From IMG/VR virus record IMGVR_UViG_3300014169_000013, positions 1 through 37,096 of that record: a stretch of DNA of 37,096 nt. One strand, 5' to 3'. The translations under genes were made by a program, and so were the position numbers. A model generated the notes under the pieces. That model was not told the origin of the DNA, did no database searches, and saw only the letters and a program-made list of their open reading frames with translations. The DNA is from a virus (Duplodnaviria > Caudoviricetes). Every line of letters begins with the position of its first letter. Position 1 is the first letter of the stretch. Below, piece after piece: positions 1 to 37,096 of the stretch.

Positions 1-128
1 TACCCATCCCCATACCCATCCCCATACCCAGACCCAGACCCATACCCATACCCAGGCCCATACCCATCCCCATACCCATACCCATACCCATCCCCATACC
101 CAGACCCAGAGCCTCTACCATCGATCAT
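1..128 (-). CDS. Gly/Tyr-rich mini-protein unit 4, 5' part (continues across the contig join into 37096..37060; 54 aa in total)
   Basis: ATG at 128 reads MIDGRGSGSGYGDG...; 128+37=165 nt, in frame across the join and ending GWDEVIS*. Confidence 0.7.
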   Translation of the reverse strand, partial: MIDGRGSGSGYGDGYGYGYGDGYGPGYGYGSGSGYGDGYGDG

Positions 129-325
129 GAAATTACCTCATCCCAGCCATACCCAGACCCAGACCCATACCCATACCCATACCCAGACCCATCCCCATCC
201 CCAGACCCATACCCATACCCATACCCAGACCCATCCCCATACCCAGACCCATCCCCAGACCCATACCCAGACCCATACCCAGACCCATCCCCATCCCCAT
301 ACCCAGAGCCTCTACCATCGATCAT
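125..325 (-). CDS. Gly/Tyr-rich mini-protein unit 3 (66 aa)
   Basis: MIDGRG-(GX)n-GWDEVIS; SD GAGGT inside the previous unit's tail; ATGA stop/start overlap. Confidence 0.75.
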   Translation of the reverse strand: MIDGRGSGYGDGDGSGYGSGYGSGDGSGYGDGSGYGYGYGSGDGDGSGYGYGYGSGSGYGWDEVIS

Positions 326-512
326 GAAATTACCTCATCCCAGCCATACCCAGACCCATACCCATACCCATCCCCATACCCATACCCATCCCCATACCCA
401 GACCCAGACCCATACCAATACCCATACCAATACCCATACCCATCCCCAGCCCCAGACCCATCCCCAGACCCATACCAAGACCCATACCCAGACCCAGAGC
501 CTCTACCATCGA

Positions 513-516
<4 letters not shown>
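322..516 (-). CDS. Gly/Tyr-rich mini-protein unit 2 (64 aa)
   Basis: Same leader and tail, SD and ATGA overlap; contains YWYG variants. Confidence 0.75.
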
Positions 517-751
<235 letters not shown>

Positions 752-755
<4 letters not shown>

Positions 756-1195
756 GACTCCCATCCTAAAATCAATAGGAGCTTATTTCCCCATTCTCTA
801 GAGATACCATCTCGAATTTCATGCGCGGTCATTGGAGACTCGTCTCTTTTTGCTTTAGCCAAAGCGGCCCTACATCCAGACAAACATGCTCCGGTAAGCA
901 ACCGGAATTCATTAAGACTAAGCTTTCTTAGTTTTCCTTCTTTAAGAATGTCTCTTTTGAGAGATTCCATAGACGGGCGCCTTGATTCATCTTTCCAAAT
1001 AGCATCGGCTATGGCTTGTGCTTCGGTATCGCCATGAGCGCACCAGTGCGTTCCGGCCAGAGTGACAAAATACTTTTTATTGCCATTCTCTAGAGTATAC
1101 CTCTCGACGGTGTGTCCATCCGATGTAAGACGGACCTTGATTGGGCCTGAAATATTTTCTTCAAGCCCATCGCGATAAAATTTTCGCGATTTCAT
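752..1195 (-). CDS. Phage hypothetical protein with AHGxT...LTGxCxxG motifs (usually seen with GSGYG repeats)
   Basis: Motifs CAHGDTEAQA and FRLLTGACLSGCR; start moved to MKSRKF with GGGAG SD. Confidence 0.7.
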
Positions 1196-1199
1196 TTTT

Positions 1200-1511
1200 T
1201 CAATTCTCCCATTCTTCAAGAGACGCATAGGCTGCGCCTGTCATTTCAGCTATTTCAAGTCCCTGCGGGTTGATAATCGTTACGGATTTCAGCTTTGCCC
1301 CTATTGAATGGCCGCCATTAGGCTTAAGGCCATTGGCAGCTACGTCACTAATCGATCCTGACTTGTCCCTTGTATAAACTCGCCATAGTCGAAAAGCTGA
1401 AGATAGGGTTACTGTTTGTGAGGATGTTTCAATCGACTCAACAATTCCGGCATGAACGCCAGCGACGCCCGCTCTAACTATCACTTTTTTGCCAATCAGT
1501 TTATTTTTCAT
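1200..1511 (-). CDS. DUF6948-like small beta-barrel phage protein
   Basis: IGKKVIVRAGVAGVHAG...L..A.RLW pattern; family assignment from memory. Confidence 0.65.
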   Translation of the reverse strand: MKNKLIGKKVIVRAGVAGVHAGIVESIETSSQTVTLSSAFRLWRVYTRDKSGSISDVAANGLKPNGGHSIGAKLKSVTIINPQGLEIAEMTGAAYASLEEWEN

Positions 1512-1512
1512 T

Positions 1513-1710
1513 TTAGTTCTCCTTTATTCCATAGTCTTTTGGTTTAGTTCGTTCAAGCATCTGACAGAGCCATTCATAATTTGGCAAAGTCAAACCATCT
1601 GTTTTTTCTGTTTTAAATCGCATCCAAAGAAGTTGTTTGAGTTGTTCAATACTCCATCCGCGCGAATTTGCAATGGCAAAAATTCTTGCTCGCTGCTTTT
1701 CGGTGATCAT
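1513..1710 (-). CDS. Hypothetical small helical protein
   Basis: ITEKQRARIFAIA motif; tightly packed in the operon. Confidence 0.7.
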   Translation of the reverse strand: MITEKQRARIFAIANSRGWSIEQLKQLLWMRFKTEKTDGLTLPNYEWLCQMLERTKPKDYGIKEN

Positions 1711-2243
1711 TAGAAGGGAATTTCTTCATCTGAATTGAATACTGGCTCAGGAACAAAATCTTTATCTTTTGTTTCTTTCTTTGCTTCTTCTTTTTTGTGT
1801 TTAAGGTCAATCAATTGAACCTTCACAAGTTCCGCCGCAAGCTTTGGCGTTATCTCGCCATTTTTCGCTGGCGTTATCGTGTAAACTGTGTCGTTTTTTC
1901 CGCTACCAGACCTGGAAATGGTCACAAGATGTTTTTCAAGGTCATATTCGCCCTCATGCAATGCCCTTAAGGCCTCGTAAACAGTCCACCCTTGCTCGAA
2001 AATCTTAGCTTCATAGCCAGATTCGCCTTTTACGATAAAATTGACCCTAAAGCGAAACTTTGGTTTATCACCCGTCGCGCATTTAGGACATAAATTGTCT
2101 TCTGAGCATAGTTCAGATTGATTCCCAGCCCAATGAGTCTTGAATGTGTATAGGTCTCCGACAAGAGCACCTTTCACAGATTCTTTGTCTTTCATTCTCA
2201 AATAGTTTGCGGAATCAGTTGATCCTCTGGCTTCGAATTTCAT
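1710..2243 (-). CDS. Single-stranded DNA-binding protein (phage type)
   Basis: OB-fold-like segments (FRVNF, ISRSGSGKNDTVYTI), His/Cys zinc motif, acidic tail DEEIPF; AAGGAG SD before ATG 2243. Confidence 0.7.
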   Translation of the reverse strand: MKFEARGSTDSANYLRMKDKESVKGALVGDLYTFKTHWAGNQSELCSEDNLCPKCATGDKPKFRFRVNFIVKGESGYEAKIFEQGWTVYEALRALHEGEYDLEKHLVTISRSGSGKNDTVYTITPAKNGEITPKLAAELVKVQLIDLKHKKEEAKKETKDKDFVPEPVFNSDEEIPF

Positions 2244-2244
2244 T

Positions 2245-2442
2245 TTAATTTCTCCTTGTTTCTTCAAAATGGTTTCTTAAAAAATAGTTCTGCTGATCTG
2301 AGTCTGTGTCTGCACCCATTTTATCAAGGCAATGGATACATATTTCGTCTCGTTTCAATTGGCGCAAAATCTTACAAGAACAAAATCCCCTCATTTCAAG
2401 ATCGAGTTTTTTGTCAATTAAGCTGCCATAATTGTCAGTCAT
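2245..2442 (-). CDS. Hypothetical protein (CxC...CxxC)
   Basis: ORF packed in the early operon. Confidence 0.55.
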   Translation of the reverse strand: MTDNYGSLIDKKLDLEMRGFCSCKILRQLKRDEICIHCLDKMGADTDSDQQNYFLRNHFEETRRN

Positions 2443-2710
2443 GTTTGATCCCGATCACGCGTTCCCAAAGAGCAGTTGCAGTCGAATCAACAACTGTCCC
2501 ATCTCCCAGCATATAAACTTGAAAACGTTGGGCTAAAAAGTCCTTCACGTGAGAATAAATAATTGATTCTAGCGTCAGCTCCCCAAGTATTTTTGCTTCA
2601 TCCAATTGAAAAAAATCATGAGTCGCGTTTTGAATTGCTTGTTGAAGTGTTTGGGGCGTTCCCTTTGATTGCATCGCCCAACGGGCCCTTGCTTGTTCCT
2701 CGAGTGTCAC
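2435..2710 (-). CDS. Hypothetical protein
   Basis: GTG start overlapping the upstream TGA; AAGGAG SD. Confidence 0.7.
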   Translation of the reverse strand: MTLEEQARARWAMQSKGTPQTLQQAIQNATHDFFQLDEAKILGELTLESIIYSHVKDFLAQRFQVYMLGDGTVVDSTATALWERVIGIKHD

Positions 2711-2877
2711 TTCTTACTCCTTTGTAAAGACGACCATACTGCGCCTTTGGTCACACCATAAATCTGAGCGATCTTGTAAAGCGAATAGCCTTTTTTTACA
2801 AGATTTCTCACTTGCTTATCAGGAAGCTTTTTGGGTCTTCCGCGTTTTGGCTGATATCCGCATTTAGGGCATTTCAT
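2707..2877 (-). CDS. Small DNA-binding protein (CxxC, AT-hook-like RGRP, HTH), 56 aa; not in the ORF track
   Basis: Hand translation MKCPKCGYQPKRGRPKKLPDKQVRNLVKKGYSLYKIAQIYGVTKGAVWSSLQRSKK. Confidence 0.75.
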   Translation of the reverse strand: MKCPKCGYQPKRGRPKKLPDKQVRNLVKKGYSLYKIAQIYGVTKGAVWSSLQRSKK

Positions 2878-3007
2878 TTTTCTGCCTTTTTAATCGCAGT
2901 TCTCGTTCTGACTCAGCTCTAGCTCTGATTTTGTCTAACTTTTTCAAAAGTTTTTTAGTTCTCTTTGTCTCTTGTTCACTTTTTAAAAGTTCTTTTGCTG
3001 TCCTCAT
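2864..3007 (-). CDS. Small basic coiled-coil protein, 47 aa, probably leaderless; not in the ORF track
   Basis: MRTAKELLKSEQETKRTKKLLKKLDKIRARAESERELRLKRQKNEMP; ATG 7 nt after a -10 box. Confidence 0.55.
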   Translation of the reverse strand: MRTAKELLKSEQETKRTKKLLKKLDKIRARAESERELRLKRQKNEMP

Positions 3008-3014
3008 ATTAATC

Positions 3015-3043
3015 ATTCTAATTTATATCGTATATTAATGCAA
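3015..3043 (-). promoter_or_regulatory. Sigma70-type early promoter
   Basis: TTGCAT-N17-TAGAAT in an AT-rich intergenic region. Confidence 0.65.
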
Positions 3044-3056
3044 GGGTTATTTTATA

Positions 3057-3872
3057 CTAAATTATGTCAAATGTTGGCTCCGCTATCTCTGAATTAATTC
3101 TTGATTCAGCTATTTTAAAATATTCTTCATTTATTTCAATGCCGATGAAATCTCTTTTGTGCTTAATGGCTGCTTTACCAGTAGTCCCGCTGCCCATGAA
3201 TGGATCAAGAACCATGTCTCCTCTATTACTCCATGATAAAATATGATCTTCGGCTAAGCGGTCTGGAAATATTGCCGGATGAGAATAGGCTTCTTTATCC
3301 AGCGTACTTTTCATAAATCCCGTTTCGAATTTCCATATATTAAAGCGCACTCCATGCGTGTCATATTCTTTACCAGCGATTGCATTACTTTGTGCCCTTG
3401 TGGTGCCGTCTTTTTCTCTTTGTGTGGAGGTGTTCTTTGAGCCAGCATAAAGATTAATTCGGTCTTTAAGTAAGTTTGTAGTTTTTGGCTGTCCCTTTGA
3501 AATAATGAACATATATTCAAATATTGGATAATAGCGATTTGTTTCAGGAAACGGAATTCCAGATTTTTGATAGATCATAGTGTCATGAATATTAAAGCCT
3601 ATTTCTTTAAAATATAGTGCTTGGCGGAATGATGTCAGAGATTCTGATCCATTTATTGTCTGATCGTTAACGACCCAAACAATTACTCCGCCTGTCTTAA
3701 GTATTCTTAAAAATTGGCCGGAAAGAATCTTAAAGTCTTCGAATGTGAATTCGATTTTATTGCTTCCATATGTTCTCAAATTATCATAGGGGGGGGACGT
3801 GACAACTAAGTCGATTGACTCAGAATCAAGATTTGAGCAGACGTTCAAATTATCATTAAGAAATAATTTCAT
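3057..3872 (-). CDS. DNA N4-cytosine/N6-adenine methyltransferase (beta class)
   Basis: SPPY catalytic motif, HPAIFP, DPFMGSGTT SAM-binding motif. Confidence 0.95.
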   Translation of the reverse strand: MKLFLNDNLNVCSNLDSESIDLVVTSPPYDNLRTYGSNKIEFTFEDFKILSGQFLRILKTGGVIVWVVNDQTINGSESLTSFRQALYFKEIGFNIHDTMIYQKSGIPFPETNRYYPIFEYMFIISKGQPKTTNLLKDRINLYAGSKNTSTQREKDGTTRAQSNAIAGKEYDTHGVRFNIWKFETGFMKSTLDKEAYSHPAIFPDRLAEDHILSWSNRGDMVLDPFMGSGTTGKAAIKHKRDFIGIEINEEYFKIAESRINSEIAEPTFDII

Positions 3873-3884
3873 AACTTCCTTTAC

Positions 3885-4195
3885 GCAGCGTGATTAATCC
3901 AGAGAGCCGAGGCAAAGCAAGAATTAAGTCCCATGGAAATCAATGGTCTTGCCCTGTCTTTGAAGCAGCCTATTAATCCGTCGGCGTCAGCAAAGGTTAC
4001 TGTTTAATTGCATCTTCCAATGCAAGGTAGCAACTCACCCCGAATAGACCACTGTTTCCAGCATGACCTCTAACGCACTTATGGCTCGTGTTGTTTCAAC
4101 CATAACTTCTGGCATCCCCGTGGCCACGTTGAGGCTTGACTCCTATTCGTCCCCCCACCGCCATTCTTTAATTCAGACTACAGGTGGGCTCTTGG
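3885..4195 (-). ncRNA. Candidate structured non-coding RNA
   Basis: No ORF of 60 aa or more; GNRA-capped hairpins on the minus strand and long-range complementary segments (see findings). Confidence 0.4.
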
Positions 4196-4214
4196 CCTTG
4201 ACATAGGTAGCTAT

Positions 4215-4245
4215 CTTATGGTGTAAGAAAGTTACTTATGGTGTA
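4215..4245. repeat. Two 11-bp direct repeats CTTATGGTGTA, 20 bp apart
   Basis: Copies at 4215-4225 and 4235-4245. Confidence 0.7.
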
Positions 4246-4298
4246 TCTTTCCTATCAAGGGGAGCAGTGGCAGTCAAGAGCCTAACTCCCCTTTCTTT

Positions 4299-4574
4299 TT
4301 ATTTGCATAGACTCACATTGTCAGAGAGCTCATTACAGCCGGCTGGGACTCTCCAGGCCTGAACCTCTTGGTCTATCTGTTCTGAAGGCGTAATGCCCCG
4401 ATTAAGGTCATTAGAGGGGCAAATCATAAGGTCATTGCCAAGGCTGATGCATTCCTGATGGCTAGGTCTAAACTCGGTATAATAGTAGATCGAGTTAGTT
4501 TGTAAATTTGTCGGAGGAAGTGCCCCTATTTGCGAGGCCACCAATAAGGCTTGAAAAACGTTCAGTGCAACCAT
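4299..4574 (-). CDS. Hypothetical, possibly secreted protein
   Basis: AAGGAG SD; hydrophobic N-terminus; four Cys. Confidence 0.65.
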   Translation of the reverse strand: MVALNVFQALLVASQIGALPPTNLQTNSIYYYTEFRPSHQECISLGNDLMICPSNDLNRGITPSEQIDQEVQAWRVPAGCNELSDNVSLCK

Positions 4575-4644
4575 GATAAACTCCTTGTTAATCGTTTTGC
4601 TGTCTAACTATTCAACAGTCATGCCAAGAAGTGTCACAGAAAAT

Positions 4645-4681
4645 AAAAAAGGGCCGTCAGCTATACCCTAACCAACGGCCC
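4645..4681 (-). terminator. Intrinsic terminator
   Basis: GGGCCGTTGGTT/AGCTGACGGCCC stem (with GU pairs) followed by T6 on the minus strand. Confidence 0.75.
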
Positions 4682-4804
4682 TACAATTCGAGGAGAATTG
4701 AAAATTCTTTCGAAGTTTATACCAAAAGTTTTTTAAAAAATAAATATGAAATGATTTCAGGGGCCCAGACAGTCTATAGTGTTAGGATATTTGACAGGTA
4801 AATT

Positions 4805-5203
4805 TTACAATTTATTGGATTCTTTGGATAATATCCAGTTGAGAAATTGAACCGCCAGTTCCCCCGTGAAATGCCAATCACATCTGCGAGTGATGTGGTG
4901 TCCTTGCCATTCCCGGAATTCTTCAGCGCACTTGGAACAAACGCCAGATTGATGCCTAAAATATTCTGGATGATTGAAGAGCCCCTCAAATGATCGTCCA
5001 TAGTGGTAATCGCCTGGCATATTTGACTTGTAGATTTGCCCACATCCGGGGCATTTTAGGCCGTGTCTGATTATGAGAAGAAATAAATAGTCTTTTGGTT
5101 TTAAGAAAGAAAGAAAATATTGAGAGTTCGCGGTTGGAATATGTTTTGTATGGCGCTCGGCGCCCAAGAGGGCTAGAACCCCCTCGGGCGTGAGCTCTTT
5201 CAT
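4805..5203 (-). CDS. Hypothetical protein with CxxC pairs
   Basis: CPGC and CSKC motifs; start overlaps the upstream stop. Confidence 0.6.
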   Translation of the reverse strand: MKELTPEGVLALLGAERHTKHIPTANSQYFLSFLKPKDYLFLLIIRHGLKCPGCGQIYKSNMPGDYHYGRSFEGLFNHPEYFRHQSGVCSKCAEEFREWQGHHITRRCDWHFTGELAVQFLNWILSKESNKL

Positions 5204-5487
5204 TAGGCGTGGCCTGCTTTTTCGTCTTCTTGAAGCGGACCCGCACCACGTTCGGCTGGCGGAATTGATCCAAGGTTTAAAACGGAAAGGACCGCGTTTC
5301 CTTTTCCGCTAATATGTTTAGCGAATTCAATCTCTACCTTGACCGAATTAACGATAGGCGTGACCATTCTAGCGATCACTCCGGCCTTTTGGGGCGTTGT
5401 GGTTCCCGCCCTCAAAGAGTCAATTTCATCAAAGAGCAAGTTTCGAATTCCTAGCGTTGTTCTTGTTACATTGGGTAACTTTTTCAT
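5203..5487 (-). CDS. Hypothetical phage protein
   Basis: GAGGAG SD before MKKLPNV; LRNLLFDEID-type helix. Confidence 0.65.
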   Translation of the reverse strand: MKKLPNVTRTTLGIRNLLFDEIDSLRAGTTTPQKAGVIARMVTPIVNSVKVEIEFAKHISGKGNAVLSVLNLGSIPPAERGAGPLQEDEKAGHA

Positions 5488-5686
5488 TTTGGTTATCTCC
5501 TCGTTATAATTCCAACCAAGAGGAATTCTTAGCTGGTGGGTATTGGGTAGCAATATAGGGCGTTGTGAGATTAAAGGGAATAACGAGACTTTACAAAATA
5601 GTGTCTATTCCGTGTTCATTTTCCTCTTGCATTTAAAATTTAGGGGCCTTATTACATGCGAATTCAAAAAATGTGAGGGTAGAAAT

Positions 5687-5878
5687 ATGAAAGTTTTGAT
5701 TCTTGTTTTGAGCGTTCTTTTGCTTGAGGCTTGTGGCGGCGGACCAAATTCAACTCCTGATTCAGTCCAGTCTGTCCAATATTGTAGCGGACAAACTTGT
5801 CAGGTCACTTTCGACGATGGGCAAGAAGGACTTGAAGGTCCGGGGTATATTTGTAAAGGCAGGATTTACTGGCAATGA
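5687..5878 (+). CDS. Putative lipoprotein (63 aa)
   Basis: MKVLILVLSVLLLEA-C lipobox-like signal; GAGG SD; TTGCAT-N17-TATTAC upstream. Confidence 0.75.
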   Translation: MKVLILVLSVLLLEACGGGPNSTPDSVQSVQYCSGQTCQVTFDDGQEGLEGPGYICKGRIYWQ

Positions 5879-6069
5879 AGTACCGAGTTGATGTTTATGA
5901 TTTAGCGTCTCTTGTAATCGTCGTTTGCGCGTTCATCTTCATTGGATTCTTCTTTGCTGGATGTTGCTACCCGGACCAACCGCCGACTGTGGTTTGGGAA
6001 TTGCACATGGAATCAATCCATGGCGTTCCGACGCCCAGTCCTGTGCCATTTGTGGTAGATGTTGAATAA
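5875..6069 (+). CDS. Putative lipoprotein or membrane protein
   Basis: Hydrophobic stretch ending FAG-C; ATGA overlap with the previous gene. Confidence 0.65.
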   Translation: MKYRVDVYDLASLVIVVCAFIFIGFFFAGCCYPDQPPTVVWELHMESIHGVPTPSPVPFVVDVE

Positions 6070-6127
6070 TTCAACATTGGCTGGGTTTTTGGTTGAACCT
6101 TTGGGTTGAAACAGGGAAATTTAGCAA

Positions 6128-6331
6128 ATGAAAATGATAATTTTAACTACTCTATTTTTATCTTTTGTACTTGGAATCTGTCTTCTTTCGGTGGCAAGAT
6201 ATCAGGATGAACAAAATCAATGCTTTCTTTTCCAGCGAGAAAGTCGCTGGCTTTGTATTCGCCATGCGAATAGGTCGTGTGGTGACTCGCGCCGGGCGTC
6301 AGGCTTGAAACACTTGGCGTCCGGTTTATGA
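6128..6331 (+). CDS. Hypothetical membrane-anchored protein
   Basis: N-terminal TM segment; ATGA overlap with the next gene. Confidence 0.55.
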   Translation: MKMIILTTLFLSFVLGICLLSVARYQDEQNQCFLFQRESRWLCIRHANRSCGDSRRASGLKHLASGL

Positions 6332-6510
6332 AAAAGAAACTCGGGAAATACGAGACTAAAACTCCTTACCGAAGGGACCAGAAGAATTTCCATAATCGGA
6401 AGTGCCTGACTTGTGATAAGCCATTTCAATCCTACGGAATTCAGAATCGGATTTGTCCGCAATGCAGTCATAAAATGAGGTACGAAAGTGTACTCGAAAT
6501 ATCGGGCTAA
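6328..6510 (+). CDS. Small zinc-finger protein
   Basis: RKCLTCDKPFQSYGIQNRICPQC. Confidence 0.7.
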   Translation: MKKKLGKYETKTPYRRDQKNFHNRKCLTCDKPFQSYGIQNRICPQCSHKMRYESVLEISG

Positions 6511-6841
6511 GAAAATTCAATACAATGATTTTTCTTTTGCTTCTCAACTCGAGGCTGCGGTCTTCCAATGGCTTCAATTGAGAGTCAAAAACAAAGAGAT
6601 TTCTGATATGAGATGCCAGGAAACAGTCTATTTGACTAAGGCTAGAATTATTTCAAAGCCTGATTTTTCATTTTATGAAAATGGAACGAAACGATTTGCA
6701 GAGGCCAAAGGATTTGAAACGCCAGAATGGCGGATTAAACGAAGGCTTTGGGAACATTATGGGCCAGGCCCTCTTGAAATCTACAAAGGATCGGCCAAGT
6801 CGTTTCGACTTCACGAAACAATCATTCCTATCTGTTGTTAA
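6488..6841 (+). CDS. DUF1064-like PD-(D/E)XK endonuclease
   Basis: KYRAKK..FASQLEA..PDF..EAKG..RIKRRL pattern. Confidence 0.8.
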   Translation: MYSKYRAKKIQYNDFSFASQLEAAVFQWLQLRVKNKEISDMRCQETVYLTKARIISKPDFSFYENGTKRFAEAKGFETPEWRIKRRLWEHYGPGPLEIYKGSAKSFRLHETIIPICC

Positions 6842-6859
6842 AAACATCAGAATCTGAAT

Positions 6860-7807
6860 TCATAGCGGAATAAACCTAGGCCCAATCTCATCTATTGCAC
6901 CAAACCCATTTGTCCAATTAGTCATGCGCTGGCTTCTATAATCAAAGCCTTTTGCATTGAAGTCGCCAGCCAGGCCTACATCTAATTCCCAAAGAACTTT
7001 GCCTTGAATTTGTTTAAATACGCATCCGCCTAAATGATCGTGGCCGCGAACCGCATTCATGAGCATATAGTCACGATGGTTCCCAAGTTTAGACATGTAG
7101 CCATGAAGAAAAGCAATATCTGAAATTATGTATTCTTGTTTGGCATCGAGAATCATTTCAACGCCGTCAAAAGTCATGAGCTCTTTGAAATATGCTTCTA
7201 TCCAGTGCTCCATTTGTGGAGCACTTTCGACAGTCCTTTTCAATGGTCTAACGTCGTGATTTCCAAGAAGCCCAACACATTTGGCCTGTGGCGCAGCCTT
7301 ACGACAACTATCCCAAAATTCAGTTACTCGTTTTTTGGCAGTATCTTCTTCTTGCTTAGGAGTGAATAAATTCTGGCTCCGAGGAAATTTAGAGTGAGAA
7401 TACATATCGAATAGATCGCCAATTTGTACAATAAAACTAGGGGCAAACCTTCCGACAAAAGAGACAAAATCAGACTTAACCCGATCACTTCCAAAAGGTT
7501 CATGAAGGTCCCCCAATATGGCTATCCGTGGCCATGGTTCTCGAGGTTTAGTTTCTGCCGGCTCATAATGTTCTAGATGCTTTTCTATATCGACATTGAA
7601 GATGGATGAATCTATTTTTGGTCTTCGAATTGGCGCAAGCCCTGCGGCGTTGATTATATCAGAATGTTTTTTATTAATGGCGCAATGTCTGAATTGATAA
7701 TTTCTTATATTAACCCGACATTGATTATCGGATGGCGTTTGTCCTAATTGGTCGGCTAAAAATTTAACATCTTGCACTAATAGATGGAGTTCTTGTTCGT
7801 CCGTCAT
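6860..7807 (-). CDS. Calcineurin-like metallophosphoesterase
   Basis: Motifs GDLH, GDLFD, GNHD, HG, GHDH; GGAGG SD before ATG 7807. Confidence 0.9.
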   Translation of the reverse strand: MTDEQELHLLVQDVKFLADQLGQTPSDNQCRVNIRNYQFRHCAINKKHSDIINAAGLAPIRRPKIDSSIFNVDIEKHLEHYEPAETKPREPWPRIAILGDLHEPFGSDRVKSDFVSFVGRFAPSFIVQIGDLFDMYSHSKFPRSQNLFTPKQEEDTAKKRVTEFWDSCRKAAPQAKCVGLLGNHDVRPLKRTVESAPQMEHWIEAYFKELMTFDGVEMILDAKQEYIISDIAFLHGYMSKLGNHRDYMLMNAVRGHDHLGGCVFKQIQGKVLWELDVGLAGDFNAKGFDYRSQRMTNWTNGFGAIDEIGPRFIPL

Positions 7808-7827
7808 CAAAACCTCCATGTAAAGTA

Positions 7828-7846
7828 AAGGGGCGTTACGCCCCTT
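7828..7846. terminator. Hairpin, probable terminator or attenuator
   Basis: AAGGGGCG-TTA-CGCCCCTT, flanked by ATGTAAAGT on both sides. Confidence 0.55.
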
Positions 7847-7860
7847 ATGTAAAGTCCTTT

Positions 7861-8052
7861 TTACGTGGCAGGCGCAGAAGGCGGGGGCGGCGGAGCAGAC
7901 CCAAGCAAACTTTGTGCTTCACTCAAAACCCACTCGACAATCGTGTTAGATTTCCAAGCAGGATTAAGCGAAATCCCAAAGTCCACTAGCGCTACAACCA
8001 GCCCAGCCAATACGGCCTCGTGACTAACCAACCATGCAATTAACGCAGTCAT
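7861..8052 (-). CDS. Small membrane protein (holin-like)
   Basis: Hydrophobic helix, NP.WKSN motif, AAGGAG SD, at the end of the late operon. Confidence 0.6.
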   Translation of the reverse strand: MTALIAWLVSHEAVLAGLVVALVDFGISLNPAWKSNTIVEWVLSEAQSLLGSAPPPPPSAPAT

Positions 8053-8066
8053 GAAATCTCCTTTAG

Positions 8067-8249
8067 TTATTTTGTTTGTTCTAGAATTTTATCTATCTTG
8101 GCTTCGATCTTGTCAAACCGTTTGTCAATATGACTGGACGATTTATCAGCATCTGCCACGGTCTCAAATGTCATAAACAAAAAACCAACAGCCATTGCTA
8201 CGGTTACAATTATTGATGCGCACCATGTTAAGGCCGTCTGAAGCTTCAA
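8067..8249 (-). CDS. TM plus coiled-coil protein (holin/XhlA-like)
   Basis: N-terminal TM, then RFDKIEAKIDKI heptads. Confidence 0.55.
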   Translation of the reverse strand: MKLQTALTWCASIIVTVAMAVGFLFMTFETVADADKSSSHIDKRFDKIEAKIDKILEQTK

Positions 8250-8791
8250 AGTTCGTACCAGCTATTGGCATTTATGATAGTTGCTCCAGATGTAACTGGT
8301 TGAGCCGTTACTAACAAAGATTGTCCTGGATCAAGAATAAAAAGCAAATTTGAATCATTTATCGAACTATATCCGGCAGTTATTACGCGCGCCAAAGTTC
8401 CATTGCTAGAAACAGTGAATTGGCCATTTACATAGCAACTAGCAATGCTAGTCGTTGCGCTTGCCGGACGGCAATTGATGGGCGTAGTTTTTGTCCCTTG
8501 AGTTGCGATTGTAGGATTGAGGTAATATCTAAAAAAAGTTGTCCCGTCTCCGCTAGCAATGTCCGACGCAGTCGTTCTTAAATTTTGAAACAATGCTTTT
8601 TGATTAGGAAAGGCGACGCCTGCAGCCAATGCCGGATTAAGAATCAATGCTATAGGAGTTTCGTTTGTGCTATTTATTGTCTCTGGTCCTATTGGAAAAG
8701 AAAATGCATTTCCCAGATAGGTTTGTTTGTTGAAATAGTCCAGTATCGAATGCTCTGGAACTTGATTTTGAGTTGCAGGAGTTAATCCCAT
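8246..8791 (-). CDS. Putative virion or tail accessory protein
   Basis: Beta-rich, ends LDPGQSLLV...SWYEL; GAGG SD. Confidence 0.65.
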   Translation of the reverse strand: MGLTPATQNQVPEHSILDYFNKQTYLGNAFSFPIGPETINSTNETPIALILNPALAAGVAFPNQKALFQNLRTTASDIASGDGTTFFRYYLNPTIATQGTKTTPINCRPASATTSIASCYVNGQFTVSSNGTLARVITAGYSSINDSNLLFILDPGQSLLVTAQPVTSGATIINANSWYEL

Positions 8792-8813
8792 TTATTTAGC
8801 CCTCTAAAAGTTA

Positions 8814-10205
8814 TCACCAGCAGAATACCCAAATACATCCATCGCCACCGGCGCCACCGGCGCCAGAGTTAGTCGCTCCAGCAGAGAAGTTTGAACCGCC
8901 GCCCCCGCCTCCACCACCAGGATATCCGCCCTTACCGCCAGCAGTTCCAGCAGTTGAAGCTGTTACAGTTCCACCACCACCACCACCACCACTACCCGCG
9001 GTAACAGTCGATGACCCGCCAGCAGTTGTTGGAGATCCAGCAGAGCCTGCTGCAGGGCTTGAGCCTGAAGTTCCAGCACTACCACCGCCTCCCGATCCGG
9101 GAGAAACGCTTGGGCCAGAAGCGCCGCCTGCAGTAGGTTGAATGTTCGCAGGGCCCGATGTGGCGCCGCCGCCCATTCCGCCCCCACCACCGCCCCAAAT
9201 TGAAGTACCAGCCGCAAAATTTGCAGGAACTGCAGTTGATCCCCCGCCAGCGCCCCCGCCGTATTCAGCGTATCCGCCCGCGGCAGTGATTGAACTAGCC
9301 GCACCACCTCCGCCGACAGCAGTTACAGTTGATGCTCCAGGAGGTCCGCCAGCTTGAGCCGTTGCAGCGCCAATAAGACCTATACCACCAGTACCGCCGC
9401 CAGTTCCGCCAGCACTTGCAACTCCTGTTACGGCTCCGCCGAACCCTCCACCGCCTCCTCCTGCAAAAACATATGCGCCAGAGGTTTGAGATGTTGCACC
9501 GAAAATCGTATTGCCGCCATTGCCGCCATTGCCGCCAGCAGATGCGTTAACAGCATTGCCCGCCGTTCCTCCTTGGCCAACAACCATGTTGACCGAAGAA
9601 CCAAGATCAGAGGCGTTAAAAATTTTCATTGAATATGCACCGCCACCCCCGCCAGAGCCACCTTTACAAGCTGTTCCAGAAGTGCCTGATCCGCCACCAC
9701 CTCCACCACCACCAGCACCGATACAAACAACTTTTACTACGGAAGGCGTAAATGTAGTTGGCTTTGTCCAAGTTTGGTTTCCGAAAGTTGAAAAGACTTG
9801 AACGTTCGGAGAAGATGTGCCAGAAGACTGAACATAAGCGCCGGCAGCGTTGGTTACATAAAATCCAATGGAATTTCCACCGTAATGAAGTGTATATCCA
9901 GGCTGGAGGGTCGCCGTGTAAAGCGTGAAATTTGTAGCACTTACCAAAACGCTTACGGTAATCGTTTGGTTCACGGTATCTAAATTGTTAATTTCTATTT
10001 GGTCCACTTTATATTGTGCAGAAGCTGAACCGGTAAGCATCGCAACTTGTGTTGTGCCATTTAAACTTCCACTTACGTTTGCTGCCGTATTTAGAACGTT
10101 TGCATTTACGTTAACATAGCTAATAAAGTATGATGGCTCGGTAGTGGTTACACCAGCGCCCATCTTTGCTTCTAAAGCGTTACTGGTTCCATTGAGCAAG
10201 ATCAT
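8814..10205 (-). CDS. Glycine-rich tail fibre/spike protein
   Basis: TWTKP...IGAGGGGGGG...GAGGDGCIWV glycine-rich domain. Confidence 0.8.
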   Translation of the reverse strand: MILLNGTSNALEAKMGAGVTTTEPSYFISYVNVNANVLNTAANVSGSLNGTTQVAMLTGSASAQYKVDQIEINNLDTVNQTITVSVLVSATNFTLYTATLQPGYTLHYGGNSIGFYVTNAAGAYVQSSGTSSPNVQVFSTFGNQTWTKPTTFTPSVVKVVCIGAGGGGGGGGSGTSGTACKGGSGGGGGAYSMKIFNASDLGSSVNMVVGQGGTAGNAVNASAGGNGGNGGNTIFGATSQTSGAYVFAGGGGGGFGGAVTGVASAGGTGGGTGGIGLIGAATAQAGGPPGASTVTAVGGGGAASSITAAGGYAEYGGGAGGGSTAVPANFAAGTSIWGGGGGGMGGGATSGPANIQPTAGGASGPSVSPGSGGGGSAGTSGSSPAAGSAGSPTTAGGSSTVTAGSGGGGGGGTVTASTAGTAGGKGGYPGGGGGGGGSNFSAGATNSGAGGAGGDGCIWVFCW

Positions 10206-12085
10206 GTGTAGACTCCATAGGTGACCATGCCACCAATAAGGGAAGACGAAACACTAGAAATAATATTTAATGGTAATTGAAAAACAGTCCATTCAAGTGA
10301 TGTTCCTGCCGTTCCATATGTCACGCCAGGAGCGATATACGCTGTCCCAGCATTTTCAGAACCTAATTGTATTTTTATAGTTACAGCACTCGTAGTTCCT
10401 GGAGAATATATCCCCTGCAAAGCACATGGGTTTCCGAACGTATTTCCTGCGATTGTGGCTGTAGCAACACCGCTCGCATCTATAATTACAGTCCCATCCG
10501 TTAACTGAGCAATTGCTGATGCAGAAGCCGAAGATGTTAATTGAAATCTTGCTGCGACAAAATAGACAGCACTAGCAGAAGACGGCGTAAATGTAATTCC
10601 TGGCAAATTGCTTGCTGCTGCCGTTATTGTAATGCCTCCAGCAGCCCTTCCAGATGTAGAAAATCCGGCTGTTCCTGAAAATGTCGGATCGGCAAAAACA
10701 CCAGAAGATGTTGTTGTCCATTGCGCGGAAGGTCCAAAATAAGCCGAACCATAGGCAAGCGCAGTTCCTGATCCCCACGTTGGTGCGCTCGCGCCGTTTG
10801 ATTGAAGGACTTGGTTTGTTGTTCCGGCCCCGGTATTCTGAAATTTAGTTCCATCGGTGTAAAGAACCCCGCCAGCAGTAACGGCCAAAGAACCATTGTC
10901 CGTTCCACCGTTAGCGATAGGCAAAACACCCGTTGTTTGAGAAAGCGGAAGAGACAGTGATGATAGGGTTGTCAGTGTAGAGTTAGAAGACGCCGTTATA
11001 TTAGCCGCATTCCCAGAAATGTTTCCAGATACCTGCGAGCCCGGAAGAGATAACGATGATAAGGTTGTCAGCGTCGAATTTGAAGAAGCGGTTATATTTG
11101 CAGCAGTTCCTGTGGTGTTTTGATTGAGCGTTGGAACGTCAGCTACTGCAATCGCGCGAAAAGCTGCTGCCCCAGAACCACCAGTTGAAGGGCCAGCTAA
11201 GAAAGCATTTTGAGATTGGCTCTTGAATGTAGAAATTGTCAGAGTTCCAGCACTAGTGACTGGTGTATTTGTGATGTTGAATGTGTTTGTAGAATCTGTA
11301 AGACCTACGCTCGTAACCCCGGTAGCGGGTGCTGCGGCCCAATGGCCAGTGCCCGCGTTATCGGTAGAGGTCCAAATTTGGCCAGAGGTTCCCTCTGATC
11401 CATCCTTAATTTGGATATGCCCACGCAAGCCCGTTGCGGTTCCAGTTTGAAACAGAATCGTACCAGAATTGCCAGAACCCGCATTCCCTGTTTCAATCCA
11501 AATCGAAGGGGTATTGCCGCCAGAACTTGCAGTAAAAATTCCTAAAGATTGTTGATTTTGTGTATAGAGAGCAAGATTTGCAGTATTGCTACCATCTGGC
11601 ATGTTCTGAGAAATTCCTAGAAATCCCTTGGTAGTTGTTCCATCTGTAGCGCCGAAACTTTCACTGCTAACTGACAACCACGGATTATTATACTGCCCGA
11701 GATTTATGGTTCCGGCACTTCCTGGATTGATGTCAACATTTACCGCAGTAGAAGCAAGATTGCTTAAGGCAGTATTGGCTAGCCCTGAAATTGAGGGAAC
11801 AGAGAAATAACCTAAAGTTCCACCAGAGTTAGTTCCGTAATATTTGCTATTTCCAGGCGTTGCCGAATCATTGACAAGCGTAACGGTCCCAGAATTGTTT
11901 ACGATACTGTCAGAGAAGGTTAACGTCGATTGATCAGTGGACGCAATCGTTAGGGTGTTTCCGCCGGATGGAGTGATCGTAATGCCGGTACCAGCCGCGA
12001 TTGTTAGCGCGCCAGTGAGGGTGTTAAGGCTTGATACGCCGCCTGATCCGCCCCCTCCGCTTGGTGGCCATTCGAACGAGGCTAT
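10202..12085 (-). CDS. Tail fibre protein (627 aa; probable ATA start, extended beyond the track's 11677)
   Basis: Frame stays open 408 nt upstream of 11677 to AGGGGG-CCTT-ATA GCC TCG TTC GAA TGG CCA CCA; GVSSLN/GVTSVG fibre motifs. Confidence 0.75.
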   Translation of the reverse strand: MASFEWPPSGGGGSGGVSSLNTLTGALTIAAGTGITITPSGGNTLTIASTDQSTLTFSDSIVNNSGTVTLVNDSATPGNSKYYGTNSGGTLGYFSVPSISGLANTALSNLASTAVNVDINPGSAGTINLGQYNNPWLSVSSESFGATDGTTTKGFLGISQNMPDGSNTANLALYTQNQQSLGIFTASSGGNTPSIWIETGNAGSGNSGTILFQTGTATGLRGHIQIKDGSEGTSGQIWTSTDNAGTGHWAAAPATGVTSVGLTDSTNTFNITNTPVTSAGTLTISTFKSQSQNAFLAGPSTGGSGAAAFRAIAVADVPTLNQNTTGTAANITASSNSTLTTLSSLSLPGSQVSGNISGNAANITASSNSTLTTLSSLSLPLSQTTGVLPIANGGTDNGSLAVTAGGVLYTDGTKFQNTGAGTTNQVLQSNGASAPTWGSGTALAYGSAYFGPSAQWTTTSSGVFADPTFSGTAGFSTSGRAAGGITITAAASNLPGITFTPSSASAVYFVAARFQLTSSASASAIAQLTDGTVIIDASGVATATIAGNTFGNPCALQGIYSPGTTSAVTIKIQLGSENAGTAYIAPGVTYGTAGTSLEWTVFQLPLNIISSVSSSLIGGMVTYGVYT

Positions 12086-12093
12086 AAGGCCCC

Positions 12094-12594
12094 CTAATTC
12101 AAGTCTTTGACTTGCCCATAGGCAGTCAAAGTACCTGATCCAGTAGAATTGGTATATTGCAAAAGCAAATATTTGAACGGAAGCTGGTTCAAATCCACCG
12201 CATATCCACCAGCCGATCCGGTTGGTTGAGTAAGCGCAGGATTAAACGTGAGCGCATAGAAATTTAATCCAGAACATGAAACCATAACAGAAAAAGTTCC
12301 AGTCGGCGTTCCTGTCCACGTGATTTCAAGGCCCATATTGTCCATGCGGGAAATATCAAGAATCTGAGTATAGATTGTGTTTGTGCCGGACATTGCCCCA
12401 TCAAGAAGGCCAGAAGGGGCGGACCCTTGACCTTGAACGGTCATATTTTGGGGATAAAACCCGGTTGCAGGATTTGTTGATTGCCAACTTAACCCAGGAG
12501 AATTAACAGGAAGGCTTGAAACAGAAGGCGCTAAAGGACCTAAAACTACCGGATACTGATTTTTCCCACTAATAGAATTACCCTGCCTTCCCAA
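12094..12594 (-). CDS. Virion structural protein (true start may be ATT at 12573)
   Basis: WTGTPTGTFSV...QLPFKYLLLQYT beta-sandwich pattern. Confidence 0.75.
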   Translation of the reverse strand: MGRQGNSISGKNQYPVVLGPLAPSVSSLPVNSPGLSWQSTNPATGFYPQNMTVQGQGSAPSGLLDGAMSGTNTIYTQILDISRMDNMGLEITWTGTPTGTFSVMVSCSGLNFYALTFNPALTQPTGSAGGYAVDLNQLPFKYLLLQYTNSTGSGTLTAYGQVKDLN

Positions 12595-12629
12595 AAAAGG
12601 TCTACGGGTTGCTAAGACCCGCGGCTTCT

Positions 12630-12652
12630 ATTAATGTCGAGATGTTTCAGAA
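12630..12652 (-). promoter_or_regulatory. Late-gene motif copy 1: TTCTGAAACA-N6-CATTAAT
   Basis: Shared with 25352-25374 and 30739-30761. Confidence 0.6.
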
Positions 12653-12653
12653 T

Positions 12654-14036
12654 TTAGTCTTTTTGATCCAATTGGCGCTTTTGATTCGGAAGGGCAGACT
12701 GTTCACTTGTCTTATTTAGTTGCTTGAGTTCAACCCCAGAGGCCTTCTTGGGCTGTTTCCCTTGCGGCGTTTGTTGGCTCGGCGCATTCGCTCTTAAAAT
12801 AGCTTGCATGGCCATTGGAGTCTGATTTGTGGTTAAGGGCTGTCCCATAAGCCTTGAAAGGCCCTGTTTTTGGTGTCTATTGAGCGTCTGGCCTTGAGTT
12901 TTGGCGTCAATCAAGCCCTCACCCGATTTTTCAACCATTGATTGATATAGGGCAGGATAAAGCGTCTGGACCGTTTGAATATCTTGAGGCTGAATCGTTC
13001 CTTCTTTGGCATGCTGCAAAATCATGTGGGGGTTTTCGGCTAAGTCTAAAGCCCTATTATATTTGTTCTCTGCGGTTATGTCTTTTGGTTGAGGAATGTC
13101 CAAAGGAGCATTCTGCGTTGTTTTTGGTCTAAGCCCAGAAAGATAGTTAGTCGCTTGAGCTGATTTGTACCCGAGTGCCGCTGCGTGGCCAGGGAGCGTC
13201 TGTCCTAAATTTCCGCCAAGATTTAGCATTTGATCTGGATTTTGCCGTAATTCTTCTAGTCGCTGTTTTAATTTTTCACGCCTTTCTTTGTCTGGCTTAA
13301 AATCTAATTTTTCAGAGCCAAAGATGTTTTTGACATTCGATTTTGTAGCCTTATATCCACGCTTTTCTGAATCAACATAATCAGACAGATATTTATGCGG
13401 ATCAGGCGATTGGCCGTTTGAACCAAACTTTGTGAGAAGATGTGAGAGGCCTTGATTGGCGGCAACATGGTCAAGCGACCGAGAGGGATTGGATAAGAAG
13501 GCTTGTTGATCTTCGACTTGGCCACCGCTGGCAAAATGTTCGCAGGATTCTAGATGATCGCCAACGCATCCACCGTGGGCGAAATTCCCCTGCTCAAGAG
13601 ATGAGCCTCCAGGCCCCGCATAGCAGAGGCAGTTAGGGTGACTCTTGCCGAATGACTTACACCTAGGATTGATGCATGGCGGATAATGCTGCTTAGTTTC
13701 CCCAAGGTTACCAATACTAGGAACTGTATTCCCAAGATGTCTTAAAACCGGATCGCTTTCAGCAGAGTATTGAGTAGAATTTGAACCGTCAGTTACAGTC
13801 TTTGTTCCGCCTGAAATTTTAACCGAGGGCGCAACTTTATTTGGCTCGCCCTTCGCACGATTGATTTGATTCGCTGGATCGTTGGGAACGGTAGACGAAT
13901 TGTCAGTAGACCATTTGGGATAGCCCGCTTTTTTCCAATAGGGAGACCCTTCATCTTCTTCGGTAGAGGCTGAAGAAAACTGAGAACCGAGACGACCTCC
14001 TAAAGCTAATTTGACAGGCTTTTTTTTGTGTTTCAA
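12654..14036 (-). CDS. Internal virion/ejection protein
   Basis: Position after the nozzle and other ejection genes; helical; xxxGG motifs; Cys/His cluster. Confidence 0.6.
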   Translation of the reverse strand: MKHKKKPVKLALGGRLGSQFSSASTEEDEGSPYWKKAGYPKWSTDNSSTVPNDPANQINRAKGEPNKVAPSVKISGGTKTVTDGSNSTQYSAESDPVLRHLGNTVPSIGNLGETKQHYPPCINPRCKSFGKSHPNCLCYAGPGGSSLEQGNFAHGGCVGDHLESCEHFASGGQVEDQQAFLSNPSRSLDHVAANQGLSHLLTKFGSNGQSPDPHKYLSDYVDSEKRGYKATKSNVKNIFGSEKLDFKPDKERREKLKQRLEELRQNPDQMLNLGGNLGQTLPGHAAALGYKSAQATNYLSGLRPKTTQNAPLDIPQPKDITAENKYNRALDLAENPHMILQHAKEGTIQPQDIQTVQTLYPALYQSMVEKSGEGLIDAKTQGQTLNRHQKQGLSRLMGQPLTTNQTPMAMQAILRANAPSQQTPQGKQPKKASGVELKQLNKTSEQSALPNQKRQLDQKD

Positions 14037-14335
14037 ATGATCTCGATTCGTTTGTGTTTTCTTGGTTGAATTTGTTGCGGTTCATCAGTCAATTCTTTAT
14101 GAATTCGCTCGAGCTCGTCTTTTTGCTGTTGTTGATAAACCGGGTCATTTTGTTGGGCATCGTAAATGGCATTGCTATGATAAATCCAGCCGCAAAGCGC
14201 CAAATATGGAAGACCAAGAACAATGAAAAGGCCAATAAATACTTTTTTCCATTGGCCCCATTTTTGGGGCATAATACGCCCAATTATTTTGCCGATGAAG
14301 AAAAAAACCAGAACAATCAGAGCTAAACTAATCAT
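14033..14335 (-). CDS. Two-TM membrane protein (moron-like)
   Basis: Two hydrophobic segments; AAGGAG SD; own promoter. Confidence 0.7.
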   Translation of the reverse strand: MISLALIVLVFFFIGKIIGRIMPQKWGQWKKVFIGLFIVLGLPYLALCGWIYHSNAIYDAQQNDPVYQQQQKDELERIHKELTDEPQQIQPRKHKRIEII

Positions 14336-14355
14336 AAAATCTCCTTGTTCCTTTC

Positions 14356-14364
14356 ATTATACCA
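14356..14364 (-). promoter_or_regulatory. Extended -10 promoter
   Basis: TGGTATAAT about 20 nt upstream of ATG 14335. Confidence 0.6.
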
Positions 14365-14379
14365 TGCATCAAGACAGAA

Positions 14380-16110
14380 TTATCGGTAAGTTATTCCCTT
14401 GTCTTTTAATGCATTTGTTTGGACATGATCCATTATATACTCTTTTAAACCGCGTAATTTGTCATGGGCCAATTCTTTTGAATCGCCATATTCTGGCATG
14501 AATCTTGTCATTGCTTCTTGAACGAATTGATCGCCTCTATTGCCTAGGGCGGCTGAAATTATACCTTGCAGCCTGCCTCTATCCGTTTCGACTTGTCTAT
14601 TGGATTCTGTCGAGGGAATCATGTGGCCTAGGCCTTCTCCTAAAATACCGCCCAAGACTCCTGCCTTTTCCGCCCCTCCAGCTCCGGCCCCAGTTGCTCC
14701 AGCTATTCCGGCCCCAGTTGCAGCCCCCGCCGCACCAATAGCGTGAGGACTAAGGTTTCTAAGCGCACGCCCAATTGGGCCAGCTTTTTGCACGTCTTTT
14801 ACAGTTTGTTCGAATATTTTTTCATCTGTTAAGCGACGGATATTTTTATCAGCAATCGAAGCATTTGCCATTTGTTCTTTAATGGCCGATCTCTGTTCTG
14901 GGCCTACTTCTGGATGATATTGAGGATTACTCAGGATGCTGTTGGCAATCGCTTCCCCCTGGGGGGTAAAAACATTAAATTCATTTGCTTTTTCTGGCGA
15001 TGCCATTTGGCCATTAGGAAGCGGCACTTGTTGGTTAACATTTTGGATTCCAGAACTAGAAGGCGTTCCAGTTCCAGCCGATGTAGATTGGCCATTTCCC
15101 CCAGCATTTCCAGAAAAGTTGGGAAGCGCATTGAAGTTAACCGCAGCATCCCGAATATCTTTAGCCTTTGACACTGCCAAATCAGATTTCAATTTTTGAA
15201 GATTTACAAAGGCTTGAGGCGTTCCAAGTTGCTGAGCAATTTTTGAAGCCTGATCTGTGTAGATGTCGGCCATAGAAGCCCTGGCCATTTTTGAAGCAAT
15301 GACTTGGTTTCCATAGAGCGTGTTGTACGCTCCGAAAATTGTTTTCTGATTTTCATTGTTTTGAATTTGCGCTTGAACATCTCGATCAAGGCTTTTGTTC
15401 AAAGTATCTTGGGCGAAATTTGTGCCATGAAATGGAACAGAAAGGCCGCCAAGGAAAAGGCCAAGTGCTGTTGATACTTTTTTAGGATCGGACATATTGT
15501 CCCACGCGGCATTTGGGTTTATATTTTTAAGATTGGCCGCCAAATTATCAGCGTGGGTTGAAAGAGCATTCACATTGTCTTGGTCTCTTTGTGCTTGCTG
15601 TTGAGCGGCCTGAATTCTTGCTTGCTCAACGGGAACCATGGCTTGAGCCTTTGCAGCATCAATTTTTTCTTGATTGCTCGCAGCTTCTTGACCCATCTGC
15701 ATAGCGCCAGTCGGATTTGTAGAACCATTGGGAAGATTGACCGGCGGATTAGCTGTATTAAGCGCCGGTTGTTGAACAGGAACATTTGTCGCGGCCTGTG
15801 TTGCCGCAGCCGACTGAGGTTGAGGCGCTTGATTGACATTCACTGTAACTGGCGGCTTTTGATCTGCATCAGAATCGTCAGACGAAACTGGCGCATCTGG
15901 CGTGCCCTCATCGTAATGAGCGACTTTGTCCTTAGCTTTTTCTTTTAGCTTGGCTTCTCCGCCTTCATATAATGGCAGACGCTTCATAGCCTCCCGCTGA
16001 ACCGGCGAAAGGGCTTTAAGTGCTACGGTTATTGTATGGCCGCCCTCGTGTTTCATTGTCGCAGTTTTTTTATCTTCTGCGACCTTCTTGAATTTCGAGA
16101 AATCAAGCAT
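14380..16110 (-). CDS. Internal virion/ejection protein
   Basis: Ala/Gln-rich helical protein with GxxxG hydrophobic stretches; gene position. Confidence 0.65.
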   Translation of the reverse strand: MLDFSKFKKVAEDKKTATMKHEGGHTITVALKALSPVQREAMKRLPLYEGGEAKLKEKAKDKVAHYDEGTPDAPVSSDDSDADQKPPVTVNVNQAPQPQSAAATQAATNVPVQQPALNTANPPVNLPNGSTNPTGAMQMGQEAASNQEKIDAAKAQAMVPVEQARIQAAQQQAQRDQDNVNALSTHADNLAANLKNINPNAAWDNMSDPKKVSTALGLFLGGLSVPFHGTNFAQDTLNKSLDRDVQAQIQNNENQKTIFGAYNTLYGNQVIASKMARASMADIYTDQASKIAQQLGTPQAFVNLQKLKSDLAVSKAKDIRDAAVNFNALPNFSGNAGGNGQSTSAGTGTPSSSGIQNVNQQVPLPNGQMASPEKANEFNVFTPQGEAIANSILSNPQYHPEVGPEQRSAIKEQMANASIADKNIRRLTDEKIFEQTVKDVQKAGPIGRALRNLSPHAIGAAGAATGAGIAGATGAGAGGAEKAGVLGGILGEGLGHMIPSTESNRQVETDRGRLQGIISAALGNRGDQFVQEAMTRFMPEYGDSKELAHDKLRGLKEYIMDHVQTNALKDKGITYR

Positions 16111-17833
16111 TTTTCATTGACCCCGGCTTTTTAAGATGTTTGCCCGTTGCGCGAAGGCTTTTCAATGTGAATAACCGCATTTTGTCAGCGTTCCCAGTTT
16201 TCTCAACATGAATCGGAATTACAACACCGCCTTCATCCAAAGTCGCTTTCACAGTGTCGTTTTTCAAAGAATCTTTTCCCGGCACCTTGTCTTTTCCTGG
16301 AACAATCTTCCCAAGCTTTTTAGGATCAGCGCCGTGCTTCACCATTTCCACTTCTTCAGGGCTCAAATATCTTTCGCCAGGAGAAACCATTGCCGGCACC
16401 TTTTTTGATTCTCCACCCTTGGAAAAGTATTGCGCGAAATGGGCAGCCGATACTGCATGTTGTTCGTGAGGTTGAAGTTTAAATATTTCTCCACCATGAG
16501 CAACATTGATTTGATCAAGATTGGATGCGTCTTGTGTTTCTGAAGGACCAGCGTATTGATTATTAAACAAATTCGTATTATCGGCCAAGGCTGCATTGGC
16601 ACCATTAACACCACGATTCAGATAATTTTGATGGCCCTGATCATATCCAGATGCTGCGCTTTTCGCTAAATCCATATTAGAATCGGAAGGCCCAGAGTCA
16701 ATTGATGGACCGCCAGATGCGGATGACTGATTATATTGCGGCATTACTTGTGGACTACCGGGCGGATTAACTATCGCCGCGGTTAATGGATTGGCCTGAA
16801 TTTGACCGCCATCTGCATGTTTTCCGATATTCATGGCATTTAGCACGCCAGTCGGAACGCCCATGGATGATGGGTTGTTAGGATCAGCGGGAACAGAACC
16901 GCCAGAATCATAATGCTCCATCCCAAGTTTAGTCATTTTATGAATGAATTCTAGTTTATGTTTTCCGTGCGGATTTACTTCGCCGCCCTTGTTTAATCCA
17001 ATAGCACCCAAAACACTTGATGCGCCAGATTCGATTCCGCCTAAAATTCCTTGGTTATTGCTTGAATTTACGTTGTTGATGTTTGATTGTTGGGAAACTG
17101 CCGCATTGTTTGCCGACGTATTTGCATTCTGCAAAATTCCTTGTTCATTTTGTTGGGCCGTATTCAGGGCAGTTGTAGCGCCTTGACCTTGTGCTACTTG
17201 TTGAGCACCAATACCTGCCGCCGCTTGTTGTTCCGCTAAGGCTTGTTGGGCCTCAAGCGTTGCAGCCTGTCCCGCCGCCGCTTGTTGAGTCCCAGCGCCA
17301 GTTTGTGCAGCCTGTCTTTCCATTAATCCAACATTGGCCGCACCACCACGCTGTCCAGCTGCAAGGGCTGCTTGATTTGCGACATTTGTCCCAGTCGCTT
17401 GAGCGAGTTGAGTCGCCGCAGGATTTGGACCAGCTCCCGCAGCCTCATTAAGTGCTTCTTGCTCTACTGTGTTTTGAGTATTTACACCGGTCTGAACGCC
17501 AGGATTTAAAGTGTTTGTGAGAGCAACCTGTCCATTGATGGCATTATTTGCGCCAGTATAAGCATTATTTAATTGAGCAGCATTGGTTCCTTGTTGGATG
17601 TTTGCCGACTGGGCATTAAGGCCAAGAGCGTTTGAAATTCCCCCGATTCCCGTTCCGTTGGTGTTTGTTGGATTTCCAGGACCACCGACCCCTGCGGGAG
17701 TAATGTTAGGTGCAATCGCTGCTCCGCCGTCATCGAAATATTTCCGGCCAGCGATCTTTTTAATATAACCGCCCTTACTATATCTGATTCGTCCCATTCT
17801 CTCATTGAACTTCCTTGCTTTAGCGATTTCCAT
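16103..17833 (-). CDS. Internal virion (DNA ejection/pilot) protein with C-terminal VPAMVSPGE/DTV..L.EG.VVIP domain
   Basis: AQ-rich core, repeated xxxGG motifs, gene position. Confidence 0.7.
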   Translation of the reverse strand: MEIAKARKFNERMGRIRYSKGGYIKKIAGRKYFDDGGAAIAPNITPAGVGGPGNPTNTNGTGIGGISNALGLNAQSANIQQGTNAAQLNNAYTGANNAINGQVALTNTLNPGVQTGVNTQNTVEQEALNEAAGAGPNPAATQLAQATGTNVANQAALAAGQRGGAANVGLMERQAAQTGAGTQQAAAGQAATLEAQQALAEQQAAAGIGAQQVAQGQGATTALNTAQQNEQGILQNANTSANNAAVSQQSNINNVNSSNNQGILGGIESGASSVLGAIGLNKGGEVNPHGKHKLEFIHKMTKLGMEHYDSGGSVPADPNNPSSMGVPTGVLNAMNIGKHADGGQIQANPLTAAIVNPPGSPQVMPQYNQSSASGGPSIDSGPSDSNMDLAKSAASGYDQGHQNYLNRGVNGANAALADNTNLFNNQYAGPSETQDASNLDQINVAHGGEIFKLQPHEQHAVSAAHFAQYFSKGGESKKVPAMVSPGERYLSPEEVEMVKHGADPKKLGKIVPGKDKVPGKDSLKNDTVKATLDEGGVVIPIHVEKTGNADKMRLFTLKSLRATGKHLKKPGSMKNA

Positions 17834-20800
17834 TTGTGCCCACCGTAGTTTGCGCAGCCAACGGACGCCACGCCCGAGTTACGCCAATTATTGCCGTGAA
17901 TGCCGATAACGTCAAGCCCGCTCCAGCAGTAACGCCTTGAGTTGAATCATAAACTTCTTGAATAGAAACTTGAAAACTCTGACATTGTTGTTGAGCGGGT
18001 TGAACGCGCCATTGTTCCAAAACTGAAGCGCCACCGTAAGGCGATGTCTGGCCATAAAAAGCATCTGACCCATATGTCCCGGTATTGTTGATCGGCTGGA
18101 CTTCAGCTTGTTCGCTCAAGGGCCCAAAGTCATAGCCGAATTGAACATTGAGATTATGAGGCGTAATGAAGGAGCCCAAGAATTGAAGTTCTAAGAATCT
18201 CTGATAGCCTTGTAAGCCCTGTAGCTGAATCCAATTTGAAAGCGCATACATGTTAATCGGAGTTGAGACGTCAAGATATTTTCCAGGAGTTTCCTGCAAA
18301 ATTCTATCGTACTGATCAAGATAAGTGTGAAGGCCATTATATAGTGTGGCAGAAACGCCTGGAACATTGGTAAAAGTGCCCCATTGGTGAAAATAGTAAT
18401 CGTACATGAGGGCAATTCCAGTATTAAGAATAAATCTGACTTGAGTCGTTCCGGGGATTACTGTCGCAGCCGTTACCGTATTTCCTAAAACAAGACGTTC
18501 AACTGGCGCTCCGATGTAAAGCGGCTGCAAACTTCGAGACAAGAGCCATATCCCCTTATCTGATTGGAAAAGAATTCCCTCGTCAGTTTGGACAATGCTA
18601 TTTGGATTGTCGCAGCCAACAGTAGATGAAATGTAAATTGGCTGAGAATAGGTGGAGTTTGCGCCGGTATTATCGGGTCCTGCGCCATTCAAATAAAAGA
18701 GCCCATCTTGTTTAAAAACGATCAACTCTGTGTCCATTGGACAAAGAGCAGTTATGGGACCGGTTGATCCTTGGGCTCCAGACGTAGGGGCAACATAGTA
18801 GGTAAACAAGTCTGAAAATTCAACACCCGTTCCCTCAAGAACCTGTTTTGAATACCACATAGAATATGGGTCTTCATTGTCAACAATCCAAAGTCTGTCG
18901 TCAAACATGGCAGAAATTGAAAAAGATGGTGCTGCAATATCCTCGACAACTCCGCCGGTCGTATATATAAGACTGTTTCCAACAATGGCTGCGTCGTTTT
19001 GTGTATCTGTGATCGTGACATAATCAACCGCAGGATTGTTGAGCGTAGGGCTAGATACCGATGTCACCTCGTAATAATTCTGGTTGGCTGTTGACCACCT
19101 ATATAGTCTTAGTACTACTTTGTTGGTTGTCTTTCCTGTTAGGCGAAGCGTTGGGAAATAGATAGTATTGGTGCCCTGATCTATGGTTTTGAGGGTATCG
19201 CCTGACATCCCAGAAGCGCCAAGAGTTGGAAGATTTATGATGATCGAACTTGTGGCGGTAATTATTTCAACGATCTTTGTATTCGCCTGAAGATTGCCCG
19301 GAGTCGTCGTGTCTGTTATAGTCTGACCGACAAAAAGGCCAGTTAAACTACTTACAACAATTTCAACAGTCGAAGAACTAAAGGAGCCAGTGAATGAAAG
19401 CCCTGATCCAACCGCAACAATTACGGGAACTGGAACACCTGGAGCAGAGTATTGTGGGTTACCTTGCGCATCTGTCCAGTAGTAAATCCCCTGATAATAA
19501 TACTGCTGAGATGATAGCCCACCTCCAGAATTCGCTGTTGAGACTTCAATTGCATCGGGCCATAAGTGAAATTGATGTTCAACAGGCTTCACGCCATCAA
19601 ACATCCATGGATATCCAGCACCTAGATGAAGAATTCGACCGGTCTCGGCAGATGAAACTTGAGCGCCAAAAGTCCAAGTCGATAAATTTAGACCAGACTG
19701 GGTGTAAATCGGTGGTGCGCTCGCGCCCTGGGTGGAATTCGTTCCCACTGTCGCGCCTAGAGGTCCGGCTGGGTTTGCAATAGATGCCAGAAAATCCTTG
19801 AACAAATAACCGATTTGAAAAACCGTCTCGCCATTTACCGTCGAAACGTTTATCTGTGGCAAGATTTGATTGATGATGTAGCCGCCGCCGTTTGAATACG
19901 CTAGCTTTCCGATCACGGTTCCTGATGCATTGATAAGAAAATATGTCGGCTGATAAACGCTTGAATAACAGACAAGCATATAATTGACGCCATTCACAAG
20001 CGTCGCTTTGCTTGAAAGTCCAATACCCCGAAGGATTATTGCAGGCGTTCCAGCGGTTCCGCCAATCGTACAGGTATTTGTTGAAAGATAATCAGTCTCA
20101 AGAGTCGAATCGTAAGTGTAAGTATTGGCGACTTCATAAAAAACCGTCATCACTCCATTTGTGGCGGTCGATGTTAGCCCATTATTCAAAGTGATTGATG
20201 CGACAACCCCAGTAATTGCTAAAATCGGAGAAAGTGATGACGAATATGCGGCGGTCTTGATCGTGTTTGTGCTTGCTTTATAGAACGTGACCCAAAGTTG
20301 ACTGTTGACCGAATCAAAAGCTAGAGAAATAAGATCGGCTCCGGCAGATGTTAGGCTGACTGTTCCGCTTTGTACAAGAGTGTTGCTGAGAGATGCTAGT
20401 TTTATAACGCCAGAATCTTCCCATGCGAGATACAAAAGGCCTGCGTTAACATTTACGCTCAAGGCGTCATAAGCCGCCGAAATGCTAGTGATGGCCGTTG
20501 ATACTGTTGCGGGCGCGAAAGGACTTTTCGGATTTCCGAAGGGGATCGCTATGTATCTCAATGAGGCGTTACTAGAGACTGTAGCAAGATATGTGATTAT
20601 AAAATAATTGCCGACGACATTGACCCGAGACATCGTTGCGCCTACATCGGTTCCGGTTGTCAAAGAAACCGAGGGAACAATCGTCCCGCCAGTTGAAGAA
20701 TCTGTGATTTGATAATAGGAATTTCCATTGGAATCTAGCCACGTCTCACAGACAAGCCCGTTTGGCGCAACGGCAGCATCAACCGTCGTTTGAGATGTGG

Positions 20801-21119
20801 CAGAACGAACAAGAGGCAAAACGCTTAAGCCCATGGGCTGAAGAGGTCCTGTGTTTATGACTTGATTAGTATCTTCGGAATAGAGATTTAGCGAGGTTCC
20901 AAGAGAAACTAGATTTCCAAGATATGTTGTGATTGTTGCGGCATTGGGAATCGTCGTAATAAGCCCATAGCCGTTTCTTTTTGTTAGACGTTTCCCAACA
21001 GTAAAAACGCTATTCTCAAGAGCAAGCCAATTGCCCATTGAAATCTGCCAAGGATCGGTCTTTAGATCAACCCCTTGAGCAAAGTTTATAGTTATTGGCT
21101 GAGGAACAATGCCAGCCAT
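17820..21119 (-). CDS. Tail nozzle/stabilisation protein (P22 gp10 / tubular-B-like)
   Basis: About 1100 aa, beta-propeller-like motifs (DRLWI, WYSK, GCDNPNSI, FQSDKGIWLL). Confidence 0.75.
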   Translation of the reverse strand: MAGIVPQPITINFAQGVDLKTDPWQISMGNWLALENSVFTVGKRLTKRNGYGLITTIPNAATITTYLGNLVSLGTSLNLYSEDTNQVINTGPLQPMGLSVLPLVRSATSQTTVDAAVAPNGLVCETWLDSNGNSYYQITDSSTGGTIVPSVSLTTGTDVGATMSRVNVVGNYFIITYLATVSSNASLRYIAIPFGNPKSPFAPATVSTAITSISAAYDALSVNVNAGLLYLAWEDSGVIKLASLSNTLVQSGTVSLTSAGADLISLAFDSVNSQLWVTFYKASTNTIKTAAYSSSLSPILAITGVVASITLNNGLTSTATNGVMTVFYEVANTYTYDSTLETDYLSTNTCTIGGTAGTPAIILRGIGLSSKATLVNGVNYMLVCYSSVYQPTYFLINASGTVIGKLAYSNGGGYIINQILPQINVSTVNGETVFQIGYLFKDFLASIANPAGPLGATVGTNSTQGASAPPIYTQSGLNLSTWTFGAQVSSAETGRILHLGAGYPWMFDGVKPVEHQFHLWPDAIEVSTANSGGGLSSQQYYYQGIYYWTDAQGNPQYSAPGVPVPVIVAVGSGLSFTGSFSSSTVEIVVSSLTGLFVGQTITDTTTPGNLQANTKIVEIITATSSIIINLPTLGASGMSGDTLKTIDQGTNTIYFPTLRLTGKTTNKVVLRLYRWSTANQNYYEVTSVSSPTLNNPAVDYVTITDTQNDAAIVGNSLIYTTGGVVEDIAAPSFSISAMFDDRLWIVDNEDPYSMWYSKQVLEGTGVEFSDLFTYYVAPTSGAQGSTGPITALCPMDTELIVFKQDGLFYLNGAGPDNTGANSTYSQPIYISSTVGCDNPNSIVQTDEGILFQSDKGIWLLSRSLQPLYIGAPVERLVLGNTVTAATVIPGTTQVRFILNTGIALMYDYYFHQWGTFTNVPGVSATLYNGLHTYLDQYDRILQETPGKYLDVSTPINMYALSNWIQLQGLQGYQRFLELQFLGSFITPHNLNVQFGYDFGPLSEQAEVQPINNTGTYGSDAFYGQTSPYGGASVLEQWRVQPAQQQCQSFQVSIQEVYDSTQGVTAGAGLTLSAFTAIIGVTRAWRPLAAQTTVGTNGNR

Positions 21120-21120
21120 C

Positions 21121-22296
21121 TTATGGCTCGTAAGCAATCATTTTAGAATATTGAATACCAATGGAAGTAACCGAGGCACCCTCTGTAGCAATTAATATTT
21201 GATATACTTGCGTTCCAGCTGCAGGCGTATCAACGAATACACAAGATGATGATGGATAAATTACAAAGTTACCTACGCCAGTACTATTAGAAAGACGATG
21301 TTGCCCCACATATGCTGCGGTTGTTTGGTTATAACAATAAACTACTCCGCCAAGACCGCCCGATCCGGTTCCAGCCTGAATACATGCTGAATTGCCGCTT
21401 CCATCAGAGGTCATAGTTATTACTACCGGGCCACCAGTGGTTGTTATAGTAACCAAAAAATTAGTGGGTTGAGTTTGGCTGGTAGTTGAATTAAAAAATG
21501 AGCCACAGCTTCCGCTGATTGCCATTCCACCAGCCGAAACGGTTGATCCAGTTGCTCTTGGGACTAAATTATTTTTAGTTACGGTGCTTGTGGCTATTTG
21601 AGTGCCAGTAATGCCGCCAGTCGGAACTTGCAATGTATTGGATGAAATAACAATTGTTGAATTGTCTGGTTGAAGCGTTGCAGACATATTGCCCGACGAA
21701 TCCAGACGCATAATTCCTGTTGATCCAGGAACAAAAGGCAATTGGATGTTATATTGAGAAGAAATCCCAGAGGGGGGCCCAAGAACTACACCATAAGTCG
21801 TTGCGGCGACGTTGGGCCTAATTGTTATTGATCCGATATCAAAATTGGCAGGCGTGGTTGATCCAGCGCCCTGTTTCCAGGTAAATGTTCCGCCAGCATA
21901 GCTTTCGCCGGGTAAAGAAGCGATTGTCGCATTTACTTCACCTGCTTTTGTAAGAGCAATGACATTTCCAGCACCGTCATTGTAAAAAAGGTCAGTAATC
22001 CCGCCGCCCGATTGAGCATTTGTATAAAGAAAAGTTAGATTGCTGGAGGCTGCAGGAACAGAAAACTGAACGCCATAGACATTTGTGGCACTATTGTTTT
22101 GGAAAGTTAAATTCGTGTTGATATTCAATCCAGCAGGTGTGATCTGAACTCCCGAACCAGGACTGTGGTTATGCGAATCTATAATCGTGAATGACTCATT
22201 GTTGTCTGCGGCGTACTGAGGGCCAGGCTCAGGATTTGACGAGCCCGCAGGATTGGCTAAAACCAAAGACATATTAGGCGTTATCGTTGTTCCCAT
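21121..22296 (-). CDS. Tail fibre / tail structural protein
   Basis: TPNMSL..P, IDSHNHSPGSGV fibre-anchor motif; S/T/G-rich. Confidence 0.7.
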   Translation of the reverse strand: MGTTITPNMSLVLANPAGSSNPEPGPQYAADNNESFTIIDSHNHSPGSGVQITPAGLNINTNLTFQNNSATNVYGVQFSVPAASSNLTFLYTNAQSGGGITDLFYNDGAGNVIALTKAGEVNATIASLPGESYAGGTFTWKQGAGSTTPANFDIGSITIRPNVAATTYGVVLGPPSGISSQYNIQLPFVPGSTGIMRLDSSGNMSATLQPDNSTIVISSNTLQVPTGGITGTQIATSTVTKNNLVPRATGSTVSAGGMAISGSCGSFFNSTTSQTQPTNFLVTITTTGGPVVITMTSDGSGNSACIQAGTGSGGLGGVVYCYNQTTAAYVGQHRLSNSTGVGNFVIYPSSSCVFVDTPAAGTQVYQILIATEGASVTSIGIQYSKMIAYEP

Positions 22297-22593
22297 TTAA
22301 AATATCCAAAGTGACACAGTTACTTCGGCATCACTAGTTAAGGTTAATGTTTGAGTGTTCAGAGGCTTACTCCTGTAAATTGTGGCAGCGGCATTTTGGT
22401 CCACGACAAACCAGCCCATGAGACCTCGGCCCAAATAATGATTAAAAGTCGTTGATCCATTTATCAAATTCACGTTCGGTAAAATATTCCCTTGTAGTAA
22501 AACATTAAAAAGCGCTGGATTTATTTGCGATGCCCATTGCTTCTGCATGAGCATTAAATTCTGATCAGGACTTTGGAAAATCTTAACGGCCAT
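22297..22593 (-). CDS. Small tail protein
   Basis: NHYLGR...GW...VSLWIF; gene position. Confidence 0.65.
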   Translation of the reverse strand: MAVKIFQSPDQNLMLMQKQWASQINPALFNVLLQGNILPNVNLINGSTTFNHYLGRGLMGWFVVDQNAAATIYRSKPLNTQTLTLTSDAEVTVSLWIF

Positions 22594-22612
22594 CTATTTC
22601 AACTCTACGCCA

Positions 22613-23683
22613 TCAAATTCCATAACCGAAGCCTCCGCCTGATCCCCAACCGTTAAACATGCCCCCTCCAAAGTTTGGATCACCAACCATGGCTCTAGAA
22701 TTTGTCGCAGTATTAGGCGCGCCTACGTTACGATTCGCAGCTTCCGTTTCAATTCTTAAGAGTAACGCTTCTTTTCTTGCATCAAGCCTCGCCGCCTGAT
22801 CTGCGAATTGCTTTTTATCAAGAGACTTTGAAGCAACATCGACAACCACGTATTCATGCCAGCCAGAATAGCTAAATGGCATCATGTCTGTGTCTTGTAA
22901 GAGATCAAGAGCAAGAGGCACATACCAAAGTCTAAATGCTTGCCCAGTATTTAAGGGGATAACCGTGACGTTAGTTCCCATTTCTCGATATTGAAACTGA
23001 CAATATTGACCAGCGGTATAGTTTGCCGCAGCGCCAAGCAAGAGATTGTATTTGTCAAGATCGGCGGCATTGCATCTAGACATTGGGACCCATCCATTAG
23101 GATTGGTCACTTGAGCGCCGAAGCTATTCACTTCCATCTTGTGAACTTTAAAACAGGCCGCTGCGGGCGTTCCGTTAGGATTTGGAAGACCATTTATGTT
23201 CAAAAAGTTCTGGCCATTGGGTAAAGGATAAAACTGTTGACCAGCACTGTAGAAAACCTGAAGGGGTGCTAAGAAATAATCTTCGCCATACTTTTGTACT
23301 AGTAAGCCGTACAATTCCTTGGCTGATTGATTAATCTCAATATTCCATTCATCGTTAGTGACAAAATTGCTCTTGAGCATATCTGTGCGAAGTCTTGCTT
23401 GATATCTCAAATAACCGAGATTGATCTGGCCAGGGGCGCAAGGCGTTATTGAGTTTGGCTGGCTAGGCGTGTAGCCGCTACCTGCCGAGACCTGATAAAA
23501 ATAATTGGTCCCGATTGTAACGGATGAGTCTAGATACTGATTAGTTGTTGGGCTTGCAACAGTTGTCCAAGTTTGCCCGTCAGTACTTCGCTGAACCGTA
23601 TAGCTAGACGAGGGAATGAGGTTCCATGTTAATAGATTAACCCCATTCCCCGTCTGAAGAATTACATTCTGAACAACGGCCAT
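22613..23683 (-). CDS. Head-tail adaptor with N-terminal FN3-like domain
   Basis: YTVQRSTDG..YLD..YFYQV FN3 pattern; helical adaptor with GWHEYVV. Confidence 0.7.
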   Translation of the reverse strand: MAVVQNVILQTGNGVNLLTWNLIPSSSYTVQRSTDGQTWTTVASPTTNQYLDSSVTIGTNYFYQVSAGSGYTPSQPNSITPCAPGQINLGYLRYQARLRTDMLKSNFVTNDEWNIEINQSAKELYGLLVQKYGEDYFLAPLQVFYSAGQQFYPLPNGQNFLNINGLPNPNGTPAAACFKVHKMEVNSFGAQVTNPNGWVPMSRCNAADLDKYNLLLGAAANYTAGQYCQFQYREMGTNVTVIPLNTGQAFRLWYVPLALDLLQDTDMMPFSYSGWHEYVVVDVASKSLDKKQFADQAARLDARKEALLLRIETEAANRNVGAPNTATNSRAMVGDPNFGGGMFNGWGSGGGFGYGI

Positions 23684-23696
23684 TTAGACCTCTATT

Positions 23697-25274
23697 TTAC
23701 GGATATCGCGCCGTATTGTCAGAAGGCGACAGTTTCGCATCTACATAAAATGACATCCCAACCACCGAGTTATTGGCTGGGTTGGTCGGGACAAGAGTCG
23801 TTGTGCTGGAGTTTGTAGCGGCCAGGAATTGAACCAGAACCCATCCGCCGACATTTGCAGAAGCACCGCTTGCGATAGGAGCAATGGTCAAATTGGTATT
23901 TCCGATGACTTCAATTGAAGTGATCCCAGAAACCCCAGCGGCAACAACAGTTCCAGAAGAACCACCGCCAGTTGAAACTCCACTGCTAGTAGCGATAAAC
24001 GGAACGCCAACCGCAGGAGTTACACCATGTTTTACGCCGACACCCTGCCAGCAAGCGAGATTAGTATTGGTATTCACAAGAGCGAAAGTAAACCCAGTAG
24101 CAAACCCAGCAACAGCAGCTGAATATGCGATTGCAGTCGTTGAACCAGTTCCAGAAACGTATGTCAAAGTACCAGAGGCAGCCCCAGGCATTTGAGCGCC
24201 AGTCGTGTTAAGTGTCGTGCCACTAGAAAGATTGGCCGTAACGGTGTAGAGGTTGCCGAATCCATCAGTCCAAACCGAGTTAGCATTTGCCGAAGCGGTC
24301 GTAACCGTGAACACAATCGGAAGTTGAGCCGTATTGCTTTGGCTAATCGTGGTCGTTCCATCTTCAGGAATGCCAGCCAGCGGAGCAGCAAGAGTAGAGG
24401 TTGCCGTAAGGGTACTAGTTCCTCCACCAGAGGTCGTAAAGCTATCAACACCCTGAACGCCGGAAGGTAAAAGATTGATCGTCGAGCTAAGTGCGGTTGT
24501 AATATTCGCTGGCGTCGCATTCTCAGCAATAGTTTGTTGGACATATTGGAGACCGCGTTGTCCTACTTGAACTTGAGGGCCCAAGAAGGTCGGAGCTGAT
24601 CCGCCAACACCGGTTACATAGAACCAGATAACGAAGGTATTTCCGTAAGCATCAAAGAGCGTGAAGTAAGTTGAAGCCAAAGAACCGTTCACGTCAGCAA
24701 CAGGAGCGATAGTCGCCGATCCGTCAGGACCCGTGCCAACTGATGCGATCACGTAAGGCGTTCCAGGAGTCAAAGAGGTTGAATTAATGGCAATCGTTCC
24801 ACCGGTTGAAGGAGAAACAAAGCCAGAGAACCCGCCTAAATATCGGTTATAGTTAGAGGTCAAATGGATCAGAGCATAACCGGCACTCGGATTAGGACTT
24901 CCAGGGGCCTGATATGTGATTGATTCGCTAGTATGGTTACCGGTAGGCGTTGCGCTGATACTTACCGCAGAACTAGAAAGAATCGACGTGATCGTTGTCC
25001 CGGCAGGAATCCCAGTTCCTTGCACTTCCATTCCGGGCATAAGGGAACTGGTTCCACCAGCAATTGACGTGATTTGAGCTGCGGTAGTCGCAACGGTTCC
25101 GGTCAAAGATGCAGTCGTATACATATAGACCGCTTTGACGCCCTGGCCCTTTAAGGTTCTATTCCCGTAACCATTGCCGTTTGTAGAATCGACTGTGAAG
25201 TTACAATCAATGAGAACAGGTTGAGCCCCGAAGGAGTACAATCTTCCGCCGTTATTACCAATAGCATTTGCCAT
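23697..25274 (-). CDS. Virion structural protein (head decoration/fibre-like)
   Basis: Follows the capsid gene; T/S/G-rich; GAGG SD before MANAIG at 25274. Confidence 0.7.
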   Translation of the reverse strand: MANAIGNNGGRLYSFGAQPVLIDCNFTVDSTNGNGYGNRTLKGQGVKAVYMYTTASLTGTVATTAAQITSIAGGTSSLMPGMEVQGTGIPAGTTITSILSSSAVSISATPTGNHTSESITYQAPGSPNPSAGYALIHLTSNYNRYLGGFSGFVSPSTGGTIAINSTSLTPGTPYVIASVGTGPDGSATIAPVADVNGSLASTYFTLFDAYGNTFVIWFYVTGVGGSAPTFLGPQVQVGQRGLQYVQQTIAENATPANITTALSSTINLLPSGVQGVDSFTTSGGGTSTLTATSTLAAPLAGIPEDGTTTISQSNTAQLPIVFTVTTASANANSVWTDGFGNLYTVTANLSSGTTLNTTGAQMPGAASGTLTYVSGTGSTTAIAYSAAVAGFATGFTFALVNTNTNLACWQGVGVKHGVTPAVGVPFIATSSGVSTGGGSSGTVVAAGVSGITSIEVIGNTNLTIAPIASGASANVGGWVLVQFLAATNSSTTTLVPTNPANNSVVGMSFYVDAKLSPSDNTARYP

Positions 25275-25351
25275 GATTAGGACCTCTATCCCCGGTTTTG
25301 CAGCGCTTGAGTGTCGGGGCACTAGTCAAGCCGCTTGTAGGAAGGCCCTAC

Positions 25352-25374
25352 AATAGTGTAAGTTTGTTTCAGAA
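25352..25374 (-). promoter_or_regulatory. Late-gene motif copy 2: TTCTGAAACA-N6-CACTATT
   Basis: Same motif and spacing as the other two copies. Confidence 0.6.
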
Positions 25375-25378
25375 ATGC

Positions 25379-25452
25379 TGGCTTGTAGCATGAAGGTCAT
25401 GCAGACGGCTGTTAACCGTCAGTCGATGGTTCGATTCCATCCGAGCCAGCCA
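25379..25452 (+). tRNA. tRNA-Asn (GTT)
   Basis: Acceptor TGGCTTG/CGAGCCA, D stem GCAT/ATGC, anticodon arm GACGG-CTGTTAA-CCGTC, T arm GATGG-TTCGATT-CCATC, G discriminator plus CCA. Confidence 0.93.
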
Positions 25453-25455
25453 AAT

Positions 25456-25483
25456 AAAAACCCGGCCTTTTTTAAGGGCCGGG
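25456..25483 (-). terminator. Intrinsic terminator after the major capsid gene
   Basis: CCCGGCC/GGCCGGG stem followed by T5 on the minus strand. Confidence 0.8.
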
Positions 25484-25511
25484 AGAATAAACTCTCTGGG
25501 CGTTTTATTTT

Positions 25512-26861
25512 TTATTGAGGCAAGCTTACCACGGCATTAGCGCCAGGAGCATTGCAAGACAAATTCAAATAACCACCGACTCGAATCTCGACTGCGTCTT
25601 GCCCTGGAATGGGAAAGCCAAGCATGTCATAAAAGCCCGGGAAAGTTAAGAATTGAGGAATTTTCCCCAAACTTCTCAGTTTCCAAGTCTTCATCGTCAA
25701 GATGTACGCCGTTTGAGCAGGGCAGTTACGATCTTGAACGATAGAGATTTCACCGTTGGCGGTCGGTAATACCAGCGCCTTAAACGAGATTTCAACCTCC
25801 TCGTTCACTTTGGCTCTGATCATTTGGTATTGGCCTTGGCCCGTCAAATTCTTAACCAAGGTCTGATAAGAGACCGGGTTAATGAAAATAACGTCAGGGT
25901 CACCAGCTTCAGACGATTGTGCGGCCAATTGGTTAGTCGCATCAATCAAACAATCTTGAATCGATTCAGCGGTCCCAGCGAAACGAAGCCCAGCAAGTTT
26001 AGTCGGGCTTACGCTGCGGTTTTGAGTGAAGAAAGAGTCACTCGAGGCCGGAGCAGTCGAAGGAATCCAAGCGCCCAATCCTGCGATGCAGAGCATGTTG
26101 GCGCTATTCAATCCGTTGGTGACAAAGCTAGTGTCGCCAGCCCTGCTCAAATAAGGAAAGCTTGTGGACCAGCCGCTAGGCGTTCCAGCCGCACCTTGTT
26201 GAGTCGCGCTTACCGTCACAGTACCGGCACCAGTATCAACGGCGATGACATAACCGATGGCTGCACCAGTTGATTGGGTTGCAGTGCTTCCGCTTACCGA
26301 GAAGCTTGTCAAAGCCATGTTCACCGAGAACTGATAAACTTGACCGAGGTTGTCGAGGGTAATGACTCCGCTTGTGATCGAGCCAGACCCACCATTAGCG
26401 CCGTAAGAGCCGCGAGTACCAGAACCGTCGCTAAACATCTGGAATGCAATGTCATTGGCAGCCCCCATGTAAAGAGACTTAACGTTCATCTTCGCTGCAG
26501 GCATGAAGGCTCCGATATTTTGAGCCGATGCACGCAAGAATTGGTTCTGGATAGAGCCAACGCGGTAAACGTTAACTGTGGTCAAAAGGAAAGACGCAGT
26601 GGCCGGCGCAGTTTGATAGGTCTGCGCGGTTCCGAGGTTCGCAGAACCCCCACCACCAACATCATAGAGCACGGGAATCGGAAAGTTCAATCCGCCCAAG
26701 CCCATTTCCGTTTCATCTTTGTCGCACATCGACAAGAAACGGTTTTTGTTAAACACAAGGTCTTTCATGACCCATGCGTCATCAGAATAAAGCTGCTTTA
26801 AGACCTGCAAGTTATCCTGACTATTTGAATATGCAATCGCTGGATTCGCGGGAGTACCCAT
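25512..26861 (-). CDS. Major capsid protein
   Basis: 449 aa, after the scaffold gene and before a terminator; LKQLY..PIP..DRNCP..APGAN pattern. Confidence 0.88.
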   Translation of the reverse strand: MGTPANPAIAYSNSQDNLQVLKQLYSDDAWVMKDLVFNKNRFLSMCDKDETEMGLGGLNFPIPVLYDVGGGGSANLGTAQTYQTAPATASFLLTTVNVYRVGSIQNQFLRASAQNIGAFMPAAKMNVKSLYMGAANDIAFQMFSDGSGTRGSYGANGGSGSITSGVITLDNLGQVYQFSVNMALTSFSVSGSTATQSTGAAIGYVIAVDTGAGTVTVSATQQGAAGTPSGWSTSFPYLSRAGDTSFVTNGLNSANMLCIAGLGAWIPSTAPASSDSFFTQNRSVSPTKLAGLRFAGTAESIQDCLIDATNQLAAQSSEAGDPDVIFINPVSYQTLVKNLTGQGQYQMIRAKVNEEVEISFKALVLPTANGEISIVQDRNCPAQTAYILTMKTWKLRSLGKIPQFLTFPGFYDMLGFPIPGQDAVEIRVGGYLNLSCNAPGANAVVSLPQ

Positions 26862-26864
26862 ATA

Positions 26865-27794
26865 TTATCCTTGTTTAGCGGCCTGCACCCTTCGGATCGC
26901 TTCAGCGATCTGTTCAGATTCTGACAAAAGGTGAAAAGGCTTAGGCTTCACGACTGTTGAAGTCGGAGCCATGTTTTGTGTTAGAGTTTTTGATTCAGTC
27001 TTCGGAGCGCCTAACACTTTCTTCTCCGTTACTGGTTTAGCTTCGTCATCAAGAATCGTTTTCCATTTCTGGGCACGTTCTGTCAGAGCGTCAGATATTT
27101 CTTTTGCGGCTTGTTCGACCGTGAGCTCGGTCCCGTCTTCTTCGAATGAATCGTTTATGTGCTGAAGGACCGTGTCGTAAGCTTCCATCTTTTTAACGGC
27201 CGCAAACTCAGGCTTTTCAGCAACTACTCGTTGAATCTCAGCCTTCCAAAGTGCTTGGTTGGCCTCGTATTCCTTAACTTCCTTTTCTTCTAAGGTCTTT
27301 CTAAGCTTGACCTGTTCTTCTCGAAGCTGGCGAAGTTCCTCTTTTGTAGGGTCTTTTGCCGCCTCTTTATTGAGCTCATGTTTCACAATTTCTTCATAGG
27401 CCACGCCTAATTCATCAAGCCCCGAATAATCTTTTGCTTTTATTTTTTCTTTAAGCTTATGAAATGAGTCAGCATCCGCCATTTTCTCAGCGAAGGTCCG
27501 CTCTTTTTCTTGAATGGCTTTCTCTCTTGCGCGCTGGGCCGCTTCTTTTCTAGCGATGGCCGACACTTTGGGAGATAACTGGATTTCGCCAGGCGGTACT
27601 TCGGCAACGGGTGCCGTCGCGGGAGTTGTAGTTTCCGCTACTGGGTTCTCTGGTATTACGCGTTGAGAGCCCGTAATGGTAGTTGTTCCTTTTGGATCAA
27701 AGCCTTGAAACTCTTTAACGGGAAGATCGAATTGATTAGGCTGATTGGTTTGAGTCCCTACGGGCATAGGCATAGCTTCTGTTGTAAATGGCAT
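26865..27794 (-). CDS. Capsid scaffolding protein
   Basis: Charged coiled-coil protein between portal and capsid; AAGGAG SD. Confidence 0.75.
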   Translation of the reverse strand: MPFTTEAMPMPVGTQTNQPNQFDLPVKEFQGFDPKGTTTITGSQRVIPENPVAETTTPATAPVAEVPPGEIQLSPKVSAIARKEAAQRAREKAIQEKERTFAEKMADADSFHKLKEKIKAKDYSGLDELGVAYEEIVKHELNKEAAKDPTKEELRQLREEQVKLRKTLEEKEVKEYEANQALWKAEIQRVVAEKPEFAAVKKMEAYDTVLQHINDSFEEDGTELTVEQAAKEISDALTERAQKWKTILDDEAKPVTEKKVLGAPKTESKTLTQNMAPTSTVVKPKPFHLLSESEQIAEAIRRVQAAKQG

Positions 27795-27814
27795 AATTTT
27801 TTCTCCTTAGTTAA

Positions 27815-29740
27815 TTAAACTGCAACGTTACTAGTTGGGCTTACCGAAGGTTGAGGCGGCGCGACCGGCAATGGTTGTTGGGGTTGTTGAGCAGGGCCCT
27901 GAACCGGCGGCGGCGCCGCCTCAGCCTTCAAATTTTGAATAGCTGTAAAGTATTCTTGGATTAATTGAAGCTTTTCGTCTTCTATGTCAGTGACTACGTA
28001 TTTATTGTAATATTGAACCGTCTTTTGAGTCGCAAGGTCTGTTGGATCAAGTATGAATTGATCGGGCGGATTGTAACCCTTTCGGCCATCCTCAATAATG
28101 CTATCCAAGTCATGTAAAATCCGCTCTTCTAACGCGACGGCTAATTGATCGTCTTGTTCAAGGTCTGGGAGTCTTGAAAGTCTTCGAAATTCTTGATTTG
28201 TTATTTCACCAGCGGCCAACATCTCAGACAATTTCGATTGTCGCCCCACTGGGTCTTTGGGTAAAGACGACTCTTCATAACAGCGAATGACGTTTGTATT
28301 TTCTAAAAGGTCAATCTTGGGGAAATCTACTTTACGAGTCCCATCCCGGCCTGGATAGACAGTCATGTACTTTCCATCTCTTTTTGCAATTAACGCTGCG
28401 CGATCAAGCGTTTTGGACGCTAGGTCAGTATAGAAATCTTGATAGCGCTTCTGCATAGCAGAGGATCTTGTTGATTGGATGTTCATATACTCGCGCTGCG
28501 CTTCGCCGCTATTTAGGCCTGCTGGCTTTGTCCCATTGGCACTTAACGAACTGATACCTGAAATTTGATAGGCGTTTTCGATGAGCCATTTGATGTATTC
28601 ATAAATCTCAGCATTGTTAGACGTTGCGTTAACAAACTGAGGAGCCTCGGCCATCGTTTTAACTTTGATGATTGAAGCAATATTGTTATTGAATGCCGTC
28701 TCAAGGACTTTTGAGAGTTCACTGATAATGATCTTTGGAACGCCGGTTAACTCAATGGACTGAGATGCGATAATTAGCATCTTGTAGATTTCCATTTGCG
28801 TGGGAAACAAGATTTCAGCTAGGCCCTGGCTAAACCAGCCAACCATATTGTCATTGTAAGAAAGCTTTGAAAAAGGAAAGTAATCAAACTCCCATGATTC
28901 GTCTAACAAAATGCCATCAGCGCACGCTATTACATGCCGACCGTCCTTGGCCGCGTCTCCCGACGGAAGATGCCATCCTTCGCTCACAATGATATTATCT
29001 GCAATCGTGTCTGTTGACTGTGGCGAACTATCCACAGTTCCCGCTTGAGACATCATTATTTTGTCTGATGCCTTTGGCATTTCTTCAGCCAATACCCCAC
29101 GATCACAAAGCTTTGTTTGAATTAATCCTCTAGGATTTCCATAGTATGCATCGTTGAAATCGACTAAGAGTTCAGTTTCAAGTGTTCGCTCATGAAAGAC
29201 TTTGCCGTCTTTTTCTCCCACCTTAACAAGGCCATTGCCTAAGATTCCTGAATCTCTGAATGCTTGAACGCCTTTTCCATAAGTCTTACACCGGTAAAAT
29301 TCTCCCCCGATGAAGTTATTGACTTGCTCGGCAATCTGTCTTTCTTTATATTTTGAGGCATCGGGAATCCAAACAGGCGAGGGGTTATCTTGAGTAATCT
29401 GAGAGGTTATGGTGTCAACACATGAATAAACCACATTCGCTGTCGGTCGGCCCATTGGCATTTGTTGGGAATTGTCGAGAGTTGATGTACTTGCTAGGTA
29501 GTTATAAAGGGGTTTTCCCGAAAACAAACGAGAGTACAACGACGCTTGTCGTATGCGGGCCGAATGGAATTTCTTCAGAAATGCCGTTGTGCTTAAAAGT
29601 TGGACTAGCAATTGCTCATCAGACTGTGAATGCCACCACGCGTAATAGTTAGAATCCTTTTCAATTGTCTTCTTATCCCGCGGGTCAATGACTTTATCTT
29701 TAACCTTTATTACTTCAATTGGCTCTATCGCGAAGGCCAT
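27815..29740 (-). CDS. Portal protein
   Basis: 641 aa; NVVYSCVDT, KPAGLNSGEAQRE, Pro/Gln tail; gene position. Confidence 0.85.
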   Translation of the reverse strand: MAFAIEPIEVIKVKDKVIDPRDKKTIEKDSNYYAWWHSQSDEQLLVQLLSTTAFLKKFHSARIRQASLYSRLFSGKPLYNYLASTSTLDNSQQMPMGRPTANVVYSCVDTITSQITQDNPSPVWIPDASKYKERQIAEQVNNFIGGEFYRCKTYGKGVQAFRDSGILGNGLVKVGEKDGKVFHERTLETELLVDFNDAYYGNPRGLIQTKLCDRGVLAEEMPKASDKIMMSQAGTVDSSPQSTDTIADNIIVSEGWHLPSGDAAKDGRHVIACADGILLDESWEFDYFPFSKLSYNDNMVGWFSQGLAEILFPTQMEIYKMLIIASQSIELTGVPKIIISELSKVLETAFNNNIASIIKVKTMAEAPQFVNATSNNAEIYEYIKWLIENAYQISGISSLSANGTKPAGLNSGEAQREYMNIQSTRSSAMQKRYQDFYTDLASKTLDRAALIAKRDGKYMTVYPGRDGTRKVDFPKIDLLENTNVIRCYEESSLPKDPVGRQSKLSEMLAAGEITNQEFRRLSRLPDLEQDDQLAVALEERILHDLDSIIEDGRKGYNPPDQFILDPTDLATQKTVQYYNKYVVTDIEDEKLQLIQEYFTAIQNLKAEAAPPPVQGPAQQPQQPLPVAPPQPSVSPTSNVAV

Positions 29741-30018
29741 TAGACTTCAGCCTCGGGAAACATCTTATCAGCCAATTGCTGGGCCGTAAGATTCATGGTT
29801 GAAACCATTTCTTTAATCTTAGAATTAGCCTCGTCTATTGCTTTTTGTTGAATAGGATCAATAGCACTATTCGTTGGCGTCGGAGGCAATGGCTCTAGTT
29901 TTTTTACTTGGAATTCGTCAGACTCTTCAAAATCAATCTCATGCTCAATACTCTTGAAACGCTTCACTCCAGCGGCCCTCAAGGCTTGAACTAATGAGAC
30001 AGTTTCCTGTAAGTTCAT
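29740..30018 (-). CDS. Hypothetical protein
   Basis: Overlapping stop/start with both neighbours. Confidence 0.7.
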   Translation of the reverse strand: MNLQETVSLVQALRAAGVKRFKSIEHEIDFEESDEFQVKKLEPLPPTPTNSAIDPIQQKAIDEANSKIKEMVSTMNLTAQQLADKMFPEAEV

Positions 30019-30296
30019 TACAGACTTTCAAGGTATTTGGCCAAGCGGGCTGAAATCTTCTTACGCTTAGCTTCGTCCTGGCTAGATTCATTCTCGCCCA
30101 TCTCGGCATCCGTTGCCGGCTCATGGTCTGGACTATCAAGAACATCGTTTACTTCATCGTCTTGTTTCTGGTCCCAAGCACGATTCGGATCGACTGCATC
30201 TTGACCGGCATAGTCCATATCTTGGCGAAGATCGGCTTGACCCGATTGTTTCTTTTTCTTTCTGATGGACGCTGAGAGTTCTTTTCCGTCAAGCAT
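30018..30296 (-). CDS. Hypothetical acidic protein
   Basis: Packed in the operon. Confidence 0.7.
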   Translation of the reverse strand: MLDGKELSASIRKKKKQSGQADLRQDMDYAGQDAVDPNRAWDQKQDDEVNDVLDSPDHEPATDAEMGENESSQDEAKRKKISARLAKYLESL

Positions 30297-30297
30297 G

Positions 30298-30528
30298 TCA
30301 GTCTTCCTTTTTGCTCAAGTGATGTAGGATTGTGGCTTCAACTGCGCCCATCAATCTTTTGTGATCTTTGGAATGAATAGAATCCATAAGTTCAGCACCC
30401 AGGGCATCAGAGATTTCGTCATCAGGCTTGGCGCCTTCGGGCTCATGGCTTTCGGCCTCAACCTTCACAGGCTCTTTTTGTTCGGCAGCGTCTTCTTTGT
30501 CAGGCCGTTTTAGATGTGCTAGAGGCAT
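30298..30528 (-). CDS. Small protein with SKDHK motif (paralogue of 30500-30736)
   Basis: AGGAGG SD before MPLAHL. Confidence 0.7.
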   Translation of the reverse strand: MPLAHLKRPDKEDAAEQKEPVKVEAESHEPEGAKPDDEISDALGAELMDSIHSKDHKRLMGAVEATILHHLSKKED

Positions 30529-30736
30529 GATCGCCCTCCTTGTCAATTACACAGTCAATAATGGCCGAGAAGGCTTTCATCATGGATTTATGATCTTTAG
30601 ATTCAATGGCTTGAGATAGTTCATCAAGGGCAGATTCGACGAGCTCGTCCATTTCGGTGAATCCATACTTTGATACACCACTTAACTTTCTAAGCTTTGG
30701 GAGTTTTTCAGTCTGAAGAAAAGGGAGCTTCGTCAT
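30500..30736 (-). CDS. Small protein with SKDHK motif
   Basis: ATG 2 nt after late motif copy 3, no SD. Confidence 0.7.
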   Translation of the reverse strand: MTKLPFLQTEKLPKLRKLSGVSKYGFTEMDELVESALDELSQAIESKDHKSMMKAFSAIIDCVIDKEGDHASSTSKTA

Positions 30737-30738
30737 AC

Positions 30739-30761
30739 ACTATTGACGTAGTGTTTCAGAA
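30739..30761 (-). promoter_or_regulatory. Late-gene motif copy 3: TTCTGAAACA-N6-CAATAGT
   Basis: Same motif and spacing; heads the portal-capsid block. Confidence 0.6.
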
Positions 30762-30778
30762 ATTATATTGATTGAACC

Positions 30779-31063
30779 ATGAATCGTCGTGGATTTTTAA
30801 AGGGACTGTTGGGAACCGGAGCTGCTTTAGCTATCCCCAAGGCTTTGTTGCCCGAACTAAGTCTACCAACATTTGAATCTGTGGCAGTTCAGCCTATCAT
30901 CGAATATTCCCATTCTTTAACTCAACTAGCTATTTTAAAAGAACTTTATTCAGACAATATTGAGGAACTTGTCTATCGGAGAAATCCATTTTTAGAAATG
31001 ATCCAGTCAGAAAACCAATGGACCGGAACTTCTATGCCCATTCCTATATCTTATTCTTCATAA
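30779..31063 (+). CDS. Tat-signal protein carrying a major-capsid N-terminal-like segment
   Basis: MNRRGFLK twin-arginine motif; last ~55 aa align with capsid residues ~7-66. Confidence 0.8.
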   Translation: MNRRGFLKGLLGTGAALAIPKALLPELSLPTFESVAVQPIIEYSHSLTQLAILKELYSDNIEELVYRRNPFLEMIQSENQWTGTSMPIPISYSS

Positions 31064-32535
31064 CGATTCCAAGGCGGCACGCCGAACCTATCGTTTTGCC
31101 AACTAAACGCATCGCCCTGCTTTTGGGCCTGTTCTCGCTGAATCTTTTCGATAATAGCCTGCTTGTGCAAGTCTTCTTGCTCTTTGATATATTCTGGAGT
31201 TCCAAGTTTAGGAACAATCTTCGCTGGCCTTGATAAGAAGTGCCAGCCGTTGAACCAGCCATAGAGAAACGCGTCGCATAAATGATTTGGAAGTGTAGGA
31301 TGTTCCTTCCTCGGGAAGGCTATTCGATCTCCGTCAGTCTGCCAAACAAGGCGCATCATTTCGTCGACGAGCTCAGAGCAGGACTCATGGATTTTGATTT
31401 TGCCAGTCAAAAGATCGCCGTTACATTGCTCGATATGCTCGGCCTTCCCAAGTTTATCAGCATAAACAAAGGGGATGTCGCCACGCATGTTCATTGTCTC
31501 AACGCCCTGCTTATTAGCGCCGTCAATGATTACATTTTGCACAGGAAAGTAAGGATCATTGAGATATTTCTGGATTGTCTTTTTGACTGATAATTCAGGG
31601 TCATCATGATCAAAATACATCTTGGGCTTCTTAAAGCATTTGATTATGTAGAGATTTGGATCATTCTCGTGATAGCCGCTTAGCACAAATGCGTTATCGT
31701 CTTCCCAGCCAGTATCAACGCCGAGGTTAAACGTCCAGCCCTTAGAGCCTGGATATGGCAAATCCTTATAAAGATTTCTCTCAGCCGAGTACTTGTAAAC
31801 CAGCTTGTCTTCATCGACCACCCATTGATTGAGATATGCTTGCCTGAATCGTGCGGTTCCCATTAGCTGGGGTTGATTTACTGCTATGAAGTTGAGCTCT
31901 TCTTGCCATTGCTTACAGACATATGGATTGTCATGAGCCGACCATTGATGAAGGCTCCAGCCCTTTTCTTTTCCGATAGTGATGTCATAGAAAAGTCCGA
32001 AAGTAATGTCTGATGCCATGCCAGAAAGAACAACTGTTCCTTGCATATCTACAACTGAAGGTCTAAGAACTACGTAAACAAGGTCCCTTAGATCAATTGT
32101 ATAAAGAGCAGCTTCGTCGATTATGATTAGTTTGTATTTACGTCCAAAGAGTTTCTTGCGCTCTTGTTCATTCACGTCAACGCCAGCGACGTAAATTACA
32201 GAGCCGCCAGGTCCAGTCATCGTTAGTTCCGATTTGTTCGGAACATATCCTAGGTTACAGCGTTCATTGATATGTAGGAGCACGTCTTTCCAGATGATCC
32301 CCTTAGCTGCCATGCGAGTGAGGCCAAGATAGAGAATATTGCATTGAGGAGTTTCTTCCGCCTCTTTGAACATGTAAATGCCATCGGCGTAAGATTTGGC
32401 TCCGCGGCGAGTAGTGAATGATGCCTTGAGCCTATGTGGGTCTTCGATGAGTTGTATTTGTTTATCGAATGCTATGGATTTCCAATCAAATCTTGAATGT
32501 CTGTATTGATGAAGTCTTTGAAGAGGCGTTGTCAT
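31051..32535 (-). CDS. terL: Terminase large subunit
   Basis: TRRGAKS Walker A variant, LIIIDEA Walker B, GVDTGWEDD nuclease motif, HLCDAFLY. Confidence 0.93.
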   Translation of the reverse strand: MTTPLQRLHQYRHSRFDWKSIAFDKQIQLIEDPHRLKASFTTRRGAKSYADGIYMFKEAEETPQCNILYLGLTRMAAKGIIWKDVLLHINERCNLGYVPNKSELTMTGPGGSVIYVAGVDVNEQERKKLFGRKYKLIIIDEAALYTIDLRDLVYVVLRPSVVDMQGTVVLSGMASDITFGLFYDITIGKEKGWSLHQWSAHDNPYVCKQWQEELNFIAVNQPQLMGTARFRQAYLNQWVVDEDKLVYKYSAERNLYKDLPYPGSKGWTFNLGVDTGWEDDNAFVLSGYHENDPNLYIIKCFKKPKMYFDHDDPELSVKKTIQKYLNDPYFPVQNVIIDGANKQGVETMNMRGDIPFVYADKLGKAEHIEQCNGDLLTGKIKIHESCSELVDEMMRLVWQTDGDRIAFPRKEHPTLPNHLCDAFLYGWFNGWHFLSRPAKIVPKLGTPEYIKEQEDLHKQAIIEKIQREQAQKQGDAFSWQNDRFGVPPWNRYEE

Positions 32536-32957
32536 TGTTCTTTCTTATAGACTTTAGCCTTTTCAGCGATCATCTGAGGGTATTTGCTTTCGATGTATTC
32601 AAGGGTTTCACGCGCTATTTCTTCTTCGTTCTCGGGGCTAACATCAATTGCTTCAGGCTCTGGCACTATCTCTTCTTTCTTCGGAGCGTGTAGATAGCGG
32701 CTAGCTTCTTTGGCTGCTTGAATCCGCATCTCTGGAGTAATGACATAACCCATTTTGATAACTGCGCCATCGCCTTCAGCTTTTTCCGCGAAGTAGACCT
32801 CGTTTTCATATCCAAGACCTTTCCAGTCTCCATTTGCAAAGCGTAGCAGAATTTCGAGCGGGTCCATTCCACATTTTTCAGCTAGTTCTTGGACAATGAG
32901 TGTTCTTTTGTTAGGTGAGCCCTTCGGTCTTCCTGAGTTACCTGGCTTAAATGGCAC
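32532..32957 (-). CDS. Terminase small subunit-like protein
   Basis: FKPGNSGRPKGSPNK N-terminus, RIQAAKE..YLH; directly upstream of terL. Confidence 0.7.
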   Translation of the reverse strand: MPFKPGNSGRPKGSPNKRTLIVQELAEKCGMDPLEILLRFANGDWKGLGYENEVYFAEKAEGDGAVIKMGYVITPEMRIQAAKEASRYLHAPKKEEIVPEPEAIDVSPENEEEIARETLEYIESKYPQMIAEKAKVYKKEQ

Positions 32958-32991
32958 GTATAGTTACCGTTGAATACATAGTTACTTTAAG

Positions 32992-33219
32992 TTACCTAGT
33001 AAACACAACATTAGCTAGCGGCACGATATCTGTCTTATTAATTATGACTCCGTCCTTATGATAAAATATTGATTTTACTATATATTTAGCATCGTGAACG
33101 GTTTTAGCTGTTAGTCTAAATTCCTCTACAGGCTCTTTATTCTCGCCATTTGGAACACCTTTGTGAAATTTAACGAATTTTCTAGGAATTGCTTCCGCTA
33201 TCATCTCTTCGAGTGTCAT
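32992..33219 (-). CDS. Hypothetical protein
   Basis: AAGGAG SD; ends VPLANV. Confidence 0.65.
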   Translation of the reverse strand: MTLEEMIAEAIPRKFVKFHKGVPNGENKEPVEEFRLTAKTVHDAKYIVKSIFYHKDGVIINKTDIVPLANVVFTR

Positions 33220-34036
33220 TGTCTCTCCTTAAGTTTTTATTCTTCGCGATCGCTCTGCCAATCTTTGTCAATGGCTCTGCGATATGTGCAAAGCCTTCAG
33301 TCAAAAGCCTTGCAATTCCATGATGCCGCATTTCTACTTTCACGTAAACGAATTCTAATAGGTCTTTCTGCATCACTGAGAATCCAAAGATATGGCTTTC
33401 ATTGTCTTTTGAGCAAGCAACTCGGACATTGTTCTCTGGATTCATCAACTTTTCTTTGATTTCATGTCGATAGAATCCATCGGGAATCAGTTCTTCTTGA
33501 GGATGTGAGTCGAACCATACTGACCTGCGCCATGTTGAAAAGATGAATGGAGCATCGTCCTTATAAACAAATGGTCTTAAAACAACTATCACTCGGTCTA
33601 AGTCCATTAAGTTTATGAATTCCTTTATTCTTTTGATAGCCCTATTAATTGAAGAATAACAAATATCTGTTGCTGATTCTATTTCTCTGAGACTTTCTCC
33701 TTCACAATGAAGCTTCCACACTTTCCTTGCGATCCATGGTCTTACTTTATTATCACCATGTTTGAAGATTCTTTCACAAATACTTTCAAATTCTGGGTGA
33801 TTTAAAAATTCTTCTTCTTTGCCAAATATCGGGTTTGGCCAATTGCTTCCTTCTTCATTTGTTCCGATTGTTGGCGAGATACCACATGAGCCGGAATATG
33901 ATTTGAGAAGCCCATCGGACGCTTCAATATCTTTGAACCATTTTTTATTAGCTTTTCGATACCATTTGGATTGAATGGCTTCACAGATATTACACCCAAT
34001 AGTGATATTGAAATGCCCACAATTAGACCGCGTCAT
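33182..34036 (-). CDS. Fusion of a sigma-region-4-like HTH and a GNAT acetyltransferase
   Basis: EGESLREIE...YSSINRAIKRI HTH; FVYVK..RHHGIARLL acetyl-CoA motif A. Confidence 0.7.
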   Translation of the reverse strand: MTRSNCGHFNITIGCNICEAIQSKWYRKANKKWFKDIEASDGLLKSYSGSCGISPTIGTNEEGSNWPNPIFGKEEEFLNHPEFESICERIFKHGDNKVRPWIARKVWKLHCEGESLREIESATDICYSSINRAIKRIKEFINLMDLDRVIVVLRPFVYKDDAPFIFSTWRRSVWFDSHPQEELIPDGFYRHEIKEKLMNPENNVRVACSKDNESHIFGFSVMQKDLLEFVYVKVEMRHHGIARLLTEGFAHIAEPLTKIGRAIAKNKNLRRDNDTRRDDSGSNS

Positions 34037-34394
34037 TAGGCGGTGGAACCGCAGTTAATTTCTGAGGATTATTTTTCAAGTTCTCAGCTTCAATTTTCTT
34101 TCGATTCTCTTCTGAGATTTCCCAGGTTAAATGATTTGAAACACTTTTATGTAGCGTCCTATACATTTGCTCGAGAGTCGTTTCGTGGATTTCATTTTTG
34201 ATGTGATGAATATCGGCAATAATTACCTGCCGAGCTAGATCATCTGGCTCAAAGCCTGCTCGGGCGCAAAGCCTCGATACAATGGCCTCGAATTCAGCCC
34301 TTGTCTTTGGCAGGGGGATTGTGGCTTCCCAACCTATATTTGGATAAATGCTGTCGGGGCCTAAAGGCTTTTCCTGCATCTCTTTTCTTGTCAT
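34023..34394 (-). CDS. Hypothetical protein
   Basis: ATGA overlap with the upstream gene. Confidence 0.7.
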   Translation of the reverse strand: MTRKEMQEKPLGPDSIYPNIGWEATIPLPKTRAEFEAIVSRLCARAGFEPDDLARQVIIADIHHIKNEIHETTLEQMYRTLHKSVSNHLTWEISEENRKKIEAENLKNNPQKLTAVPPPNDAV

Positions 34395-34690
34395 TGGGTC
34401 ACCGGCGGAGTCGCGTCACCTTGATCAATTTTATCAGGAGTTGATGCTGGTTTAGCTGCCCCATTCGCTTTGGCCTTTTGTGCGGCTAAGGCTTTAGCAG
34501 TTTTTTCTTGCTCCGCTTTGATTTCTACTTTAGCTGCCTGATCTGCTTCATTGTCGAGGACTCTGAGTTGGCGTCTAATATCATCCATTTGCTGAGGGAT
34601 TTTTTCAAGCTGCCATTGAAGATGGCCCAGGGTTGCTACTTTTTGATTGTAATCGCGATTGATCTCTTGAACGGTCCGAGTTTTAGGCAT
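34391..34690 (-). CDS. Hypothetical coiled-coil protein
   Basis: AAGGAG SD. Confidence 0.7.
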   Translation of the reverse strand: MPKTRTVQEINRDYNQKVATLGHLQWQLEKIPQQMDDIRRQLRVLDNEADQAAKVEIKAEQEKTAKALAAQKAKANGAAKPASTPDKIDQGDATPPVTQ

Positions 34691-34750
34691 TATTTTTCTC
34701 CTTGTTCTTCAGTTTCTTTTAAGACATATTATTTAAGAAATGAGGTGTCA

Positions 34751-35170
34751 ATGCACAAAAACATTAGCACTGAAAATACTTCCTGCAGTTCCTGTCAGGC
34801 ATTTTTGCCGCAATGCTCCTATGTGATCCAAGACTTTTATTTATGGCTATCAAAAAACTTTCCTGATGCCCACATTTGCCAGGGCTTTAGGTCCGAAACA
34901 GACCAGCATGCCGATTTCTTGGCTGGAAAGTCAAAGCTGGACTATCCGAGAAGTGCCCATAATAATTTGAAGGACGGCCAGCCCTTTAGCGAAGCAATTG
35001 ATGTATTTCAGCTTTTGCCAAATGGAGAAGCGGCATTCCCGCCCACATATTATCAAGACATCTACAATTCTTTGTTGAATGCAAGTCAACCAATAGCCTG
35101 GGGCGGCAAATGGCTAACGCTTGTTGATCGTGACCATTTTCAAAATGCATCTTGGAATCCGCCGGCATGA
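34751..35170 (+). CDS. Endolysin, M15-family Zn peptidase
   Basis: GFRS..Q, SAHN..AID, WGGKW..DRDHFQ; GAGGTG SD before ATG 34751. Confidence 0.88.
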   Translation: MHKNISTENTSCSSCQAFLPQCSYVIQDFYLWLSKNFPDAHICQGFRSETDQHADFLAGKSKLDYPRSAHNNLKDGQPFSEAIDVFQLLPNGEAAFPPTYYQDIYNSLLNASQPIAWGGKWLTLVDRDHFQNASWNPPA

Positions 35171-35391
35171 CGTCATGGCAATATTATCTGGTAATATCCT
35201 GTATTATTGGTGCCATTTCATGGATTGTATGGACCGAGGCGCGCGTTAGAAGCTTGCAATCTGCTTTGAATATGGCTAAATGGACAAATGAGAAAACGGA
35301 TATCAATACCGCTGTTAGTCAGCTTACTCCTATCCAGCGCGTTAATGAGCTCGAAAGCGATCTTGGCAGCGGACCTAAGCCCTCAGCTTAG
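35167..35391 (+). CDS. Membrane-anchored protein (inner spanin-like)
   Basis: N-terminal TM then helix; ATGA overlap with the endolysin. Confidence 0.55.
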   Translation: MTSWQYYLVISCIIGAISWIVWTEARVRSLQSALNMAKWTNEKTDINTAVSQLTPIQRVNELESDLGSGPKPSA

Positions 35392-35653
35392 ACCAGCATT
35401 CATAACCCTTGACGTCAGTCCTTCACCTTCTCCTGCGCCAGATTCAGACGATGATTCAGATACAGAAGTCGCGCTAAATCCAGAGCAGCAAGAAAAAGTC
35501 ATTGAATGTTTCAGAGATGAAAAGGCTTGTGAGACTCATTTGGCTACCTGTAACGCCAATTATGCACAAGAGCCCAAATCAATTATGGATCGCGTTATGA
35601 TATTTGTCGGTGGGATTCTTGTTGGAATGGTAATCCATAATCAAATTCATTGA
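35288..35653 (+). CDS. Signal peptide plus C-terminal TM protein (spanin-like partner)
   Basis: Overlaps the previous gene in another frame, as Rz/Rz1 do. Confidence 0.55.
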   Translation: MRKRISIPLLVSLLLSSALMSSKAILAADLSPQLRPAFITLDVSPSPSPAPDSDDDSDTEVALNPEQQEKVIECFRDEKACETHLATCNANYAQEPKSIMDRVMIFVGGILVGMVIHNQIH

Positions 35654-35716
35654 GTCCTATGATGGCCCGGAAGTCACAAGCCACAAAACCTCTTCAGTGA
35701 TAACGAAATGGACAAA

Positions 35717-35950
35717 TCATTTCAATGGCCCGTGAATTTGGATCAACTTCATCGTGAGAACGCCCACAACATTAAACATCTCATCGGAATGGTATCCATG
35801 CTTCACGAGATGATTTATGGTCTCCTTCAGTTCTTTCACATCCTGTTCATTTCTCTTTTTGATTTGAGCAGGAGTCATGCAAGGCCCACAAGAATTTGCC
35901 AGTTGATTTTTAGCCGATATCGGCATCGGCATCGGTGTTGCTCTACTCAT
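35717..35950 (-). CDS. Hypothetical protein
   Basis: GGAGG SD; end of the early operon. Confidence 0.6.
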   Translation of the reverse strand: MSRATPMPMPISAKNQLANSCGPCMTPAQIKKRNEQDVKELKETINHLVKHGYHSDEMFNVVGVLTMKLIQIHGPLK

Positions 35951-36239
35951 TTATTTTGTCCTCCCCGGAAGCATATAAATCTTTGAACATTTTAAAGGTT
36001 CGGCCTTCTCCCGAAGTACAGAGCAAAGAAAGAAAATAGGTCGCCGCCTTATTTGATATTTTATGGATTTGATCTGGAGTGGCTGGCAGTCCGCCGTCAT
36101 TTGCAGCCCTTTGCCATTCATCCTGAAATGCGCAGGCGATATTGGCCTGCCAACCTCGGCGATACCCCTCATCCTCAAGAGCTTGACGAAGGACATCCAA
36201 GGCTTCGGGAACTGTAATTGCTTTATAAGGTGTAGTCAT
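35943..36239 (-). CDS. Hypothetical phage protein
   Basis: Y..GWQANIACAFQDE motif; start at MTTPYK with GGAG SD. Confidence 0.65.
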   Translation of the reverse strand: MTTPYKAITVPEALDVLRQALEDEGYRRGWQANIACAFQDEWQRAANDGGLPATPDQIHKISNKAATYFLSLLCTSGEGRTFKMFKDLYASGEDKINE

Positions 36240-36264
36240 TTCTTTGCTCCATTCCCCATAGGAA

Positions 36265-36456
36265 TCACTTTTTAATCCAAACCTTTTCAATACGAACTTC
36301 TTGGGCATTTCCGTCATATTGCCAGCAAAAAGATTCGGCACTCTCGTAATTTTCAGAAGAAAATAAGAGAGAAGCACCGAGATAGGTATATTGGCCAATG
36401 ACTCTGAACATTACTCTCATTTTTGATTCTGGTAATTCTATAGTGGTTTCGCTCAT
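36265..36456 (-). CDS. Hypothetical protein
   Basis: ATGA overlap with the HTH gene. Confidence 0.6.
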   Translation of the reverse strand: MSETTIELPESKMRVMFRVIGQYTYLGASLLFSSENYESAESFCWQYDGNAQEVRIEKVWIKK

Positions 36457-36728
36457 TTCTTAAGCCCCAATTTTATCCCAAGCAAATAATCAATACTCAC
36501 GCCGGTCGCCATGTGAATTTTGTCCAATGTTTCTATTGATGGTTTTCTTTTGCCCGCTAGAATTTGAGAGACTGCCGCTTGGGTCAGCCCACAAAGTTCG
36601 GCAAACCGGGCATCGGTGATGCCTAGGGCGCTTATCAAACTTTCAAGTCTAACTCTGAAAAGACCCATGTCAAAATTCATTGTTTCATCATCGGAAGTAT
36701 TAAAACTTCCCAATCTTTGTCCAATCAT
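36453..36728 (-). CDS. XRE/Cro-CI family HTH regulator
   Basis: FAELCGLTQAAVSQILAGKRKPSIETLDKI...VSIDYLLG. Confidence 0.9.
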   Translation of the reverse strand: MIGQRLGSFNTSDDETMNFDMGLFRVRLESLISALGITDARFAELCGLTQAAVSQILAGKRKPSIETLDKIHMATGVSIDYLLGIKLGLKK

Positions 36729-36882
36729 CGGCCTTTAGCTCTACTTCGCAAGCCAAAGCCTTAAAAAATGTTCCTTTATATTCACCCTCAAAAATTCCCA
36801 AAGTAGTAGGCCCCTCTGAACTTAAAATCCCAATAGTGTCCCCTTCTTCATTAAACCAAACGCTTTTAAATTCGTGGTACAT
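36700..36882 (-). CDS. Hypothetical protein
   Basis: ORF in the early operon; start uncertain. Confidence 0.45.
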   Translation of the reverse strand: MYHEFKSVWFNEEGDTIGILSSEGPTTLGIFEGEYKGTFFKALACEVELKADDWTKIGKF

Positions 36883-36952
36883 TGGATTGTCCCATACTCC
36901 TAACTGGATAGTATTTATTCACTTCTCACTCCTGTTTGTCCGCTCGGGACAG

Positions 36953-37063
36953 TTACTCTTCGACATTTATCGCTCCAGCTGCGGACAAGTTTCCAGACCC
37001 ATACCCATACCCATACCCATCCCCAGACCCATCCCCAGACCCAGAGCCTCTACCATCGATCAT
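36953..37063 (-). CDS. Gly/Tyr mini-protein unit 5 (36 aa, unique tail)
   Basis: MIDGRGSGSGDGSGDGYGYGYGSGNLSAAGAINVEE; SD and ATGA overlap as in the other units. Confidence 0.65.
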   Translation of the reverse strand: MIDGRGSGSGDGSGDGYGYGYGSGNLSAAGAINVEE

Positions 37064-37096
37064 GAAATTACCTCATCCCAGCCAGACCCATACCCA
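36993..37096. repeat. Distal part of the hexamer/45-bp junction array
   Basis: Junction at 37040-37084, same orientation as in 1-757. Confidence 0.95.

Follow-up and report, generated by a model that had tools for sequence, protein, structure and literature searches.

Between the terminase gene and the head genes of an uncultured wetland phage lies a small open reading frame (ORF) that runs against its neighbours, and the locus raises the question of whether this ORF is a real gene and, if so, what its product could do. The initial annotation had described a gene standing alone and opposite in sense between terL and the head genes, in which a twin-arginine (Tat) signal is fused to a diverged copy of the N-terminus of the major capsid protein (MCP), and had named as the outcome against this reading an ORF that is unique and drifting neutrally. 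We analysed the whole stretch of 37,096 nt, called the window here; it is a linear phage record with an estimated completeness of 88%, in which nearly all genes lie on the minus strand.

The ORF at 30779..31063 (plus strand, 94 aa) is the only plus-strand ORF amid minus-strand head genes, so that the description of its place and sense is accurate for the window. It occupies the 314-nt gap after terL and overlaps the last 13 nt of terL convergently, and no minus-strand ORF of at least 40 aa was found in this gap (30737..31050). On the minus strand, terL (31051..32535, PHROG terminase large subunit) is followed by four small genes (29740..30736, ORF list), with a 78-aa gene at 30500..30736, by the portal gene (27815..29740, Pfam SU10_portal), by the gene of a putative scaffolding protein (26865..27794) and by the MCP gene (25512..26861). 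The putative scaffold (309 aa, acidic, coiled-coil-like) is so named from its position between portal and MCP, its composition and an alignment of its relatives (A8); family searches returned no match for it. The MCP (449 aa) matches SU10_MCP at 8.9e-8 and NF033394 (capsid_maj_Podo) over residues 19-446 with 75 bits, slightly below the cut-off of 80, and neither its sequence nor its profile gave more than chance matches in PDB. The MCP genes of these phages are frequently interrupted by intron-like inserts, and Rfam gave no family in these inserts or in the ORF region.

The ORF product can be divided into three parts. Residues 1-19 (30779..30835) form a Tat-type leader with the motif MNRRGFLKG, an uncharged, moderately hydrophobic stretch (mean Kyte-Doolittle value 0.71 in the 14-residue window after the RR motif) and ALA at residues 16-18 followed by IPK. 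The leader scores 25.1 bits against Pfam TAT_signal (PF10518, residues 1-19, cut-off 22.7) and 19.7 bits against TIGR01409 (cut-off 16.7), both above the cut-offs, and the initial annotation had rightly seen a Tat-type leader. A 40-aa ORF elsewhere in the window (5190..5312) also fits a loose RR-motif pattern, by chance. The leader is followed by a Pro-rich linker (residues 20-38, 30836..30892; delimited in the family alignment A3), which varies in length among family members and is predicted to be disordered, with pLDDT below 50 for residues 24-37. The tail (residues 39-92, 30893..31054), which carries a conserved LKELY and NPFL core, resembles residues 7-66 of the MCP (26664..26843, minus strand), corresponding to the N-arm and the next strand. 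In BLASTP the two segments are identical at 24 of 60 positions (40%, E 1e-10), and a six-frame search of the whole record gave the same match at E 3.5e-8; the by-eye alignment that had led to the idea of a capsid copy is thus significant. Among the 295 ORFs of at least 35 aa in the window, no other small ORF matches an ORF of at least 280 aa at E <=1e-3.

The copied part is a fragment, and the ORF is not itself a capsid protein, since only its residues 51-82 reach the NF033394 profile, at positions 7-38 of 311 (E 0.088, 12 bits against a cut-off of 80), in the same register as the MCP. AF2 with alignment A3 predicts helices at residues 3-17 (the leader), 39-57, 61-67 and 70-74 and no globular fold, with a mean pLDDT of 59.6, and the Atlas's own model of the ORF has a pLDDT of 0.46; helices without a globular fold would be anticipated for an arm that depends on a partner. 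For the MCP, an AF2 model built with 14 relatives is of low confidence (pLDDT 29.7) and places helices at residues 14-24 and 27-38 and a long helix at 116-143, a pattern consistent, at that low confidence, with an N-arm that precedes the spine helix. The assignment of MCP residues 7-66 to the N-arm rests on their position in the sequence, on the NF033394 register and on this model. The ORF has no PHROG match, and its top feature match in the Atlas is a viral cluster of 98-aa proteins with 66 members (score 0.89).

An exhaustive phmmer search of 1.84 billion cluster representatives with the ORF identified 15 proteins at E <=1e-3, the query included. Each is 80-104 aa long, with an alignment that begins at residue 1, and no protein of MCP length is among them. 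Together with an 85-aa ORF of one related locus (L087), these proteins (P0001-P0015) make up the family as defined here. Its members share an RR-x-F motif within residues 3-7, a linker of variable length and a core of the form Y-x-N-S ... LKELY ... D-L-x-Y-x-x-N-P-F-L. Alignment A3 shows no variation at R3, R4, F6 and Y57 and a conservation of 90% or more at L53, K54 and E55; the window ORF holds every one of these residues and is 33-49% identical to the other representatives over its full length. Five of the 15 members stop right past the NPFL core, without the final P-x-P strand. The RR pair lies at position 3-5 in 16 of 16 members, followed by a moderately hydrophobic 14-residue window with 0-2 charged residues; against TIGR01409, seven of the 16 score above the cut-off and four just below it, and five give no match at E <=0.1. 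P0002 (97 aa), the only homologue that word-based protein searches had returned, has a leader below the Pfam TAT_signal cut-off. Hence the ORF is a real, intact member of a conserved family of mini-proteins. Neutral drift would hardly be tenable for it, given the 33-49% identity over intact frames of common build, and the fear of a unique, drifting ORF did not materialise, since the family spans at least 15 clusters and L087 with an invariant RR-x-F.

We also considered a chance ORF or an assembly artefact. An independent assembly of the source run carries the ORF and both of its flanking junctions within one contig, and this assembly together with the conservation of the family rules both out.

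The family is rare in the data, because its representatives lie on few contigs: each of the ten looked up is a singleton cluster on 1-4 contigs, and P0002 was found on nine. A tblastn search with the ORF against 40 loci recovered only the ORF itself and MCP N-termini in 12 loci, and a search of loci L001-L099 and the window with the A3 profile yielded L087 as the only other member with a leader. In 86 further loci (L100-L185), supplied by scans with alignments A6 and A7, the same profile found only MCP N-termini and leader-less ORFs. Among the terL-portal intervals listed for 19 relatives' loci there was no member of the ORF family. No GenBank phage matched the ORF, the 4-kb region, P0005 or the MCP; metagenome and genome scans gave nothing beyond MCPs, bare leaders and the window itself, scans with alignment A5 returned nothing, and a 'longer' protein search with the ORF gave no hit. 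The literature searched yielded no description of an export leader joined to pieces of a capsid protein. The search for Tat plus capsid-fragment genes that had been proposed at the outset gave 14 more proteins, the L087 member and an analogue in a second phage lineage.

This analogue is encoded in L041, one of the viral contigs retrieved on account of their leaders, which is P22-like by its matches to P22_CoatProtein (4.6e-27), P22_portal (1.9e-140) and Terminase_3. A 75-aa ORF that starts with MNRRGFLKGLL lies there between terL and portal on the sense strand. Its residues 25-57 match residues 365-400 of the contig's own coat protein (50% identity, E 4e-9), and a second match joins its residues 59-71 to residues 15-27 of that protein (62% over 13 aa, E 1e-3). 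According to a study of P22 gp5, residues 2-30 of that coat protein form the N-arm helix and residues 358-416 lie in the P-domain (PMC9965877). The L041 leader gave no match to TAT_signal at E <=0.01 or to TIGR01409 at E <=0.1. Another P22-like locus (L043) has a 133-aa leader ORF directly after terL, with a weak match to the same C-terminal coat segment (E 0.025).

N-arm-like ORFs without a leader occur as well, namely an 80-aa ORF in G004 (27559..27801), which lies within a block of early-type genes, and ORFs at L172:507-917 and L124:294-542. The G004 ORF is 33% identical to P0001 over 55 aa (E 2e-8) and matches P0002 at E 1e-6. Since such leader-less ORFs exist, the copied arm can do without a Tat leader. 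An antisense 108-aa ORF after terL in L015 and the G004 ORF have an N-terminal motif of 17 residues in common (71%, E 6e-6); the L015 ORF is possibly a further leader-less N-arm-like ORF and also shows a weak likeness to MCP residues 373-393 (E ~1e-3 over 22 aa).

We then compared the tails with the N-arms of real capsid proteins. The MCP N-termini of the relatives are nearly invariant, with 25 distinct 85-residue strings in 38 loci fetched through the MCP, whereas terL is only ~54-57% identical in most of these loci. When the 16 tails were set against 94 distinct MCP N-termini, per-column conservation was correlated (Spearman 0.62, p 4e-7, 56 columns), and the majority residues of the two sets are nearly identical. 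The tails are roughly as near to MCPs as to one another; P0009, for instance, is 58% identical to an MCP N-terminus and 40% identical to its nearest family member. A quick FastTree analysis of the short alignment gave a clade of seven (support 0.889), including the window ORF and the L087 member, a pair and single branches. The tree and the identities would fit either repeated renewal of the tails from MCP genes or poor resolution.

The position of the ORF is that of an accessory insert. In a DNA contig of run X3, from another study, position 30765 is joined to 31058, with seven other letters in place of 292 nt, and an adjoining contig covers 30398..30763 with 12 differences in 366 (~97% identical). 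As this close relative has the joint without the ORF, the ORF appears as a clean cassette of 292 nt (30766..31057), consisting of a 13-nt leader and nearly the whole ORF; judging from the sequence of the joint, terL of the cassette-less relative would end three codons differently. In L087 the family member (10001..10258) and terL (8544..10001) lie on one strand, the start of the former overlapping the stop of the latter; downstream of them come conserved small genes, the portal and scaffold genes and an MCP gene split by an intron. Thus the site next to terL is shared by the two phages, and the orientation is not; the antisense position noted by the initial annotation holds for the window and does not hold as a trait of the family. 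Among the intervals listed, the stretch after terL is variable between relatives: HNH-like ORFs occur in L008 and L032 and small ORFs of other kinds in L011/L013, L015 and L036, whereas L003, L005, L009 and L040 have no additional gene there.

How might such a protein act? The initial annotation had called it a capsid mimic, a view that the sequence supports, and had suggested that it might decoy host sensors, poison, tether or export capsid subunits of competing phages, or anchor assembly at the membrane. The reading we favour, tentatively and as somewhat short of probable, is that the ORF encodes a Tat-directed decoy of the MCP N-arm, bound for the membrane or the periplasm, which disturbs or relocates procapsid assembly, with competing phages as the favoured target. 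The tail would retain the binding surface of the N-arm, and the mimic would bind a partner of the N-arm, most likely the C-terminus of the scaffold, or else the MCP or the portal. The leader would then bring the mimic, perhaps with its bound partner, to the Tat translocon of the host or across the membrane, and the net effect would be a procapsid assembly that is disturbed or moved elsewhere. Related competing phages would be the most plausible target, in the manner of a 'moron' accessory gene; since the cassette is dispensable, a role in competition among related phages is favoured.

The choice of partner comes from analogy with better-studied phages. One report describes how, in P22, R293 and K296 of the scaffold gp8 bind D14, E15 and E18 in the N-arm helix of gp5 (PMC9965877), and another describes a 'helix-and-hook' of the 80alpha scaffold that binds the N-arm helix of the capsid protein, a site for which CpmB of SaPI1 competes (PMC5644958). 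Because the N-arm helix docks the scaffold in both, the mimic would be expected to bind the scaffold C-terminus, and because the copied part corresponds to this helix, the scaffold, rather than a host sensor, is the first candidate partner. In the window phage, the segment that the ORF copies is likewise the helical arm at the N-terminus of the capsid protein, with the conserved positions kept, and the putative scaffold has a conserved basic C-terminal helix (net charge of the last 30 residues +2 to +5 in 24 of 24 sequences, alignment A8). The difference is that the ORF product is a free-standing protein of 94 aa with an export leader and not part of a shell subunit, and the counterpart of the docking in the window phage is proposed by analogy. 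The core segment of the window ORF has a net charge of -3, and the core is at 0 or +1 in six of 15 members; the charge argument for scaffold docking is weak. It also counts against a decoy that the N-arm is nearly invariant, so that the phage's own assembly would be hit as well. No TatA gene was found in the window, and a relative of the MCP was sought in three candidate host genomes and in 401 genomes of one candidate phylum, with no hit.

An alternative that we consider unlikely, and yet worth more weight than those below, is that the N-arm was only raw material, and that the exported peptide now acts on a target in the envelope or periplasm, such as ejection proteins or the receptor of a superinfecting phage, bringing about superinfection exclusion, and would have no partner in capsid assembly. 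The Tat-type leader with its invariant RR pair would suit such a role, as would presence and absence in the manner of an accessory cassette at a site downstream of terL that is a hot spot for accessory inserts, and, for an N-arm that hardly varies elsewhere, an identity of only 40% with the tail is low. However, the family conserves the same positions as real N-arms (rho 0.62), which a new target would not predict; moreover, different MCP lineages seem to have supplied the tails anew, judging from P0009 and the lack of a single clade in the quick tree, and the L041 ORF copies its own coat protein.

A role in the phage's own morphogenesis seems to us less likely again. The ORF product would here be an N-arm adaptor by which scaffold, portal or MCP is held at the inner membrane or the Tat receptor as a site of nucleation, or one that exports a hitchhiking partner. 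Both L087 and L041 carry the gene in sense orientation within the head module, directly after terL, and the overlap of the L087 start with the terL stop suggests coupled translation. Yet the gene is dispensable, missing as it is from the close relative and from the related loci examined, and its orientation in the window is opposite to that of the late operon; furthermore, we know of no phage that needs Tat for head assembly. In favour of the adaptor, the export of signal-less partners by Tat hitchhiking is established (PMC4273604).

The copy in the window phage could also be a silent, recently inverted relic of a real family, a reading that we hold to be improbable as a whole. Expression of the ORF in the window phage is doubtful, since it is antisense to the late operon, lacks a Shine-Dalgarno motif and has no promoter by the criteria of the scan, which listed no site upstream of it. 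The convergent overlap with terL, the sense orientation of the L087 homologue and the absence, by the scan's criteria, of a terminator after the ORF point the same way, and the RNA run X2 gave two small contigs that cover 29993..30297 only, none of them over the ORF. Against silence, the frame is intact over 94 codons, R3, R4, F6, L53, K54, E55 and Y57 are all kept, and the likeness to the other representatives extends over the full length. Many genes of the phage likewise lack a Shine-Dalgarno motif. In addition, the TTGACG that had been reported upstream is present at 30743..30748, and by eye it forms a candidate weak promoter (30743..30769, plus strand) with TATATT at 30764..30769 after a spacer of 15 nt. 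This candidate straddles the cassette junction, so that an mRNA starting from it would have almost no leader.

Finally, some defences sense capsid protein (CapRel, Lit), and an anti-defence decoy that titrates a CapRel- or Lit-type sensor, or removes it via Tat, would account for the likeness to the MCP only; it is very improbable, because it leaves the export leader unexplained, PADLOC gave no match for P0001, P0002 or the ORFs in G004 and L015, and the capsid sensors known to us act in the cytoplasm and are switched on by binding instead of being blocked.

The Tat-directed N-arm decoy that we favour can be compared with several known systems. Known Tat cargo consists of folded, often cofactor-bearing enzymes. 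The leader agrees with Tat signal peptides (PF10518, TIGR01409) in its RR-x-F-L-K and, as candidate features, in a moderately hydrophobic uncharged stretch and an A-x-A-like site; in contrast, its cargo is a copy of ~55 residues of a capsid arm, predicted to have no globular fold, and some family members score below the cut-offs of these models. The small subunit of periplasmic [FeFe]-hydrogenase (Fe_hyd_SSU) derives from a larger protein by splitting and takes its partner over the membrane as a hitchhiker. It too is a short protein with a Tat leader, and it ranks sixth by features in the Atlas (score 0.85), but it has no sequence relation to the ORF, and the likeness probably reflects the leader only.

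Morons and superinfection-exclusion genes, such as HK97 gp15 and T5 Llp, are likewise small accessory genes between late genes, present or absent, with a predicted envelope-directed product, and presence in one phage and absence from a close relative is what the joint of 30765 to 31058 displays. A possible difference is that no promoter or terminator of the ORF's own meets the scan's criteria, with TTGACG-15 nt-TATATT as a candidate promoter seen by eye. To our knowledge, moron and superinfection-exclusion proteins are not copies of virion proteins, and they rely on Sec signals, lipoprotein signals or membrane helices.

Precedents for mimicry come from the SaPI satellites, where CpmB is reported to be a scaffold mimic and Ccm a capsid-protein homologue (PMC5644958; PMC8569155). 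These proteins share with the ORF that they copy a component of head assembly, and, by analogy, the proposed competition at the capsid-scaffold interface. However, they are satellite-encoded and cytoplasmic, have no signal peptide and alter capsid size, whereas the ORF lies in the phage's own head module, copies an arm fragment only and has a Tat-type leader. Encoding by a satellite of the SaPI type does not apply here, as the record that encodes the ORF is that of a phage and contains the full head module.

A wider conjecture, which we put forward as possible though on the doubtful side, is that unrelated lineages of tailed phages, one SU10-like and one P22-like (L041), have each fused a Tat leader to pieces of their own capsid protein that would make contacts on the inner surface, in a gene beside the terminase. 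Such genes would represent an undescribed, exporter-based capture, relocation or expulsion of head-assembly partners, serving either as a weapon against relatives or as a membrane platform.

The ORF is a genuine and conserved gene, of a kind for which the literature searched gave no description, and the mechanism proposed for it is plausible. If the family works as its build suggests, it would represent a new accessory function of phages, in which mimicry of the capsid-assembly interface is coupled to the Tat system of the host. Independently of its function, the family documents the recycling of short terminal pieces of capsid genes into new genes, which in these phages takes place beside a recombination hot spot after terL and involves capsid genes that intron-like inserts often interrupt. 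Such peptides might find use as inhibitors of a specific kind, or to anchor capsid-based nanocontainers to membranes.

A second fusion of a twin-arginine (Tat)-like leader with copied pieces of the phage's own coat protein was found in a 59-kb contig of a P22-like phage (L041), where a 75-aa ORF at 8989-9216, lying between the large terminase gene (terL) and the portal gene, joins the leader MNRRGFLKGLL to a tail that copies residues 365-400 (E 4e-9) and 15-27 of that phage's coat protein. Small ORFs starting with MNRRGFLK and continuing into unrelated tails were observed in many other viral contigs, namely, L042 (9924-10148 and, on the minus strand, 4640-4909), L043 (3810-4211), L045 (5016-5264), L046 (10001-10396), L187 (10001-10315), L192 (1138-1749 and 2077-2310) and L194 (1413-1772); terL or portal-like genes adjoin some of them (L043, perhaps L194). 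Small free-standing ORFs resembling the N-arm of the major capsid protein (MCP) and devoid of any signal peptide also occur, in genome G004 (contig C1, 27559-27801, the same ORF as 1477-1719 on the minus strand of L061) and in loci L172 (507-917), L124 (294-542) and possibly L015 (4264-4590, minus strand). The G004 and L015 ORFs share the basic N-terminal motif R-G-Y-x-R-A-L-K-x-N-x-x-W-A-L.

In many relatives the MCP gene is interrupted, some 36-60 codons from its start, by a non-coding insert at least about 200 nt long, such as L022:496-698 and L030:10109-10315; further loci with broken MCP genes are L049, L093, L097, L161, L175, L181 and L104/L105. The insertion points, at least two in number, all fall within the N-arm-coding part. 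These inserts resemble group I introns, and the one at L087:14706-15470 contains an HNH-like ORF (14989-15441); an Rfam search of the L022 and L030 inserts returned no match at the gathering score.

Elsewhere in the window, the MCP gene is followed closely by a tRNA gene in the opposite orientation (25379-25449, plus strand; Rfam 56.9 bits). Three tandem small ORFs on the minus strand (125-764) encode Gly/Tyr/Ser/Asp-rich repeats (MIDGRGSG...), in a stretch whose GC content (0.53) and GC skew (-0.64) differ from the rest of the record. The lysis cassette is probably a short plus-strand block (34508-35986), in which an endolysin-like ORF (PHROG 465) is accompanied by an ORF of 121 aa that has a Sec-type signal.

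Mosaicism between the window and the related loci L003-L040 is strong: in many of these relatives the MCP is 92-96% identical to that of the window, while terL is about 54-57% and the portal 65-82% identical. The junction downstream of terL is a hot spot for inserts, which in relatives comprise HNH-like and other small ORFs (L008:3087-3467, L032:4322-4789, L011:1659-1856 and, on the minus strand, L036:3910-4587), including an antisense ORF of 225 aa with a hydrophobic segment at its start.
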